Assembly (NCBI GenBank): GCA_001800675.1
Contig: MGVW01000035.1
Span: 6,731-70,730 of the forward strand
DNA from: Euryarchaeota archaeon RBG_13_57_23
Lineage (GTDB): Archaea > Thermoplasmatota > Thermoplasmata > UBA10834
Length of the DNA: 64,000 bases
Direction: 5' to 3'
Part shown: piece by piece, positions 1-64,000 of the stretch
Layout of the letters: every line of letters starts with the position of its first letter
How positions within the stretch are numbered: position 1 is the first letter of the stretch
Notes under the pieces: generated by a model
Database searches by the model: none
The model's input: the letters and a program-made list of their open reading frames with translations, nothing else
What the model was told of the DNA's origin: nothing
Translations under genes and position numbers: made by a program

Positions 1-304
1 GCCTGTAATCTGTAAGGAACTGGCTGAACTGCCCCTGAAGGGTGTACATCTCGTTGTATCTGGTGCTGGAATAGGGGTCGTCCGGGTCCAGGACGATGAT
101 CATGATCAGCTCGTGGGCTGATGCCAGGTCGTTCCCGGCCCCAGCGATGGCTTGCACGACCAGCGTCGACTCATCGTGTATCGTTTCGGCGTTGGCCTTG
201 ATCTCGTACATGCCCTGAATCGAGATCACGCTCACAACCGCTACCGGCGCTAGCGACAGACCCAAGATCACGGCAATCAGCTTTGCCGTCAAGCTCAGCC
301 TCAA
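1..304 (-). CDS. Membrane sensor resembling a methyl-accepting chemotaxis protein N-terminus (5' part only; the gene runs off the window start)
   Basis: Absent from the ORF track because it is truncated. The minus-strand frame from TTG at about 302-304 reads LRLSLTAKLIAVILGLSLAPVAVVSVISIQGMYEIKANAETIHDESTLVVQAIAGAGNDLASAHE. That is one TM helix followed by a helical sensor-like sequence, as in MCP N-termini. A GAAGGTGGTG SD-like run lies directly upstream, and the gene is divergent from cheR. Confidence 0.45.
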   Translation of the reverse strand, partial: MRLSLTAKLIAVILGLSLAPVAVVSVISIQGMYEIKANAETIHDESTLVVQAIAGAGNDLASAHELIMIIVLDPDDPYSSTRYNEMYTLQGQFSQFLTDYR

Positions 305-515
305 TGCACCACCTTCTCGCGCTCATGCAAAAGCTTCCTAGCTGGGGGTAGTTTCCAGCAGGGGGGAGCCTTGCTGTGTCTCAACATCCGTCTGGGGTTT
401 ATTAAATGATGTCGTATTCGTTTTCAACATCGATAACAAGTAGCCAGCATGATGGAAAAAGCGCATTTTCGACCCGGGTAAGGCATATCTACTGACAGAC
501 CCATAAGAGCGCCAG

Positions 516-1337
516 ATGGACATCTCAGAGCAAGATTTCGTCACCCGTGTGATGAGACATCTGTTCAGGGCCAGGGGCATAGACCTCTCGGGATACTCCC
601 AATCGTTCGTCCTGCGCAGCATGAAGAAGAGGCTGGGCAGGTCAGGGGCTGCGGACTACTCCAGCTACCTTAGCCTTCTGACACACAGCGAGGTGGAGAC
701 CAACGAGCTACTGGGTGCATTGTCCATCAATGTGACCGAGTTCTTCAGGGACAAGGGGGCCTTCGAAGGGTTTTCCTCACAGGTCATACGTCCACTCCTC
801 GCCTCCAAGATCAGGGAAGGAGGCGTGCTGCGGATTTGGAGCGCGGGCTGCGCCACGGGTCAGGAGACTTATACGCTCGCGATCTGCGTTGCCGAGGAGA
901 TCAAGAAACTCCAATGCATCTCTGCGCCAGTGGTAGGAATTCAGGGAACGGACATATCGTCGAAAGCGGTCGCGAAGGCAAAGGCAGGAGTCTACACGAA
1001 AACCGAAATGAAGGGTCTGAACGAGAAGTATCTCAATCACTACTTCGAGAAGAACGGCGATCGTTACGAAGTGGTCCAGCCTCTTCGGAAGGGTGTGAGA
1101 TTCGCAGTCGAGAACTTGCTGGATCCTCCAAGTGGCAGCTACTACGATGCCATCGTCTGCAGGAACGTCATGATCTACTTCACGCGCACGATGCACGACG
1201 TGGTCACGATGCACCTGTTCAAAGCTCTGAGGAGTGGCGGTTACCTGATGCTGGGCAGGACCGAGACGCTCATGGGGACGCCAAGGGCGAGTTTCGAGGT
1301 AGTGGACCTCGAGAACAGGATACTCAGGAAGAAGTAG
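516..1337 (+). CDS. cheR: Chemotaxis protein methyltransferase CheR
   Basis: 273 aa. It has the SAM-methyltransferase core VLRIWSAGCATGQETYTLAI and the CRNVMIYF motif, preceded by a helical CheR N-domain-like region. ATG start, TAG stop. Confidence 0.9.
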   Translation: MDISEQDFVTRVMRHLFRARGIDLSGYSQSFVLRSMKKRLGRSGAADYSSYLSLLTHSEVETNELLGALSINVTEFFRDKGAFEGFSSQVIRPLLASKIREGGVLRIWSAGCATGQETYTLAICVAEEIKKLQCISAPVVGIQGTDISSKAVAKAKAGVYTKTEMKGLNEKYLNHYFEKNGDRYEVVQPLRKGVRFAVENLLDPPSGSYYDAIVCRNVMIYFTRTMHDVVTMHLFKALRSGGYLMLGRTETLMGTPRASFEVVDLENRILRKK

Positions 1338-1342
1338 CAGAC

Positions 1343-1591
1343 TTAGTCGATTGCTCGGGCGAGGCCGGTCTCAGAAATCGACTCCGCCTCCATGATGTCC
1401 TCAAGCGATGGAACTTCGACCTCGCTCATGAAGTCACAGATGCATTCATAGCCCTCGCTCAGCTCGTCGGCGAGTTCCTGCTGGAGCCTGTCTATCTGGG
1501 AGGCAGTGAGTGTTCTCGCCATGACCTCCGCGAGCGTGACCCCTTCAGTCTCCGACTGGCGCACTAGTTTCTGCAGTAGAGCATGTGACAT
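1343..1591 (-). CDS. Hypothetical small acidic protein (82 aa from the internal ATG)
   Basis: It fills the otherwise non-coding gap between ilvE and cheR. Starting at the internal Met (MSHALLQKLVRQSE...) avoids an overlap with ilvE, and a purine-rich GAAGGGATGGG lies upstream. I recognise no family. Confidence 0.35.
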   Translation of the reverse strand: MSHALLQKLVRQSETEGVTLAEVMARTLTASQIDRLQQELADELSEGYECICDFMSEVEVPSLEDIMEAESISETGLARAID

Positions 1592-1668
1592 CGCGACCCA
1601 TCCCTTCGTATGACAATCGTCAGACGATGAATGGATCTCTAGCATATATAACATTTGTCTGGACAGGG

Positions 1669-2589
1669 CTAGACGGGCGTCAGCCAATCTCCGTGCTTCT
1701 TGTCATTACCTCTGACGATGGCCATGAACCGGCTCTGAATCGCCTTGGTGATAGGACCTACCTTTCCGTCCCCCACGGATCTTCGGTCGATCTCCCTAAC
1801 CGGGGTGACTTCGGCTGCGGTGCCAGTTAGGAAGATCTCGTCCGCAAGATAGAGCTCAGGTCGCGCGATGTCCTGCTCGACCACCTCATGGCCCATCTCC
1901 TTCGCCAGAACCATGATTGACTCCCTTGTTATTCCGGGAAGGATGCCTGCACTGATCGGCGGAGTTGATATCCTGCCCTTCCGGACCATGAACAGATTCT
2001 CGCCAGAGCCCTCTGCGACCATGTGGGTGTCGTTGAGCATGATCGTCTCGTCGAACCCGTTCATCTTGGCTTCCATGATCGCGAGCGCACTGTTCAGATA
2101 GTCTCCGCAGACCTTCGCCGTTGCGGGAACCGACCCGGTCGTGACCCTGTGCCAGGACGAGGTGTGGGCCCTGATGCCGTTCTTCATTCCCTCCTCGCCC
2201 AGGTACGCGCCGATCGGGAACGCGATGATGAAGACCTCAACAGGATAGCCGGTCGGGTTGACACCGAAGCCGTGGACTCCGTAGAACGCGATCGGTCTGA
2301 TGTAGCACGCACCCAGCTTGTTCGATTTCACGGTATCCTTCGCCGCGCTGCAGAGTTCGTCGACCGTGTATGGAAGCTTGATGTGGAGGACTTTGCACGA
2401 GCTTTGCAGTCGTTCCATGTGCTCCTTGAGCCTGAATATGGCCGGCCCCTTCGGAGTGCTGTACGCTCTTATGCCTTCAAAGGCTCCTGTCCCGTAGTGC
2501 AGTCCATGTGTCATCACATGGACCGTCGCGTCCTCCCACGGGATGAGCTTGCCGTTCTTCCAGATCTTCTCCGTCGGCTGTATCTGCAT
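1669..2589 (-). CDS. ilvE: Branched-chain amino acid aminotransferase (class IV)
   Basis: 306 aa with motifs HYGTGAFEGIRAY, EGSGENLF and GILPGITR, at the typical IlvE length. Confidence 0.9.
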   Translation of the reverse strand: MQIQPTEKIWKNGKLIPWEDATVHVMTHGLHYGTGAFEGIRAYSTPKGPAIFRLKEHMERLQSSCKVLHIKLPYTVDELCSAAKDTVKSNKLGACYIRPIAFYGVHGFGVNPTGYPVEVFIIAFPIGAYLGEEGMKNGIRAHTSSWHRVTTGSVPATAKVCGDYLNSALAIMEAKMNGFDETIMLNDTHMVAEGSGENLFMVRKGRISTPPISAGILPGITRESIMVLAKEMGHEVVEQDIARPELYLADEIFLTGTAAEVTPVREIDRRSVGDGKVGPITKAIQSRFMAIVRGNDKKHGDWLTPV

Positions 2590-2610
2590 ATCCCTACTCT
2601 CCTGGTCTGC

Positions 2611-3399
2611 TTATCGTGCTCGGACTACTTGGTTTCTGAGGCTTCCGACACCGTCCACCTCAACCTCGACTACGTCCCCTTCCTTCATCGGGGCGATGCC
2701 AGAGGGGGTACCAGTGGCAACTATGTCTCCCGGCTCGAGAACCATTATCCTCGATATGTACTCGACTAGTGCAGCGTCCCCGAACACCCTGTCTGAGAGC
2801 GGGCAATCCTGAACCACCTTCCCATTGAGCTTGGTCGTCACCCGAGTCGGGACGTTGTTCGTTAGGAAAGGCCCAACAGGTGCGAATGTGTCGAAACCCT
2901 TTGCCCGAGTCCAGTCCATGTCCGTTTTCTGCAGGTCTCGCGCGGTGACGTCGTTTAGGCACGTGTACCCAAACACGTGTTTGAGGCCGTCCTTCACATG
3001 ACTGGCTCTCTTCCCGACAACGAAAGCGCTCTCTCCTTCGAAATCCACTCTCGCGGACATCTCGGGAAGTAGTATCTTCTCTCCCGGGCCGATGATGGCG
3101 GACGACGGTTTGGAGAAGATTACAGGCTCCTTCGGCGTCGGTGCTTTCATCTCGGCGATGTGGCTTTTGAAGTTCAGGCCGACACACACTATCTTGGACG
3201 GTCGGTCGACTGGTGCGAGGACTTTCAGCTCCGAGAGTCTGTGCGTCCTCGTCGTCTGTTCGACTCCGTACCTGATCGCGTCCATCATGCACGAGGCGTC
3301 CGTCTCGATGACCTGATCTCCGACGACCTCGCCGACGAATGTCCTCTGGTCACGGGCGAACTTGCCAAGCCTCCATATCTGTGATTTGCGAGCGGTCAT
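2611..3399 (-). CDS. Fumarylacetoacetate hydrolase (FAH) family protein
   Basis: 262 aa with the FAH C-terminal domain pattern: CVGLNFKSHIAE, DFEGESAFVVGK, GDIVATGTPSGI. Confidence 0.8.
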   Translation of the reverse strand: MTARKSQIWRLGKFARDQRTFVGEVVGDQVIETDASCMMDAIRYGVEQTTRTHRLSELKVLAPVDRPSKIVCVGLNFKSHIAEMKAPTPKEPVIFSKPSSAIIGPGEKILLPEMSARVDFEGESAFVVGKRASHVKDGLKHVFGYTCLNDVTARDLQKTDMDWTRAKGFDTFAPVGPFLTNNVPTRVTTKLNGKVVQDCPLSDRVFGDAALVEYISRIMVLEPGDIVATGTPSGIAPMKEGDVVEVEVDGVGSLRNQVVRAR

Positions 3400-3472
3400 C
3401 GTACCGTCTGTCCCCTTGAATCACGGACAACTTGACCTCGAAGTGAGCGATAGTTCGTGTTCGATCAGCTGC

Positions 3473-4453
3473 TCACTCGAACATCTTGCGTATCCTTCTG
3501 CCGACTACCTCAATCTGGGATCTCTCTCCTTCTTCTCGCAGCTTTGTGAGCGTCGGCATGCCAGCCTTGTGCTCGTCGACCCACTCTTTGGCGAACTTCC
3601 CCGATCGTATGTCCGCCAGCAAGGTCTTCATCATGGCTTTCACCCTGTCATCGATTATGACCGGGCCTCGGGTCCTGCCGCCGTACTCGGCCGTGTTGGA
3701 CACTCCGTCCCACATGCCCTCGATCCCGCCCTTCTGGACGAGGTCGATTATCAGCTTGAGCTCGTGTAGCACCTCGAAGTAGGCGATCTCCGGCTGGTAG
3801 CCAGCCTCGACGAGCACCTCGAAGGACTTCTTGATGAGCTCGCTCGCGCCACCGCAGAGGTCCGCCTGTTCCCCGAACAGGTCTGTCTCGGTCTCCTCGT
3901 CGAAGGTTGTTTCGATGACTCCCCTGGTGGTCGCCTTCAAACCCTTGGCGATTGCCAGTGCTGTCTTCTTGGCCTTGCCGGAGTGGTCCTGGTAGACTGC
4001 CACGAGAGCCGGGACCCCTATGCCAGAGAGATAGGTCTCCCTGACGAGGGCGCCTGGCCCCTTAGGGGCGACCATGATCACATCGATGTTCTTGGGGGGC
4101 ACTATCCTCTTGAAATGTATGTTGAACCCGTGCGCGAAGTCGAGCGTCATGCCCTTCCGCAGGTACGGAGCCACGTCCTTGTCGTAGACTGTTTTCTGTA
4201 CCTCGTCCGGGATCAGCATCATGACGATATCCGCGCTCTTGACCGCCTCCGGTATTGTGGCGATCCTCATCTTGTCGGCCCTAGCCCTCTTCCAGGTCTC
4301 ATCCTTCAGGTTGAGTCCGAGGACAACGTCGACTCCGCTGTCCCGTAGGTTCAGGGACTGGGCCCTGCCCTGTATTCCGTATCCTATTACTGCGACCCTC
4401 TTGCCCCTCAGGACCTTCAGGTCGGCGTCCTTGTTGTAGTATATCTTCGCCAT
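3473..4453 (-). CDS. ilvC: Ketol-acid reductoisomerase
   Basis: Rossmann motif VAVIGYGIQGRAQSLNLRDSG and EETETDLFGEQADLCGG. The ORF-track start at 4462 is TTG and directly abuts AAGGAGAG. The ATG at 4453 (MAKIYYNKD) has proper SD spacing. Confidence 0.9.
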   Translation of the reverse strand: MAKIYYNKDADLKVLRGKRVAVIGYGIQGRAQSLNLRDSGVDVVLGLNLKDETWKRARADKMRIATIPEAVKSADIVMMLIPDEVQKTVYDKDVAPYLRKGMTLDFAHGFNIHFKRIVPPKNIDVIMVAPKGPGALVRETYLSGIGVPALVAVYQDHSGKAKKTALAIAKGLKATTRGVIETTFDEETETDLFGEQADLCGGASELIKKSFEVLVEAGYQPEIAYFEVLHELKLIIDLVQKGGIEGMWDGVSNTAEYGGRTRGPVIIDDRVKAMMKTLLADIRSGKFAKEWVDEHKAGMPTLTKLREEGERSQIEVVGRRIRKMFE

Positions 4454-4472
4454 CGCGTTCAACTCTCCTTGC

Positions 4473-4835
4473 TCAGATCGCGTTCATCGCCTGTATGTAC
4501 TTCTCCGGCTGGCTCTTGCTGACGATCGCCTCGACCTCTTGGACGCTCCCCGTCACTCTGCACAGGCCTTCCTTGCTGGACAGAAGCGCATAGGCTTCGT
4601 GTCTCGAATGGTCGACCAGGTCGCACTCGATGACCTCTTGGAGCGCCCTCATGTGCTCCAGCACGTTGAGGGCCTTCTCCTTGTCCGTGATCGACAGAAC
4701 TATCCTCGCCCGGTCAGGTATCTCGCACTTCCCGACGACGATCGTTTCGACGTTGATCCTCTTCCTGTTGAACTCGCCCATTACCCGTTGCATCACACCT
4801 GGCTGGTCGTAGACCAGCAGCATCATGACTTCCAT
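4473..4835 (-). CDS. ilvN: Acetolactate synthase small (regulatory, ACT-domain) subunit
   Basis: 120 aa with ACT-domain N-terminus LLVYDQPGVMQRVMGEFNRKRINVETIVVG. Its start codon directly abuts the ilvB stop (TGAATG). Confidence 0.8.
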   Translation of the reverse strand: MEVMMLLVYDQPGVMQRVMGEFNRKRINVETIVVGKCEIPDRARIVLSITDKEKALNVLEHMRALQEVIECDLVDHSRHEAYALLSSKEGLCRVTGSVQEVEAIVSKSQPEKYIQAMNAI

Positions 4836-6521
4836 TCAGCACACCCCGCCTTTCCAGGGGCACCTGCCCTTGATACAGTCCGCCGAAGTCTTCCCCGGGG
4901 GCGTCATGGGGAGCACATCCTCCTCAGGATCCACCACGAAGTCTATCAGGAAGGGCATCTCGGACTTGGTTGCCTTCTGTATAGCTTCCGCGACCTCGGA
5001 AGGCCTCTCGACTCTTATTGCTTCCGCTCCGTAGGCCTCCGCCAGCTTCACGAAGTCCGGTGTCGGGACCGTGAACTGGGAGGCCATATACCTAGAGCCG
5101 TAGAACAGCTTCTGCCACTGCTTGACCATGCCCAACCATCCGTTGTTCAGCAGCGCCACAACCACGGGTATGTCATTCTCGACCGCAGTCGCGAACTCCT
5201 GGGAGACCATCTGGAGGCTGCCGTCCCCCGCGATGTCCACGACCACGCTCTTGGGCCTGGCGATCTTAGCACCGAGGGCCGCAGGGAACCCGAACCCCAT
5301 CGTTCCCAAGCCACCGGACGTGATGAACATGCGCTTCCCGTAGCACTTGTAGAAGTGAGCGGCCCACATCTGGTTCTGCCCCACCTCCGTCGTGACGATC
5401 GCATCATCCGGGAGGTTCTTCGAGAGCTCGTAGATCACTTTCTGGGGCTTCAGCGGCTCTGACTTGAGGTTGTAGTCGCATGAACACTCCTTGTTGAGCT
5501 CTATGATCCTCTGCTTCCATGTGGCAGCCTTCTTCCGTTTCTGCAGCCCGGCGAGGAGCGCGTTGACTACGGTCCACGCGTCGCCTACCAGCCCCACCCT
5601 GCCTTTGACGTTCTTGCCTATCTCCGAGGAGTCGATGTCCACATGGACGACCTTCGTCTTGGCGCCGAACTCGCTGAGTTTCCCCGTCACGCGATCGCTG
5701 AACCGTGTGCCTATTGCCAGGAGCACATCGCAGTTGTTGAGGGCATAGTTGGCGACCTGTCTCCCGTGCATGCCACATACCCCAAGTACTAAGGGGTGAT
5801 TCTCAGGGACTGATCCCTTGGCCATCAACGTGGTGACCACAGGGGCCATGAGCATCTCCGATAGTCTCATGATTTCCGTCCCAGCCTGTGACCAGCTGAC
5901 CCCGCCTCCGACCATTATCGTGGGGCGTTCCGAGTTCTCCAACAGCTTGATCGCATCCAGGAGTCCTTCGAGGTTACGTTTCGGCTTCGGCACCCGAACC
6001 TCCCTCGCCATCTGCTCATCGGTTATCTCCGCCTGGAATATGTCGACTGGTATGTCCACATGGACCGGACCGTATCGACCTGTCATGGCGATGAGGAACG
6101 CCTTCTTCATCGTCTCCGGGAAGACCTTGGGGTCAACAACCCTGAAGTTGTGCTTCGAGACCGGCATCATCAGGCTGAAGGAATCGGCCTCTTGAAAGGC
6201 ATCGTTGCCGAGCACATGGGTTGCTACTTGACCGGTGATAGCCACCATAGGGGAGGAGTCCATGAACGCCGTGGCAACTCCTGTCACAAGGTTCGTTGCA
6301 CCAGGACCCGATGTCGCCACGCATACACCCGGCTTTTTCGCCACTCGCGCGTAACCGTCGGCCATGTGTCCAGCGCATTGTTCGTGCCGGGGAAGTATGT
6401 GCCTGATGTCGGACTGCACAAGCTCGTCGTAGAACGGAAGTAGGACGCCGCCTGGAATGCCGAACATTACCTCTACGTTTTGCTTTTCCAGCAACTCCAC
6501 GGCAGCCCGAGCACCTTTCAT
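4836..6521 (-). CDS. ilvB: Acetolactate synthase large subunit (TPP-dependent)
   Basis: TPP-binding motif IAGDGSLQM...NNGWLGMV at AHAS length. The ORF-track start is 6539. The ATG at 6521 (MKGARAAVELL) follows a GAGGAG SD, so it is preferred. Confidence 0.9.
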   Translation of the reverse strand: MKGARAAVELLEKQNVEVMFGIPGGVLLPFYDELVQSDIRHILPRHEQCAGHMADGYARVAKKPGVCVATSGPGATNLVTGVATAFMDSSPMVAITGQVATHVLGNDAFQEADSFSLMMPVSKHNFRVVDPKVFPETMKKAFLIAMTGRYGPVHVDIPVDIFQAEITDEQMAREVRVPKPKRNLEGLLDAIKLLENSERPTIMVGGGVSWSQAGTEIMRLSEMLMAPVVTTLMAKGSVPENHPLVLGVCGMHGRQVANYALNNCDVLLAIGTRFSDRVTGKLSEFGAKTKVVHVDIDSSEIGKNVKGRVGLVGDAWTVVNALLAGLQKRKKAATWKQRIIELNKECSCDYNLKSEPLKPQKVIYELSKNLPDDAIVTTEVGQNQMWAAHFYKCYGKRMFITSGGLGTMGFGFPAALGAKIARPKSVVVDIAGDGSLQMVSQEFATAVENDIPVVVALLNNGWLGMVKQWQKLFYGSRYMASQFTVPTPDFVKLAEAYGAEAIRVERPSEVAEAIQKATKSEMPFLIDFVVDPEEDVLPMTPPGKTSADCIKGRCPWKGGVC

Positions 6522-6544
6522 CACTAACACACTCCTCATTCACT

Positions 6545-6587
6545 GCCCGCATGGACACCCGAAAAACCGCTTGTGTCCATTACGGGC
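6545..6587 (-). promoter_or_regulatory. Imperfect 13-bp inverted repeat/hairpin in the ilvB leader
   Basis: GCCCGCATGGACAC-(14 nt)-GTGTCCATTACGGGC, lying about 25 nt upstream of the ilvB SD. A TATA-like TATAAAAAC (minus strand, about 6708-6716) sits about 170 nt further upstream. Confidence 0.4.
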
Positions 6588-6738
6588 GCAAGATCCGCAG
6601 GTCGACCAGAACCCCTAGCACGACGAGAATAGGTGCCAATCCACAATGACCAGCGGACGCTCGCATCGGGGCTCACAATGGCCAAGCGGATATTAATATC
6701 TTGTCTGGCCGTTTTTATACACGTTCGGATGTGCTGGC

Positions 6739-7689
6739 TCAATGCTTTCCGAAATGACCCCGGCCCGACAGCACCGAAACGAAAAGGTGGTTCCTGGAGT
6801 CTAGCTTCGAGATGCCCCACACCGCCCCTGCGGATGCCGGGAGGATGTCGAGCTTCTCCTCGAGCTTGATGACTCTGGAAGCCTCGATGAGCTGCTCGTC
6901 GGGGATCTCCACGCCCGTACCATTCGAGTCCAGCATGGCCGATATGGCTTCGTCGGGGTCCGCGAGGAAGTTGCCTGATAGGGGCTCGTTTATTTCGGTG
7001 ATCTTCAGGTCGGGCACGTTCAGTGAAGTCCTCAATCCAGATGCTACCCCGTGGACTGCCGAGTTGTTGTTCGAAACCCCCAGGATCCTGGGTTTCATGC
7101 TCATACCCCGAAAGCCGTGCCACACTCCCCCAATCAGAGATCCGTTGCCGACGGGGACGGAGACCCAGTCAGGCGGTCGTCCAATCCCCTGGGCGATCTC
7201 TTTCGCTATGTAAGTATAGGCAAAGATGTCCAAGCCGCTGTTCACTCCTCCGGGGTTGGCGTTGTACCATTTGTTGGCTGTAGACTCCTCAGCGGCTTTC
7301 CTGAGGGCGTACTCGTAGTCCCCATCCACGTCCTTGACCTCAGAGGACAGGGACTCTATCTCGGCCCTTCTCGGAGCTGCGAAGTCCTTCGGGATGTAGA
7401 TGCGGGCCTGCATGTTCAGCTTATCAGCGACATACGCAAGCGCGGCGCCGTAGTTGCCGCAGCTGACCGCAGTCACCTTCTTCATGCCCTTGTCCCTGGC
7501 ATTCAGGCAGTGGACGAGCGCAGCGCGGTCCTTGTGGGTGCCCGAAGGGTTCTCCCCTTCTAGCTTCAGGAACAACCGGCGGATTCCGAGGCGCTTCTCG
7601 AGCTTCTGTGCCCTCACCAGCGGAGTCCCCCCGATCCTGAGAGCTTTCATCTGCATCTCGAGTTCTCTTATCAGTTCAAGCGGGATCAA
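6739..7689 (-). CDS. PLP-dependent enzyme, fold type II (threonine synthase/cysteine synthase-like)
   Basis: 316 aa. The PLP-lysine context is NPSGTHKDRAA, followed by SCGNYGAA. TTG start. Confidence 0.7.
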   Translation of the reverse strand: MIPLELIRELEMQMKALRIGGTPLVRAQKLEKRLGIRRLFLKLEGENPSGTHKDRAALVHCLNARDKGMKKVTAVSCGNYGAALAYVADKLNMQARIYIPKDFAAPRRAEIESLSSEVKDVDGDYEYALRKAAEESTANKWYNANPGGVNSGLDIFAYTYIAKEIAQGIGRPPDWVSVPVGNGSLIGGVWHGFRGMSMKPRILGVSNNNSAVHGVASGLRTSLNVPDLKITEINEPLSGNFLADPDEAISAMLDSNGTGVEIPDEQLIEASRVIKLEEKLDILPASAGAVWGISKLDSRNHLFVSVLSGRGHFGKH

Positions 7690-7773
7690 TCGAAGTCATT
7701 ACTCCTCAAAGGGGTTGGAATTACAGGCGGATATCATATCCGCCTGCTTTGATGTTTGGCAGGGCTGCTGCGC

Positions 7774-9240
7774 TCAGTCTAGCCCGTGGCTGCTGATATC
7801 TCTTTCGGCTTCCTTCACGATCCGCTCGAAATCTCTCGCGACATCGCTCGGAACAGGCTGCACGACATGCTCTTTCATGATCTTGGCCGCCTTCTCTCTC
7901 GCCCTGTCAACTACGGACTTCTTGCCATCCGCTTCCCATGTCTCTCCGGTCCTGCGGTCCGTTATGTCCGTCATGAAGTGTTCCTTGTGCAACCATTGCA
8001 TCGTGTGTCTCTCCGAGAGGAAGCTCCCTCCTGGACCGACCTTCTTTATGATGTCCACTGCCAGGTGGTCGTCGTCGATCGTGACGCCCTGGGCCAATCT
8101 TGCCATTATCCGTGCCATCTCGTCATCGATGACCATCTGCTCATACGAGAGCATGGTCACGTCGTCAAGGAGCCCAAGCCCGGCGATCATGTCACAGCCC
8201 GCGTAGAACTGCGGCATGCCGCTCGACATCTTCTCGTAGCACGCTTGAGGCCCAGGAAGCTTCGCCGAGGTCACGATGCCCCCGCAGAGAATCGAGAACC
8301 CGTAGTGGTGCGCGAGCTCTCCGGCTCCTGCGGATATCAGAGCCCTCTCGGGTCCGCCACCCGCCCAAGTCATGGTTCTCATGTCGAACGCTGCTCCGCC
8401 CGTGCCGTACATGAACGGCGACCCAGGTGCGGCCAGCTGGGCCATGGTGAGTCCTCCCAGGACCTCCGCGTTGTTAACTATGATGGATCCTGCGAGAGTC
8501 ACTGGTCCGGTTATGCCCGCCTGAGGCATCCCGTAGAACGAGATCGGCACCCCCGCGCGCGCTAGCTCGAGCGCTCCTTCCGTGGAGCCGCCATCGAGCT
8601 GCAAGGGCGAGAAGGGACAGTGCATCGAGGAGAAAATGGGCTTCCTCCGGAGGGCCTTCTTGTCCCCCGCAAGGGCTGCTCCGATCTCCACGAGCCATTT
8701 TGCCTCACGTCTGTGGCTTGTGGTCTCTACCTGCACGTGCTTTTCTATGCTAGATAGCGCCACCTTCAGGTCAACAACATGCCTGATGTAGTCCGGAACA
8801 TCCTGGCAGCTCACGCATGGCCAGAAGATATGCGCGGAGTCGAGGGCATTCGCGACCTTGCCGACAGTTGCGAGATCCTCGGTCGTGGACATCCTTCGCT
8901 TGCCCGTCCTGAAGTCCATCACGCTCGTTCCATTGCCATCAGTTGTGCAGTAAGTCCGCCTGCCGTCAAGGACCACGTTGTGTTTCGGAGTTCTCGAATA
9001 CAGCGTCAGATTCTTCTTCGCCTTATGAATCGCCTCTTCAACGAGGTTGCCTGGGATTTTGGCAATGCTCGTCTTGTGGTCGACCGAGCAACCCGCGTCC
9101 TCGAGCAGTCCGAGGCATTCCTTGCTGATCACCTTGATGCCCGCGTTCTCGAGGACGTCCAGCGTTCCCCAGTGCAATGAGCGCAGATCGCTCTTCTCGA
9201 ACATGCGGAACGCGATTTTCCCCTTCGGAAATCCTATCAT
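7774..9240 (-). CDS. MttB-superfamily methyltransferase, non-pyrrolysine type
   Basis: A 488-aa uninterrupted ORF whose overall sequence is characteristic of the trimethylamine methyltransferase MttB family (e.g. GLLEDAGC, FSSMHCPFSPLQLDGGSTEG, GPGGSFLSERHT). It has no in-frame TAG. Confidence 0.8.
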   Translation of the reverse strand: MIGFPKGKIAFRMFEKSDLRSLHWGTLDVLENAGIKVISKECLGLLEDAGCSVDHKTSIAKIPGNLVEEAIHKAKKNLTLYSRTPKHNVVLDGRRTYCTTDGNGTSVMDFRTGKRRMSTTEDLATVGKVANALDSAHIFWPCVSCQDVPDYIRHVVDLKVALSSIEKHVQVETTSHRREAKWLVEIGAALAGDKKALRRKPIFSSMHCPFSPLQLDGGSTEGALELARAGVPISFYGMPQAGITGPVTLAGSIIVNNAEVLGGLTMAQLAAPGSPFMYGTGGAAFDMRTMTWAGGGPERALISAGAGELAHHYGFSILCGGIVTSAKLPGPQACYEKMSSGMPQFYAGCDMIAGLGLLDDVTMLSYEQMVIDDEMARIMARLAQGVTIDDDHLAVDIIKKVGPGGSFLSERHTMQWLHKEHFMTDITDRRTGETWEADGKKSVVDRAREKAAKIMKEHVVQPVPSDVARDFERIVKEAERDISSHGLD

Positions 9241-9256
9241 GTTTTGGCTCTCCTCA

Positions 9257-9293
9257 GGTCCTGTCTGTCAGGGCACAGCCGCCCTGGAGGACC
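9257..9293 (-). promoter_or_regulatory. Two-tier hairpin in the 5' leader of the MttB-family gene
   Basis: GGTCCT..CAGGGC-ACAGCC-GCCCTG.AGGACC, lying immediately upstream of the GAGGAGAG SD and the ATG at 9240. Confidence 0.3.
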
Positions 9294-9456
9294 AGATTTG
9301 TTCCTGTATTGACGCCAAGTATATAGTTAGTCGTGATTCGCGGGAATTCGTGTAGGGAGTGATGCGTGATGGCTTGCCCCTGCGAAATCGCGGCGTCCTC
9401 ACTCCCAAAAGGCTTTAATCGAACGAGAGATATGGGCGGACATCCAGCATGACTAT

Positions 9457-9541
9457 GCGGGGGTAGCCAAGCTCGGTCAACGGCGCCAGATTGAGGGTCT
9501 GGTCTCGCAGGAGTCCCTGAGTTCAAATCTCAGCCCCCGCA
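9457..9541 (+). tRNA. tRNA-Leu (anticodon GAG), class II with a long variable arm
   Basis: Acceptor stem GCGGGGG/CCCCCGC with discriminator A. Anticodon arm CCAGA-TTGAGGG-TCTGG. T-arm CTGAG-TTCAAAT-CTCAG. Coordinates were anchored on the antisense ORF 9254..9526. Confidence 0.85.
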
Positions 9542-9670
9542 CCTCACCCTCCGCCTCTTTTAGGTCATCAAACGGGCCGTGGAACCGGAACATTGATATC
9601 TAGTGCGATAGAATCTGATATATCGTCGCGCTACATAGTTTGTCCAGCAGAGCTCAATAATCGGTGCCGA

Positions 9671-10168
9671 ATGATCGCTTTAACACACTTGGTCGTCTGC
9701 CTTCTACTCATCGAGCTGATGCACCTCGACAGAAACGACGCTTTCGTCGCGTTGGTATTCGGCGTCTTCATTGATCTCGATCACCTGTTCGGGCTGAGAG
9801 ACTATGTCCAGGCAAACGGCGTGATGGCTGTCTTCGACATGGACGATATCGTCAACCCAGGGGGTCACTGGAAATCATTGATGCACAGTCCGATCGCGGT
9901 GATGGTCGTAGGACCAGTTTCCATCGCATCTCGTCTAGCCGTTCCACTTCTGTTCTGGGGAATACACGTTCTCATGGACATCGTTCAGGAGCAGGTGCTC
10001 GGTGTGCTGTCTACCCAGGAGTTCGTGTTTCTGTTCCTCGCTGCTGCTGGCCTGGTAACCATGAGATACGCCAGATGCATCGCTGCGGGGAGTGCCTCCA
10101 CGCTTGCCGAGTACTTGAGGTTCGAGGTCGGAGGAATAAAGGCATTGTCAAAGCCGCGCATTCTGTGA
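9671..10168 (+). CDS. Membrane protein, possibly a DUF457/YdjM-like membrane-bound metal-dependent hydrolase
   Basis: Starting from the internal ATG: MIALTHLVVCLLLIELMH...FIDLDHLFG, with several TM helices and conserved His/Asp positions. The family call is tentative. Confidence 0.45.
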   Translation: MIALTHLVVCLLLIELMHLDRNDAFVALVFGVFIDLDHLFGLRDYVQANGVMAVFDMDDIVNPGGHWKSLMHSPIAVMVVGPVSIASRLAVPLLFWGIHVLMDIVQEQVLGVLSTQEFVFLFLAAAGLVTMRYARCIAAGSASTLAEYLRFEVGGIKALSKPRIL

Positions 10169-10172
10169 TGGT

Positions 10173-11177
10173 TCAGCTAGCGCCTCGTTTCAACCGTCGG
10201 ACAACGTGTTCTGTGAAGCCTTTGGTGCCATGCCTGCCGCCGATGTCCATCGTGAGATGTCCCGAATCGTAGGTCGATTTCACAGCTTGTCTGATCATGG
10301 CTGCCTCGTTTCGCAACTTCAGGTGATCGAGCATCATCGCGCCCGCGAGGATTGTGGCAGTTGGGTTGGCAACGGCCTTGCCAGCGATATCGAGAGCGGA
10401 GCCGTGTGCCGGCTCGAACACGGAATGAACTTTGCCCAAGTTGCCAGAGGGTGCGAATCCGAGCCCACCTGCGGTCCCAGCAGCAACGTCGGAGAGGATG
10501 TCGCCGTAGAGGTTCAGTGTGACAACGACATCGAACTCGTGCGGACTGTTCACGAGCTTCATGGCAGCGGAGTCAACGAGCTGCTCCCTAGCTTCCAGCT
10601 CCCTGCCCTCGGATGCCATCAGCTCTCTGAATACGCTCACGAAAAGTCCATCTGAAGCCCTGAGCACGTTCGATTTGTGCACACAGCAGATGCTCTTTCG
10701 GGCGTTCTTCAACGAGTAGTCGATTGCGAATCTGACGATTCTCTCCGACGCAGCCCTCGTGACCCGTCTAAGAGTCGTCACCCCTTTGTCATCATACTGC
10801 TCGTTCTGCGTGTAGAGGCCTTCCGTGTTTTCCCGGACCATCACGACGTCAATGGAAGGCCTTCCTGCAAGCTTGACATAGTTCTTGACTGGTCTGAGGT
10901 TCGCAAACAGGTCGAGCTCTTTCCGGAACCTGAGAACGGGCGACGCATCAGCCATTGAATCCGACGAGGTTACTGCTCCGAAGAGCGCGCTATCGCATTT
11001 CCTCAATAGGTCGAGGGTCTCGTCAGGCATTGTGCTTCCGACCTTCCCGAATGCGCTCTGCCCGATCTCAGCATATTCGAACTCGAGTTCGTCGGTCACT
11101 GCTTTCAAGACCGCGACCGCTGATTCGACGACCTCCGGGCCGATTCCGTCTCCTGGCAAAACACAGATGCGTTTCAT
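10173..11177 (-). CDS. leuB: 3-isopropylmalate dehydrogenase-family (beta-decarboxylating) dehydrogenase
   Basis: 334 aa with motifs ICVLPGDGIGPEV, ENTEGLY and NLYGDILSD. It could also be a homoisocitrate or isocitrate dehydrogenase-type enzyme. Confidence 0.8.
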   Translation of the reverse strand: MKRICVLPGDGIGPEVVESAVAVLKAVTDELEFEYAEIGQSAFGKVGSTMPDETLDLLRKCDSALFGAVTSSDSMADASPVLRFRKELDLFANLRPVKNYVKLAGRPSIDVVMVRENTEGLYTQNEQYDDKGVTTLRRVTRAASERIVRFAIDYSLKNARKSICCVHKSNVLRASDGLFVSVFRELMASEGRELEAREQLVDSAAMKLVNSPHEFDVVVTLNLYGDILSDVAAGTAGGLGFAPSGNLGKVHSVFEPAHGSALDIAGKAVANPTATILAGAMMLDHLKLRNEAAMIRQAVKSTYDSGHLTMDIGGRHGTKGFTEHVVRRLKRGAS

Positions 11178-11184
11178 GGCGACA

Positions 11185-12252
11185 TTACTCTTGGATCATC
11201 TTCGCCAGGTCTACAAAGTGCTTCTCCATCCTGGCGATTCTCTTCCTGCTGTCGTGGATATCCTTCTCCATCTTGGCAGTCATTCTGCGCATCTCATCGA
11301 CGAGGGTCAGGGCCTCCTTCTCTAGGCTCTGGATCTTGGAGTCGTGTTCGATTGACCTGCCAAGGTGGTCCTCGATGCGTCTTTCCAGGTCTGCCTGCCG
11401 TTCCTTCTCAGCGGTCTTGGAGAAGTAGCTCTCCACTTTCGAGTTCAACATTGTGAGTATGTTCGAGACCTTCTCGAGCTGTTTCTCGAGCCTGTCCACC
11501 CGCTCTTGTACCTCGGCCGCTAGGGCCGTTTCGTCTTCGGTCGAGGCGGTTTTCTCCACCTCGAAGATGCGGTTCTCAATCATCTCGAGTTTGTTCTCTA
11601 TCCCGGTCACGTTCTTGATGCCGTCTGAGATGCTCTCCAGCAATTCCTTGTCGGGGAAGTCGATGGTGACACTGTCTGCACCTGGCACATATGTCTTGAG
11701 CGACTGGAGAGTCGCGATAGCGTCTACCGTCGGGAAACCCTGTTTCACGCGAGATTCGAGGCTCCTGAGCGTCGTTACGATCTCCGTGCCTGATCTGCCC
11801 AGCCATGGGTTCGCCTTGACCATTCTCATGACATTCTCGATGGTCCCCTCGAGTTCAGCACCGCTCTTGGACAATTCCGACTTGTCGAGCAGCCTCACGT
11901 CCCTGTGCGCGTCCCGTCTGCCACGTTTGTTCCAGTCCCCTAAGGAGCGCCCCTCGAACGGAAAGAATCCGGCGAAATGGTCAACTCCCTTGACGATGAG
12001 CTCCTGTACGTTGTCCCAGTCTTTCGTGCCGCTCTCGACCTTCAACTCCTGCGAGGAATTGAAGATCATGCAAATGCAGCCATTCGGGAGGTAGATACAC
12101 CTGATGAGGTATGGGGCCTCTTGGGCGAACTTCGGAGGTGTCTGTGGCTTCTTCTCTCCGACGGCCTCCATGTATGATTTGAAGTACTCCTTCGCGAAGG
12201 CCGCAAGGTCCTGCGCTGACGGTATCTCGGGGCCGATGTCCCGCGGGTTCAT
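11185..12252 (-). CDS. Hypothetical protein with a globular N-terminal half and a C-terminal coiled coil
   Basis: 355 aa. The last ~130 aa are heptad-like and E/K/R-rich (VQERVDRLEKQLEKV...IARMEKHFVDLAKMIQE). The gene ends 8 nt upstream of leuB on the same strand. I recognise no family. Confidence 0.6.
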   Translation of the reverse strand: MNPRDIGPEIPSAQDLAAFAKEYFKSYMEAVGEKKPQTPPKFAQEAPYLIRCIYLPNGCICMIFNSSQELKVESGTKDWDNVQELIVKGVDHFAGFFPFEGRSLGDWNKRGRRDAHRDVRLLDKSELSKSGAELEGTIENVMRMVKANPWLGRSGTEIVTTLRSLESRVKQGFPTVDAIATLQSLKTYVPGADSVTIDFPDKELLESISDGIKNVTGIENKLEMIENRIFEVEKTASTEDETALAAEVQERVDRLEKQLEKVSNILTMLNSKVESYFSKTAEKERQADLERRIEDHLGRSIEHDSKIQSLEKEALTLVDEMRRMTAKMEKDIHDSRKRIARMEKHFVDLAKMIQE

Positions 12253-12297
12253 CTGAAGCGTTCCTCTGTCTGGTATGGCGTATTTGTGCGGAGGTTA

Positions 12298-13251
12298 TTA
12301 ATGCCTTCCCGGACGGCCACTTGACAGGACCGAACCGACCAACATCGGGAGCGTGATTGTGGCATCACCCTCCACGGTGATGTACTGGGCGTTCTCCTTC
12401 ACCTTTCCCCAGCTGACGGCCTCCCGTATCCTGGCTCCGGAGAGGGATCCGTCCCACTCCTCCGCAGTCGTGAGGTATACTGCGTACTCCATGCCGCCCC
12501 TGAATTGGTTCCACCAGATGACGTGATGCTTCGAAATGCCTCCTCCGAGCATGATCGCGCCGGTCTTTTTCGCGGTGAACACAATGTCAGAGAGATCCTG
12601 CTCGTCCTTCATCACATCAACATTGAAGTCAGAGTGCTGCTGCTTGAAAAGCCAGAGCTGAGACCCGAATGCCCCGTCCGTGATTCCAGGCACAAATATC
12701 GGGATGTCGTTCTTTGCCGCCCAATACAATATGGATTTTCTGTCGGTGAGCCTCTTTCCGAACTCATATGCTAGCTCCCTGCTCGAGAGGATCTTCTTCC
12801 CTGACTTGTATATCTCGTCCAGGATTGGCTGCATCTTCTGCTCTAGGACGATTCCATAGCTCTCGTTCGGGATCAGGATGTTGCCCAGTCTGTTGATGCC
12901 TTTCCTGTGAAGGTCTGCGTCGTCCATTAGGAAATCGCCGTGGTAGTATTTTCGCCACACTCTGGCCAGGTCGTGATCGAGCATGCCGCAGGTCGTTATG
13001 ATCACGTCCACCAGCTTGTCCTCGACGAGCTTCCTTATGACGCCCCTCGTGCCGGTAGAGATGATGCATGCTGGAAACGAGAGGAAGATCGTGCACTCCT
13101 TCTCCTGAAACATCTTGCGGACTATGTCGCACGCTACCCCCAGTTTCTTCGCGGTGAAGCCCCCAGAGGCGAGCATCTGTGCGGTAAGATCTTTGACGTT
13201 CATGTCAGCATCAATTTCGATGTCCGTGATCGGCTTGAGTTTCATCTGCAT
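12298..13251 (-). CDS. dys: Deoxyhypusine synthase
   Basis: GAIMLGGGISKHHVIWW together with ITTCGMLDHD. The ORF-track start is 13302; the internal ATG at 13251 (MQMKLKPITDIE) gives the usual length. Confidence 0.85.
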   Translation of the reverse strand: MQMKLKPITDIEIDADMNVKDLTAQMLASGGFTAKKLGVACDIVRKMFQEKECTIFLSFPACIISTGTRGVIRKLVEDKLVDVIITTCGMLDHDLARVWRKYYHGDFLMDDADLHRKGINRLGNILIPNESYGIVLEQKMQPILDEIYKSGKKILSSRELAYEFGKRLTDRKSILYWAAKNDIPIFVPGITDGAFGSQLWLFKQQHSDFNVDVMKDEQDLSDIVFTAKKTGAIMLGGGISKHHVIWWNQFRGGMEYAVYLTTAEEWDGSLSGARIREAVSWGKVKENAQYITVEGDATITLPMLVGSVLSSGRPGRH

Positions 13252-13338
13252 ACCATCAACACCTGGACTGAGCGGCGTTCCGAGAGAACCTGCCGAAAAC
13301 ATTTATAACTTTCCAGGCGATGTTCAGTTTGAACCGCT

Positions 13339-13818
13339 ATGCTGAAAGTCAGAGACGTCATGACATCACCAGTGGTCTCGATCAGCCCCGACACTTCCGT
13401 GAAGGACGCATCGGCGCTCCTTGCTCAGAAGAACGTCTCTGGCCTGCCGGTCGTCGACGGTGACCGCGTCGTGGGCATCTTCAGTGAAGCGGACGTCCTT
13501 CGCTCGATGAAAACTATGAAGAAGGACCTACGGCTCGTCTATCCATCGATATCATCCCTTGGCATCGCATTCCAGGAGGAGGTCACCCAGCGCGAGATCA
13601 TCGAGGCCTACAACGAAATTGGCAGGATGCCAGTGAAGCAGGTGATGTCTTCCAATGTGGTGACAGTCACTCCGGATGAAGCCATCAACGAGGCAATCGC
13701 CAGCATGGTTCACAGGGGGATAAACCGTCTGCCGGTTGTCGAGAAGAATAGGCTGGTGGGGATCATCACGAGGGGCGATGTGATAAGGGGCCTCGCAAAG
13801 GAAGGGTCTACCCGCTGA
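13339..13818 (+). CDS. CBS-domain pair protein
   Basis: 159 aa with two CBS repeats (VMTSPVVSISPDTSVKDA...GLPVVD and VMSSNVVTVTPDEAINEA...RLPVVE). Confidence 0.85.
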   Translation: MLKVRDVMTSPVVSISPDTSVKDASALLAQKNVSGLPVVDGDRVVGIFSEADVLRSMKTMKKDLRLVYPSISSLGIAFQEEVTQREIIEAYNEIGRMPVKQVMSSNVVTVTPDEAINEAIASMVHRGINRLPVVEKNRLVGIITRGDVIRGLAKEGSTR

Positions 13819-13845
13819 GGTTCCCGCATCCGATGAGGTCTACAT

Positions 13846-15396
13846 TCACCATCTGATCAGGCGCCTTTTTCTCGCGCCGGGCGCGGTGGCCGTAGCGTCC
13901 TCGGCCGGTTGCGCTGCAGGCTGCCCAGGTCCGGCGGTTGATGTTGTCACCGAAATCGGCTGGGGTGATCCGGTCTCCGGAGGGTTTGGCGCCTGGATCA
14001 TGAATCCGCATGTGAGGCATTTCCTGGAAGTGTTCGGATAGTCGTACAAGGACTCCTGACTGCACTTCTCGCACTTGGTCCCATCGACGTGCTTGATCGT
14101 GCCTAGCTCGAGGCGTTTGTTGTCCATATCCTTCTCGATTCTGTGGATAGTGTCCTTGATGTATCGGCCGAATTTCGAGGCATTCACTGGATCTTTGTTC
14201 ATTATCGCGGCCTTTGCCATCACCATCTTTGCCTGGGCATCTTTGACGTCGAAGCCGTACGACGCGGCTTCCGTGAGGATAGGTTCGCATTCCACGACCC
14301 ACGCAGTCGCCTTCTGCAGCTGAACTACCTCGAGTTCTCTGCGTCTTCTTAGCATCTCCACATGGTGGCCGTCCAACGCTCTGTCAACGGAGGCCAGCAG
14401 CTCGACGGTCTTTTTGAACGAACCGTCTTCATACGCCTTTCTGGCATCTCCTATGTTCGTCTCAACCACGGCCGTGTCGGCACCGAGTTCCTTCGCCTCC
14501 GCTGCGGAGGCAGCGATCAGATGGAATATGCCGCCAATTTCCCGGACTCGGTCCTGCTTGGCGACCTTAGCCCTCTGCCTCGCCTCGTTGACATATCTGG
14601 AATATTCCTCCATGTTGAACGTCTGTTTCGCGCTCGCAGCTATCTCCAGGTATCTTCTGGATTCCTCGGTGCGCGTGCCGAAAGATTCGTAGTCCAAGAG
14701 CATGTTCTTGAGGTCGAGCTCGTCTCCCTCGGTGTGCTTCACGAAGGCGTCGTAAGTCTTGGCGGCTAGTGATTCCAGACTCTCCAATGCCTCCTCCCTC
14801 TGTCTCGGGGGTCCAGTAAGGAAAGCCCGCTTCGCGGCGGTGACCGCAATCTTGAGTGATGAATCTGTCTTCGGCATGCTGTCCGGCAATCTGGCCAAGA
14901 GCTCATCGACGGCGCGTATCGCGAGGGCGGCAGAATAGACCTGGAACGTGCTGAAGTTGTCGAGGCACTTCAGTCTGGCCTCTCGATTCGTTTTGATGGC
15001 CTCGTTGAAGTCCCCGATGAGCATCCTGTTCATCGCGCTCTCGGTCATGGAATCGACGTCAAAGAAAGATGGCCTCATCGTCAGGGCTTCGTCGATGTGC
15101 CTCTCGACCAGTGCTTCGTCATGCGATGGCATCTCTGTCGGCTCAAGTGGTCTAGCTGCTATCTCTTCGAGGTCTTTGCCTATCTCTTTCAGCTCCTCGG
15201 AGGGTTTCCCTTCCTCGGCTTTTGCTTTCGCAAGGACTTTTCTCACCTGTTCTTCTGTGATCTTCTTGCTCTTTATCTTGGAAACGTAGTCCTTCTTGTA
15301 TTTGCAGGATGACACGTCGATCTTGTATTCTGCGGCTACAGCTTTCAGTTTCCAGATGGGCAAGTCGTTCAAGAAGTGAGCCGGATCCGAGGGCAT
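13846..15396 (-). CDS. Hypothetical protein: HeH/SAP-like N-terminus, long helical domain, C-terminal zinc ribbon and a Pro-rich tail
   Basis: 516 aa. N-terminus LPIWKLKAVAAEYKIDVSSCKYKKDYVSKI (Rho-N/SAP-like). C-terminal CEKC-x14-CLTC ribbon, then APNPPETGSPQP...ARKRRLIRW. Confidence 0.6.
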   Translation of the reverse strand: MPSDPAHFLNDLPIWKLKAVAAEYKIDVSSCKYKKDYVSKIKSKKITEEQVRKVLAKAKAEEGKPSEELKEIGKDLEEIAARPLEPTEMPSHDEALVERHIDEALTMRPSFFDVDSMTESAMNRMLIGDFNEAIKTNREARLKCLDNFSTFQVYSAALAIRAVDELLARLPDSMPKTDSSLKIAVTAAKRAFLTGPPRQREEALESLESLAAKTYDAFVKHTEGDELDLKNMLLDYESFGTRTEESRRYLEIAASAKQTFNMEEYSRYVNEARQRAKVAKQDRVREIGGIFHLIAASAAEAKELGADTAVVETNIGDARKAYEDGSFKKTVELLASVDRALDGHHVEMLRRRRELEVVQLQKATAWVVECEPILTEAASYGFDVKDAQAKMVMAKAAIMNKDPVNASKFGRYIKDTIHRIEKDMDNKRLELGTIKHVDGTKCEKCSQESLYDYPNTSRKCLTCGFMIQAPNPPETGSPQPISVTTSTAGPGQPAAQPAEDATATAPGARKRRLIRW

Positions 15397-15508
15397 GGGT
15401 ATCTCCTGCTCTTCTCAGCCTTATCCTAGTAGATGCCTATTAACTCTTTCGAAGAACGCGTACACCACGGGAAAAACCTAAGTACCAGCGTCAGCATCGA
15501 AGCTGGGT

Positions 15509-16471
15509 ATGGGAGCAGCTGAGGAGAAGCTCGCAGTTGCCAAGCTATCTGTCTATTCCAACTGCACCCTTGTGATTCTCAAGCTTGTCGCAGGGTTTCT
15601 CATGATGTCCGTGGCCGTCATGTCGGAGGCCATCCATTCGGGAATCGACCTTCTCGCGGCTATGATTGCGCGATATTCCGTCAAGAAATCGTCTGAGCCC
15701 GCAGACAAGGATCACACCTACGGCCACGGAAAGTACGAGAACCTCTCGGGCATGATCGAGGGGGCTCTGATATTCGTGGCTGCAGTCTGGATCATGTACG
15801 AAGCTGCCAAGCGCCTCATGGTCAGGGAATTCGAGGTAGAGCTTCTCGAAACTGGCATGGTGATCATGGGATTGTCGGCGGTGTTGAACTTCTACGTGTC
15901 TTCGAGACTGATGAAGGTCGCGAAGCGCACGGATTCGTTGGCCCTCGAAGCAGACGCGTATCATCTCAAGACGGATGTCTGGACCTCTGTGGGCGTTTTC
16001 GTCGCTTTGGCTCTGATATGGGTGACCGACATCCATCTGATAGACCCCGTTGTGGCCATCATCGTTGCCGGCTTCATAATACACGCAGCCTATGACATCA
16101 CGAGCAGATCCGCGGAAGGTCTTCTGGACAGGAGCCTGCCCGAAGAGGAGATGCGCCTAATAGAGAGGGTCATCGAAGAGCACCGTTCGGACATACTGGG
16201 TTATCACAGACTGAGGGCGAGGAAGATGGGGGCCGAGAGGCAAGTCGATGTGCACATGATAGTGCCGCGCAACCTCAGCGTGAAGGACGGGCATGATCTG
16301 GTGGATCACCTGGAACGGGAGATTAGAAAGGAGCTGCCCAGGTGCGTCGTCGTCATACACATGGAACCTTGTGATGCGAAATGTGAGGAATGCAGGAAGG
16401 CTCCGCCTCCGAACCAACTTATGATCGAGGGGGCTGACGAGAAGGGCTCAGACTGCAGGCCGAAGCATTGA
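15509..16471 (+). CDS. Cation diffusion facilitator (CDF) family metal efflux transporter
   Basis: 320 aa with six TM helices, HxxxD metal sites (AIHSGIDLLA, AYHLKTDVWTS) and a cytoplasmic C-terminal domain. Confidence 0.9.
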   Translation: MGAAEEKLAVAKLSVYSNCTLVILKLVAGFLMMSVAVMSEAIHSGIDLLAAMIARYSVKKSSEPADKDHTYGHGKYENLSGMIEGALIFVAAVWIMYEAAKRLMVREFEVELLETGMVIMGLSAVLNFYVSSRLMKVAKRTDSLALEADAYHLKTDVWTSVGVFVALALIWVTDIHLIDPVVAIIVAGFIIHAAYDITSRSAEGLLDRSLPEEEMRLIERVIEEHRSDILGYHRLRARKMGAERQVDVHMIVPRNLSVKDGHDLVDHLEREIRKELPRCVVVIHMEPCDAKCEECRKAPPPNQLMIEGADEKGSDCRPKH

Positions 16472-17134
16472 CCTCTCCCTGAGCAGCCTCTCGACTTCTC
16501 GGAAAGGCCCCTTGCCGTCTTCGCTATTGTCGACGGTCACCCATTCGCTAGATGCGAGCTGTTGGGCGACCTTCCGCATGGCTTCGAGTTTGTCAAGAGT
16601 CTCGAACATCTCATGGGCAAGACCCCTGGCAGCGATCCTTCTCATAGCCACTTTCGGTTCGATATCGATGAACAACGCGAGGTCGGGGAATGGGAGGTAC
16701 TTCCTGAAGAATCTGTATCCAAAGGGAGCAAGGTGCCTCGGGAGATACGCCGTTCCCATCAGGTATCTCACGAAGATCACGGTCTCTCCCTCGACGCCCT
16801 TGAGCCACCTCACGGACCAGAGTATGTCCGCTGTGAAAAACAGAGTGGCAAAAAACCTCGCGACCGACCCCGTGCCTCTGAGGAATCTCTTGGACATGCG
16901 ACCGAAGAATCGTTTCGACGGATGGGAGACGAGGATGACTCTGGTTCCCTCCGATTCGAGCAGGGTCCGAATCCTTTCTGCGTGAGTATCCTTGCCAGAG
17001 CCGTCCAGCCCATCCACAACAATGAGCCTCAGCGCTAAACCCCCAATCCGTGTAAGAACGCAGCGACCACCAACGGGATTACTAGGTTGTCCACGGACCC
17101 TGGGGTCACTGCTTCCAGGCAAGCTATGAAACAT
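16448..17134 (-). CDS. Thymidylate kinase-like P-loop kinase
   Basis: P-loop LIVVDGLDGSGKDT. The only ATG/TTG starts lie about 90-100 nt inside the 3' end of the upstream gene, so the start is uncertain. Confidence 0.55.
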   Translation of the reverse strand: MFHSLPGSSDPRVRGQPSNPVGGRCVLTRIGGLALRLIVVDGLDGSGKDTHAERIRTLLESEGTRVILVSHPSKRFFGRMSKRFLRGTGSVARFFATLFFTADILWSVRWLKGVEGETVIFVRYLMGTAYLPRHLAPFGYRFFRKYLPFPDLALFIDIEPKVAMRRIAARGLAHEMFETLDKLEAMRKVAQQLASSEWVTVDNSEDGKGPFREVERLLRERSMLRPAV

Positions 17135-17727
17135 GAGATCGAAACCGCGAAAAGGGTCGGAGCGTATGGCACTGTCCCACCCGGGTACGCTATCAGGTCG
17201 AAGTAGAACCAGAGCAGGACTAGGATGCCAAGCAGAGTGGCGGCGAATACAGCTGCTGTGCCCTCGAGGCTTCTATTGGAGTAGTAGTGGTGTTTGCCGT
17301 ATTTCCTTCCGATGAGCTCCCCCATTCCATCTCCGAACGACATGGCGGCTATCGCGACTGAGGCCGCAAAGAGGTCGTCGAACAGCATGTACGCTATAAT
17401 CGTCCACGAGATTGCGTACATCACGAGGCCATACGGATGTCCTTCTGACGACCTTGTTCCCAGTGGGCCCTGGCGCAGGAACTTGATGGGTGATCTGGGA
17501 GTTGCGAGCAGGAGCAAGGGCACGAAAGGAAAGGCGGCCAGACCTGCCATAACCAGTCGAGTGTCGAAACTCCACCAAAAGAACACGATCCCGCCTGTCA
17601 GGATGTGCACGAGCTTGCGGGGGTTACCGACACGGTCCTTCAGCACGTAGGAGAGTGCCACGACCGAGAGCACATACCCGTAGACCCCAACCAATCCTAG
17701 GATGTCGCCTTCCGTCAACAGGTCCAC
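17035..17727 (-). CDS. Polytopic membrane protein of the dolichol/polyprenol kinase and CdsA-like cytidylyltransferase family
   Basis: 230 aa and multi-TM. The motif SFGDGMGELIGRKYGKH is typical of CTP-dependent polyprenol kinases and CdsA relatives. Confidence 0.55.
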   Translation of the reverse strand: MDLLTEGDILGLVGVYGYVLSVVALSYVLKDRVGNPRKLVHILTGGIVFFWWSFDTRLVMAGLAAFPFVPLLLLATPRSPIKFLRQGPLGTRSSEGHPYGLVMYAISWTIIAYMLFDDLFAASVAIAAMSFGDGMGELIGRKYGKHHYYSNRSLEGTAAVFAATLLGILVLLWFYFDLIAYPGGTVPYAPTLFAVSISCFIACLEAVTPGSVDNLVIPLVVAAFLHGLGV

Positions 17728-17784
17728 GCTGACGGATTATCCTCAGTGCTAGCTTATACTTTTGCAGATAGCGGGGCTGTCGGG

Positions 17785-19065
17785 CTATGCGGAACCGCGC
17801 TTTCGCTTCAGCTCTTCTATGACCTCTTGGGCCCTGTCCATCCTGATCTTCTTCTCTGCGATGATGATCTCTGTGACTTCTTCGACGAGTTCGGGAGGAC
17901 AACCGACGCTCGCGACTATGTTCCGGGCGTGAAGAGCCATGTGACCCTTTTGGATTCCCACGGTCGCCAATGCTCTCAGCGCTGCGAAGTTCTGAGCCAG
18001 GCCCACAGCCGCAGCGACCTCTCCAAGCTCCTGAGCGGTCTTGACCCCCAGCAGCTTGACGCACGCCTTTGCAGTGGGGTGGACCTTGGTCGCACCGCCC
18101 ACTAGTCCAACAGCCATAGGCAACTCGATAGTCCCTGCGAGGTCTCCCTCCGGGGTCTTCTCAAATATGGTCAGAGGTTTGTACATCCCTGACCGGGCCG
18201 CATACGAGTGAGCTCCCGCCTCGATCGCCCTCCAGTCGTTTCCGGTGGCTATCACGACTGAGTCGATGCCGTTCATTATGCCCTTGTTGTGAGTCGCGCA
18301 TCGGTAAGGATCAGCCTCTGCGAACAGATAGGCCCCGATGACTCCATCCACCACGCTTTCCCCGCCGATGGCCTCCTTGGGCCATAGCGCACGCGCGCGC
18401 GCCAGTCTGTTAGAGGCGAGGTTGGACAGAATCCTGAGATTGACCTTCCCTCCGGATATGCTCTCAATGACCGGAGCGACCGCTTCGGCCATCGTATTGA
18501 CTGCGTTGGCTCCCATCGCGTCTCGTACATCAATGTGAAGGTGCACCACCACAATGTGCTCTTTCAGGGTTTGGATCACTCGGACTGCGAGGTCCTTCGC
18601 GCCCCCTCCGAGCTTCACCAGCATCGGGTCCTGTTTGTTGGCGAGATCGATTATCTCGTCCTTGTGCTCCAAGAGCAGATGTTTCACCCTGCTGGGATCC
18701 CTGATGTTCGTGAGTTGTATCTGTCCGATCATGATGGGAGCCGTGCTACTCGTGTGGAATCCCCCGGCGTCTCTGGCCATCTTGGCCGCATTCGACGCAG
18801 CGGCCACGACTGACGGTTCTTCGATTGCCATGGGAACGAGGTAGTCCTTCCCGTTGATCAGGAAGTTCGTCGCGATGCCTAGCGGAAGCTGGAACGACCC
18901 AACGGCGTTCTCGATCATCTTGTCGGGTATGGACGGGTCCATCCCTCCGAAGCCGGCGAGCGCCATCACTTCCTCGTCTGTGAGCGCCGCGAACTCCTTG
19001 ACTATCCTCAGCCTCTCCGCCATGCCCAGTTTGTAGAACCCTTCGATCCTGGAGGTCTTTTCCAT
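17785..19065 (-). CDS. hmgA: HMG-CoA reductase, class II
   Basis: Class II signatures ENAVGSFQLPLG, EEPSVVAAASNAAK and DAMGANAVN. The internal ATG (MEKTSRIEGFYKL) is preferred over the ORF-track start at 19134. Confidence 0.9.
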   Translation of the reverse strand: MEKTSRIEGFYKLGMAERLRIVKEFAALTDEEVMALAGFGGMDPSIPDKMIENAVGSFQLPLGIATNFLINGKDYLVPMAIEEPSVVAAASNAAKMARDAGGFHTSSTAPIMIGQIQLTNIRDPSRVKHLLLEHKDEIIDLANKQDPMLVKLGGGAKDLAVRVIQTLKEHIVVVHLHIDVRDAMGANAVNTMAEAVAPVIESISGGKVNLRILSNLASNRLARARALWPKEAIGGESVVDGVIGAYLFAEADPYRCATHNKGIMNGIDSVVIATGNDWRAIEAGAHSYAARSGMYKPLTIFEKTPEGDLAGTIELPMAVGLVGGATKVHPTAKACVKLLGVKTAQELGEVAAAVGLAQNFAALRALATVGIQKGHMALHARNIVASVGCPPELVEEVTEIIIAEKKIRMDRAQEVIEELKRKRGSA

Positions 19066-19214
19066 GTCCACACCGGTCGCGTACGGACAACCCATTCGCG
19101 CTTTCTTAATCCTTTTGGAGGGGGCGTTCGGCATTCACCGTCAGCGTGCGCTGCCAGGCATTGACATCGGCATACGGAAAAGGATATATTCGGACTCGCG
19201 ACTGGAGGAACGAT

Positions 19215-20159
19215 ATGGTGACCTGTTCTGCCCCTGGCAAGATGATACTCTTCGGAGAGCATGCGGTCGTTTTTGGAAAGCCCGCGCTCGCCCTCGCCAT
19301 CAACCTCAGGATAACATCCACGGTCAAGGGCGCGAACCAGTATTCTGTCAACGGCCATCCGATGAAAAAACGTCACCACATGTACATATCCGCGGCACTG
19401 GACGAGGCATGGGGCGGCCCTCCAATCAACATTGACACCAGTTCCGAGATACCTTCAGGTTCGGGGTTGGGCTCCTCCGCTGCTGTCACGGTATCGTGCG
19501 TGGGTGCGATGATGGCGCACAGGGGCGGGCTAGAGCCTGAGAAGATCGCGCTCAAGTCCTTCCTTGTCGAGAACAAGGTTCAGGGACGCGCGAGCCCGAC
19601 GGACACCTCGACCTCCACCCATGGCCAGGGGATAATCGTCTCCCCGGAGAAGGTGGACAACTTCCTTTGGCGGATAGAGAACGGACAGAGATGCTGGAAC
19701 ATCCATCATTGCGAGGTCCCGAGGCTGCATTTCGTCGTGGGCTACACTAGAATCCACGCGTCGACGGGGCCACTCGTCGCCGGGGTCAAGAGACTGGTTG
19801 ACTCGAGCCCGGAAGCAGTCCGCGCGATCGATAGGATTGGAGAGATAGTCCTCGAGGGGGTCGACGCGATGGCCCATTCGGACAAGAAGAGACTGGGGGA
19901 GCTTATGGATGAGAATCACACGTTGCTCAATTCGATCCAGGTAGGTCACCCCGAACTGGACAGGCTCGTCGAGGCCTGCAGGCCGTTCTCGTACGGAGCC
20001 AAGCTCACTGGAGCGGGGGGCGGGGGAAGCATGATTGCCCTGACCGACAATCCCTCCGCGGTCGCGAAGGCCATCAAGGAGACGGGGAGCGAGCCGATCA
20101 TTGTCGACGTAGGGGTCGAAGGCGTCAGGCTCGAGGATGAGGGAACTACGAGGAAATGA
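19215..20159 (+). CDS. mvk: Mevalonate kinase (GHMP family)
   Basis: APGKMILFGEHAVVFG, PSGSGLGSSAA and KLTGAGGGGSM. The ATG at 19215 is preceded by GGAGG. Confidence 0.9.
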   Translation: MVTCSAPGKMILFGEHAVVFGKPALALAINLRITSTVKGANQYSVNGHPMKKRHHMYISAALDEAWGGPPINIDTSSEIPSGSGLGSSAAVTVSCVGAMMAHRGGLEPEKIALKSFLVENKVQGRASPTDTSTSTHGQGIIVSPEKVDNFLWRIENGQRCWNIHHCEVPRLHFVVGYTRIHASTGPLVAGVKRLVDSSPEAVRAIDRIGEIVLEGVDAMAHSDKKRLGELMDENHTLLNSIQVGHPELDRLVEACRPFSYGAKLTGAGGGGSMIALTDNPSAVAKAIKETGSEPIIVDVGVEGVRLEDEGTTRK

Positions 20160-20196
20160 TAAATCGCTGGAAATGATTGACCCGGATGGTGTGTAA

Positions 20197-20394
20197 TTGG
20201 TCGAGAAGGTCGCACAGCACAGACACTGTCAGAACTGCGATAAGGCGATTCCGTACAAGGATGAGTTCTGCGACGAGAAGTGCGAGAGCGAATACGAGGT
20301 GAATGTCAAGTCCAAGAAGAAGCAGCTGACCTACTTCTATGTGGTGATGGTGGTCATCTTCGTGTTGGCCATGGCCATGCTGTTCCTGGGGTGA
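20197..20394 (+). CDS. Small zinc-ribbon protein with a C-terminal TM helix (DUF2116-like)
   Basis: 65 aa with a TTG start. It carries HCQNCDKAIPYKDEFCDEKCE followed by the hydrophobic YFYVVMVVIFVLAMAMLFLG. Confidence 0.55.
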   Translation: MVEKVAQHRHCQNCDKAIPYKDEFCDEKCESEYEVNVKSKKKQLTYFYVVMVVIFVLAMAMLFLG

Positions 20395-20399
20395 ATGGG

Positions 20400-21413
20400 A
20401 TGCGGGTCGGTGTCGGCGGCACATTCAACGTGATTCACAAGGGCCACGAACTGCTTTTCGAGACCGCCTTCACGGTGGGCGACACGGTCGAGGTGGGCCT
20501 GACATCGGATGAGTTCGCGAGTTCGCAGAAGGGCGTCCCGGTCACACCTTACTTCATCCGAAAGGAGAATCTTGCCAAGTTCCTCCAAAGGTACGGCAAG
20601 CCGTTCGAGATCGTGATGATAACGGATACGAATGGGACGGCCGCGACCTCGAAGATACTGGATGCCATCGTGGTCTCTCCTGAGACGAGATCGAATGCAG
20701 ACAGGATCAATGATCTCCGTAAGAACAGCGGACTGAAAGCCCTCCAGGTGTTCGTGATTCGGGACGTCCGGGCAGACGACGCGCGAAGGATAAGCGCGTC
20801 CAGGGTTGTGCGGGGAGAGATCGACAAGGACGGGCGCCTGCTGAGGCCGATTAGGGTGGCTGTGGGAACGTCAAACAGGGTCAAGGTCGACGCTGTGACT
20901 AGAGTCTTCACCCAGGTTTTCGGGCTCGTGGAGGTGGAACAGGTCGAGCAGAAGCACTCGGTCGGCAGGCAGCCGATGGAGGAGGACACGATAACGGGCG
21001 CCATCGAGCGCGCGAGAAACGCTGTGGCTGCGAACAAGGCGGACTTTGGGGTCGGGATTGAGGCCGGTCTGTTCTTCAACAAGGTCCTGGAGAAACATCT
21101 CGATCTCCAGTACTGCGCAATCGTGGATTCCTCAGGCAGGATGACCGTTGGCCACGGCCCAGGTTTCGAATATCCACCAGAGGTCATCAGGTCAGTGCTT
21201 CAGGGAAAGACCGTAGGAGACACGATGAGCATGATAACCGAGATCGAGGAGATCGGTCACAAGATGGGTTCGATCGGCTACCTGTCAGACGGACTGATAG
21301 ACCGGACCTCACTGTCCGAGATATCGGTACTGATGGCTCTGATACCGAGAATAAGGAGTGAGTTGTACGAGGAGGACTCTCAGGCTTCTTCCTCAGCGAA
21401 GGCTTCCAAATAG
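20400..21413 (+). CDS. Fusion protein: archaeal-type phosphopantetheine adenylyltransferase (N) plus YjjX/DUF84-type inosine/xanthosine triphosphatase (C)
   Basis: The N-terminal ~148 aa read MRVGVGGTFNVIHKGHELL...ISASRVVRGEID (cytidylyltransferase HxGH). The C-terminal ~185 aa read IRVAVGTSNRVKVDAV...DFGVGIEAGL...GSIGYLSDGLIDRTS...ALIP (NTPase I-T pattern). The start at 20400 follows the stop of the preceding small gene. Confidence 0.8.
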   Translation: MRVGVGGTFNVIHKGHELLFETAFTVGDTVEVGLTSDEFASSQKGVPVTPYFIRKENLAKFLQRYGKPFEIVMITDTNGTAATSKILDAIVVSPETRSNADRINDLRKNSGLKALQVFVIRDVRADDARRISASRVVRGEIDKDGRLLRPIRVAVGTSNRVKVDAVTRVFTQVFGLVEVEQVEQKHSVGRQPMEEDTITGAIERARNAVAANKADFGVGIEAGLFFNKVLEKHLDLQYCAIVDSSGRMTVGHGPGFEYPPEVIRSVLQGKTVGDTMSMITEIEEIGHKMGSIGYLSDGLIDRTSLSEISVLMALIPRIRSELYEEDSQASSSAKASK

Positions 21414-21604
21414 TCAACTAGTGTCTCGCAGCTCTCTTTGCCCACGCATCCGAATCTGCCGTACTTCTTGCAGTAATCCCCGGTCAGTTCGTGGTGTTCG
21501 CACTTGAGTGCGTCCTGATAATGAGCGCACTGTTTCTTGATACACGCAAAACCCGAGTACGTTCCAGAGCACAGTCCATCCTTGGTGAGGTTCTTGCACT
21601 TCAC
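21380..21604 (-). CDS. Cys-rich miniprotein (8 Cys), paralog A
   Basis: 74 aa with Cys at positions 3, 12, 21, 26, 35, 45, 53 and 59. It shares the YCKKYGRFGCVGKESCET block with the upstream paralog. Confidence 0.55.
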   Translation of the reverse strand: MKCKNLTKDGLCSGTYSGFACIKKQCAHYQDALKCEHHELTGDYCKKYGRFGCVGKESCETLVDYLEAFAEEEA

Positions 21605-21608
21605 AGTA

Positions 21609-21899
21609 TCACAGCTCCTCCTTGGGTCTCATGAGCCGCTCCTGATGGATCACGAGCTGCTTTCTGTATGATTCCGGGGTAACGCAGTGCTCTCGCCCAG
21701 GACAGAAGAACCTCTGATATTTCTCGCAGTACAAGCCGAGCCATTTCTCGTGCCCGCACCCGTCCGATTCGCTACCTGGCTTCTTGAGAACGAGTATGTT
21801 CAAGCCAGAGAACTCGCACTTGTCGGCACCGATGCACTCCAGGCTGTCGACATGTTTGTTGGCGCATGCTCCGCTAAGATAGCTATACCTGCAGCTCAT
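21609..21899 (-). CDS. Cys-rich miniprotein (8 Cys), paralog B
   Basis: 96 aa with Cys at positions 3, 12, 22, 28, 48, 58, 66 and 72. The YCEKYQRFFCPGREHCVT block has the same last-four-Cys spacing (10/8/6) as paralog A. It lies 4 nt upstream of A. Confidence 0.55.
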   Translation of the reverse strand: MSCRYSYLSGACANKHVDSLECIGADKCEFSGLNILVLKKPGSESDGCGHEKWLGLYCEKYQRFFCPGREHCVTPESYRKQLVIHQERLMRPKEEL

Positions 21900-22076
21900 C
21901 CCATCCCGTGCTCTTGCGAGCGTACTGTCATGCGCGTGCGCGCAAATAAACGTATCCGGAATGTCGCTTTTTGTGATCGTTGAGTATGGAGGCTTTTTTT
22001 GACGACAAGTTTTCCTTGACGCATCAACATCATAAAGGTCTAGAAGGCCACTAGGGACTCCGACCAGAGGGAGCGC

Positions 22077-23033
22077 GTGGAAGTCAGGAGTACCTACATT
22101 TCGGTCGTGCTGATTTCTGCCCTCGTAGTTGCTTTTGAATCCGTGGCTGTAGAGGGCGCGCTGAACATCGCAGATCTCGATGTGTTCATTGTGACTGCAA
22201 TCCCTTCCATTGTGGGCGGTTTGATACTGATGTCGGCGAGGCCGTCAGGCACTGCCTCGTTCGTCAGAGGATTGGATGGAAAGGGATGGTTCTGGATGAC
22301 TGTCCTGTGCCTGTTCGTCGCGGTGGGAATCCTCTTGTGGTTTGATGCTGTGGGACGCATCGGGGCTGGGAAGGAAGCGCTCCTGGGAGGGGGATCGTCC
22401 GAGGTGCTGTTCGTAGTCCTGCTGAGCGCGATATTCCTCTCCGAGAGGCTCAGCAAGCTTGAGGCGGTCGGCGGCCTGATGGTAGTAGTCGGGGTCTTCT
22501 TGGTGTTGTTGAACACGGATGACATGTCCCTCGGCTTCGGATTCGGGGAATTGGAGGTCTTGGTCAGTTCCTTCTCTTTTGGATGCTCGATCGTGCTGAC
22601 CGCTGCATTGCTGAAGGAGCACGACCTGATTCCGCTGTCCGGGGTAGAACTCTTCTTGTCTGGGGTCATCGTGCTCTCGTTCGGTGTCGTTTTCGGGCTC
22701 ATCACTTGGCCCGGGACGAACGGCCTGCTCCTGATGGTGCTTCTGGGGCTGTTTCCATCGGTCGGTTTGCTGACGTACAACGCCGGGCTGCCGAAGATAG
22801 GAGCTCCCCTGACTTCGGTGCTGTTTGCCCTGACTGGCATTTTGACCGTATGCGCTCAGGTCCTTGTCCTGCAGTTCTTCCCGGATGCCGATTTCTTGCC
22901 TCCAGAGAACTTGGCCCTCGCGGTCACGGGGGGCGCAGTCGCGTTCCTCGGTGTGTATCTCCTGAATATCAGACCCACGGCCAAGACGCCATCGATCGAG
23001 ACGACGAAGAAGAGCGCTGAGGGGGAGATTTGA
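22077..23033 (+). CDS. EamA/DMT-superfamily transporter
   Basis: 318 aa with about 10 TM helices in two EamA-like halves. GTG start. Confidence 0.75.
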   Translation: MEVRSTYISVVLISALVVAFESVAVEGALNIADLDVFIVTAIPSIVGGLILMSARPSGTASFVRGLDGKGWFWMTVLCLFVAVGILLWFDAVGRIGAGKEALLGGGSSEVLFVVLLSAIFLSERLSKLEAVGGLMVVVGVFLVLLNTDDMSLGFGFGELEVLVSSFSFGCSIVLTAALLKEHDLIPLSGVELFLSGVIVLSFGVVFGLITWPGTNGLLLMVLLGLFPSVGLLTYNAGLPKIGAPLTSVLFALTGILTVCAQVLVLQFFPDADFLPPENLALAVTGGAVAFLGVYLLNIRPTAKTPSIETTKKSAEGEI

Positions 23034-23101
23034 ACTCCCGAGGTACGGAGTACCACCAACTCTCAAGGCTGGCGCCGTGAACCGGGCTTAGCTACCTCAG
23101 C
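23015..23101 (-). tRNA. tRNA-Ser (anticodon UGA), class II
   Basis: Acceptor GCTGAGG/CCTCAGC with discriminator G. Anticodon arm CCAGC-CTTGAGA-GTTGG. Variable-arm hairpin GGTAC-TCC-GTACC. T-arm GGGAG-TTCAAAT-CTCCC. Coordinates were anchored on flanking ORF-track frames. Confidence 0.85.
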
Positions 23102-23155
23102 AGATGGTGAACAAGATATCCGCTGATATCAGGGTTTCGGAGAACTCAGAGGTGC

Positions 23156-24823
23156 TTATGATGAAAGCGGGCTCTCGGCACGCATGGCGCGCAGTCTGTC
23201 AAGGTCCAGTTCGAACGCCACCATTGGGTATTTGAGCTCGAACGATTCTATCACGAAGGGCGATATCTCTCCCATGATACCGACTTGCCGTCCCTTGATC
23301 TCGACAGCCGCACACCTTCCACCGATGAAGCTGGGATTGGAGTGCTGGACGATGTCGAAATCGAGCCCGAGCCCTGACACCACAGACTGAACCAGCGACT
23401 TGATCTCCGTGAAACTCGCTTTTGCGTGGATGGCCACGCCCGACAACAACACACGGTTCTTGCCGTTCAGGACCACGTCGCCGACCTCGAATATCCGCTG
23501 AGGCAGCTCTCTGTGCTTGTTCCTCCTGAGAACCGTCATCAGGCTCGGGAGCAGTGAGGTCCTGACAAGCGTGTGTTCCATGCTGACGGGGTTGCGGACC
23601 CGCGTGGCGTTCTTCTCATCAGGGAGATTCATGGAGACGAACTGGTCCTTCGGATTCGACAAAGAGAGAGTGACGACCTCGAAGTAGCCTAAGCCGACCA
23701 TGATGGTCTTCACGGAGCTTCCGAATTCAAGGACCGGATCCTGGACCCCGAAGGTGGCCCTGAGCGGAAGAGAGGCGCCGAATCTCTCGAACCCGAACCC
23801 GATCGCCACGTCCTCTGCGAGGTCGACGGGATGCAGGATGTCCGTCCTGTATCTCGGGACTAGGACATCCAGTCCCGTGGTCCCCGAGCTAGCGCCATAC
23901 CCCATGCGTTTGAGGCAGTCCGCCATCTCGTCAGGGGTTAGTCTCGTCCCGATCCACTTGTTCGCGTAGGCGGCATCAAGGGACATCGTCTGAGGGCTCA
24001 GGTCTGGTGCAAGGGATTTCTGTCCGTCTTGCGTGATTCTGACCGTCTTTATCTTGCCCCCCCGCTCGGCCAGGGCCGTGGTAAGTATGTTGACCGCACC
24101 CTTCACCGCGTTCAGGTCAGTGCCTGTGCAGTCGACGAAGATGTCCGTGGTCTCTTCAGTTATCGCGGTCGTGATGCCGTTGATGATCGGAGGGAAAGAC
24201 AGGACCTCACCCTCTCTGTCGACGATTATCGGGTACCGTTTCTTGCCGTCGAGGACGAACGCGTATGCCATGCCCTTCTCGTGCTCCTTCAGGATCTCCG
24301 CTGGAGTCATCCTCCTGGAACCCTGCAAGGGAACGAATGACAGCTCGTCCGGGAGGACGGCTTTGTACGTGAACGGTGGTTTCACGGTCCTGAAGTCGTG
24401 AATCCCAATCGCCACCTTCTTCCTGTTCCTGCCATGAGTGAGATGAAGCTTCTCCTGAAGGTCCATCATCGAGCGGATGAGAGGATCGGTGATCAAGTTC
24501 CCCTCGACCAGGGCGGACCATATGTACGGCCTGACCTCGTTCACGGACGGGTCGACATTCAGGTCGACATCCGAATCGTCCACCTTATATGTCCGAAGCC
24601 CGGGCTCGTATCCGAAGAACGCTCGCACCGCCCTCGAGATCCCCTCGACTGAGAACAGATCTGGTCTGTCGGGGAAGAACTCGAAAGAGAGTTCGTCCCC
24701 GTCTTCCGGTACGGATTTCAGATCCGCGCCTATCAGAGGGAGCTTCTCGCGGAGGAGGTCTCGAGGCACTTCCCTGCCCACGAGCTCGCATAGATCCGAG
24801 TAGCTGAAATTGATGACTGGCAT
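23156..24823 (-). CDS. pheT: Phenylalanyl-tRNA synthetase beta subunit (archaeal type)
   Basis: 555 aa from the internal ATG (MPVINFSYSDLCELVG), with archaeal PheT length and B3/B4-B5 style organisation. The ORF-track extension to 24988 is unlikely. Confidence 0.85.
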   Translation of the reverse strand: MPVINFSYSDLCELVGREVPRDLLREKLPLIGADLKSVPEDGDELSFEFFPDRPDLFSVEGISRAVRAFFGYEPGLRTYKVDDSDVDLNVDPSVNEVRPYIWSALVEGNLITDPLIRSMMDLQEKLHLTHGRNRKKVAIGIHDFRTVKPPFTYKAVLPDELSFVPLQGSRRMTPAEILKEHEKGMAYAFVLDGKKRYPIIVDREGEVLSFPPIINGITTAITEETTDIFVDCTGTDLNAVKGAVNILTTALAERGGKIKTVRITQDGQKSLAPDLSPQTMSLDAAYANKWIGTRLTPDEMADCLKRMGYGASSGTTGLDVLVPRYRTDILHPVDLAEDVAIGFGFERFGASLPLRATFGVQDPVLEFGSSVKTIMVGLGYFEVVTLSLSNPKDQFVSMNLPDEKNATRVRNPVSMEHTLVRTSLLPSLMTVLRRNKHRELPQRIFEVGDVVLNGKNRVLLSGVAIHAKASFTEIKSLVQSVVSGLGLDFDIVQHSNPSFIGGRCAAVEIKGRQVGIMGEISPFVIESFELKYPMVAFELDLDRLRAMRAESPLSS

Positions 24824-24881
24824 CGTCCTTTGTTCCGTCGAATGGAATCGGTTGCGTCTATAATAAAGTTGGCCGACTCGA

Positions 24882-26192
24882 TTAGTGTTCACCGTGGTCA
24901 GGTCTGACCGGCTCCACGGACGCTTTGCTCGTTGTCGGCTGAGGTTTGCGTGTCTCAGCGACATACACCGCGATGATCCCAGTAGCAATCGCGAGCATGG
25001 CAGTGCATAGTATGATGGGCGCCTCAGGGCTGATGGCTTCGTAGAGGAATCCGAGCATGACGAATCCGACTATGTTTCCTGTCCCCTGAAACATGTGATA
25101 CGCTCCCACGACCCTGCCTCGTTCCTCCTCAAGCATTATGTCCGCAAGCATCGCCCCGACTGCAGGGTTTGATATGGAGCCTCCTATGTCGGAAATCACC
25201 ACAATGAGTACAACCTGCCAGAAATCCGTCACGACAAGGTTGAGGGACAAGCCGAACGCCATGATTATTCCGCCGATGATCATGTTGGGCCGTCGCCCGA
25301 TTTTATCCGCAATCGCGCCGGCCGGGATGGTGCCGAGCATCATGGCGAGCATGCCCACGGAGAGTGCAATGCCGATTTGCGCTGTATCGAGTCCGAGCTC
25401 GTCATCCCAGTAGAGCAGCAGCCCTAGGTTCCACAGACCCTGGACGACGCCCATGACGGTCCCTCTCACGGTCACGGCGTAGAGTGACCTGTTGTGGGAC
25501 GCGTTTCTCTTCCATGATTGGAACATGGAGAACATGCTTGGCTTCTTCTCCGAAAGGACAATCTTCGGCGCACGAATCTGAAGTGTCAAGAGCGCGCAAA
25601 CGAAGGCGAGTATTGCTGCGAAGTAGAACGGGGAATTGAGGCCGAACTCGGAAGCGAGTATGCCCCCTAGGCCTGGACCGCCCATTGCCCCTAGGAGTTC
25701 GGCCGTGCCTTCCGCGCCCATCGCGACCCCTCGTTTGCTCTCCGGGACTATGTCAGCTGTGAGGGCAAAGGCGGCGGGTGTCGCGAGCGCCGCACCTAGT
25801 CCTTCGAGGAATCTGAGCACTGCGAATTGATAGGCATCGGTGATGAACGCCATCAGAAGCGTCGTCAGGGAGAATATCAGCACGCCCGCGACGATCATCT
25901 GCTTTCTGCCGATCTTGTCCGCCCAGTATCCTGCGGGGATCATGAAAATGACCATGGACACGGCGAACAGCGCGTACGCCAAACCCATGAACGACGCGGA
26001 CATATGCAGCCTGTCCTCGGCAAGCCTCGGCATTATTGGCCCTAGGATCCCGAACCCGAGACCTATCACTGCCAGAGATAGCAACAAGATCGTGAAGTCG
26101 CGAGAGATGCGAAGAGGGTTGATCCGGTCTCCCTTTCCCTTCTGGACTTCTGGAGCGGACATGGACTTCCCGGCAGTATCAGCGGCGGTCAT
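24882..26192 (-). CDS. MFS transporter
   Basis: 436 aa with 12 TM helices and the MFS loop motif GYWADKIGRK between TM2 and TM3. Confidence 0.85.
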   Translation of the reverse strand: MTAADTAGKSMSAPEVQKGKGDRINPLRISRDFTILLLSLAVIGLGFGILGPIMPRLAEDRLHMSASFMGLAYALFAVSMVIFMIPAGYWADKIGRKQMIVAGVLIFSLTTLLMAFITDAYQFAVLRFLEGLGAALATPAAFALTADIVPESKRGVAMGAEGTAELLGAMGGPGLGGILASEFGLNSPFYFAAILAFVCALLTLQIRAPKIVLSEKKPSMFSMFQSWKRNASHNRSLYAVTVRGTVMGVVQGLWNLGLLLYWDDELGLDTAQIGIALSVGMLAMMLGTIPAGAIADKIGRRPNMIIGGIIMAFGLSLNLVVTDFWQVVLIVVISDIGGSISNPAVGAMLADIMLEEERGRVVGAYHMFQGTGNIVGFVMLGFLYEAISPEAPIILCTAMLAIATGIIAVYVAETRKPQPTTSKASVEPVRPDHGEH

Positions 26193-26260
26193 TGTGGTTC
26201 TCCTAGATGGTCATTATTGACTAACTCATGGCCACTTTGCAGCCCCCGAGTACAGGAGGC

Positions 26261-26270
26261 AAAAATATAA
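26261..26270 (+). promoter_or_regulatory. TATA-like box upstream of the KaiC-like gene pair
   Basis: AAAAATATAA, about 70 nt upstream of the ATG at 26337. It lies in the divergent intergenic region shared with the MFS gene. Confidence 0.35.
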
Positions 26271-26336
26271 GCCTAACCATGGGGAATCCAGAAGACAAGC
26301 GGTACCACGGTCTCTTCCAGCGCATGGTGGCGAAAG

Positions 26337-27296
26337 ATGATCAAAGAGAAAGTCAAAACCGGAATCCCGGGACTTGACCAGATGCTGGACGGCGGGCTAC
26401 TCCAAGGACGCACATACGTCATCTCGGGGACTTCTGGATCTGGCAAAACTACACTGGCGATGCAGTTCCTTCTCGAGGGCGCCAGGAACGGGGAGAGAGT
26501 ACTCTACATGGCAATCGACGAGCCCCCGAACGAAGTCAAGAGCAACATGAAATCGTTCGATTGGGACATCTCCAGGGTACAGGTTTTCGATGCGACGCCC
26601 GATGTAATGAGCTATGATAAGACACCTGTCAGGGATGTGTCGACTGAGCGAAAGGTCGTCTACTTCCAGAGCATCGGCGAGAACATCAGGAAGACCTCCG
26701 AGAGAAGCCCTGTCGACATGACCGTCAACACAATCCAAGAGCTCCTGAAACAGGAGATGAAGGTCGCGAGGTATACGAGAATCGCAGTGGATTCCCTCAC
26801 ATCGATGAGGTACTTCTACATCAAGACGAGCGAGGAGAACGCGACCTTGATGAGCTTCCTCCGACTGCTCTCCGACATAGGAGTGACATGCCTGGTCACT
26901 ATACAGCTTCCAGAGATATCCAAACCGGACGTTGAAGCGCACGTCGCTAGGGGAGAGATCAGACTGCACAAGTGGTTCGATGGCCGCGGGTTAATGCGCG
27001 GGGTGACCATAGAGAAGTACAGGGGTTCGGCTCACGACAATGAGTTGAGACAGCTGCGGATAGGCCCGCAGGGGATAGTCGTCAAGGCACCGTCACTTGA
27101 GAAACCTGACGGGCAGCCAGCAATCGACGCGGGGCCCGCTGTCGCCGAATCTGCAGCGCCAAGCGAACCTCCTCCGCCTCCGGACGAAGAGCTTCTCCCT
27201 GCCCCGCCAGCTCCTCCGCAACCTTCAAGTCCTCCGGATTCAGGCGGCAGTCTTCAAGAGCCGCCCAAACCTAGCGATGGGGGTGAGGGCACGTGA
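26337..27296 (+). CDS. KaiC-like/RecA-superfamily ATPase (single domain) with a Pro-rich C-terminal tail
   Basis: GIPGLDQMLDGGLLQGRTYVISGTSGSGKTTLAMQFL (Walker A), RIAVDSLTS (Walker B) and RGVTIEKYRGSAHD. The last ~68 aa are Pro/Ala/Ser/Glu-rich. Confidence 0.85.
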   Translation: MIKEKVKTGIPGLDQMLDGGLLQGRTYVISGTSGSGKTTLAMQFLLEGARNGERVLYMAIDEPPNEVKSNMKSFDWDISRVQVFDATPDVMSYDKTPVRDVSTERKVVYFQSIGENIRKTSERSPVDMTVNTIQELLKQEMKVARYTRIAVDSLTSMRYFYIKTSEENATLMSFLRLLSDIGVTCLVTIQLPEISKPDVEAHVARGEIRLHKWFDGRGLMRGVTIEKYRGSAHDNELRQLRIGPQGIVVKAPSLEKPDGQPAIDAGPAVAESAAPSEPPPPPDEELLPAPPAPPQPSSPPDSGGSLQEPPKPSDGGEGT

Positions 27297-28123
27297 GCGA
27301 CGAGCACGGGCCCAGAGTGAGCACGGGCATCCCCGGATTGGACGAAATGCTTCAGGGAGGACTGATCCGGAGCAGGCCTTACGTGGTCTCGGGGACCACG
27401 GGCAGCGGCAAGACGACGCTTGCAATCCAGTATTTGCACAATGGCGTGAAGAACGGCGAACGGTCTCTTCTGGTGGCCATCGACGAACCTCCTGCGGAGA
27501 TCAGGGAGAACATGAGGGCGCTAGGGTGGGATATCGGGAAGATCAGGATCCTAGATGCGCATCCCGCGGCGAGACAGTACAGCAAACGAGTATCGCTTGT
27601 CGAAGTAGCGGCGCAACGGAGCGTGGCCACACTCAGAGAGGCGGGCCCGAGTGAGAAGACCGACCAGCTGAAGAAAGCTGCACCCGATATCTCAATCCAG
27701 TCTCTCCAGCTGATGCTTAAGCAAGAACTTCAGGAAACCAGGTACTCCCGAGTTGTGATTGATTCTCTCACATCCTTGAAGAAGCTGTCCGAGACAATGG
27801 AGGATACCAACTCGAGCGTCATGTCCCTCCTGAGGTTCCTTTCAGAATCGAATGTAACGACCTTGATAGTCACGGATCTGCCGGATCCGACAGTGCTGGA
27901 ACCCGAGATATTCATCTGTAGAGGCGAGATCAGGCTTCACAAGCGCATGGTCGGCAGTAGGCTCGACAGGTGGGTCACCGTTGAGAAGTTCAGGGGCTCA
28001 TCTCACGATATCATGCCAAGGAGCATGACCATAACGGAAAAGGGCATCACGGTCGATCACAAGAAGAAGATACCGAGAGCGTCCTTGAAGGTGCTCCAGG
28101 CCTTCACGCAGTTTGCCAGGTGA
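27293..28123 (+). CDS. KaiC-like/RecA-superfamily ATPase (single domain), paralog of the preceding gene
   Basis: GIPGLDEMLQGGLIRSRPYVVSGTTGSGKTTLAIQYL, RVVIDSLTS and RWVTVEKFRGSSHD. The GTG start overlaps the upstream stop (GTGA). Confidence 0.85.
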   Translation: MSDEHGPRVSTGIPGLDEMLQGGLIRSRPYVVSGTTGSGKTTLAIQYLHNGVKNGERSLLVAIDEPPAEIRENMRALGWDIGKIRILDAHPAARQYSKRVSLVEVAAQRSVATLREAGPSEKTDQLKKAAPDISIQSLQLMLKQELQETRYSRVVIDSLTSLKKLSETMEDTNSSVMSLLRFLSESNVTTLIVTDLPDPTVLEPEIFICRGEIRLHKRMVGSRLDRWVTVEKFRGSSHDIMPRSMTITEKGITVDHKKKIPRASLKVLQAFTQFAR

Positions 28124-28180
28124 CCGCAGGTACTAGCATCAGCTTATTCTACCGAAAAGCCGTTCAGGACCAGAGTTACC

Positions 28181-29251
28181 ATGGTGAGGAAGGAAACGCT
28201 CCCGCTCATCGAAGCATCCGGGAAGCCATATGATTTCGGGAAGGGTGTTGGCAAGAAGTGCGCCTCGAGGGCGGTCACATATCGGAAAAGCATCTCAGAC
28301 TCAATCATGCACTCGACTGGAATGAACTGGAAGGCTGCAGTCGAACAGGCCAAGCTATTCCTGCCCTATGCGGAGGATTTCTATCCCGACTACGTTGAGG
28401 AGATCAGAGGATACGCAGATGGGGCGAGGATGCCATTTGAAGAGGCTTTCGCCCTGACATGCCACGAGCTGTTGTTTCCATCGGGCTTCAAGGGCTGCAC
28501 AGACATCGCGGTCAACATGGACGTGACTGCGGAGGGCAAAGTAATCGCAGCGCATAACGAGGACTGGTCGAGTGACGCGGTTGCGACCGTGGTACTTCTT
28601 CATGGCAAGCCATCGGGGAAGCCCGAGTTCTTCGTCACCTCGTACGCCGGTCTGGTGCCATCCTGCGGCATGAACAGCGCAGGCATAAGCCTCACGGGAA
28701 ACGCGTTGGAACCCAACGACTCAAGGCTGGGGATACCGAAGGTGTTCCCAGTCCGAAAGGTGATGGAGGCCAAACGAATAGGCCAGGCACTGGCCTCCGC
28801 GATGCCTGGAGAACGCGCATCCAGCTACAACAACATCCTCTCCGATAAGAGCGGGGAGATATACTCATTGGAGGGCTCCGCCACGGACTGCGCTTGGCTG
28901 TATGCCGCAGACGGCTATCTGGTGCACACGAACCACTACACCTCCCCGAGGATGCAGAAGTATGAATCGAGCCCAAACGAGATCGCCTGTTCAATCTTCA
29001 GATACAACAGGGCGACGCGACTTATCGAGGACCAACTCGGAAGCGTCACGGTCGAATCGCTGAAGGCTATTCTGAGGGACCACGTGAACAAGCCCTGTTC
29101 GGTCTGCAGGCACGCTGACCCCAACGTACACCCGCTAGATGTCTCTGAGACTATTTTCTCGGTAATCTACGACCTGACCAAGCTGGAGGCGCATGTGCTC
29201 AAGGGCAAGCCCTGCTCCGCGGAGTATGCCAGATTCTCGTTGCGCGGATGA
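28181..29251 (+). CDS. Peptidase C45 / acyl-CoA:6-aminopenicillanic-acid acyltransferase-family Ntn hydrolase
   Basis: 356 aa. The candidate nucleophile context is FKGCTDIAV, followed by AAHNEDW. Confidence 0.7.
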   Translation: MVRKETLPLIEASGKPYDFGKGVGKKCASRAVTYRKSISDSIMHSTGMNWKAAVEQAKLFLPYAEDFYPDYVEEIRGYADGARMPFEEAFALTCHELLFPSGFKGCTDIAVNMDVTAEGKVIAAHNEDWSSDAVATVVLLHGKPSGKPEFFVTSYAGLVPSCGMNSAGISLTGNALEPNDSRLGIPKVFPVRKVMEAKRIGQALASAMPGERASSYNNILSDKSGEIYSLEGSATDCAWLYAADGYLVHTNHYTSPRMQKYESSPNEIACSIFRYNRATRLIEDQLGSVTVESLKAILRDHVNKPCSVCRHADPNVHPLDVSETIFSVIYDLTKLEAHVLKGKPCSAEYARFSLRG

Positions 29252-29272
29252 GCTCGAGAGCCATCAGGGAAA

Positions 29273-29282
29273 GTATTTAATC
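29273..29282 (+). promoter_or_regulatory. TATA-like box upstream of tRNA-Ile
   Basis: GTATTTAATC, about 30-40 nt upstream of the tRNA 5' end. Confidence 0.4.
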
Positions 29283-29312
29283 CACATCGCTGTATTGCGC
29301 AAGAGCCTCAAC

Positions 29313-29387
29313 GGGCCCATAGCTTAGCATGGTTGGAGCACCCGGCTGATAACCGGGAGGTCACCGGTCCGAATCCGGTTGGGCCCA
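29313..29387 (+). tRNA. tRNA-Ile (anticodon GAU)
   Basis: 75 nt. Acceptor GGGCCCA/TGGGCCC with discriminator A. Anticodon arm CCCGG-CTGATAA-CCGGG. T-arm ACCGG-TCCGAAT-CCGGT. Confidence 0.9.
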
Positions 29388-29472
29388 CTCCTTTTCCTCT
29401 CGGTTTCCCAGGGCTTCTTGCCACCTGAGCGCATCGAAAGGTACGATAACAGGAACGACATACACCCTATCC

Positions 29473-29871
29473 ATGGACGAGACTGATCTCAAGATCCTCA
29501 ACCTGCTTCGGCAGAATTCGAGGACGAAGAATACGGAGATAGCCAGACAGGTCAGTCTCACCGAGAGGGCGGTCAGGGCCAGGATTGAGAAGCTCGTTCG
29601 GGAAGGTATTATCAAGCGTTTCACTGTGGAAACCTCTCCAGTTGGTGTGGAAGGCCTCGTACTCATAGGAACGAACGTGGGCAGGACCACCTCCGTCAAG
29701 GAGAAGGCGCGGCAGATGTCGGACAGTGTTTTCGAGTGCACTGGTGAGTACGATGTGGCGGTCAGGCTGCGTGCGGACTCTCTCGACGAGCTGAACAAGA
29801 GGGTCGACGAACTCAGATCGTTCCCGGGCGTGGTTCGAACATCAACCCTCATCAAGCTCGTCGAGGGCTGA
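29473..29871 (+). CDS. Lrp/AsnC-family transcriptional regulator
   Basis: 132 aa with an HTH (DLKILNLLRQNSRTKNTEIARQVSLTERAVRARIEKL) and a C-terminal RAM-like domain. Confidence 0.9.
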   Translation: MDETDLKILNLLRQNSRTKNTEIARQVSLTERAVRARIEKLVREGIIKRFTVETSPVGVEGLVLIGTNVGRTTSVKEKARQMSDSVFECTGEYDVAVRLRADSLDELNKRVDELRSFPGVVRTSTLIKLVEG

Positions 29872-29980
29872 ACCGCTTTTCGCGGAGCCGGACAAGGCGA
29901 GTGCCAGGCGTTCTCAGCAATGAGAAATCATGAGGAAAGGTTAATACTCCCCAGTGGACATACTAATGGTAAGTGACTCC

Positions 29981-30499
29981 ATGGACTTGATGGAGGCCAT
30001 CAAGACTAGGCGGAGCATTCGAAGGTTCAAGGAGATACCTGTACCCGAATCGCTCCTGAAAGACGTACTGAACGCATCGAGGTCGGCCCCCTCGGCAGAC
30101 AACGCCCAACCTTGGAAGTTCGTCATAGTACGGGACGAGCAGACAAAGGTCAAACTAGCCGCCGCGTGCAACGGTCAGAAGTTCATCGCCCAGGCACCCA
30201 TAGTCGTGGTCGCGTGCGGTATACCCGACGAGGCTTTCCAGACCGTTGGCGGGTACATGAGCAGCCACGTGATCGATGTGTCCATAGCAATAGACCATTT
30301 GACCCTCGCGGCTCATGCGCTTGGCCTAGGGACCTGCTGGATAGCATGGTTCAAAGAAGACAAGGTCAGGGAGGTCGTGGGCATACCGGAAGACGTCAGG
30401 GTCGTCGCCCTGACCCCGCTAGGATACCCCGCGGAAACGCCAGAACGCACCCCGAGGAAGAGCCTCGAAGAGCTTGTGGTGTACGACAGATATCAATAA
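29981..30499 (+). CDS. Nitroreductase-family protein
   Basis: MDLMEAIKTRRSIRRF and APSADNAQPWKFVIV. The internal ATG is chosen because a TATA-like AAAGGTTAATA sits about 45 nt upstream. Confidence 0.85.
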   Translation: MDLMEAIKTRRSIRRFKEIPVPESLLKDVLNASRSAPSADNAQPWKFVIVRDEQTKVKLAAACNGQKFIAQAPIVVVACGIPDEAFQTVGGYMSSHVIDVSIAIDHLTLAAHALGLGTCWIAWFKEDKVREVVGIPEDVRVVALTPLGYPAETPERTPRKSLEELVVYDRYQ

Positions 30500-30580
30500 G
30501 TCAACTCAGCTCGCTGACATTCACGGATCCAGCCAATCTCGGAGGCGCGTCCCCCGAGCCCCGGAAAAGGAGAGATGTGA

Positions 30581-31879
30581 TTGGCATCAAAGGGACTGAC
30601 ACGGACAGGAGAAGCGTACTGCCTCTCCTGCCACCAGATGGTCGACAGGGACGCCACCAAATGCCAGGGGTGCCTGTCAGAGCTCACATCGGAGGTAAAG
30701 GCCTTCCCTTGCCCGAAATGTAAAACCGTCATAGCCCTCGGTGTATCCGAGTGTCCGACTTGCGGTCTCCGGTTCAAGGTCAAGACTATCAGACCGCGAG
30801 AAACCGCAGAGGACGATCAGTTCCTGGTCAAATTGATCGAGTGGGGAAGAGACGGGGCTGACAAGGGCACGGAGGAGACGGTCAGCCCGGCAACACCATC
30901 CTCTACTGGGACATCGCAAGCTGAGGTGCCGGTGCAGACTCCGGCGCCCAAGGCGGAGCCATCCGATATCACAAGGCTCGCGCTGCTCAAGGACAGCATC
31001 AAGGACCTCATGGCCAACCGCTCCCAGATGCTGGAACGCATGGAGAGGCGCATCGAAGAAGAGAAAGCCAGGTTGGCCAAGATCGCCGTCATGGACGAGA
31101 GCACTACTGACGCTTCACATGTCGAGGCTGAGATAGTATCACTCGCCGACGAGATGGCCGACATAACGATGCTTCAGGCCCACATGGAGGCGCTCTCAGA
31201 TGAGGTCTCTTCGCTGTTAGATTCAGTGGACATAGGCGATGAGGCGAAGCAGCGGGGCCTCGCAGCGCGCGCCCTCAAGAAGAAGCTCGAGGCCAAGGAG
31301 AAAGAGGTCGAAGAGCTCAGGTCAAAGGAAGAGCAGCTGGTCAAGCGCGAGGAGATGGTTGACCGCAAGATCCACGCCTACGCTCAGAAGAAGAAGGAGC
31401 TGGACGATCGTGAGAGCGAGCTCCAGTCCAAGCTGTCCGAGCTCGAGAACGAGAGGGCCAGACTCCAAAACCTGCACTCGGAGGCGGTCGGCGCCAGCAC
31501 CGAGGTCGAACGGGAACGGGCCAATGAGGAGTGGAAGGAGGAACAGAAAGGATTGAACCAGCGCCTCCTTGGAATGAAGGTGTCAATCACCGCGCACAGG
31601 CTTGGAAAGGACGCGGCAGAGGCGGATATGAGGAGCTTGGAGACCGACCTGGACGCAACGATCGCCAAGCTGGAGGAACAGATCGGGGCTCTGATCAGCG
31701 AGAAGGTAGACCTTCAGGCAAAGATGCAGGAAGCCACGGTCGTCGATGAGGATCTCAAGAAGCTTCTCAAGGTCCTGGACCAGATGCTTGGCCAGTTGCC
31801 CGAGGAGGCCATCGAGAAGTTCTCGAAGTCTGACGATTTCACCGTCTACGAACGCATCCTTGACAAGTTCAAAATCTGA
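30581..31879 (+). CDS. Double zinc-ribbon plus coiled-coil protein
   Basis: 432 aa with a TTG start after AAAAGGAGAG. Two identically spaced ribbons are present: C14xxC17-x10-C28xxC31 and C44xxC47-x10-C58xxC61. An acidic/Pro linker follows, then ~270 aa of heptad-like coil, then a short tail (FTVYERILDKFKI). Confidence 0.7.
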   Translation: MASKGLTRTGEAYCLSCHQMVDRDATKCQGCLSELTSEVKAFPCPKCKTVIALGVSECPTCGLRFKVKTIRPRETAEDDQFLVKLIEWGRDGADKGTEETVSPATPSSTGTSQAEVPVQTPAPKAEPSDITRLALLKDSIKDLMANRSQMLERMERRIEEEKARLAKIAVMDESTTDASHVEAEIVSLADEMADITMLQAHMEALSDEVSSLLDSVDIGDEAKQRGLAARALKKKLEAKEKEVEELRSKEEQLVKREEMVDRKIHAYAQKKKELDDRESELQSKLSELENERARLQNLHSEAVGASTEVERERANEEWKEEQKGLNQRLLGMKVSITAHRLGKDAAEADMRSLETDLDATIAKLEEQIGALISEKVDLQAKMQEATVVDEDLKKLLKVLDQMLGQLPEEAIEKFSKSDDFTVYERILDKFKI

Positions 31880-31898
31880 TGAGCCATTCGATTAAGAC

Positions 31899-31908
31899 CA
31901 TATATTAC
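31899..31908 (+). promoter_or_regulatory. TATA-like box upstream of the giant coiled-coil gene
   Basis: CATATATTAC in the 93-nt gap, about 65 nt upstream of the ATG at 31973. Confidence 0.3.
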
Positions 31909-31972
31909 CAGACTAATACAATACAGAAAACCCCCCCCAAACTTCACCCTTCAGACATGGAGCCCGGCTAGC

Positions 31973-34900
31973 ATGGGTCTCAGAGACAAAGCGAGAGAGA
32001 GCGTTTCCAAGCCAGTCAGCCCTGCTGCTGGCGAGACTGAGACAGATCCACCGACCAAGCCGCCATTGCAGGCGCCCCTCGACGCGGTGCCCGCCCCACA
32101 GCCGGGAGCCCTTGAGCCTTCGGTAACGTATCTGGTCGCGGGAGAGAAGCCGGATCTCGCCTATTCGCTCTTCATGACCGCCTCCGCGCAGGGCATGCGG
32201 GGCCTAGTCGTTTCTCGGACGTACCCGAAGAACCTGCGGAAGGCACTGGACCTGCGAGACGCCCCGGTCTACTGGCTCACCAATGCGGTGAGCGACGAGG
32301 CGATCGGCCCTAAGGACTTGGAGCGGCTGTCGCTGGTAATCAAGAGATTCCTCGATGAGGGCGGCGGCCAGCTGGTTCTGATCGACTCGCTCGAGTATGT
32401 CATCACGAACAACAAGTTCGTGAGCGTGCTGCGGCTCGTGGAGACGATCAGAGACCTGATCGCGATTCATAAGGCTGTTGGCATAATTGCTCTGAAGTCG
32501 TCGACGCTTGAGGCATCAAAGCTGGCATCCATCCAGAGAGAGCTCGAGGTGTACTCCGCTGACAAGAGTGTTTCAGCTCCGTCTGTTCCACGCCCTCCTG
32601 CGGAAAGCCCTGTCATTGCCGAGCTCAAGCAGGACGAGCTTATGCTTGAGGCCGAACGGCTGGAGCAGCAAAAGAAGACGGTTGCGGCCGCAGCCGACAA
32701 GGTTGCCAAGGACGCCCAGAGGCTCTCGCTCGAAAGACAGGAGCTTGAGAAGGAGCGCGCCGAGGTAAGGAACACCTTGGTCCGGGTTCGTCAGACAAGG
32801 AAGGAACTCGAAGATTTCCGCATAAAGCTCACGAAAGAGGAGGCCGAGTTGACCTCCAGGGTCAGGAGTAAGTTGACCAAGGAGATGCAGGGACTCGACT
32901 CGAAGAAGGCCACGCTCGAGATGATGGAGAAGGAGATCGAGTCGAGGTACCAACAGCTCGACAGGATCGTGAGCCTCAAGACAGAGCAAAGGCTCTACGA
33001 GGTTCAGGGGGAGAAGAAGCGGCTCGAGGCTGAGAGACAGAAGCTGTCCGAGATGATGTCTCAGCTAGAGGCGGACCATACGAATCTCGAAGAACGCATC
33101 AACGAGATTCAGCAGAAGGAAATCACGCTTCAGAAATCGTCCGAGGAGGCAAGGGAGCGCGAGAAAAGGCTCCAGGAGAGGGAGCACGCCATCGCCTTGG
33201 ACAAGGTGGAATTCGAGAAGCTAAGGGCCGCAGTGGACACTGAGAAGCAAGAACTGGAACAACGTCGAAAGGGTCTGGAGGACGAGTTCGCCCGGGCCCA
33301 GGCGGAAGCCGCGAGGCTCAATTCCGATGTGACGCAGAGGGAGGAAGCCGTCACCAAGATCACTCGGGAGCTGGACATGCTCAAGTCCAAGCTCGTCGCA
33401 CAGGAGCAGATGTTGAGCGACCGGGACAGGTCCGTAGGAACGCGCTTGCAGGACATCGAGAAGCGTGAGAAAGCCCTGGCGACGCTCGAGACGGAGGCGA
33501 AGCAGCTCTTCGAGAAAGCAACGATGCTCGACCAAGCCGCTAGAACGAAGGAAGAGCACCTGACGAAGGACCGGGAGAATCTTCAAACGGATATCGACAA
33601 CCTTCGGACGGAGCTCAGCAAGCGTTTGTCAGATGTGCAGAAGCGCGAGGAAAAGCTGCGCGCGGATGAGGACCGTCTCTCCAAGGAATCGGACTCAAGG
33701 AACAAGGCACTCAAGGACCTCGAAGACCAGATGAAGGAACAGAGCGCGAGCATGGCGAAGCTGAGGGAGGCGCTCGATCAACGTGAGGCCGCCATGAAGC
33801 AGGCCGAGAGCGACATCGCTGCGGTCCGGAAGGAGGCTGAGGAGTTCGCCGCATCCGTGAACGACGAGCGAACGGCACTCGACAAGGAGATCCAGGCAGC
33901 GAGGCAGAAGGTCATAGAGGAGAGGAATTCCTTCGAGCAGGACAAGCTCGCATTCGAGAACGAGCGCAACGATGCCGAGCGCCAAATCTCTGAGGCGCAG
34001 AAGGAGATAGATGACAAGCTAGGGAAGGTCGAGGAAGAGCGCAAGGAGATGGATGAGAAGGTGCTCGCCATCGAGGAGATGCGCACCATCCTCAACCAAC
34101 GCGCGAACGACGTCGCCTCGTCTGAGCTGAGGATGGCGGAGGAGCGGGTCACTATCGATTCCATGAGGCGCGAGATGACCCGAAAGGCCGAGGAGATAGA
34201 GTCTCTCGAGCGGGACTTCACTTTGAAGCAACAGAACCTGCAAGGGTCCGCAGAGCTTGTCCAGAAATCCAAGGCCCAGGTTGATGAGAAGGAGCGGGTG
34301 TTGAGGGAACAGCTCCTGGTGACCGAGAACGAGCGCACGGAGCTGGAGAGCAAGCGAGCATCATTGGACACCGAAGAGGCGGAGTTCCAGAAGTCGAAGG
34401 CAGAGGTAGAGGAACTCCAGGAGCAAATCACAACTCAAAGGATCGAGCTGGAAGAATGGAATAAACAGCTCGACGAGATATCCGATTCACTCGATTCAAG
34501 AAAGAATGAGATCGCGGCCAAAGAAGCGGCCGTAAGATCAGTCGTTGACGAGAACACAAGGGCTAGGGAACAGCTCGCTGCGGAGAAGCAGAGGTTGGAG
34601 GAGGATTTCAACTCCAAGTTCTCCGAGCTGGAGCAGAGGCGTAATGCGCTGGAGGCGGAGTCTGCGTCGCTCGCGACCGTCAGGAACAAGATGACGGTTA
34701 CCGAGCAGGAGGCCGGCAAGAGGGAAGAGAAACAGGTCGCGATGCAGAATGCGCTAGCGGAGCGCGAACAGAAGATTTCGGATACGGAGACGGCTGTCCA
34801 GACTGCGAAGAAGGCCATCGCGGAACAGGCTGAAATCATACGGGCGGACCGACAATCGGCGGAACAGCAGAAGGCCGAGATGGCCAAGGGCTGGGAAACG

Positions 34901-37261
34901 CTCCAGAAAGAGCGGGACACAGTCCAACAGGAGATCGACCGGAGCTGGGAAGACCTAGAGTCTGCGAAGAAGGCCCTGGAAGACAAGGCAAAGGACCTCG
35001 AGAAAACGGAAGAGGCTTTATCCGGGAGGAACAAGGAGCTCAATGCCGGACTCGCAGACATCTCCGAGAGGGAGAAGGACGTTGCGTCACAGAATCTGAA
35101 GTTTGAGGATGTCAAGCAGCAGCTTGCGTCTAGGGATTCAGACCTCCAGAGACGCGCGATCGAGCTGGAGGCGTTCAAGAACGACTTAACGCAGAGAGAA
35201 CAGCAGTCCCTGGCCAGCATAGAGGCCGCCCAGAAAGTCCTCGACAACGAGCGCATGACGATAGCTTCTGAGAGAACCGTTGTAGGAGACGAGAAGGCGC
35301 ACCTTGAAGCGCAGGCGGCCGGCTTCGTGACGCGCGAGAAGGAGCTGGAGCAGGCAATCACGATGCTCGAGCGGAAGACCCAGGAGATAGAGGAAGCTGA
35401 CCAGGACCTCAAACGGAAGGAATCGGAGATCCTGGGACAGGCAAAGCTCCTCGGTGAGAAGGACGCCTCCATCAAGCTTCTCGATCAGAAGAACCGCCAG
35501 GAGTTGGATGCTAGGAAGGCGGAGATTGACAGCAGAGCTGCCGAGACAGATAGGCTGCAGAATGATGTCAGGCAATCGGAGACCGCTCTGCGGCAGAAGG
35601 AGGCGTCTCTCGCAGCCAAGGAGAAGGCCTTTGCGGAAGTCGAAGAGAAAACTCGTTCGGAGTTGGAGGCGGCAATCACAGACGCCGACACGATGAAATC
35701 CCAGCTTGATGGAGTTGCGGAACACCTGAGGGGTCGGGAAGTGGAGATCGCGAATACGGAGAAGGTTCTCGTTGAGCGCGAGACCACTCTATCTGAGCTG
35801 GAGACTGAGACGAGAAAGCAGCTGGATTCGCGTCTTGCGGACATCGAGTCCCGAGAGAAGAATCTTCAGAGGGTCGCCAAGGAGCAGGCGGCCAAGGCAA
35901 CGCAGATCGCGGGCATTGAGAAGGCACTCGGGGAGAGAGAGTACGCGTTGTCGGAGGTGGAGAAGGGCTCCAAGCAGGAGATACAGGCACTAACGTTAAA
36001 GCTAGACGATGAGAGAACAAGGCTGGAAGCCGCTCTAGAGGACTTGAAGGGCCAGAAGGCCGAGGTCTTGCAGAAGGAGAAGGCGTTGGCTGCCCTGCAG
36101 ACTTCCCTCGAGACGGCAGAGGCGAAGTTCAATCAGGACAGAGATGCTCGGCTGGCTGAGCTTCAGGACGTCACCACAATGCTCGAGCAGGGTCAGGCGC
36201 AGCTCGAGCGCGACAAGGCTGCACTGGATGCCGCAACCGTTTCTTTTGAGAAGGAGAAGAGCGGCATTGCGCAACAGAAGGCGACCGTGGAGCACGAGCG
36301 CGCGAATTCAGAGGAGCTGCGAGCGTCGCTAGCGAACCTGCAGCGGGAACTGGGGGAAAGGGATTCGGCCATGAAGGAGAAGGAGGCAGATGTTCACTCC
36401 AGGCTTCAGGATGCAGATACCAGACTCGCTGGAATCGCCCGCCGGGAGTCAGAGATTGCTGAGGTCCAGAGCAGGTTCGAGAGCCAGGGCATGGCACTTG
36501 CCATGAGGGAGCAGGAAGCGAACAAGGCGCTCGACGAATACAAGGACATTCTTGACGAGATCGCTAAGCAGAAGGACGGGTTGGACGCGCGCGAAGTCGA
36601 GATCAAGACGAGGACCAACAAACTGGAGGAGAGCGCGATCGAGGTCGAGCTGCTTCACGAGGACATTGAGAAAGAGCGGCAATTGCTTGCGCAGAAAGAT
36701 GCTGGGCTGGAACAGCTTCGAGCGGAGCTTGAGAAGTGGCGTGTAGACCTGATGGAGAAGCGGGCTCAGCTGGAGGAAGACAGCAAGAAGCGGATATCTG
36801 AGATCGTCCGCGAGGCGGCCTCGAAGAAGGAGACGGCGACTTCTGCGACCCAAGAGCAGCTCTCGAGGAGAGAGATAGAGCTCAGATCGCGCGAGGAGAG
36901 GCTTCGGGCAAGGGAGATGGATCTGGAGACCAGTGAGCGGACCGTGGCAGTCGAATTCGAGAAGCTTGAGCGTGAGCGTGCCGAGGTCAAGGACCTCTGG
37001 GACAAAGTAGAGGCTTCTAAGAAGGGAATGACCATCGTGCTCGATGAGAGATCGATCAAGGTGCTCGAGGACAGGAAGACAGAGCTGGATAGCGCCTACC
37101 TGAAGCTCTCCGACAGGGAGGAAAACCTGCGCAAGGATGAGCAGCGGCTCGAAGACGAGCGCCTGAGATTGGATGCAATCAGAGAGGAGCTGGAAGACCT
37201 AGCTAGGGTCCTCAGGCCGAAGGAAGATGAAATCAAGAAGTCGGACGGCTCAGCTGCCTGA
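31973..37261 (+). CDS. Giant (1,762 aa) protein: Pro-rich leader, DUF835-like P-loop-less KaiC/RecA-like head, very long coiled coil
   Basis: A single uninterrupted ORF whose shadow ORFs on other frames are Ser/Arg-rich junk. The head is aa ~50-195. The remainder is E/K/R/L/A/Q-rich heptad-like sequence. Confidence 0.85.
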   Translation: MGLRDKARESVSKPVSPAAGETETDPPTKPPLQAPLDAVPAPQPGALEPSVTYLVAGEKPDLAYSLFMTASAQGMRGLVVSRTYPKNLRKALDLRDAPVYWLTNAVSDEAIGPKDLERLSLVIKRFLDEGGGQLVLIDSLEYVITNNKFVSVLRLVETIRDLIAIHKAVGIIALKSSTLEASKLASIQRELEVYSADKSVSAPSVPRPPAESPVIAELKQDELMLEAERLEQQKKTVAAAADKVAKDAQRLSLERQELEKERAEVRNTLVRVRQTRKELEDFRIKLTKEEAELTSRVRSKLTKEMQGLDSKKATLEMMEKEIESRYQQLDRIVSLKTEQRLYEVQGEKKRLEAERQKLSEMMSQLEADHTNLEERINEIQQKEITLQKSSEEAREREKRLQEREHAIALDKVEFEKLRAAVDTEKQELEQRRKGLEDEFARAQAEAARLNSDVTQREEAVTKITRELDMLKSKLVAQEQMLSDRDRSVGTRLQDIEKREKALATLETEAKQLFEKATMLDQAARTKEEHLTKDRENLQTDIDNLRTELSKRLSDVQKREEKLRADEDRLSKESDSRNKALKDLEDQMKEQSASMAKLREALDQREAAMKQAESDIAAVRKEAEEFAASVNDERTALDKEIQAARQKVIEERNSFEQDKLAFENERNDAERQISEAQKEIDDKLGKVEEERKEMDEKVLAIEEMRTILNQRANDVASSELRMAEERVTIDSMRREMTRKAEEIESLERDFTLKQQNLQGSAELVQKSKAQVDEKERVLREQLLVTENERTELESKRASLDTEEAEFQKSKAEVEELQEQITTQRIELEEWNKQLDEISDSLDSRKNEIAAKEAAVRSVVDENTRAREQLAAEKQRLEEDFNSKFSELEQRRNALEAESASLATVRNKMTVTEQEAGKREEKQVAMQNALAEREQKISDTETAVQTAKKAIAEQAEIIRADRQSAEQQKAEMAKGWETLQKERDTVQQEIDRSWEDLESAKKALEDKAKDLEKTEEALSGRNKELNAGLADISEREKDVASQNLKFEDVKQQLASRDSDLQRRAIELEAFKNDLTQREQQSLASIEAAQKVLDNERMTIASERTVVGDEKAHLEAQAAGFVTREKELEQAITMLERKTQEIEEADQDLKRKESEILGQAKLLGEKDASIKLLDQKNRQELDARKAEIDSRAAETDRLQNDVRQSETALRQKEASLAAKEKAFAEVEEKTRSELEAAITDADTMKSQLDGVAEHLRGREVEIANTEKVLVERETTLSELETETRKQLDSRLADIESREKNLQRVAKEQAAKATQIAGIEKALGEREYALSEVEKGSKQEIQALTLKLDDERTRLEAALEDLKGQKAEVLQKEKALAALQTSLETAEAKFNQDRDARLAELQDVTTMLEQGQAQLERDKAALDAATVSFEKEKSGIAQQKATVEHERANSEELRASLANLQRELGERDSAMKEKEADVHSRLQDADTRLAGIARRESEIAEVQSRFESQGMALAMREQEANKALDEYKDILDEIAKQKDGLDAREVEIKTRTNKLEESAIEVELLHEDIEKERQLLAQKDAGLEQLRAELEKWRVDLMEKRAQLEEDSKKRISEIVREAASKKETATSATQEQLSRREIELRSREERLRAREMDLETSERTVAVEFEKLERERAEVKDLWDKVEASKKGMTIVLDERSIKVLEDRKTELDSAYLKLSDREENLRKDEQRLEDERLRLDAIREELEDLARVLRPKEDEIKKSDGSAA
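32120..32557 (+). other. DUF835-like module (degenerate KaiC/RecA-like fold lacking Walker A) of the giant protein
   Basis: VTYLVAGEKPDLAYSLFMTASAQGMRGLVVSRTYP...GGGQLVLIDSLEYVITNNKFVSVLRLVETIRDL. It aligns block-for-block with the KaiC-like ATPases at 26337 and 27293, but GEKPD replaces GTSGSGKT. Confidence 0.6.
32615..37225 (+). other. About 1,530-residue coiled-coil tract with no Pro or Cys
   Basis: By eye there is no Pro or Cys between aa ~215 and ~1748. The tract has recurrent motifs such as RLQDIEKREKAL, RLSDVQKREEKL, RLADIESREKNL and GLADISEREKDV. Confidence 0.7.
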
Positions 37262-37285
37262 ATGGGCCAAGGCCGTCACCCGTTA

Positions 37286-38485
37286 TCAGAAAACGTTGAT
37301 TTTTCCGCTCACGATCTGCTCAGTAAGATCGGTTATGTTGGCCAGCTTCTCGTCGAAGATGGCGGTGATTTCCTTCTCGTACTTCTTCTGATTGACATTC
37401 GAAGCGTAGATGACCTTAGCGCTGGCAGCCTGAGGCATATCGATGGGATGTCCGATCTGGGAGAGAATCCGCGTGTGCACCTCTACAACGTCTCCACGCC
37501 CAGCCTTCACTATAGCGTCGGCCACCTGGATTGCCAGTATGTTGTAGAGCTTCCCGACATGCGTCACGGGGTTTTTCCCTGCTGAGGCTTCCATGCTCAT
37601 GGGCCTCATCGGAGTAATGAGCCCGTTTGCCCTGTTCCCTCGGCCGACAGACCCGTCGTCCCCGTTCTCCATGCTCAGACCCGATACCGTGAGGTAGTAG
37701 ATCCCCTTCCTGTAGTCGTCCGCAGTGTTCACGTAGACCTTGACTTTCCTCTTGGTGAACTTCTGCGCAAAGTCCTCTATCTTCTCGGTGGCCTGTTCGA
37801 TCGTGCTCTTGTAGTGGCTAGCATCAGGTACGTGGCAATCCACAAGCGCCACCGCGACAGTCAGGTCAATCTCGTCGCCCATGCGGCAGGCCATCACTTT
37901 GACGTCCTCTCCAAGTTCTGGTAGCGTCTTGCAGAGCTTGCCGTTGATGTACTTCTCGGTCTCGAGCGTTATCGTCTCGGTCTCACTCAGCGGGGCGAAA
38001 CCGACTCCGAATGAAGTGTCGTTCGCCAACAGTTTCTTCGTCTCATAGAGCCCCCTGAGGTCGACGCTGCCCTGGCCGATCTTGCAGTCGAGTGTGACAT
38101 CCCAGTCCACGTTGAGGTTCCGGCAGTTATTCTCGAGATAATCGCTCGCCGCCTTGATCGCGCAGGTTCTGTACGGAAGCCTTTCTCCGTTGACCTCGGT
38201 TACTGCTCGACCTACGAGGAGTATGTAGATTGGTTCAAGGATCGAGCCTCCCCCGAACTTCGGTGCGGACTGGCCGCCCACCACCTCGACTTCGTCCGTG
38301 TTATGGTGAAGAATCCGATTGTAGCGTTTCTTGTACATCCCGCACAGCGCCCGAGAAACGCTCTCAGCTAGTCCGTCCGCGATGCTATCCGGATGGCCGA
38401 TACCCTTTCTCTCGACGAATTCAACGTTCTGCTCTTCGATTGGAATCTGCGTGAGTTTCTCGACGAATATCTTTCTCTTAGTCAT
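37286..38485 (-). CDS. mat: S-adenosylmethionine synthetase, archaeal type
   Basis: [14 protein letters not shown] at about 400 aa. The internal ATG ([11 protein letters not shown]) is preferred over 38512. Confidence 0.9.
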
Positions 38486-38578
38486 TGGCTCATCCCATAA
38501 GAATTGGGGCAAAGAAAGAATATCCGCACTTAACCTTTTCGGACCTTAAACAGTCCTGTCATCAGAGTGGCCAGACTG

Positions 38579-39850
38579 TCACTTCTTCTTGATTCTCTTG
38601 CGCCTGGCCTCTCTTAGGCTCCCCTCCGGTACAAGGCACATCTTCCTTCCGGAAAGGACGCCTGCGACACCTTCCTTGCTCTCCACCCTGCTGTAGTCAT
38701 CGCACATCTTGCAGTTCGGAGGGCAAACGCTCACCCTGTCCTTCGGTTGGGGATAGGAGAATGTTCCTCCCTCGTAATTCCTAAGCACGACTTTCTTGTC
38801 GGACATCGATATGAGATAGGTCGGCGCGACCGGTATCTTGCCGCCACCTCCAGGGGCGTCAACGATGAATGTCGGGACCGAGAATCCGGACGTGTGTCCT
38901 CTGAGTGCCTCCTGGATCTCGATGCCTTTTGCAACATCTGTCCTGAAGTGCTCCAACCCCTTGGAAATGTCGCACTGATAGTAGTAGTATGGCCTGCACC
39001 TGATCTTAACGAGTTCCTGGTTGAGCTTCTTCATGATGGTCGGGCAGTCGTTTAGCCCTTTCAGTAGCACAGTCTGATTCCCAACCGGTATTCCGTGGTC
39101 CGCTAGCATCTCCACAGCCCTCTTCGATTCCGGGGTGATTTCCTTCGGGTGGTTGAAGTGGGTGTTGAGCCAGAGCGGGTGGTATTTCGCCAGCATCTTG
39201 CAGAGCTCTGGAGTGATCCTCTGCGGGAGAGTGCACGGCGCCCTGCTGCCTATCCTGACTATCTCCACATGGTCGATCGCTCGGACCCGCCTGATGATAT
39301 CCTCAAGGAAGGCATCGGAGACCATGAGCGCGTCGCCTCCGGACAGTAGAACATCTCTGACCTCCTCGTGCTCCTTGATGTACTTAATCGATGCGTCGAT
39401 CGCGGACCTATCCCTATGCCTGTCCGTCTGACCGGCGAACCTCCTCCTCGTGCAGTGCCTGCAGTAGTTGCCGCACATGTCGGTGATGAGGAACAAGACC
39501 CTGTCCGGGTACCTGTGTGTCAGGCCGGGAGCAGGCGAGTCGACGTCCTCGAACAGCGGGTCCTCCATATCGGATTTGCTGAAATCCAATTCGCTAATGG
39601 TCGGAACCGCCTGCATTCTGATGGGGTCGTGCGGGTCGTCGGGATCCATCAACGCGGCGAAGTACGGGCTGATCGCCATCCTCAGCACTTTGAGCGATTC
39701 GTGGACTCCCTCCTCCTCCTCGCGTGTGAGATTGATCACCTGCTTGAGCTGGTCCACGGTGGTGATCCTGTTCCTGAGCTGCCAGTGCCAGTCGTCCCAG
39801 TCTTTCTTTGAGACGTCTTTCCATAGCGGTATCTGCTTGTATGATCGCAT
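38579..39850 (-). CDS. kamA: Lysine 2,3-aminomutase (radical SAM, KamA/AblA family)
   Basis: Radical-SAM cluster motif CGNYCRHCTRRR, the N-terminal WKDWxWQLRNRIT pattern and a C-terminal Zn/Cys region. The internal ATG is at 39850. Confidence 0.85.
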   Translation of the reverse strand: MRSYKQIPLWKDVSKKDWDDWHWQLRNRITTVDQLKQVINLTREEEEGVHESLKVLRMAISPYFAALMDPDDPHDPIRMQAVPTISELDFSKSDMEDPLFEDVDSPAPGLTHRYPDRVLFLITDMCGNYCRHCTRRRFAGQTDRHRDRSAIDASIKYIKEHEEVRDVLLSGGDALMVSDAFLEDIIRRVRAIDHVEIVRIGSRAPCTLPQRITPELCKMLAKYHPLWLNTHFNHPKEITPESKRAVEMLADHGIPVGNQTVLLKGLNDCPTIMKKLNQELVKIRCRPYYYYQCDISKGLEHFRTDVAKGIEIQEALRGHTSGFSVPTFIVDAPGGGGKIPVAPTYLISMSDKKVVLRNYEGGTFSYPQPKDRVSVCPPNCKMCDDYSRVESKEGVAGVLSGRKMCLVPEGSLREARRKRIKKK

Positions 39851-40164
39851 CAGGGCTGCCCCCAAGTAGGTGTGTGATTTCCGCATTGTTCCACAGTCTA
39901 TTTATCACCTGTCCACATCGTTCGTCGCAGCGTTACGAACTCGGATTCTGCGATTCGAAATCGGAAACAATTCGAAGCCCAGTCGCCTTTTCGTAGCCGA
40001 TTGTCTAATTCAGACGGAGCGCGCGTGTAAATCGCATATCGTTAAATACGCTGACCCTGATTCGAGAAAACACCATTCCAGACGGCTCGGAAACGACGTC
40101 GAAAACGCATGTTCCTCTAACATGGGTTCACCATCCTTGGCGGGGGTAAGCGGAAGGGATTGAC

Positions 40165-41331
40165 ATGAAGAAAGTAGCAATCGTCGGAGCAGGGCAGAGC
40201 AGATACGGAGACTTCCCCGACAAGGGCATCAAAGAATTGTTCTTCGAAGCGTACAAGGACATGAAAGCTAGCGTCGACAAGGGGCTGGACCCCAAGGCCA
40301 TCGAGTCCGCCTACATAGGCAACCTGGGCTCGGGCGGCTTCCAGCTAGGCAACATGTCCGCCCTTGTGACGGAGTACTGCGGGCTCACTCACATCAACAC
40401 CATGAGGATTGAGAATGCATGCGCTTCCGGAGGCTACGCCCTGGTAGCTGCCGTCATGGACGTGATGTCTGGGACCCACAAGGCCGTGCTCGCAGGCGGC
40501 GTCGAGAAGATGACCGATGTTTCTGGTGTCAAGCAGAAGTACTGGCTCGGAGTCTCCGGAGATACCGAGTACGAGAGGCTCGCAGGGACGACCTTCTCCG
40601 GCCTTTACGCACTGATCGCGCAGAGGCACATGCACGATTTCGGCACGAAGAGAGAACATCTCTCAATGGTGGCCGTCAAGAACCACAAGAACGGCGCGCA
40701 GAACCCCAAGGCCCAGTTCCAAAGGGAGATCACCCTCGAACAGGCCATCAAGGGACCGATTGTGGCGAGCCCTCTGAACCTGTTCGATTGCTGCTCGACC
40801 ACAGACGGGGCGTCCGCGGTGCTCGTCTGTGACGCGGAGATCGCAAAGCAGTACACGGACACACCAGTCTACGTCGCGGGGTTCGGAACCGCTAGCGACT
40901 TCTTGGCAATCCACGACCGCCCGGACACGACGACCCTCGAAGGAACGAGGAGAGCGGGCGAGATGGCCTACAAGATGTCCGGGCTGACTCCTAAGGACAT
41001 ACAACTGGCCGAAGTCCACGACTGCTTCACGATCGCGGAGCTACTTGCGTACGAAGACCTGGGATTCTGCGAGAAGGGTAAGGCAGGTCCGTTCATCGAG
41101 CAGGGCCATACGCAGATCGGAGGGGACAAGCCGGTCAACGCCAGCGGAGGTCTGAAGTCCAAGGGCCACCCGATCGGGTCCACAGGCACGGGCATGGCGT
41201 ACGAGATGTTCAACCAGCTCAGAGGGAGCGTCCAGAAGCCAACCAGACAGATCAAGGGCGCGGAGATCGGGCTGATTCACAATGTTGGTGGGTCGGGCGG
41301 GACCGTCGCGGTCACCATTATGAGGAGGTAA
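40165..41331 (+). CDS. Acetyl-CoA C-acetyltransferase (archaeal thiolase)
   Basis: 388 aa with IENACASGGYAL (nucleophile Cys), EVHDCFTIAE and NASGGL. Confidence 0.9.
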   Translation: MKKVAIVGAGQSRYGDFPDKGIKELFFEAYKDMKASVDKGLDPKAIESAYIGNLGSGGFQLGNMSALVTEYCGLTHINTMRIENACASGGYALVAAVMDVMSGTHKAVLAGGVEKMTDVSGVKQKYWLGVSGDTEYERLAGTTFSGLYALIAQRHMHDFGTKREHLSMVAVKNHKNGAQNPKAQFQREITLEQAIKGPIVASPLNLFDCCSTTDGASAVLVCDAEIAKQYTDTPVYVAGFGTASDFLAIHDRPDTTTLEGTRRAGEMAYKMSGLTPKDIQLAEVHDCFTIAELLAYEDLGFCEKGKAGPFIEQGHTQIGGDKPVNASGGLKSKGHPIGSTGTGMAYEMFNQLRGSVQKPTRQIKGAEIGLIHNVGGSGGTVAVTIMRR

Positions 41332-42353
41332 TGGCAATGGCAATCGGTATCTCTGGATATAGCGCGTACATACCAAGGCTGAGGATCAAGAAGGAAGATT
41401 ATGCGAAGGCCTGGGGGTCGTTCTCGGCGGCGGGCGTGGCGGAGAAATCCGTCATGGGCTTCGATGAGGATGTACTGACCGCAGCTGCCAAGGTGTCCAA
41501 GAGGGCGTTGGAATCCGTGCCGATGGCTCCCGACAAGGTGACCAGGTTCGCATTTGCGTCGACGTCTCCACCATACTTCGAGAAGCTGCTCTCGGGGACT
41601 GTGCTTTACTCCGTGGGAATGCCGAATTCAGCCTTTTCGAGTGACCACACGACCTCGACCCGCGCGGGCACCGAGGCAATGATCGCGGGGTTTGAGCACA
41701 TCTCGGCCAACCAGACAGGAATGGCTGTCGTAGTGGCTGCGGATGCACCCAGCGCGAGCATGTGGGATTCCGTGGAGCACGCGCTTGGGGCTGGAGCAGC
41801 GGCATTCGTCTTGTCCGCAGATAATCTCGTCGCGGAACTCGAAGGACATGCCTCATACGCGAGCGAGTACTTCGGGGAGCGTTTCAGGCCGAGGGGAAAT
41901 CCCTACCTACACGACCTGAATGTGAAGAAGTATGCCGAGGGTTCACTCATAACGAATACCACGCGTGCGGCCAACGCGCTTCTTAAGAGCCTGAACAGGA
42001 AGCCGGAGGAGTACCAGCACGTCGTAATCCAACAGCCGGACGCGAGGGTCCCAACGACTGTCGCATCGAGGTTGGGTTTCACGGACGCACAGCTCGCATC
42101 ATCTCTTGTGTCCAAGTCGTTGGGAGACCTTGGGGCGGCGTCGGTCCCCGTGGCGCTTGCGGCAGCTCTGGATGTGGCGAAGGTGGGAGACCAGATAATG
42201 GTCATTTCCTACGGATCAGGGGCAGGTAGCGACGCGTTGAGCTTCAAGGTCGTCAGCGACCGAAAGGCTCCTGTCAAGGTCCAGGCGGAGATGGACCGCA
42301 AGGAGTACATTGACTATGTCAAGTACCTCAAGATCAAAGGAGCCATTGTGTGA
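41331..42353 (+). CDS. HMG-CoA synthase (archaeal type)
   Basis: 340 aa with N-terminus IGISGYSAYIPRLRIKKEDYA. It overlaps the thiolase stop by 1 nt (TAATG). Confidence 0.85.
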   Translation: MAMAIGISGYSAYIPRLRIKKEDYAKAWGSFSAAGVAEKSVMGFDEDVLTAAAKVSKRALESVPMAPDKVTRFAFASTSPPYFEKLLSGTVLYSVGMPNSAFSSDHTTSTRAGTEAMIAGFEHISANQTGMAVVVAADAPSASMWDSVEHALGAGAAAFVLSADNLVAELEGHASYASEYFGERFRPRGNPYLHDLNVKKYAEGSLITNTTRAANALLKSLNRKPEEYQHVVIQQPDARVPTTVASRLGFTDAQLASSLVSKSLGDLGAASVPVALAAALDVAKVGDQIMVISYGSGAGSDALSFKVVSDRKAPVKVQAEMDRKEYIDYVKYLKIKGAIV

Positions 42354-42362
42354 GGTGATGTT

Positions 42363-42776
42363 GTGGCACATGTTTCAGTTCCGATGTACTGGAGGACCAT
42401 ACCTCAGAGATACAAGATGATTGGACAGAAGTGCAAGAAGTGCGGCGCGATCAACTTCCCGCCTAAGGGCGTGTGCAAGTACTGCCAGACCTCTTCCGAG
42501 TTCGAGGAGATCCAGCTCAGTGGCAGAGGGAAGGTCCACACGTTCGTCCTGATCAGCGCCGGTGGAGCCCCTCCGGAGTTCGCCGAACAGGAGAAGGCAG
42601 GGGGCCAGTACCCGGTCGCAATTGTGCAGCTGGAAGAAGGGCCCAAGGTGATCGGCCAGATAGCGGATGTCGATCCCAAGGAAGTGAAGATCGACATGCC
42701 GGTCAAAGCAGAGCTCAGGAAGATCTACACTGAGGAAGAGGTCATCAGATACGGATTCAAGTTCGTTCCAGGATGA
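42363..42776 (+). CDS. DUF35 Zn-ribbon/OB-fold protein (scaffold of the thiolase/HMGCS complex)
   Basis: 137 aa with the CKKCGAINFPPKGVCKYC ribbon followed by an OB-fold-like region. It sits in the canonical third position of the archaeal trio. Confidence 0.85.
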   Translation: MAHVSVPMYWRTIPQRYKMIGQKCKKCGAINFPPKGVCKYCQTSSEFEEIQLSGRGKVHTFVLISAGGAPPEFAEQEKAGGQYPVAIVQLEEGPKVIGQIADVDPKEVKIDMPVKAELRKIYTEEEVIRYGFKFVPG

Positions 42777-42792
42777 AAGGGAGTGAGATAAG

Positions 42793-43710
42793 ATGAGCAC
42801 AGGCAAACTGACCACGATGAGGGAGGCCGTCTCCAGATACGTGAAGGACGGAGACGAGATTTACTTGGCGGGATTCACGCACATGATCCCGTTCGCAGCA
42901 GGGCATGAGATCATCAGGCAGAAGCGGAAGGATCTGACGCTCTGCCGTGCAACTCCGGACATCATCTACGACCAGATGATCGCCGCAGGATGCTGCAAGA
43001 AGCTCATGTTCAGCTACGCTGGTAACCCCGGTGTGGGGTCGCTCAGATGCTTCAGGAGAGCCCTGGAGAAGGGCATACCGAACAAGATAGAGATAGACGA
43101 GTACTCGCACTTCGGACTCTCGGGGAGGTTGTTCGCGGGGGCGACGAACATGCACTTCCTGCCCATGAGGACCAACAGGGGCTCCGACCTTCCGCAACAG
43201 AACCCGAACATCAAGACGGTAAGGGACCCGTACACAGGGGACGAAGTGTCAGTGGTCCCACCGCTGAAGCCAGATGTGGCCGTGGTGCATGTCCAGCGCT
43301 GCGATTCCAACGGGAACTCGCACATATGGGGCATCATAGGCGAGCAGAAGGACGCGGCCTTCGCGGCAAAGAAGGTCATCATAAGCGCGGAGGAGATCGT
43401 GGACGAGAGCGTCATCAGATCGGATCCCAACCGCACTCTCATCCCTGATTTCATAGTACACTCAGTAGTGCACGAGCCATGGGCCTGCCATCCGTCATAT
43501 GTCCAGGGATACTACGACAGGGACAACGAGTTCTACATGCAGTGGGACGAGATAACCAAGGAGCACGACACCACGATGAAGTACATGGACGAGTGGGTTT
43601 TCGGGGTCGAGAACCGCCAACAGTACATGAAGAAGATTCAGCAGGACAAGATCAACAAGCTCACGCCGAAGGCTTGCATGAGCGCCCCCGTCAGCTACGG
43701 GAGCGTGTGA
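42793..43710 (+). CDS. Family I CoA-transferase, alpha subunit (glutaconate/3-oxoacid CoA-transferase-like)
   Basis: 305 aa beginning MREAVSRYVKDGDEIYLAGF. It is paired with a beta subunit 7 nt downstream. Confidence 0.8.
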   Translation: MSTGKLTTMREAVSRYVKDGDEIYLAGFTHMIPFAAGHEIIRQKRKDLTLCRATPDIIYDQMIAAGCCKKLMFSYAGNPGVGSLRCFRRALEKGIPNKIEIDEYSHFGLSGRLFAGATNMHFLPMRTNRGSDLPQQNPNIKTVRDPYTGDEVSVVPPLKPDVAVVHVQRCDSNGNSHIWGIIGEQKDAAFAAKKVIISAEEIVDESVIRSDPNRTLIPDFIVHSVVHEPWACHPSYVQGYYDRDNEFYMQWDEITKEHDTTMKYMDEWVFGVENRQQYMKKIQQDKINKLTPKACMSAPVSYGSV

Positions 43711-43717
43711 GGAGGTC

Positions 43718-44485
43718 ATGAACATGTCAGAATGCACACCGAGCGAGCTGATGGTCGCAGTGGCTGCAAGAGAGCTCAAGGACCATGATACGGTACTGGT
43801 CGGGGTTGGCATACCGAACCTCGCGGCCAACCTGGCCAAGAAGCTGCAGGCGCCGAACCTGGTGATGGTATACGAGTCAGGAGCGGTCGGGTCAAATCCG
43901 AGCAGAATGCCGCTCTCGATCGGAGACCCATGCCTGGTGACAGGTGCGAAGAGCGTGTGTTCGATGTACGAGCAGTTCGCGTACTACCTTCAGGGTGGGC
44001 GCATCGATGTCGGGTTCCTGGGAGGCGCTCAGATCGACAAGTACGGGAACATCAACTCGACCGTCATCGGCAGCTATAAGGCCCCGAAGGTTCGGCTGCC
44101 GGGGAGCGGCGGGGCATGCGATATCGCCTCGAACGTCAAGAAGATCATTGTAATCACGCCGCACGAGAAGCGGAGGTTCGTGGAGAGGGTCGACTTCCTC
44201 ACGAGCCCAGGATTCGTTGACGGCAAAGAGAAATGGAAGCAGCTGAAGCTCATTGGCGGGGGACCATATGCGGTCATCACAAACCTCTGCACGATGAAGT
44301 TCGACGATGTCACCGGTGAGATGATGGTCACCTCCCTTCATCCAGGTGTCACGATCGAGAAGGTCTGGGAGAACACCCCGTGGAAGGTCAAGGTGTCGGC
44401 GAATTTGGAGCAGACTCCTCCGCCGACGGAGAAGGAGATATCCGCCTTGAGGGCCCTGGACCCGAACAAGACCTACCTAGGGTGA
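43718..44485 (+). CDS. Family I CoA-transferase, beta subunit
   Basis: 255 aa with the catalytic-glutamate context VMVYESGAVG and LPGSGGACDIA. Confidence 0.8.
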   Translation: MNMSECTPSELMVAVAARELKDHDTVLVGVGIPNLAANLAKKLQAPNLVMVYESGAVGSNPSRMPLSIGDPCLVTGAKSVCSMYEQFAYYLQGGRIDVGFLGGAQIDKYGNINSTVIGSYKAPKVRLPGSGGACDIASNVKKIIVITPHEKRRFVERVDFLTSPGFVDGKEKWKQLKLIGGGPYAVITNLCTMKFDDVTGEMMVTSLHPGVTIEKVWENTPWKVKVSANLEQTPPPTEKEISALRALDPNKTYLG

Positions 44486-44491
44486 GGAACC

Positions 44492-45841
44492 ATGAGCCCG
44501 AGCTTTGATCCGATGGCGGAGTACAACGCGAAGACGAAGAGGAGCGCTCAGTGGTTCGAGACGGCTAGCAAGCATCTTCCGGGAGGCGTGACCGGGAACG
44601 TCAAGTTCTATCCTCCGTATCCCGTGTACCTGAAGAAGGCGAAAGGTTCGCATGTCTGGGACCTCGACGGGAACGAGTACATCGACTATATGCTGTGCTT
44701 CGGCCCGTTGATTCTTGGACACGCACACCCAAGGGTCGTGGAGGCCGTTAGGAAGCAGGTCGAGCAGGACGGCACACACATATTCGGCGCTCCACACGAA
44801 CTCGAAGCAAAGATGGCGGAGCGACTGAAGGGCATCTTTCCGTTCGCTGACAGCGTTAGGTTCACGAACTCCGGGCTTGAGGCAACGATGCACTCGTTGC
44901 GGGTCGCAAAGGGCTTCAGGAAGAAGACGAAGGTGGCCAAGTTCGAGGGAGCCTATCACGGATGCTACGACGAGGTTCTTTGCAGCTTGGCACCAGCAGA
45001 GAGCGCCGCTGGCCCGAGAGCTTCGCCCAAGACGGTTCCCGGGTCCTATGGCACCTCCGAGACTACAGTAGAGAACGTTCTCGTGCTTCCCTACAACGAT
45101 ATCGAGAATTCGGTGAGGATCATGAGGGCGCACAAAGACGAACTCGCAGCCGTCATCATGGAGCCGGTTCAGCGGGGGTTCGTGGTTCCAGACATCGAGT
45201 TTCTCAGAGTGGTCAGGGAGACCACGAGGGAGCTCGGCATCCCGTTGATTTTCGATGAGGTGATGTCGGGGTTCAGGATGGAGGTCTTCGGCGGCGCGTG
45301 CACACAGTACAGGGTGGAACCTGACATGATCTGCCTGGGCAAGATCATCGGGGGCGGGTTCCCGAGCGGAGCATTCCTCGGGAAACGTGATATCATGGAC
45401 ATGGTCAACCCTGTCACCCGCGCCAAAGACCAGCGCGTGTTCCACGGCGGCACTTTCAACGGGCATCCGACGGTGTTGTCCGCAGGCTGGGCCACGCTCG
45501 ATGTACTTCAGGAACCCAAGACCTACCCGTACCTGAACAGGATCTCCGACAAGCTGAGGGATGGCTTTAACGATCTGTTCAGCCGGATGGGTTTCGAGGC
45601 GAGGGCCATCGGTCCCGGTTCGACCTTCAACCTCGTGTTCTCGAAGGGCAAGATAGGCGACTACAGGGATGCCGCGAGAGCAGATGCGAAGCTAAGGCAG
45701 AAGTTGGACTACGGAATGCTCGCCAGAGGGTTACACTTCCATCCAGACAAGCCGTTCTATACTTGCACGGAGCACTCCGATAATGATGTCGCCCGCACGC
45801 TTAGCGTAGCCGATGAAGTCCTGAAGAAGATGAAGCAATAG
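44492..45841 (+). CDS. Class III aminotransferase, glutamate-1-semialdehyde-2,1-aminomutase-like
   Basis: 449 aa with HLPGGVTGNV, KFEGAYHG, FDEVMSGFR and the PLP-Lys context CLGKIIGGGFP. It is divergent from canonical HemL at the N-terminus. Confidence 0.8.
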   Translation: MSPSFDPMAEYNAKTKRSAQWFETASKHLPGGVTGNVKFYPPYPVYLKKAKGSHVWDLDGNEYIDYMLCFGPLILGHAHPRVVEAVRKQVEQDGTHIFGAPHELEAKMAERLKGIFPFADSVRFTNSGLEATMHSLRVAKGFRKKTKVAKFEGAYHGCYDEVLCSLAPAESAAGPRASPKTVPGSYGTSETTVENVLVLPYNDIENSVRIMRAHKDELAAVIMEPVQRGFVVPDIEFLRVVRETTRELGIPLIFDEVMSGFRMEVFGGACTQYRVEPDMICLGKIIGGGFPSGAFLGKRDIMDMVNPVTRAKDQRVFHGGTFNGHPTVLSAGWATLDVLQEPKTYPYLNRISDKLRDGFNDLFSRMGFEARAIGPGSTFNLVFSKGKIGDYRDAARADAKLRQKLDYGMLARGLHFHPDKPFYTCTEHSDNDVARTLSVADEVLKKMKQ

Positions 45842-45845
45842 ACAC

Positions 45846-46706
45846 TCAGATTTCGGCGACTAGCTTGCCACGGAATTCGCACTGCGCAGGGCCGGTCATG
45901 AAGGCCCGCCCATCCATGTCCAGCTCCACTTCGATGGTCCCTCCAGGCGGTCGCACTTTTACGGTTCCAGGCTTCACCCACTTGAGCATTAGCGCCACGG
46001 CGGCACTCGCCGTCGCACCGGTGCCGCAGGCTAGCGTCTCGTCATAGACTCCTCGCTCGTAGGTCCGGATCCTGATCTCGTGAGGGCCTGCGACCTCGAC
46101 GAAGTTGAGGTTCACACCGTGTGGGAAGCGCTTCACGTCGGCATTGATCTCCTCTCCCAAGGCCCTGACATCTATTGCGGCTACATTTCGGACCCTGATG
46201 ACAATGTGGGGTTCGCCCGAGTTCACGATTGATGCGTTTAGCTTCCCCGCATGTGCGCTGAGAGGGAACCGAAGCATCGAGTCAGTATCTCTGCCTTTGT
46301 CCATCACGTACGCCTTAAGATCCTTCCTTTCTGTGCGCACGATCCCCATGTCCACTCTGAACTCATCGCCGACCCGAACGATGTGCTTCACACCGTCCCT
46401 TGTCAGGATGTCGAGTTTCGATTTGCCGAGCTTGTCCGCAAGGTAAGAAGCGACGCACCTGATGCCGTTGCCGCACATGACCGCCTCGTTCCCCGCGGGT
46501 TCGAACAGACGCATCGAGCCATCCACATCCCTGGCCCTTTCCAGGAATATCACCCCGTCCGCTCCCACCTTGAAATGTCGGTCGGTCAATGACTTGGCCA
46601 GCTTGCTCCTTGCGGTGTCCGGAGTCTTGCGGCCCTTGAGTTCGTCAACGATGATGAAATCGTTTCCGCACCCCTGGAACTTGCTGAAATCTAGCTTGAC
46701 CCTCAT
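45846..46706 (-). CDS. dapF: Diaminopimelate epimerase
   Basis: FSKFQGCGNDFIIVD and ETLACGTGATA, the two catalytic Cys contexts. Confidence 0.9.
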   Translation of the reverse strand: MRVKLDFSKFQGCGNDFIIVDELKGRKTPDTARSKLAKSLTDRHFKVGADGVIFLERARDVDGSMRLFEPAGNEAVMCGNGIRCVASYLADKLGKSKLDILTRDGVKHIVRVGDEFRVDMGIVRTERKDLKAYVMDKGRDTDSMLRFPLSAHAGKLNASIVNSGEPHIVIRVRNVAAIDVRALGEEINADVKRFPHGVNLNFVEVAGPHEIRIRTYERGVYDETLACGTGATASAAVALMLKWVKPGTVKVRPPGGTIEVELDMDGRAFMTGPAQCEFRGKLVAEI

Positions 46707-46730
46707 CTGCTACCGTCATGGCGCGGTAGG

Positions 46731-46770
46731 ATTTAATCGTGCTTCAAGCCACATCAGAAAACGATTAAAT
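46731..46770. promoter_or_regulatory. Symmetric pair of divergent TATA-like boxes
   Basis: ATTTAATCG-(22 nt)-CGATTAAAT, a perfect 9-bp inverted repeat between dapF (minus strand) and the D-aminoacylase gene (plus strand). Confidence 0.45.
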
Positions 46771-46835
46771 AACCACTGTGGGATTTCGGACAGCACACGC
46801 CAAGGCCAGCGATTTGCGCCGAAGGGAGAACTCCA

Positions 46836-48446
46836 TTGCACAGCATTCTCATCAAAGGCGGAACGGTCATTGACGGTATCGGGACTCCAGCTGCTCCTTA
46901 TGATCTCGCCATCAACGGGGCCAAAATAGCAGGGTTCTACAAGCACTCCGAGTCAGACGCCTCAATGGTCATCGACGCCAGCGGGATGGTCGTTTGCCCA
47001 GGGTTCATAGACATACACTCCCACTCAGAGATACATCTGTTGAGCAATCCGCTGGCCGAGAGCAAAATCCGGCAGGGAGTCACCACCGAGCTCGTGGGCA
47101 ATTGCGGCACATCTCCAGGACCAGTGACTGGAGCGGCGAGAGAATTGCTCTGGGACTACTCGCATGCGCTGGAAGTCAATCTGGACTGGGCGTCTATGGA
47201 CGAGTACCTTCTGAGGCTCGCCAATGTCAGGCCCTCTGTCAATGTGGCCACCCTCGTAGGCGCTTCGATGCTCCGGGCGAGCGTTCTCGGCAACGAGGAC
47301 CGAGCGCCAACCGGAGACGAGGTGACCAGGATGCAGGAGCTACTCTCCGAGGCGATGCTCCAGGGCGCCTGGGGCCTTTCGTCCGGGTTGATATACGCAC
47401 CTGGATGCTACGCCTCCACGGAAGAGCTGGTCTCTCTTGCTTCCACGGCCGCTTCTTTGGGGGGTATCTATGCGAGCCACATCAGAGGCGAGGGTCGTAC
47501 TTTGGTCAAGGCTGTAGAAGAAGCTATAAGGATTGGCCGGGAAGCGCGTATCAGGGTCGAGATCTCGCACCACAAGGCGTGCGGGAAGTCGATGTGGGGA
47601 ACTGTTTCGAAGACCATCGCGTTGATGGAAGAGGCAAGGAAGTCAGGTGTGGATGTCGCGTTCGATGTCTATCCGTACACTTCTTCCAATACAAGCTTGG
47701 ACACCATCATGCCGACGTGGGCGAGAGAGGGCGGGAAGGAGCGGATCCTCCAACGTCTGAAAGACCCAGCAACTCGCGCGAAGATTGCCAGTCAGGTCGA
47801 GTCCGGAACGGACAACGTCGAGGATGTCGTCAAGGAGACCGGCTGGGAGAACGTTATTCTCGTAGGCTTCATGAAACCGCAGAACAAGCCATTCGAGGGC
47901 AAGTCGGTGCTCGAGATATCCAAGTCACAGAAAAAGCCGCCCGTCGAGGTCGCGCTCGACCTGATAGTTGACGAGGAGCTACAGCTGGGCGCAATCTTCC
48001 ATGAGATGGTTGAAGAAGACGTGATCACGGTCATAAGTCATCCATTGGCTAGCATCGGTTCTGACGGAGAAGCGCAGTCTCCATACGGAATCACCGGCGA
48101 TTCTGCCGTGCACCCTAGATCGTACGGTACCTTTCCGCGCGTGCTCAGGCGCTACGTCTTCGAGAAGCATGCGTTAAGCATCGAGGAAGCCGTCAGGAAG
48201 ATGACCTCGTGGCCTGCGGACAGATTGCGAATCAGAGACCGGGGTGTTCTGGCGAAGGGTATGGCGGCTGACGTCGTGGTCTTCGACCCTGCGACCGTCC
48301 GGGACACTGCAACCTTCGAGAAACCTCACAGCTATCCCACAGGGATCAAGTATGTGATTGTCAACGGGGCGGTCACTGTGTCCAACGGAGAGCACACCAT
48401 GGAGAGAGCTGGCCTGGTCTTGAGACACCCTCCTGGAGTAGCCTAG
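46836..48446 (+). CDS. N-acyl-D-amino-acid deacylase (D-aminoacylase)-type amidohydrolase
   Basis: 536 aa with metal site PGFIDIHSHSE and the overall D-aminoacylase layout. TTG start after GAAGGGAGA. Confidence 0.8.
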   Translation: MHSILIKGGTVIDGIGTPAAPYDLAINGAKIAGFYKHSESDASMVIDASGMVVCPGFIDIHSHSEIHLLSNPLAESKIRQGVTTELVGNCGTSPGPVTGAARELLWDYSHALEVNLDWASMDEYLLRLANVRPSVNVATLVGASMLRASVLGNEDRAPTGDEVTRMQELLSEAMLQGAWGLSSGLIYAPGCYASTEELVSLASTAASLGGIYASHIRGEGRTLVKAVEEAIRIGREARIRVEISHHKACGKSMWGTVSKTIALMEEARKSGVDVAFDVYPYTSSNTSLDTIMPTWAREGGKERILQRLKDPATRAKIASQVESGTDNVEDVVKETGWENVILVGFMKPQNKPFEGKSVLEISKSQKKPPVEVALDLIVDEELQLGAIFHEMVEEDVITVISHPLASIGSDGEAQSPYGITGDSAVHPRSYGTFPRVLRRYVFEKHALSIEEAVRKMTSWPADRLRIRDRGVLAKGMAADVVVFDPATVRDTATFEKPHSYPTGIKYVIVNGAVTVSNGEHTMERAGLVLRHPPGVA

Positions 48447-48448
48447 AT

Positions 48449-49663
48449 TCATACGCCCGGGCCGCAAACATCCAAGGCTACGAGAGAGTAGATCTGCGAG
48501 CACTTGACTAGGTCGTCGACAAGCACGTACTCAACGCGCGCATGCGCGCCTGCTCCACCAGGACCGAAGACGACGGTAGGAGTCTTCGCGAAGTGGGTCA
48601 GTAAGGCTGCGTCTGTCCATCCCCAGAAGCTCGTGATCTTCGCAGGGCACTGCGTTACCGTCCTGACGGATTGTTGGAGCGACTTTACTACCGGATGGCC
48701 CGTGCTGACCACGTTGGGAACGTGGGTCATTGTCATCATGTTGGACGGGTCGCGCTTCAAATCGGCTTTGAATGACGGATCCTCCTTCTTCAGTCTGTCA
48801 AACACGTCGTAGATTTCCGTGAACACCTGTTGGAGCTTCTCCTCAGGGACCCACCGCCTATCGACCTTGATCACACAGTGGTCAGCGACCGAACTTGGCT
48901 GTTGTCCGCCTGTGATGACTCCCATGTTCAGAGTCGGAGGGAGAGTGTACTTGGCTCTCTTGGCCCTGAGCCTGGGCAGGAGGTCCTTCTCCACTTCGTT
49001 AACGAATCTGGCGGCCATCGATATCGCGTTCACACCTTTGTCCGCCTGGCCTCCATGCGCCGACTTGCCGTAGAAGTGAATGTCTAGCCATTCCAATCCC
49101 CTGTGGGAAGGCTGGATTTCCATATCCGTGGGCTCACCTATGATCCCCATGTCGGCCTTCGGCCCGCGCAGCACAAGATCTTCGGTACCCTCGCTCTTCC
49201 GCTCCTCGCCTACCACCGCGGCAAATATCAGGTCACCCTCAAGCTTCAACCTGGCCCTCCTGATGGCAACTAGGGTCATGGCCATCGCGCCGAGTCCCCC
49301 TTTCATGTCCAAGGAACCCCTTCCGTAGAGCCTTCCTTTGATGATTCTAGGAGAGAAGGGATCGATGTCCATTTGGAAGGCTGGGACCGTGTCTGTATGC
49401 CCGCTGAGGAGAAGGCGCTTGCCCGACCCCGAACCCTTGATGGTCGCAATCACGTTTGGCCTGTTCTTCTCGACCATCCTCAGCTTGGAATCGATGCCTT
49501 CGTCTCGGAGGAACTCGTTCAAGAACTCCGCGGCTTCCTTTTCCTGGGTAGGCACTTCGCAGTGGCTCGGTATCTTCACCATATCCTTGACGAGCCTTTC
49601 GACTTCGAGCCGCTTGATATGCTTCTTGACCTTCTCGAAAGGTGCCTTCACTTTAGCCGACAT
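48449..49663 (-). CDS. M20-family deacylase/peptidase (ArgE/DapE-like)
   Basis: LLLSGHTDTVP, GRGSLDMKGG and AAVVGEE, the typical M20 metal ligands. Confidence 0.85.
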   Translation of the reverse strand: MSAKVKAPFEKVKKHIKRLEVERLVKDMVKIPSHCEVPTQEKEAAEFLNEFLRDEGIDSKLRMVEKNRPNVIATIKGSGSGKRLLLSGHTDTVPAFQMDIDPFSPRIIKGRLYGRGSLDMKGGLGAMAMTLVAIRRARLKLEGDLIFAAVVGEERKSEGTEDLVLRGPKADMGIIGEPTDMEIQPSHRGLEWLDIHFYGKSAHGGQADKGVNAISMAARFVNEVEKDLLPRLRAKRAKYTLPPTLNMGVITGGQQPSSVADHCVIKVDRRWVPEEKLQQVFTEIYDVFDRLKKEDPSFKADLKRDPSNMMTMTHVPNVVSTGHPVVKSLQQSVRTVTQCPAKITSFWGWTDAALLTHFAKTPTVVFGPGGAGAHARVEYVLVDDLVKCSQIYSLVALDVCGPGV

Positions 49664-49734
49664 GCTGACCCACAACCTCACCGTTACCTGGCTAATGGGA
49701 TGGGAATGAGCTAAGAAAAAGGTATCTGATTGGT

Positions 49735-50826
49735 TCAGCGGATGAGCCTGCCATGCTCCTTCATGAGCTCGATGGTCCTGTCAATCGGCAGCGCATTTAC
49801 GACGTGCCCGTCCCTGCCCTCCATCGTCTCGGCCTTGAACAGCGAGTTGACTATCGATTCCGTTGTGGAATCTATCGCCGCTCTGAAGAGAGAGTCAATC
49901 TCGCCGTCCCTCAGCAGGTGGTCTACGAGAAGGCCGTTACCTTTGTTTCTGTCGTGCAGGTTCGCCGTCGAGAAGGATATGACGATATCTCCGCTCCCAT
50001 TGTGTGAAGCGGATCCCGTGACGGCGAGGCCCAGGACCGCTCTCCGAGCTATCCTGCCTAGCTGTCTGGCATCAAGAGGCGCATCGGTCCCGACCACCAT
50101 CACGATGGAGCCCTTCTCCGGCCTTTGAACATCCGGAGCGCCAAGGAGGCTGCCGACGGGAACTCCGTCGATCCTCAGCTCCTGCCATTCGCCATGGTTG
50201 CTCATGACGAGAGTCCCGACGGTGTACTTCCCTGCCGGCGTGGTGACAGTCCTCGAGCTGGTGCCTATCCCACCCTTGTAGTCGTATGCGGACATGCCTG
50301 TCCCGCCGCCGACACAGCCCTCTTCGACGTCTGAAGAGGCATTCTCGATGGCCTCGTTCACATGCTCCTCTCGTACATGGAGACCCCGGGAATCATTTAG
50401 CCAGCTGTCGTCGCACTCCGACACTATCGGAATGATCGTGTCATCGGTCACACCGGAGGTCGGGTTCTGCTTCAGCATGTACTTCACGACCGCGGTTGTC
50501 GCAGTGCCCATCGACATTGTGTTCGTTAGCGCTATCGGCGTGTCAATCAATCCGAACTCTCGTATCTGAAGCGCACCACCAAGTCCGCCGCAGCCGTTGT
50601 AGTCGAAGTATGAGGCCTTCACCGGCCGTTCGAACAAATTCCCATCATGTGGCAGGATCGCGGTCACTCCGGTACGCACAGGTCCATTGCCTGGGTCAAG
50701 CCGTCCGCTGCCCTTGATGATGGTGCAGTGACCGACTTTGACTCCTGAGATGTCAGTGATCGAGTTCCTCGGGCCCGTTGGTTGCTCACCAAACCAGATT
50801 CCCGCCTCACGGGCTCTCGATCTCAT
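49735..50826 (-). CDS. DmpA/BapA-family (peptidase S58) self-processing aminopeptidase
   Basis: The autoprocessing-site context is YKGGIGTSS. The internal ATG at 50826 forms an ATGA overlap with the oppF stop. Confidence 0.8.
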   Translation of the reverse strand: MRSRAREAGIWFGEQPTGPRNSITDISGVKVGHCTIIKGSGRLDPGNGPVRTGVTAILPHDGNLFERPVKASYFDYNGCGGLGGALQIREFGLIDTPIALTNTMSMGTATTAVVKYMLKQNPTSGVTDDTIIPIVSECDDSWLNDSRGLHVREEHVNEAIENASSDVEEGCVGGGTGMSAYDYKGGIGTSSRTVTTPAGKYTVGTLVMSNHGEWQELRIDGVPVGSLLGAPDVQRPEKGSIVMVVGTDAPLDARQLGRIARRAVLGLAVTGSASHNGSGDIVISFSTANLHDRNKGNGLLVDHLLRDGEIDSLFRAAIDSTTESIVNSLFKAETMEGRDGHVVNALPIDRTIELMKEHGRLIR

Positions 50827-51932
50827 TGCGCTTTGCCCTCGCCAGTGACCAGCCAGCACGTGACCCAGTGCTCCTGGGAAACGTACATCGGCTCCGGCTC
50901 CTCGACCCTGCACTTGTCCATGGCATACGGGCATCTCGGGTGGAACCTGCATCCCGGCGGGATGTGCGCAGGATCTGGCCGCTCGCCCTTCAGGATGATC
51001 TTTTCGGTCTTCATCCTCGGGTCAGGCTTCGGGACGACCGATATGAGCGCTTTCGTGTACGGGTGTCTCGGACCCTTGATGACCTCTTCCGTCGGGCCCA
51101 GCTCGACTATCTTGCCCAGGTACATGATGCCTATCCTGTCGCTGAAGACATATGCGACGGACAGGTCGTGCGTGATGAACAGGTATGTCAGTCCTCTCTT
51201 CTCCCTGAGGTCTAGCATGAGCTTCAGGATCTCGGACCTGATGGACACATCGAGCATGGACACGGGTTCGTCAGCGACCAGGAACTGCGGCTGCAAAACC
51301 AGTGCGCCCGCAATGCCCACTCTCTGCCTTTGGCCACCGGACACCTCGTGAGGATACCTCCACATGAAGTGCTTGGGAGGCCTCAGGCCTGCATCATCCA
51401 GAGCCTTTTCGACGCGCGTCTCGCGGTCCGCTTCATTCTGACCGAGGTTGTTCACGACCAGAGGCTCAGCGACTATATCGTAGATGGATTGTTTCGGGTT
51501 GAGGGACTCATACGGGTCCTGGAAGATCATCTGCATCTTCTGTCTCAGGAGTTTCATCTTGTCCTTCGGCAGCCTCGTGACTTCGACGCAGCCGCCAGAC
51601 AGGCATTCCTCGGCCTCCTTCTTTGTCATCAACTTCTTGGAGACCGCCTTCTCCATGGCGTCCTTGACCTGCTGTGTCGTGAGGCCCTCGCCACCGTACT
51701 GGACCTTTCCGCCGGTCGGTTCTACGAGCCTCAAGATGGCTTTGCCAGTAGTGGTCTTGCCACAGCCTGACTCGCCCACTAGGCAGAATATCTCTCTCTC
51801 CTTGATGTTGAACGACACTCCGTCAACGGCCTTGACCCATCTCTGCTCCTTGGATGTCAGGCTCTCGACGAATCCACGTCTGACCGGGAACCATACCTGG
51901 AGGTTATCCACATTGATGATTTCCTTGCTCAT
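50823..51932 (-). CDS. oppF: Oligopeptide/dipeptide ABC transporter ATP-binding protein (OppF type)
   Basis: [18 protein letters not shown] and a C-terminal Cys motif [17 protein letters not shown]. It carries a ~35-aa insertion after the P-loop region. Confidence 0.85.
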
Positions 51933-51935
51933 TGC

Positions 51936-52901
51936 TCACACCCCCTTCGGGTTGACGAAATGACATGCAGCGAAGTGGCCTGGCAGAACCTCAATCAGTG
52001 ATGGCTCCTCCTGCTTGCACAGGTCCTGGGCCACGTGGCATCTGTCCGAGAACCTGCATCCTGGCGGAGGCTTGATCAGGTTCGGTGGGTTGCCCGAGAT
52101 TGACGCGGGCATTATCCTCTCCCCCTTGATGTTGGGGAAGGCCGCGATCAGCCCCTTTGTGTAAGGGTGCTGCGGGTTCGAGAAAACCTCGACCGCGGAT
52201 GACCTCTCCACTATCTTGCCGGCGTACATGATGGACAGCAGCTCGCAGGTCTCCGCGAGCACGGATAAGTCGTGAGAGATGATTATCATGGCCAGCTCGA
52301 GCTCCTGCTGAAGGTTCTTCAGCAGGGTCAGTATCTGCGCCTGGATCATGACATCCAGTGCGGTCGTGGGTTCGTCGCAGATGACCAGTTTCGGTCTGCA
52401 TGCGAGTGCCATCGCGATCATGACCCTCTGTCTCATGCCTCCCGAGAACTCGTGCGGATACTCCCTGATCCTGCTCGGGTTGATGCCGACGAGCTCGAAG
52501 AGCTCCTTGACGCGCTTCTCGGCGGTGGCCTCATCGACCTTCTCGTGGAGGAGTATGGGTTCCGTGATCTGGTCTCCGACCCTCTTGACGGGGTTCAGAG
52601 CGTTCATCGCGCCTTGGAATATGATCGAGATGTCTCTCCACCTTATGGCCCTCAGCTTATCGCCGGTGACCTTGGCCATGTCCTGGCCCATGAAGTTGAT
52701 TGAGCCCCCCGCGATGTAACCGTTCGCGGGCAGAAGCTTCATGATTGAAAGCGCGGCGGTGGTCTTTCCGCAACCGGATTCTCCGGCAAGCCCCATCGCC
52801 TGTCCTTTTTCCAGGTTGAAGCTGATCCCGTCGACTGCCTTCAGCGTTCCCTCTTGGGTCTTGAAGTATGTCTTCAAATCACTAACTTCGAGTAAGCTCA
52901 T
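51936..52901 (-). CDS. oppD: Oligopeptide/dipeptide ABC transporter ATP-binding protein (OppD type)
   Basis: [18 protein letters not shown] and [17 protein letters not shown]. The ATG at 52901 follows AAGGGGGAACGAAGGG; the ORF-track TTG at 52922 is the alternative. Confidence 0.85.
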
Positions 52902-53070
52902 CCCTTCGTTCCCCCTTAACAATATGAGTTGTCGGTCGCCTCATTCTTTGAAGCTGTTAGGAGATGTAACAATCGTCTTCCCGCAGCTCTCTGGACCTTC
53001 GGTGAACCTGATAATGCTATAAATGCGTTTGGGGGCGACAGCAAACGGCTGTTGCGAGCCCCGGAGGCTG

Positions 53071-53979
53071 TTACTCGCGCAATCTGACCAAATGTTCTGC
53101 GAACTCCTGGGCGATATGTGACTCGGAGAAGATGGATCTGGCCTCCTTCTCGAGGATGCTTGTATCGTCGTACCTGGGGCTGATGTGGACCAAGAAGAGA
53201 ATCCCAACTCCGGCATCCTTGGCCACCTGAGCAGCCTCGGCGGCTGTCGAGTGTCCGAAGTCAGACGCCAGCTTCGAGTGTGACGAGTCGAGCGTGCAGT
53301 CGTGTATCAGGACGTCGGCCCCTTTGGCCATCGCAGTAATCGCTTTGCTCGGTTTCGTGTCTCCGCTGTACACGACCTTTCGTCCGGGTCTAGGAGGGCC
53401 AAGCACCTGGTCAGGGTCGATCTTCCGGCCTCCCAGTGAGACCGTCCTTCCCTCCTGGAGCTTCCTGAACAGCGGCCCTTCCGGGATCCCCAAGCGCGCA
53501 GCCTTCTTCACATCGAACTTCCCCGGCCTTGGATCCTCCTCAAGCGAGAACGCCAACGAAGGAACGCTGTGAGACGCCTGAAGGCTCCTGACCTTGTACC
53601 CGGGGAAGTGCAGGTCCGTCCCGGCCCTGAGGTCTTTGGTCTTGACCTCAAACCCGCACTTGAAGTATCCGAGTTTCAGCATCGAATTCACGTTGGACTT
53701 CGTCTCCCGAGGCCCGAATATGAATAAAGGCTCCTCCCGACCGTTCAGGCTCATACTCTGGATGAGTCCTGGCAGGCCGAGGAAGTGGTCTGCGTGAAGG
53801 TGCGAGATGAATATCTTCGATATCTTCATGAACGAAATCGGGGAGTGCATCAGTTGTCTCTGGGTGCCTTCACCGCAGTCGAACATCAGGACTTCGCCAG
53901 GCATCTGAATCGCAATCGATGTGACGTTCCTGAGCTTGGACGGATAGGTCCCGCCGGTGCCGAGGAACACGAGCTTCAT
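53071..53979 (-). CDS. rnz: Ribonuclease Z (tRNA 3' endonuclease)
   Basis: 302 aa metallo-beta-lactamase fold with SHLHADHFLGLPG. Confidence 0.9.
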   Translation of the reverse strand: MKLVFLGTGGTYPSKLRNVTSIAIQMPGEVLMFDCGEGTQRQLMHSPISFMKISKIFISHLHADHFLGLPGLIQSMSLNGREEPLFIFGPRETKSNVNSMLKLGYFKCGFEVKTKDLRAGTDLHFPGYKVRSLQASHSVPSLAFSLEEDPRPGKFDVKKAARLGIPEGPLFRKLQEGRTVSLGGRKIDPDQVLGPPRPGRKVVYSGDTKPSKAITAMAKGADVLIHDCTLDSSHSKLASDFGHSTAAEAAQVAKDAGVGILFLVHISPRYDDTSILEKEARSIFSESHIAQEFAEHLVRLRE

Positions 53980-55103
53980 GTCGTCCCCCTCGAGCGCACT
54001 CTCAGCCGATAAAACTCTCCCGACTGCTTGAGATCATACAGGAATATGAGAAACGCCACGAGCGACATGGCTGTAGCGATCCAGATGGTGCCTTTGAAGC
54101 CGAGTACTGTCGCCGCGATTCCCCCTAAGATGGGGCCTGTGATGCCCGAGATGCTCATGGTCGATGACAGTATCCCGGATACCGTTGCCTTCTCCGCATT
54201 CCTGTCCATCACATACCGGAGGCAGCCCACGTACATGCACGCCCACGCGAACGCCAGTATAACCTGCGATGGGATGATCTGCCAGTAGCTTCCTGCAAGC
54301 GTGAACGTGAAGAACGTGACCGCGGAGCTCCCCAAACCGATCGCCACGAGCAGGGAGGGATCCGGCCTATCGAGGAAGAGCATGAAGAACACCTGGCCGA
54401 AGGCGTTCACAGAGTAGATGATTCCTATCCATATGGGAGGCGCTCCAAGAGCTGCAAGGAACAGGGGGTACGTGACCCAGATCATGTTCGCGCCCGTGTG
54501 CCTGATGAGCATCGCGAGATAGATGGGCGCGTTCTTCTTGATGAGTGCCGCCGGGAAGAAAGGCACGTCTAGCTTGATTTCCTTCCCGAATGGCAGGGTC
54601 AGCGCGATGGCGTAGGACGCGAAGATGACAAATGCACAGAACAAGTACCCTTCCTGGTACAACAGACGATCTCCGAAGACCCCCAATACAAGGTTCCCTA
54701 TCCCCCAGCCAGCCGATCCGAAGGCGCTGAACCTACCAATCTTACCTCTGGCGTCATGGACATACGCCATGAGGGCCGCGGGGAACATGCCCGCGCAGAA
54801 CCCAATCAGCACTCTCACTGCCACGAACAGCTCCAAGCCGCCATATCTCAGTGAGACCGCCTGGAGGACCGTCGCAAGACCTGACAGGAACAGCCCCGTC
54901 AACAGGACGAAGCGCCTGCCATAGACGTCCGAAGCCCGGCCAAAGAGGTAACTGGAGGCGAAGCCCGCAGCGGCGAATCCTCCTGCCACCAGCCCGATCA
55001 GGTCCTTGCTGGCCCCGAACTCGTCCTGTAATATGATTGGCACGAGCACTACCGGGCCGAACAGGCCTACGTTCGAGAGCAGCTGGATTGCCTGGGGCTT
55101 CAT
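53976..55103 (-). CDS. MFS transporter
   Basis: 375 aa with about 11-12 TM helices and the GRASDVYGRR loop motif. Its stop overlaps the rnz start (ATGA). Confidence 0.8.
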   Translation of the reverse strand: MKPQAIQLLSNVGLFGPVVLVPIILQDEFGASKDLIGLVAGGFAAAGFASSYLFGRASDVYGRRFVLLTGLFLSGLATVLQAVSLRYGGLELFVAVRVLIGFCAGMFPAALMAYVHDARGKIGRFSAFGSAGWGIGNLVLGVFGDRLLYQEGYLFCAFVIFASYAIALTLPFGKEIKLDVPFFPAALIKKNAPIYLAMLIRHTGANMIWVTYPLFLAALGAPPIWIGIIYSVNAFGQVFFMLFLDRPDPSLLVAIGLGSSAVTFFTFTLAGSYWQIIPSQVILAFAWACMYVGCLRYVMDRNAEKATVSGILSSTMSISGITGPILGGIAATVLGFKGTIWIATAMSLVAFLIFLYDLKQSGEFYRLRVRSRGTT

Positions 55104-55165
55104 TGGACGACGAATCTTACTGTGGTATATCCTAGTTTCGGCGGTGGCGGCTCAGGGTGTAGAGC

Positions 55166-55387
55166 TCATGGCAACCAGCCGAGGCGCTCTAGCGTGCGAT
55201 CCTTCTTCGTAGCCTTCTTGAACTCCTTGTAGTGCTCCTTGCACAGGTGCGCGCTCTGTGTCGGGTCTGCGATGCTCAGGCCTGCTTTTTCGACCTTCTT
55301 TCCAGAAATCGATCTCTCCGCATCCTTGGAGCAGCCCTCGACGTCGCACTTGTGAACTTGCTCGACAGCGTGTTTCGGCTCAGGCAT
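55166..55387 (-). CDS. Small basic putative zinc-binding protein
   Basis: 73 aa with CDVEGC...HLCKEHYKEFKK (a C-x4-C...H-x-C-x2-H arrangement) and a Lys-rich C-terminus. I recognise no family. Confidence 0.45.
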   Translation of the reverse strand: MPEPKHAVEQVHKCDVEGCSKDAERSISGKKVEKAGLSIADPTQSAHLCKEHYKEFKKATKKDRTLERLGWLP

Positions 55388-55474
55388 GATATGCGGATTC
55401 CGATGATGGTATTAAAACAGTTCGCACATGGCACACCAAAACCCATAATATCGTGCGAGTAGTTCGCCGATGAC

Positions 55475-56137
55475 ATGCCACTTGTGGCTCCTTCCATCTT
55501 GGCTGCGGATTTCGCGAACCTTGGCGAGGAAGTGCGGAAGGTCTCGGATGCGGGGGCGGACTTCATCCATGTCGATGTCATGGATGGCATCTTCGTCCCC
55601 AACATCACCGTTGGCCCGTCAATGGTGAAGGCGATCAGAGGGTTTTCAAAGCTGCCGTTCATCGTTCATCTGATGATCACTCATCCTGAGAATCATGTGA
55701 AGGCGTTCGCCGAGAGTGGGTCGGACATCATCGAAGTGCACATAGAGGCCGAGCAGGATCTCAGGTCGACCATCAGGTTGATACACGACCTTGGCAAGAA
55801 GGTGGGTCTTGCAGTCAACCCGCCCACGCCCATTGAGAGCGCCTTCCCATATCTGAAAGACATCGACATGCTCCTGGTCATGTCCGTCAACCCGGGTTTT
55901 GGAGGACAGACGTTCATCCCCGGTGTTCTCCCGAAGATCCCTAAGGCAAAGGAGGAGATGCGCAGGCAGGGATATGTGGTCCCGGTGGAGATCGACGGGG
56001 GGATAACCCCTGAGACAGGCGAGCCTTCTGCCAGAGCCGGTGCCGATATCCTCGCAGCTGGGACTTCAGTGTTCAAGGCCCCAGACGTCCGCGAGGCCAT
56101 CAGAAGGCTGAGAGAGTGCGGCGCTTCGAAGCTTTAA
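55475..56137 (+). CDS. rpe: Ribulose-phosphate 3-epimerase
   Basis: VAPSILAADFANLGEEV, HVDVMDG and MSVNPGFGGQ. Confidence 0.9.
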   Translation: MPLVAPSILAADFANLGEEVRKVSDAGADFIHVDVMDGIFVPNITVGPSMVKAIRGFSKLPFIVHLMITHPENHVKAFAESGSDIIEVHIEAEQDLRSTIRLIHDLGKKVGLAVNPPTPIESAFPYLKDIDMLLVMSVNPGFGGQTFIPGVLPKIPKAKEEMRRQGYVVPVEIDGGITPETGEPSARAGADILAAGTSVFKAPDVREAIRRLRECGASKL

Positions 56138-56170
56138 TAAGACCGAGCACTCTCAGGGGGACTGGTTGCG

Positions 56171-56359
56171 ATGGCAGATAAGATATCCGAGCATCCCATG
56201 CTTGCATACCTGGTATTCGTTGTGCCCATGGCCCTACTTGCCATAGCGATGCTCTTCAAGGCCAACGTCCTGGTGCTGATTGCCATCACCGCTTGGCTGG
56301 GAGTGGCTTTCGTCATCCTCTTCCTGCCGGTCGCTTCGGATAACGGCTCATCCCAGTAG
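56171..56359 (+). CDS. Hypothetical small membrane protein (2 TM helices)
   Basis: 62 aa with two hydrophobic helices, lying between rpe and fen on the same strand. Confidence 0.35.
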   Translation: MADKISEHPMLAYLVFVVPMALLAIAMLFKANVLVLIAITAWLGVAFVILFLPVASDNGSSQ

Positions 56360-56394
56360 CAAGATTGGTCCCTGAGAACGGGGGTCTGGGGAAA

Positions 56395-57414
56395 ATGGGG
56401 GTAGACATCTCCGATCTTGTGGAGGGCAAGAAGATCGCCCTCGAGGACCTGTCCGGCAGGTCCATCGCGATAGATGCGTTCAACACGTTGTATCAGTTTC
56501 TTTCTATGATACGTCAGCCAGATGGCACTCCTCTGATGGATCGGGACGGACGCGTGACCTCTCACCTGTCCGGACTGTTCTACAGGAGCGCTGCACTCCT
56601 GGAACTCGGCATCAGGCCAGCATTCGTGTTTGACGGCAAGCCCCCAGAGCTCAAGAAGAAGACGCTGGAGGAACGAAGGGCCGTCAAGGAAACCGCGGAG
56701 CGGGAGTGGAAGAAGGCAATCGAAGAGGGTGACCTCAAGAAAGCGCTATCAAAGGCCAGCAGGACCTCGAGACTGGACTCAGCTATGATCGAGGAATCCC
56801 TGTCTCTCTTGGATGCGCTTGGAATCCCCTGGATCAGGGCTCCGAGCGAGGGAGAGGCTCAGATGGCGCACATGGTCAGGAAGGGGGATGTGTGGGCAGG
56901 TGCCTCGCAGGATTTCGACGCCATCCTCTTCGGCACGCCGAACCTGGTCAGAAACCTGACGTTGTCGGGCAAGCGGAGGCTGCCTTCCGGCAAGACAGTT
57001 GAAGTCAATCCCGTGATGGTGACCCTTGCCGAGGTGCTCTCGGCCCTCGGAGTCTCCAGAGAGCAACTGGTCGACATGGCGGTCCTGATGGGGACGGACT
57101 TTAACGAAGGGATCAAAGGGATCGGGCCGAAGAAGGCGCTGGCCATCATCAAGAAGGCAGGAAACCTGGAGCGTGTGGTGTCGGAGGGCAAGTTCAGTGT
57201 GCCCAAGGAGTACGGCGACATCAGGAGGCTCTTCCTGGAACCCGAAGTGACCGACGACTACCGGCTCCTGTGGGGAATCGTAGACGACGAGGGGGTCCGC
57301 AAGATCATGTGCGACAAGCACGGATTCTCCGTCGATCGCATCGATTCCATCCTCGCAAAGATATCGGTCACGGGAAGCGCGAAGTCCCAGAAAAGCCTCG
57401 ATTCTTGGTCGTGA
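56395..57414 (+). CDS. fen: Flap endonuclease 1
   Basis: MGVDISDLV...IAIDAFNTLYQFL, SEGEAQMAHM and GTDFNEGIKGIGPKKA (H3TH). The internal ATG is at 56395. Confidence 0.9.
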   Translation: MGVDISDLVEGKKIALEDLSGRSIAIDAFNTLYQFLSMIRQPDGTPLMDRDGRVTSHLSGLFYRSAALLELGIRPAFVFDGKPPELKKKTLEERRAVKETAEREWKKAIEEGDLKKALSKASRTSRLDSAMIEESLSLLDALGIPWIRAPSEGEAQMAHMVRKGDVWAGASQDFDAILFGTPNLVRNLTLSGKRRLPSGKTVEVNPVMVTLAEVLSALGVSREQLVDMAVLMGTDFNEGIKGIGPKKALAIIKKAGNLERVVSEGKFSVPKEYGDIRRLFLEPEVTDDYRLLWGIVDDEGVRKIMCDKHGFSVDRIDSILAKISVTGSAKSQKSLDSWS

Positions 57415-57480
57415 GCCAGACCCGCTAGGAAGGCCTGGCCAGATATTTCCCAGCAGGACTGAGTTTGATTCCGAGCACAA

Positions 57481-57493
57481 TATATTTAAAATA
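57481..57493 (+). promoter_or_regulatory. TATA box upstream of ileS
   Basis: TATATTTAAAATA, about 36-48 nt upstream of the ATG at 57529, implying a very short leader. Confidence 0.5.
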
Positions 57494-57528
57494 CTCGCCA
57501 TCAATATGGCCTGTGCGAAGGATTGGTC

Positions 57529-60500
57529 ATGCGCCAAGTAGACGAGAATTACTCCCCCGTCCAGTTGGAAAAAGACGTAAGGGCGCAGTGGGACAAGGCC
57601 CGCACTTATGAGAAGGTCAAGAAGGCCCTCGAGTCGGGTAAGACATACTACTTCGTCGACGGCCCCCCCTACACCACGGGCTCGATCCATGTGGGCACTG
57701 CTTGGAACAAGATCCTGAAAGACACGATGGTGAGGTACAGGCGCATGCAGGGCCTCCAGGTGAGGGACCAACCCGGGTTCGACATGCACGGGCTCCCCAT
57801 CGAGGTCCGGGTCGAGCAATCCATGGGCATCAAGAGCAAGAAGGAGATCGAAGCCCAGGGGATCGACAAATTCATCAGCACCTGCAGAGACTATGCGATA
57901 CGCTTCAAAGCCAAGATGACCGAGGAATTCAAGATGCTCGGGGTCTGGCTCGACTGGGACAAGCCCTATCTAACTGTAGATCCCAACTATATCGCCTCGG
58001 TCTGGTGGACTCTCAAGCAGGCCTACGACAAGCAGCTTCTGACGATGGATTTCAGGGTTCTACCCTGGTGTCCTCGATGTGAAACCGCCCTTGCGGAAGC
58101 GGAGATCGAGTACTGGGACGAGACTGACCCGTCCATCTACGTCAAGTTCCCCGTTGAGGGGGAAGTCAACACATACTTGCTGGTCTGGACGACCACACCT
58201 TGGACCATCCCTGGAAACCTCGCGGCTGCCGTTCACCCTGAATTCATGTATGCGTTCGTTCGCGTGAAGCGTGGCATGCTGGAGGAGACTCTCATCGTCC
58301 TCGAAGAGAAGCTGGAGGAGCTCAAGAAGATTGCGGGGATCGAGGAGATGACGGTCCTCGACCGGACCAAGGGCTCCGAGTTGGTCGGGGTCGTGTACAA
58401 GCATCCACTAACGGACCTGGTGCCGTATCAGAGTCAGGTCAAGGGGGATGCGGCCCACGCTGTCCTCTCATCCGAGACGGTAACGAACGAGAGCACGGGC
58501 ATCGTTCACATCGCCCCGGGTCACGGTCCTGAGGACTTCGAGCTGGGCAAGGAGTACGGCCTGGAACCGTTCTCCCCCGTGGACGAGACCGGCTCCTACA
58601 CCGAGGACGCGGGGAAGCACTACGCCGGCAAGAACGTCCGAGAGGCCAACTCCATGGTCATAAGCGACCTCGTCGAACGGGGCGCGATGTTCCATCAGGC
58701 CAACATCACTCACAGATACGGTCACTGCTGGAGATGTCATCAGCCAATCATCTACCGCATCACCGACCAGTGGTTTCTCAAGGTCAGCGAGATCAAGGAG
58801 CAGCTCAACGCAGCCAACGCCCAGGTCAAATGGTACCCCGAATGGGCAGGAGCCAGCAGAGAGCGCGATTGGATCGCGAACGCGAGGGACTGGTGTATCA
58901 GCAGGCAGAGGTACTGGGGCACCCCTCTTCCGATATGGAACTGCGAGTGCGGCAATTTCAGGCTCGTATCTTCTCTAGAAGAGCTCAAGACCGCCAAGGG
59001 ATACGTCGAGGGCATGGACTTGCACAGGCCCTGGATCGACAAGCTGTCTTTCACTTGCGAGAAGTGCGGCAAGACAATGACCAGAGTGCCCGACGTGCTC
59101 GATGTCTGGTTCGATGCGGGCGTGTGTTCATGGGCCTCACTAGGCTACCCCGCGAGCAAGGAGGAGTTCCAGAAGTGGTGGCCCTGCCAGTGGATCACGG
59201 AGGCCCACGATCAGACGCGAGGATGGTTCTACTCGCAGCTCGTGACCGGTGTCGTTGCCTTTGGCAGGTCTCCGTACGACTCCGTGCTCATGCACGGTTG
59301 GGCGCTAACGCCACAGGGGACGCCCATGTCCAAGAGCGAGGGCACGGCCATCGATCCGATTCACATAGTGAACACCCTTGGCGCGGATTCGCTTAGACTA
59401 TACCTTCTGAAATCGAACGCGCCATGGGAGGATGTCCCGTTCCAGCCAGAAGGCGTGAAGGCTGCGAACCGGACATTGAACATCCTGTGGAACGTCTACA
59501 AGTTCGCAACGCTATACATGTCAATAGACAAGTTCGACCCCGCAACAGTTCACCTCGAGCACATCGCGGAATCTCTGAGGCCAGAGGACAGATGGATGCT
59601 CTCGAGGACCGAGACCCTGAAGAAGGAGGTCTCGGAGGCCATCGAGTCTTACGAGCTGCACAGGGCTGCAAGGGCAATCGAAGTCTTCGTCAACGAGGAC
59701 CTCTCCCGATGGTATGTGAAGCTCGTAAGGGACCGGCTGTGGAAAGAGGGCGATGATCGCGATAAGACTGCCGCGTTCAAGGTCCTCCACGAGGCACTGA
59801 GCACTGCAGTAGCCGTTATGGCGCCTATGACGCCGCATATCACCGAGGCAATGCACGCTAACCTCAACGGGAAGCCGGAGAGCGTGCACATGCTCTCCTG
59901 GCCAGGCTTCGACCCGAGATGGATAGACACGAAGTTGGAGGAGGGCATGCTCATGGTGCGTGAGATCTCCGAGCTCATCGCGCGTATCAGGCAGGACTCC
60001 AACATCAACCTCAGGTGGCCCCTGAAGCGCATAGTCATAAAAGCGCAGACGCAGGAGGTTGCCGACTCGATCACGGTTCTCAAGGATGCGCTCCTGTCGC
60101 AGAACAACATTAAGGAACTGCACATCGTGCCCATGGGCGAGGAATGGGACGAGATGATACTCGGCGTCGTCCCCAACCCGAACGCAATTGGCAAGGTCTA
60201 CAGGCAGTGGTCGAGCAAGATAGCGGTCATGCTCAAGAACCGGCCCGCAAGGACCATCAAGGCTGGTATAGACAAGGGCGAGTACTCGTTGGGCATCGAA
60301 GGTCAATTGGTCAAGATACTTCCGAACATGGTTTCGTTCACATCGACGGTGCCCCCGGAGGTCATGGGGGCGCAGTTCGCCAAGGGAGAGGTCTACATAG
60401 ACCTCGAGCAGACCCCCGCCTTGGAAGCCGAAGGGTTCTCGAGGGAGATGATCAGGCGCATACAGCAGATGAGAAAGGATATGAAGCTCAACGTCGAGGA

Positions 60501-61788
60501 ATTCGTCAAGGTTGATATCCAGTGCTCAAAGCGCGTGGAAGGATTCCTCGAGACATGGAAGGACAAGGTGGCGCGCGAAACCCGGGCGCGGGCCTTCGAA
60601 GTGGTTGACTCCGTCAAAGGAGACTACATCGTCGAATGGAATGTCGACACCGAAGCCCTTGTCATCGGAGTCAGCTCGATGAAGGTGAAGCAGAACATCG
60701 ATATGCTGGCCGGCATACAGGGAATGACTCCAGAAAAGGCGCTCAGGATAGTCGAAGCCGGGTTCTCAACGTCCGCGCTGATCAAGAGTGCAAGTGCCGA
60801 GGACCTCTCACTGGTCGACGGGATCTCCAAGCTCGACGCCAAGAGGATTCATGACCACTTCCACCAGGGGGAGGAAGCTCCTCCAGCGGCACCAGCTCCT
60901 GGTCCGGCACCGCCCGCCCAGCCAGTTCCACAGCCGGAGGCCCCACGGGCGCCAGCGCCTGTGCAGGCACCACCACCTGCTCCGGAGTCTGTTGTCCAGG
61001 CGCCTGCTCCGGCTCAAGTGCCAGCTCCAGAGCCGCCACCGGTTCAGCAGGCCCCAGCGCCTGCACCTGTCCCCGCACCGCCACAAGAACCGTTCATCGA
61101 AACCCTGCGCAGGGTCGAGGGGATAACGCCAGAGGCCGCAAACGCGGTCTATGACGCAGGATACACCACTTCCCAATCGTTGAAGAACGCTACCGTCCCG
61201 GACCTCGTGAAGGTGAAGGGCGTCTCCGACAGGGCTGCCACACTGCTGATCGAGCACTTCATGAGCGAGCCCGCGGTCGCAGCGGGCAGGCCGGTCAAGG
61301 CGGAGATAAGATCCGCCCCGCAGGTCCAGGAACTGGAGAAATCGTTCTCCTACCTGGTAGAAGAGGACAAGCCTGAGACATCTTACCAGCTCTTCATGAA
61401 TTCTCTGAAGAAAGGGATGAGGGGCTACTGCGTAACTAGGAACTACCCCGCGAAGATACGGACGAAATTCGACCTGGGGGAAACGCCAGTGGTCTGGCTC
61501 TCGAATGTCGGTCGCGAGAACACCATCAGGCCCAAGGATCTCGAGAAGCTGAGTCTCTCGCTGGAGCAGTTCCTGTCGCAGCCGGGTGGAGGAGTCGTGC
61601 TCCTCGACGGACTGGAGTACCTTATCACCAACAACAACTTCATCACGGTCTTGAGGCTCATACAGTCACTTCGGGACCAGGTCGCCATAAATCAATCCAT
61701 CCTCCTGATGGCGGTGAACAGGTCCACGCTCGAGAGCCACCAGCTGAATTTGCTGGAGCGCGAAGTGGATTATACGATCACCGGATAA
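57529..61788 (+). CDS. ileS: Isoleucyl-tRNA synthetase with a 364-aa non-canonical C-terminal extension
   Basis: The class I core carries PPYTTGSIHVGTAWNK (HIGH-type) and GTPMSKSEG (KMSKS), plus the CP1 editing domain and Zn-cluster Cys pairs. The core ends near aa ~1056, but the ORF continues to 1,419 aa. Confidence 0.9.
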   Translation: MRQVDENYSPVQLEKDVRAQWDKARTYEKVKKALESGKTYYFVDGPPYTTGSIHVGTAWNKILKDTMVRYRRMQGLQVRDQPGFDMHGLPIEVRVEQSMGIKSKKEIEAQGIDKFISTCRDYAIRFKAKMTEEFKMLGVWLDWDKPYLTVDPNYIASVWWTLKQAYDKQLLTMDFRVLPWCPRCETALAEAEIEYWDETDPSIYVKFPVEGEVNTYLLVWTTTPWTIPGNLAAAVHPEFMYAFVRVKRGMLEETLIVLEEKLEELKKIAGIEEMTVLDRTKGSELVGVVYKHPLTDLVPYQSQVKGDAAHAVLSSETVTNESTGIVHIAPGHGPEDFELGKEYGLEPFSPVDETGSYTEDAGKHYAGKNVREANSMVISDLVERGAMFHQANITHRYGHCWRCHQPIIYRITDQWFLKVSEIKEQLNAANAQVKWYPEWAGASRERDWIANARDWCISRQRYWGTPLPIWNCECGNFRLVSSLEELKTAKGYVEGMDLHRPWIDKLSFTCEKCGKTMTRVPDVLDVWFDAGVCSWASLGYPASKEEFQKWWPCQWITEAHDQTRGWFYSQLVTGVVAFGRSPYDSVLMHGWALTPQGTPMSKSEGTAIDPIHIVNTLGADSLRLYLLKSNAPWEDVPFQPEGVKAANRTLNILWNVYKFATLYMSIDKFDPATVHLEHIAESLRPEDRWMLSRTETLKKEVSEAIESYELHRAARAIEVFVNEDLSRWYVKLVRDRLWKEGDDRDKTAAFKVLHEALSTAVAVMAPMTPHITEAMHANLNGKPESVHMLSWPGFDPRWIDTKLEEGMLMVREISELIARIRQDSNINLRWPLKRIVIKAQTQEVADSITVLKDALLSQNNIKELHIVPMGEEWDEMILGVVPNPNAIGKVYRQWSSKIAVMLKNRPARTIKAGIDKGEYSLGIEGQLVKILPNMVSFTSTVPPEVMGAQFAKGEVYIDLEQTPALEAEGFSREMIRRIQQMRKDMKLNVEEFVKVDIQCSKRVEGFLETWKDKVARETRARAFEVVDSVKGDYIVEWNVDTEALVIGVSSMKVKQNIDMLAGIQGMTPEKALRIVEAGFSTSALIKSASAEDLSLVDGISKLDAKRIHDHFHQGEEAPPAAPAPGPAPPAQPVPQPEAPRAPAPVQAPPPAPESVVQAPAPAQVPAPEPPPVQQAPAPAPVPAPPQEPFIETLRRVEGITPEAANAVYDAGYTTSQSLKNATVPDLVKVKGVSDRAATLLIEHFMSEPAVAAGRPVKAEIRSAPQVQELEKSFSYLVEEDKPETSYQLFMNSLKKGMRGYCVTRNYPAKIRTKFDLGETPVVWLSNVGRENTIRPKDLEKLSLSLEQFLSQPGGGVVLLDGLEYLITNNNFITVLRLIQSLRDQVAINQSILLMAVNRSTLESHQLNLLEREVDYTITG
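60694..61785 (+). other. IleRS C-terminal extension: HhH pair, Pro-rich linker, HhH pair, DUF835-like module
   Basis: HhH-1 at 60703-60861, linker at 60865-61092, HhH-2 at 61093-61260, DUF835-like module at 61342-61785 (SYLVEEDKPETSYQLFMNSLKKGMRGYCVTRNYP...GGGVVLLDGLEYLITNNNFITVLRLIQSLRD). Confidence 0.7.
60865..61092 (+). repeat. Low-complexity Ala/Pro/Gln/Val-rich coding tract (76 aa linker)
   Basis: QGEEAPPAAPAPGPAPPAQPVPQPEAPRAPAPVQAPPPAPESVVQAPAPAQVPAPEPPPVQQAPAPAPVPAPPQEP. It is an imperfect GCN/CCN-rich DNA repeat and is in frame. Confidence 0.8.
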
Positions 61789-61805
61789 TGCGACAATCCC
61801 TGCGG

Positions 61806-62585
61806 TCACAGGAGCCTGAGGATTATCTGTTGCAGTCCAGGGACGGTGTCGAACCTCGACACATCCCCCGGTTGTATCCATTCGAGAGATTGATGCTCCC
61901 AGTCGGTCCGGACATGGCGATCCTTCACATCGAACAGGAACGGGTGGACGCACCAGATGGTCGGGCCGTCCCTGAAGCACTGCGTGTCGATGTGTTTTGA
62001 GAGTCTCGCTCTGTCCCGTCCGATTTCCTCCTTCAGCTCACGCCTTGCAGCCGACTCGTCCGACTCTCCGCTCTCGATGAACCCGGACACGCCGGCCCAC
62101 ATGCCATTGTATGAGCCGACCTTGTCGCTCCTCTGGAGAAGCAGTATTCTCCCGGCGTTGCGGACGATGCACGTCACAACATGCCTCTCGTCTAACCCTA
62201 TGATCTCGACTGTTCCCCTGTTGGCATCCACAGACACATCGTCTCCAGTTCTCAGAAGGCCGACATCGATTCCGTCGACCATCGGCACATCGGCAATTAT
62301 GGCTCCCGTGGCCACTATCGGCTCTGCCGAGTTGTTGATTATCGCTGCCGGAGCCTTCTTGTTCAATCTCAGCTGGTACAGCGCGTAGGAGCCGACTGTG
62401 CTCCCCTTTCCGAACGGGAAGCAGAAGATCCTCCCGGAGATGCTCTCTCCTCTGGACTCGCACTCCTCATCCATGATTCTTCCAGTTAGCGGGTCAACGC
62501 CACCGAGGAACGAGATCGGGCTCTTGCAGACGACCGCCTTCCCCGAGGCCATCCCTCCCCTGATCCGCCTGCCCACAAACTTCAT
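61806..62585 (-). CDS. Fusion: aconitase-X swivel subunit (DUF126; putative phosphomevalonate dehydratase small subunit) plus Nudix hydrolase
   Basis: The N-terminal ~130 aa read SPISFLGGVDPLTG...FPFGKGSTVGSYALY (DUF126 pattern). The C-terminal ~125 aa carry a canonical Nudix box, GFIESGESDESAARRELKEEIG. The ATG at 62585 forms an ATGA overlap with the upstream gene. Confidence 0.8.
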   Translation of the reverse strand: MKFVGRRIRGGMASGKAVVCKSPISFLGGVDPLTGRIMDEECESRGESISGRIFCFPFGKGSTVGSYALYQLRLNKKAPAAIINNSAEPIVATGAIIADVPMVDGIDVGLLRTGDDVSVDANRGTVEIIGLDERHVVTCIVRNAGRILLLQRSDKVGSYNGMWAGVSGFIESGESDESAARRELKEEIGRDRARLSKHIDTQCFRDGPTIWCVHPFLFDVKDRHVRTDWEHQSLEWIQPGDVSRFDTVPGLQQIILRLL

Positions 62586-63763
62586 CTTGAGATCGCCTCC
62601 AGGAGAGCTGTCGTTGTCCGGAAGGACGCGCGTTGCCTGCCCAAGGTAGGCAAGTAGACCATCGCCTTTCCGCTGTCGGAGGCGGTCCGCTTGTACATCG
62701 ACTCGATTGGCGCGACTACCATGCACGTGTCGCATAGCACCTTTCCGAATTTCCGAAGGATTCCGATTTCCTTGGGGCAACTTCTGTAAACGTTTCTGGA
62801 GGTGCAGAACCAGACATCGCTGCTATTGGCTGGTTTCCGTCGCTTGAGATAACTGGCCATGCGCTTGATCTCGTTTCTTGAGCAGTGAGGGCACCCGATG
62901 GCCACGAGGTCCCAGTCATCATCCCCTCTCAGCCCGTCCGATAGCGACTCGAGCTCAGATATGGGCAGGGCGACGCGCTCTTCAATGAGAGAGGTGTCCA
63001 CCCTCTCCCGGTCGCCAGGCGCAGCGAACTCGTACATCGACACGGCACCGGTTGCTGCCATGGCGGCTCCGAATGCCTTGTGCTGGTCGGCAGTGAGCCG
63101 AAGGCCCGGCAGATACGGTATCCGCTTCCCCGCGATCTTGCCAACCAAGAACCCCGCCAGAGGTGCCAATCCCTCAGGAATCTCCTGAATGTCGATCCTA
63201 ACTCTGGGCGCCCTGTTCTCTGCAAGGTGCAAGCCGTATTCAGCTGTCTTTCCTATTATTGCCGCCGCCAGCGCGGATGGCCCGCCCTCCCTGTTGGTCA
63301 TGGCACCTAGATACGAGTTCGCGAACACGGTGGCTGATGATTCCGCCCAGGCTATGTGCTGACCCCCGCGAGGCCTGTTCCCAGCTAGATACGGCGTGCA
63401 AGTGTACAGTGGTTCAACGCCAAGAGACGCGTACGCTCTGACTATCCTCTCTTGCTTGGCGTGGAACTGCGAGCCTACCCCCATGGTCTTCCAGCGCCTC
63501 ACGTCCATGCCCAGGGGGTTCAATGAGGCCCTCACCGTGACCCTGGCCTGCTCGGAGAAGTCCTCGAGGAACTTGATGCCAGCGTCTCCAATCGTCTTGA
63601 AGGACGCTCCTGAGACCTGGGCGGAGGAGATCGGTATCAATCTCTTGGCTCGGTAGATGTCGCCGAGAGCGACCAGCAGCTCCATCGCCTTCTGTCTGCC
63701 GTGTCCTTCCTCGCCGACGAGAATGCGCTCTTCTCGGGCGGTTAGATGCATCGAACTGGTCAT
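62582..63763 (-). CDS. Aconitase-X catalytic subunit (DUF521; putative phosphomevalonate dehydratase large subunit)
   Basis: 393 aa. Its size and sequence pattern fit the DUF521 family, and it is translationally coupled to the DUF126-containing gene downstream. Confidence 0.75.
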   Translation of the reverse strand: MTSSMHLTAREERILVGEEGHGRQKAMELLVALGDIYRAKRLIPISSAQVSGASFKTIGDAGIKFLEDFSEQARVTVRASLNPLGMDVRRWKTMGVGSQFHAKQERIVRAYASLGVEPLYTCTPYLAGNRPRGGQHIAWAESSATVFANSYLGAMTNREGGPSALAAAIIGKTAEYGLHLAENRAPRVRIDIQEIPEGLAPLAGFLVGKIAGKRIPYLPGLRLTADQHKAFGAAMAATGAVSMYEFAAPGDRERVDTSLIEERVALPISELESLSDGLRGDDDWDLVAIGCPHCSRNEIKRMASYLKRRKPANSSDVWFCTSRNVYRSCPKEIGILRKFGKVLCDTCMVVAPIESMYKRTASDSGKAMVYLPTLGRQRASFRTTTALLEAISR

Positions 63764-63813
63764 TAGTGGACGCGTATAATAGAATGATGGAGGAGGGAGC
63801 GGGCCTGTCGGGA

Positions 63814-63836
63814 ATTTCGGGGATCTCCAAATCCCA
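63814..63836 (-). other. tRNA-Arg intron 2 (T-loop, position 59/60)
   Basis: TGGGATTTGGAGATCCCCGAAAT. The central helix TTCG/CGAA is flanked by the 3-nt bulges AA|T and AT|T, with an inner hairpin GGGAT-TTGGAG-ATCCC. Confidence 0.7.
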
Positions 63837-63857
63837 TTCGAACCCGAGTTTGAGGCT

Positions 63858-63880
63858 GTCTCCAGCGCGTTAAGTGCGCT
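63858..63880 (-). other. tRNA-Arg intron 1 (canonical position 37/38)
   Basis: AGCGCACTTAACGCGCTGGAGAC. The central 4-bp helix CTCC/GGAG is flanked by the 3-nt bulges GG|A and AC|A, with an inner hairpin GCGC-ACTTAAC-GCGC. Confidence 0.7.
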
Positions 63881-63940
63881 CCGGAGGCCTCAGTGATATC
63901 CAAGCTACACTACAGGCCCGTTTCCGTTGAAAGCCTAGTC

Positions 63941-63954
63941 CGTATATCTATCTT
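63941..63954 (-). promoter_or_regulatory. TATA box upstream of tRNA-Arg
   Basis: The minus strand reads AAGATAGATATACG, ending about 22 nt upstream of the tRNA 5' end. This matches the archaeal -26/-27 TATA position. Confidence 0.5.
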
Positions 63955-64000
63955 GGCACGGAGTGGGAAACGGGTCGTCAGAGCGTCAGCCCAATCATCA

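What the first reader, a model, noticed from the sequence alone, without database searches (positions are those of the whole stretch)
63800..63919. tRNA-Arg(CCG) gene interrupted by two 23-nt introns, each with a textbook bulge-helix-bulge motif (37/38 and 59/60)
**Seen in the sequence (minus strand):** GGGCCTGTAGTGTAGCTTGGATATCACTGAGGCCTCCGG[AGCGCACTTAACGCGCTGGAGAC]AGCCTCAAACTCGGGTTCGAA[TGGGATTTGGAGATCCCCGAAAT]TCCCGACAGGCCCG.
- Intron 1: the 4-bp helix CTCC/GGAG is flanked by the 3-nt bulges GG|A and AC|A, with the anticodon stem as the outer helix.
- Intron 2: the 4-bp helix TTCG/CGAA is flanked by the bulges AA|T and AT|T, with the T-stem as the outer helix.
- Both predicted cuts regenerate a normal 74-nt cloverleaf with a CTCCGGA anticodon loop and a TTCGAAT T-loop.
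- The other three tRNA genes in the window (Leu, Ser, Ile) have no introns.

**Established knowledge:** non-canonical and multiple tRNA introns are typical of Thermoproteales and a few other, mostly uncultured, archaeal lineages, and they require a splicing endonuclease with relaxed specificity.

**Inference:** this is a useful lineage marker. It also predicts a heteromeric or broad-specificity EndA in this genome.
Basis: partly seen in the sequence, partly recalled or inferred. Interest (0 to 1): 0.6.

Follow-up and report, generated by a model that had tools for sequence, protein, structure and literature searches.

The report
Two-intron arginine tRNA gene in Thermoplasmata
This is a real, conserved arginine tRNA gene split by two short protein-spliced introns, one in the unusual T-loop position, and it sits in an archaeal group (Thermoplasmata) whose splicing enzyme type is said in reviews to handle only one intron at the standard position.

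Summary
Window 63800-63919 (minus strand) encodes a 120-nt pre-tRNA-Arg(CCG). Removing two 23-nt introns (37/38 and 59/60) gives a 74-nt cloverleaf that ARAGORN calls tRNA-Arg(CCG).

- **Intron 2:** a strict 3-4-3 bulge-helix-bulge (BHB), strict in 46 of 47 distinct orthologues. All five inner-helix pairs show compensatory changes.
- **Intron 1:** it has the 3-4-3 core and a covarying closing pair, but its inner helix is interrupted by one bulged base, so it is not quite "textbook".
- **Conservation:** the gene is single-copy, has a conserved TATA-like box, and lies at the same syntenic site in dozens of relatives.

The genome is an uncultured Thermoplasmata archaeon, not Thermoproteales. Of 61 relatives, 59 (18/18 in the same genus) encode one two-unit alpha'2-type EndA. 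The one examined in detail (same genus) has no crenarchaeal-type specificity loop. EndA is missing from this 75%-complete MAG through an assembly gap; RtcB ligase is present.

A second non-canonical intron (D-loop 20/21 of tRNA-Thr(CGU)), also with a strict motif, is conserved across the order.

This is a known kind of feature. The lineage and enzyme setting contradict published generalisations. No RNA-level proof of splicing was obtained.

The parts
63800..63919 (-). Complete pre-tRNA-Arg(CCG) gene: 120 nt, three exons and two introns. No CCA is encoded.
   Evidence: Sequence read. The spliced 74-nt product is called tRNA-Arg(ccg) by ARAGORN. The full-length gene is conserved in relatives.
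63881..63919 (-). Exon 1, tRNA positions 1-37: acceptor 5' strand, D-arm, anticodon stem 5' strand, and loop CUCCGG.
   Evidence: It is nearly invariant across 51 distinct orthologues.
63858..63880 (-). Intron 1, 23 nt, canonical position 37/38. The outer helix is the anticodon stem, the central helix is CUCC/GGAG, and the bulges are GG|A and AC|A. The inner helix GCGC/GCGC is offset by one base.
   Evidence: Across orthologues 85.9% of cells pair against 78.2% in shuffles (0/500). The closing pair is kept in 34/35 sequences with 5 pair types.
63837..63857 (-). Exon 2, tRNA positions 38-59: A38, anticodon stem 3' strand, 4-nt variable loop, T-stem 5' strand, and UUCGAA.
63814..63836 (-). Intron 2, 23 nt, non-canonical position 59/60 in the T-loop. 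It is a strict hBHBh': the outer helix is the T-stem, the central helix is UUCG/CGAA, the bulges are AA|U and AU|U, and the inner helix is GGGAU(U)/(G)AUCCC.
   Evidence: strict in 46/47 distinct orthologues. Covariation: 96.8% paired against 84.2% in shuffles (0/500), and all 5 inner pairs are compensatory.
63800..63813 (-). Exon 3, tRNA positions 60-73: U60, T-stem 3' strand, acceptor 3' strand, and discriminator G73.
63943..63950 (-). TAGATATA box at -31..-24 from the mature 5' end; a probable archaeal TATA box for the tRNA gene.
   Evidence: The box is conserved in every orthologous upstream region, while the flanking sequence diverges. That it acts as a promoter is inferred.

Best explanation
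Window 63800-63919 (minus strand) is the single functional gene for tRNA-Arg(CCG) of an uncultured Thermoplasmata archaeon.

**Proposed pathway**
1. The gene is transcribed from a conserved TATA-like box as a precursor of about 120 nt.
2. The precursor folds into two bulge-helix-bulge (BHB) motifs. One is at the canonical 37/38 site, built on the anticodon stem. The other is at 59/60 in the T-loop, built on the T-stem.
3. The archaeal splicing endonuclease EndA cuts after the second base of each 3-nt bulge.
4. RtcB ligase joins the three exons into a 74-nt tRNA, and CCA is added afterwards.

**The enzyme**
In this lineage the endonuclease is a single-polypeptide, two-unit alpha'2-type EndA without the crenarchaeal-type specificity loop. 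It is therefore expected to act by recognising the strict 3-4-3 motif wherever it occurs, not by recognising position. This fits the near-perfect strictness of the T-loop intron across relatives.

**Shown and inferred**
- Shown: the sequence, the fold, the cloverleaf after removal, conservation, covariation, synteny, the relatives' enzyme repertoire, and RtcB in this genome.
- Inferred: transcription, actual cleavage and ligation, and that this genome's own EndA (unassembled) resembles its congeners'.
For: **The gene and its introns**
- ARAGORN calls the spliced product tRNA-Arg(CCG).
- The precursor fold has z = -4.55 and shows both hairpins.
- It is the only locus in 1.52 Mb that needs a BHB removal plus an anticodon-loop intron.

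**Conservation**
- The full-length interrupted gene is present in 17 of 18 same-genus genomes, in most of the family, in all 3 other genomes of the same order, and in further families.
- It always lies just upstream of the same AcnX-like gene.
- Exons are nearly invariant. Introns vary in sequence and length: intron 1 is 13-42 nt and intron 2 is 20-47 nt.

**BHB support**
- Intron 2 is strict in 46/47 distinct orthologues. It has 65 compensatory cells, and 0/500 shuffles reach the observed score.
- Intron 1 pairs in 85.9% of cells against 78.2% in shuffles (0/500), and its closing pair covaries.

**Single copy and needed**
- There is no second Arg(CCG) copy in this genome or in a closed 98%-complete genome of the same genus.
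- CGG codons occur at 7.4 per 1000.
- The upstream TAGATATA box is conserved.

**Enzymes**
- RtcB scores 594 bits in this genome.
- An alpha'2-type EndA is present in 59/61 relatives and lacks the CSL.

**Literature and a second case**
- The Ferroplasma (Thermoplasmata) alpha'2 EndA cuts minimal BHBs placed in arbitrary hairpins (PMC8707768).
- A second strict BHB intron at a non-canonical site (tRNA-Thr(CGU), D-loop 20/21) is conserved across the order.
Against: - There is no RNA-level evidence of splicing. The one informative metatranscriptome shows only an unspliced contig from a relative plus 5'-exon fragments, and no joints.
- EndA was not found in this MAG. Its type is inferred from relatives.
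- Wild-type A. fulgidus alpha'2 EndA 'hardly cleaved' a BHB intron in a D-loop in vitro (PMC3241643), so position-independence of alpha'2 enzymes is not established biochemically.
- In this genus intron 1's inner helix is irregular, and the nearest-neighbour MFE extends the central helix instead of forming the 5' bulge. The BHB conformer lies about 2 kcal/mol above the local MFE.
Confidence: 0.9

Rival explanations
1. One reading: the two introns need a heteromeric (alpha-beta)2 EndA or another broad-specificity EndA, because one intron is non-canonical. Under this view the lineage would have a crenarchaeal- or ARMAN-type enzyme or a specificity loop.
For: - Reviews link non-canonical and multiple introns to (alpha-beta)2 or epsilon2 enzymes or to loop inserts (PMC5829648, PMC4033280).
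- AFU alpha'2 cut a D-loop BHB poorly (PMC3241643).
- Intron 1 is not strictly canonical in this genus.
- This genome's own EndA is unassembled, so it was not seen directly.
Against: - All 18 same-genus genomes, and 59/61 relatives overall, have just one EndA open frame with two units and no other hit above the family cut-off.
- The domain order is N-C-N-C.
- The catalytic repeat is colinear with the M. jannaschii alpha4 and AFU alpha'2 enzymes. It has a gap exactly at the A. pernix CSL.
- The non-canonical introns are the ones with the strictest motifs, as expected for a narrow-motif enzyme.
Confidence: 0.06
2. The locus is a decaying or non-functional tRNA pseudogene, with the two inserts being neutral insertions. 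CGG codons would then be read by another tRNA-Arg such as UCG.
For: - Standard tRNA finders do not call it.
- No RNA proof of splicing was obtained.
- tRNA-Arg(UCG) could in principle read CGG by wobble (general knowledge). It was not found in this incomplete MAG.
Against: - Exons are almost invariant across families while the introns diverge and still keep the BHB through compensatory changes.
- The promoter box and the synteny are conserved.
- No other Arg(CCG) copy exists in a closed genome of the same genus.
- Intron-less orthologues in other families occupy the same syntenic site, so this is the orthologous functional gene.
Confidence: 0.02
3. Only the anticodon-loop intron is removed. 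The T-loop insert stays in the mature RNA as an extra hairpin, giving an unusual tRNA with an expanded T-arm.
For: Nothing direct. It rests only on the lack of RNA data and on published doubt that alpha'2 enzymes cut outside the anticodon loop (PMC3241643).
Against: - The insert keeps a precise 3-4-3 BHB in 46/47 distinct orthologues although its length ranges from 20 to 47 nt. That is the signature of selection for EndA cleavage, not for a structural arm.
- Excision restores the universal UUCGAAU T-loop.
- Intron-less orthologues have exactly that T-loop.
Confidence: 0.02

Closest known systems
ARMAN-2 (Ca. [quoted passage not shown]
   Same: The T-loop insertion site (59/60) is the same. There is a strict 3-4-3 BHB built on the T-stem, more than one intron in a gene, and standard tRNA finders miss the gene.
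   Different: - ARMAN-2 uses a three-unit epsilon2 EndA with a specificity loop (ASL). Here the lineage has a two-unit alpha'2 EndA without that loop.
- Here the second intron is at the canonical 37/38 site.
- The phylum is different.
Multi-intron tRNA genes of Thermoproteales and other Crenarchaeota (Sugahara 2008, as summarised in PMC4090602 and PMC4033280)
   Same: One tRNA gene carries a canonical and a non-canonical BHB intron. 59/60 is among the listed insertion positions.
   Different: - Those lineages have (alpha-beta)2 EndA with the crenarchaea-specific loop, many relaxed motifs, and up to three introns in over half of their genes.
- This genome has 9 of about 31 tRNA genes interrupted. 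Only two introns are at non-canonical sites, and both of those are strict.
Methanopyrus kandleri pre-tRNA-Glu(UUC), with a canonical intron plus a non-canonical D-loop intron (Kaneta 2018, PMC5829648)
   Same: It is a euryarchaeal tRNA with one canonical and one non-canonical intron, and its EndA also lacks a specificity loop.
   Different: M. kandleri has a heterotetrameric (alpha-beta)2 enzyme and a relaxed HBh' intron. Here the enzyme is alpha'2, and the non-canonical intron is strict and lies in the T-loop.
[quoted passage not shown]
   Same: A two-unit, single-chain EndA occurs together with introns at non-canonical positions.
   Different: The Korarchaeum enzyme carries the L1/CSL loop and is regarded as a lineage-specific fusion. 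The Thermoplasmata enzyme here has no such insert.

Membership tests
Archaeal protein-spliced (BHB) tRNA intron | The exon-intron junctions form two 3-nt bulges on opposite strands, separated by a 4-bp helix and flanked by helices (hBHBh'). | tested here: met
   - Intron 2 is strict: H 4 bp, outer 5 bp, inner 6 bp.
- Intron 1 has the 3-4-3 core and the outer helix. Its inner helix is interrupted by one bulged base.
Archaeal protein-spliced (BHB) tRNA intron | Cutting after the second base of each bulge and joining the exons gives a standard cloverleaf tRNA. | tested here: met
   ARAGORN calls the 74-nt product tRNA-Arg(ccg), with a 7-nt anticodon loop CUCCGGA and T-loop UUCGAAU.
Archaeal protein-spliced (BHB) tRNA intron | The motif is maintained by selection, shown by compensatory changes in the helices across relatives. 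| tested here: met
   - (intron 2): 65 compensatory cells and 0/500 shuffles reaching the observed score.
- (intron 1): 45 compensatory cells and 0/500 shuffles.
Archaeal protein-spliced (BHB) tRNA intron | The genome encodes the splicing endonuclease EndA and the RtcB ligase. | tested here: inconclusive
   - RtcB is present.
- EndA is absent from this 75%-complete MAG, along with its neighbouring gene.
- EndA is present in 18/18 same-genus genomes.
Archaeal protein-spliced (BHB) tRNA intron | The spliced RNA and/or the excised intron is observed. | tested here: inconclusive
   Metatranscriptome contigs show an unspliced form from a relative and 5'-exon pieces, with no joints. Assembled contigs are a poor probe for mature tRNA.
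Thermoproteales-type disrupted tRNA system ((alpha-beta)2 EndA with the crenarchaea-specific loop) | The organism belongs to Thermoproteales or Crenarchaeota. | tested here: not met
   The closest relatives of the flanking gene and of the tRNA are all Thermoplasmata/Thermoplasmatota MAGs.
Thermoproteales-type disrupted tRNA system ((alpha-beta)2 EndA with the crenarchaea-specific loop) | There are separate alpha and beta EndA subunit genes, and the alpha subunit carries the CSL (with its conserved Lys). | tested here: not met
   Relatives have one open frame with two units, and there is a gap at the CSL relative to A. pernix 3P1Z_B. This was tested on congeners, not on this genome's own unassembled gene.
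alpha'2-type EndA (assessed on the same-genus protein from G004) | A single polypeptide carries two tandem EndA units, and only the C-terminal unit has the Tyr/His/Lys catalytic triad. | tested here: met
   - Pfam finds PF02778 twice and PF01974 twice in 351 aa.
- It aligns full-length with AFU 1R0V and 2GJW.
- Read directly from the sequence: the C-terminal unit has FRAY...QHARY...GVKKE, and the N-terminal unit has DFRVF...SKWWV, with no Tyr or His.
tRNA-Arg(CCG) | The anticodon is CCG in a 7-nt loop, with class I tRNA geometry. | tested here: met
   Intron-less orthologues at the same syntenic site are also 74-nt tRNA-Arg(CCG) genes.

The most novel reading that the evidence does not exclude
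An entire order-level clade of Thermoplasmata, and patchily other families of the class, depends on an alpha'2-type EndA lacking the crenarchaeal-type specificity loop to remove introns from the T-loop (Arg-CCG, 59/60) and the D-loop (Thr-CGU, 20/21) of single-copy tRNAs.

If this is confirmed biochemically:
- EndA subunit architecture and loop inserts would not limit intron position; only motif strictness would.
- The textbook rule 'alpha4/alpha'2 means one intron at 37/38' would reflect history, not enzymology.
- The slightly irregular 37/38 intron of this genus would show that the enzyme also tolerates a 3x1 distortion at the 5' site.
Probability: 0.5. Interest if true: 0.6.

Novelty: new member of a known kind. 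Interest (0 to 1): 0.5.

Why it matters
- **Annotation.** ARAGORN's default mode and the Rfam tRNA model both miss this gene, so genome annotations of this widespread soil and sediment Thermoplasmata clade will lack tRNA-Arg(CCG) and miscall tRNA-Thr(CGU). That distorts tRNA-complement and completeness estimates.
- **Biology.** Reviews state that Euryarchaeota with alpha4 or alpha2-type EndA carry only single introns at 37/38 (PMC4090602). They also state that Korarchaeum is the only alpha2 organism with non-canonical introns (PMC4033280). Here a loop-less alpha'2 lineage has kept T-loop and D-loop introns throughout its diversification, always with strict motifs.
- **A direct test.** This gives natural substrate-enzyme pairs for asking whether alpha'2 enzymes are position-independent but motif-strict. 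It also gives a presence/absence series (two introns, one intron, none) for studying intron gain and precise loss.

Tried and rejected
- **Standard finders.** ARAGORN's default mode and Rfam RF00005 do not detect the gene.
- **My own scan error.** The first genome-wide BHB-splice scans used `aragorn -i10,130`. That setting reports only tRNAs that still contain an intron, so those scans could not see single non-canonical introns. I noticed this when the Thr(CGU) gene turned up by another route and reran without the flag.
- **ARAGORN false calls.** Calls with kilobase-long introns at C5:64214-65650 and C5:72434-74419, and 'tRNA-Gln' at C57:16839-17065, are false positives. No credible BHB solution exists for C57. 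'Thr with a long variable arm' at C18 is really tRNA-Ser(GGA) with one canonical intron.
- **EndA in this genome.** The PF01974 scan and a tblastn with a same-genus EndA found nothing. Its neighbouring GAPDH gene is missing too, so I read this as an assembly gap, not gene loss.
- **RNA evidence.** Of the four runs laid (two labelled metatranscriptomes, two of unknown type), none gave spliced joints.
- **Alternative registers for intron 1.** Shifted central helices or a 38/39 cut give mismatched outer helices or a 9-nt anticodon loop, so I rejected them by inspection. The +1 inner-helix register explains only part of the orthologues.
- **Unparsed relatives.** Four distant relatives (G041, G052, G053, G055) could not be parsed by my exon-anchored script and remain unclassified.
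- **Not tested.** I did not formally test sequence similarity between this genome's introns (the transposition hypothesis).

Full report
**1. The observation.**

ARAGORN in default mode finds only the Leu, Ser and Ile tRNA genes of the window, and the Rfam tRNA model finds two of them. Both miss this locus.

The two proposed 23-nt segments start at precursor positions 40 and 84. Deleting both leaves 74 nt, which ARAGORN folds as tRNA-Arg(CCG): a 7-bp acceptor stem, anticodon loop CUCCGGA and T-loop UUCGAAU. Deleting intron 2 alone lets ARAGORN find intron 1 itself, as i(40,23).

The 120-nt precursor folds at -55 kcal/mol, against -37.7 +/- 3.8 for shuffles (z = -4.55, 0 of 200 as good). The fold is a cloverleaf frame with two extra hairpins.

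In window coordinates:

| Part | Window coordinates |
|---|---|
| Exon 1 | 63919-63881 |
| Intron 1 | 63880-63858 |
| Exon 2 | 63857-63837 |
| Intron 2 | 63836-63814 |
| Exon 3 | 63813-63800 |

**2. Geometry of the two motifs.**

Intron 2 is a textbook hBHBh'. The T-stem (5 bp) is the outer helix and UUCG/CGAA is the 4-bp central helix. The bulges are AA|U and AU|U, and the inner helix has 5-6 bp.

Its inner helix GCGC/GCGC is one base out of strict register. Either U56 is bulged opposite the 5' bulge (local energy -18.2 against a local MFE of -20.3 kcal/mol), or a G.U pair closes the bulge and the next C is bulged. So 'textbook' is exact for intron 2 and approximate for intron 1.

**3. Is it more than chance?**

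I wrote a SPLITS-like scan that finds BHB candidates, splices them in silico and reruns ARAGORN.

- Of 53,190 strict candidates in the 1.52-Mb assembly, this was the only locus where one BHB removal plus a remaining anticodon-loop intron gave a tRNA with an internal junction.
- That run's ARAGORN setting reported only tRNAs that still contained an intron. I found this limitation later.
- The rerun without it recovers the genome's single-intron genes: Ser-GGA, Gln-CUG, Lys-CUU and Leu-UAA at 37/38, and Thr-CGU in the D-loop. It adds a few edge artefacts and no new loci.

**4. Who owns it.**

Earlier notes of this scan called the genome Thermoplasmata, and I checked this independently. The gene just downstream of the tRNA is an AcnX-like protein at 62582-63763 (minus strand). 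Its 80 best relatives in the genome collection start with 'Euryarchaeota archaeon RBG_19FT_COMBO_56_21' (84% identity). They continue through dozens of 'Thermoplasmata/Thermoplasmatota archaeon' MAGs, then Methanomassiliicoccales. The lineage is therefore not Thermoproteales.

**5. Comparative evidence.**

The whole 120-nt interrupted gene aligns end to end in 17 of 18 same-genus genomes, in most of the family, and in all three other genomes of the same order. In the named loci it always lies just upstream of the AcnX-like gene.

Parsing 51 distinct orthologous sequences, plus 24 parsed from a further 28 fetched regions, gives these states:

| State | Where it is found |
|---|---|
| Two introns | Own genus; genus g4; parts of g2 and g3; families f2, f8 and f13; two Methanomassiliicoccales MAGs |
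| T-loop intron only | Parts of g2 and g3; one f11 genome |
| Anticodon-loop intron only | One f18 genome; one Methanomassiliicoccaceae MAG |
| No intron (intact 74-nt gene at the same syntenic site) | Most Methanomassiliicoccales; families f3, f5, f6, f9, f10 and f12 |

Exons are almost invariant, while the introns vary in sequence and length (intron 1 13-42 nt, intron 2 20-47 nt).

- **Intron 2** is a strict hBHBh' in 46 of 47 distinct sequences. On a fixed-register alignment, 96.8% of cells pair against 84.2% in shuffles (0/500) and at most 69% in slid registers. All five inner-helix pairs show double (compensatory) changes, 65 cells in total. The central helix varies only between U-A and U.G.
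- **Intron 1** pairs in 85.9% of cells against 78.2% in shuffles (0/500). Its outer helix pairs in 100% of cells, its central helix in 92% and its inner helix in 67% in strict register. The pair that closes the 5' bulge is kept in 34 of 35 sequences through five pair types. It is strict in only 14 of 42 distinct sequences.

An upstream TAGATATA box at -31..-24 is conserved in all orthologues while its flanks drift. No second Arg(CCG) gene appears in this genome or in a closed, 98%-complete genome of the same genus. CGG codons are used at 7.4 per 1000. Together these exclude a pseudogene.

**6. The enzymes.**

RtcB ligase is encoded in this genome (594 bits). EndA is not found, either with PF01974 or by tblastn with a same-genus EndA. 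The GAPDH gene that flanks endA in relatives is also absent. Since the MAG is 75% complete, this is an assembly gap.

Of 61 relatives, 59 (18/18 in the same genus) have exactly two PF01974 matches about 300 nt apart in one open frame of roughly 350-390 aa, and no other hit above the family cut-off.

For the same-genus protein (351 aa):

- It has the domain order N-C-N-C.
- It aligns full-length with the fused M. kandleri enzyme 5X89 and with the A. fulgidus alpha'2 structures 1R0V and 2GJW.
- Its C-terminal unit carries the Tyr/His/Lys motifs, while its N-terminal unit has Phe and Trp at the Tyr and His positions (read).
- Against A. pernix alpha (3P1Z_B) it has a gap exactly where the crenarchaea-specific loop lies. 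It is colinear with the M. jannaschii alpha4 and AFU enzymes there.

So the lineage has an alpha'2-type EndA without the crenarchaeal-type specificity loop.

**7. A second case in the same genome.**

The locus that ARAGORN called 'Pyl' or 'Gly' at C5:74315-74416 is tRNA-Thr(CGU), with a 30-nt strict hBHBh' intron between T20 and A21 in the D-loop (H 4 bp, outer 4 bp, inner 7 bp). The interrupted gene is full-length in about 39 genomes of the family and order. Other families match only the 3' half. The motif is strict in 23 of 25 distinct orthologues, with many compensatory changes.

In all, 9 of about 31 tRNA genes found in this MAG carry introns (10 introns). Two introns are at non-canonical positions, and both have strict motifs.

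**8. Mechanism.**

The most likely mechanism is the standard archaeal pathway. The precursor forms both BHBs, EndA cuts after the second bulge base at four sites, and RtcB joins the three exons.

In this alpha'2 lineage the non-canonical introns are the ones with near-perfect motifs, while the canonical intron is allowed small irregularities. That fits an enzyme that is strict on motif but indifferent to position.

- Published support: alpha4 and alpha2 enzymes need the strict 3-4-3 motif (PMC3239211). The Ferroplasma alpha'2 enzyme cuts minimal BHBs inserted in arbitrary hairpins (PMC8707768).

**9. RNA evidence.**

DNA metagenomes from soil, sediment and wetland hold the locus. I laid four runs on the locus: two labelled metatranscriptomes and two of unknown type.

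- One metatranscriptome yielded a 386-nt contig from a close relative that spans both introns unspliced. It could be pre-tRNA or carried-over DNA.
- It also held short 5'-exon contigs at higher depth.
- No spliced joints were seen.

This neither supports nor refutes splicing.

**10. Comparison with what is known, and novelty.**

BHB introns at 59/60 and multi-intron tRNAs are known in Thermoproteales, ARMAN-2, M. kandleri and Korarchaeum (PMC4090602, PMC3239211, PMC5829648, PMC4033280).

What differs here is the setting.

[quoted passage not shown] - My four literature searches found no report of such introns in Thermoplasmata.
- Other notes of this scan describe similar T-loop and D-loop introns in other Thermoplasmata tRNAs. 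They are unchecked AI notes that agree with this picture, not independent proof.

I therefore rate this as a new member of a known kind, of moderate interest.

Noticed in passing
L152 (= G000:C5:74315-74416, + strand; outside the window): This is tRNA-Thr(CGU), interrupted by a 30-nt strict hBHBh' intron at D-loop position 20/21. ARAGORN miscalls it as Pyl or Gly. The interrupted gene is conserved across the family and order, and the motif is strict in 23/25 distinct orthologues.
   Followed up: yes
Whole assembly G000: About 9 of 31 detected tRNA genes (29%) carry introns: Ser-GGA, Ser-GCU, Gln-CUG, Lys-CUU, Leu-UAA, Tyr-GUA, a CAU-type tRNA at C45, Thr-CGU and Arg-CCG. This is well above the '<10%' quoted for Euryarchaeota in PMC4090602.
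   Followed up: partly
L003, L018-L020, L023, L035, L129-L134 compared with L006 and L007 (genera g2 and g3 of the same family): Within single genera, some species have both introns and others lack exactly intron 1 while keeping intron 2. This looks like repeated precise loss (or gain) of the 37/38 intron. The mechanism is unknown.
   Followed up: partly
window 63775-63782 (-) and 63751-63763 (-): A second conserved box, CTATTATA, lies 18-25 nt after the tRNA. Most relatives of the AcnX-like protein align only from residue 4-5. The gene therefore probably starts at the second Met (63751) on a leaderless mRNA driven by that box.
   Followed up: no
Relatives G001-G060, EndA loci (e.g. L111-L122): In most Thermoplasmata families the N-terminal (structural) EndA unit still matches the full PF01974 model at 47-80 bits. 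In G051, G047 and G059 only a truncated or weak match remains. This recalls the C-terminal-domain deletion noted for Thermoplasmatales, Halobacteriales and Archaeoglobales alpha' units in PMC5829648.
   Followed up: no
G000:C45:13405-13512 (-): ARAGORN calls this 'tRNA-Ser(cga)' at 77 nt with an intron at 35/36. With the intron placed at 37/38, the anticodon loop reads CUCAUAA, so it is probably a CAU tRNA (Met or Ile2) with a 31-nt intron. I did not resolve its BHB register.
   Followed up: no
L136, L139 (family f8 of the class): Here the Arg(CCG) anticodon-loop intron is only 13-15 nt (for example TTCGTCAGGAGAA). The inner helix shrinks to a single closing pair on a tetraloop, which is close to the minimum possible for a BHB.
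   Followed up: no
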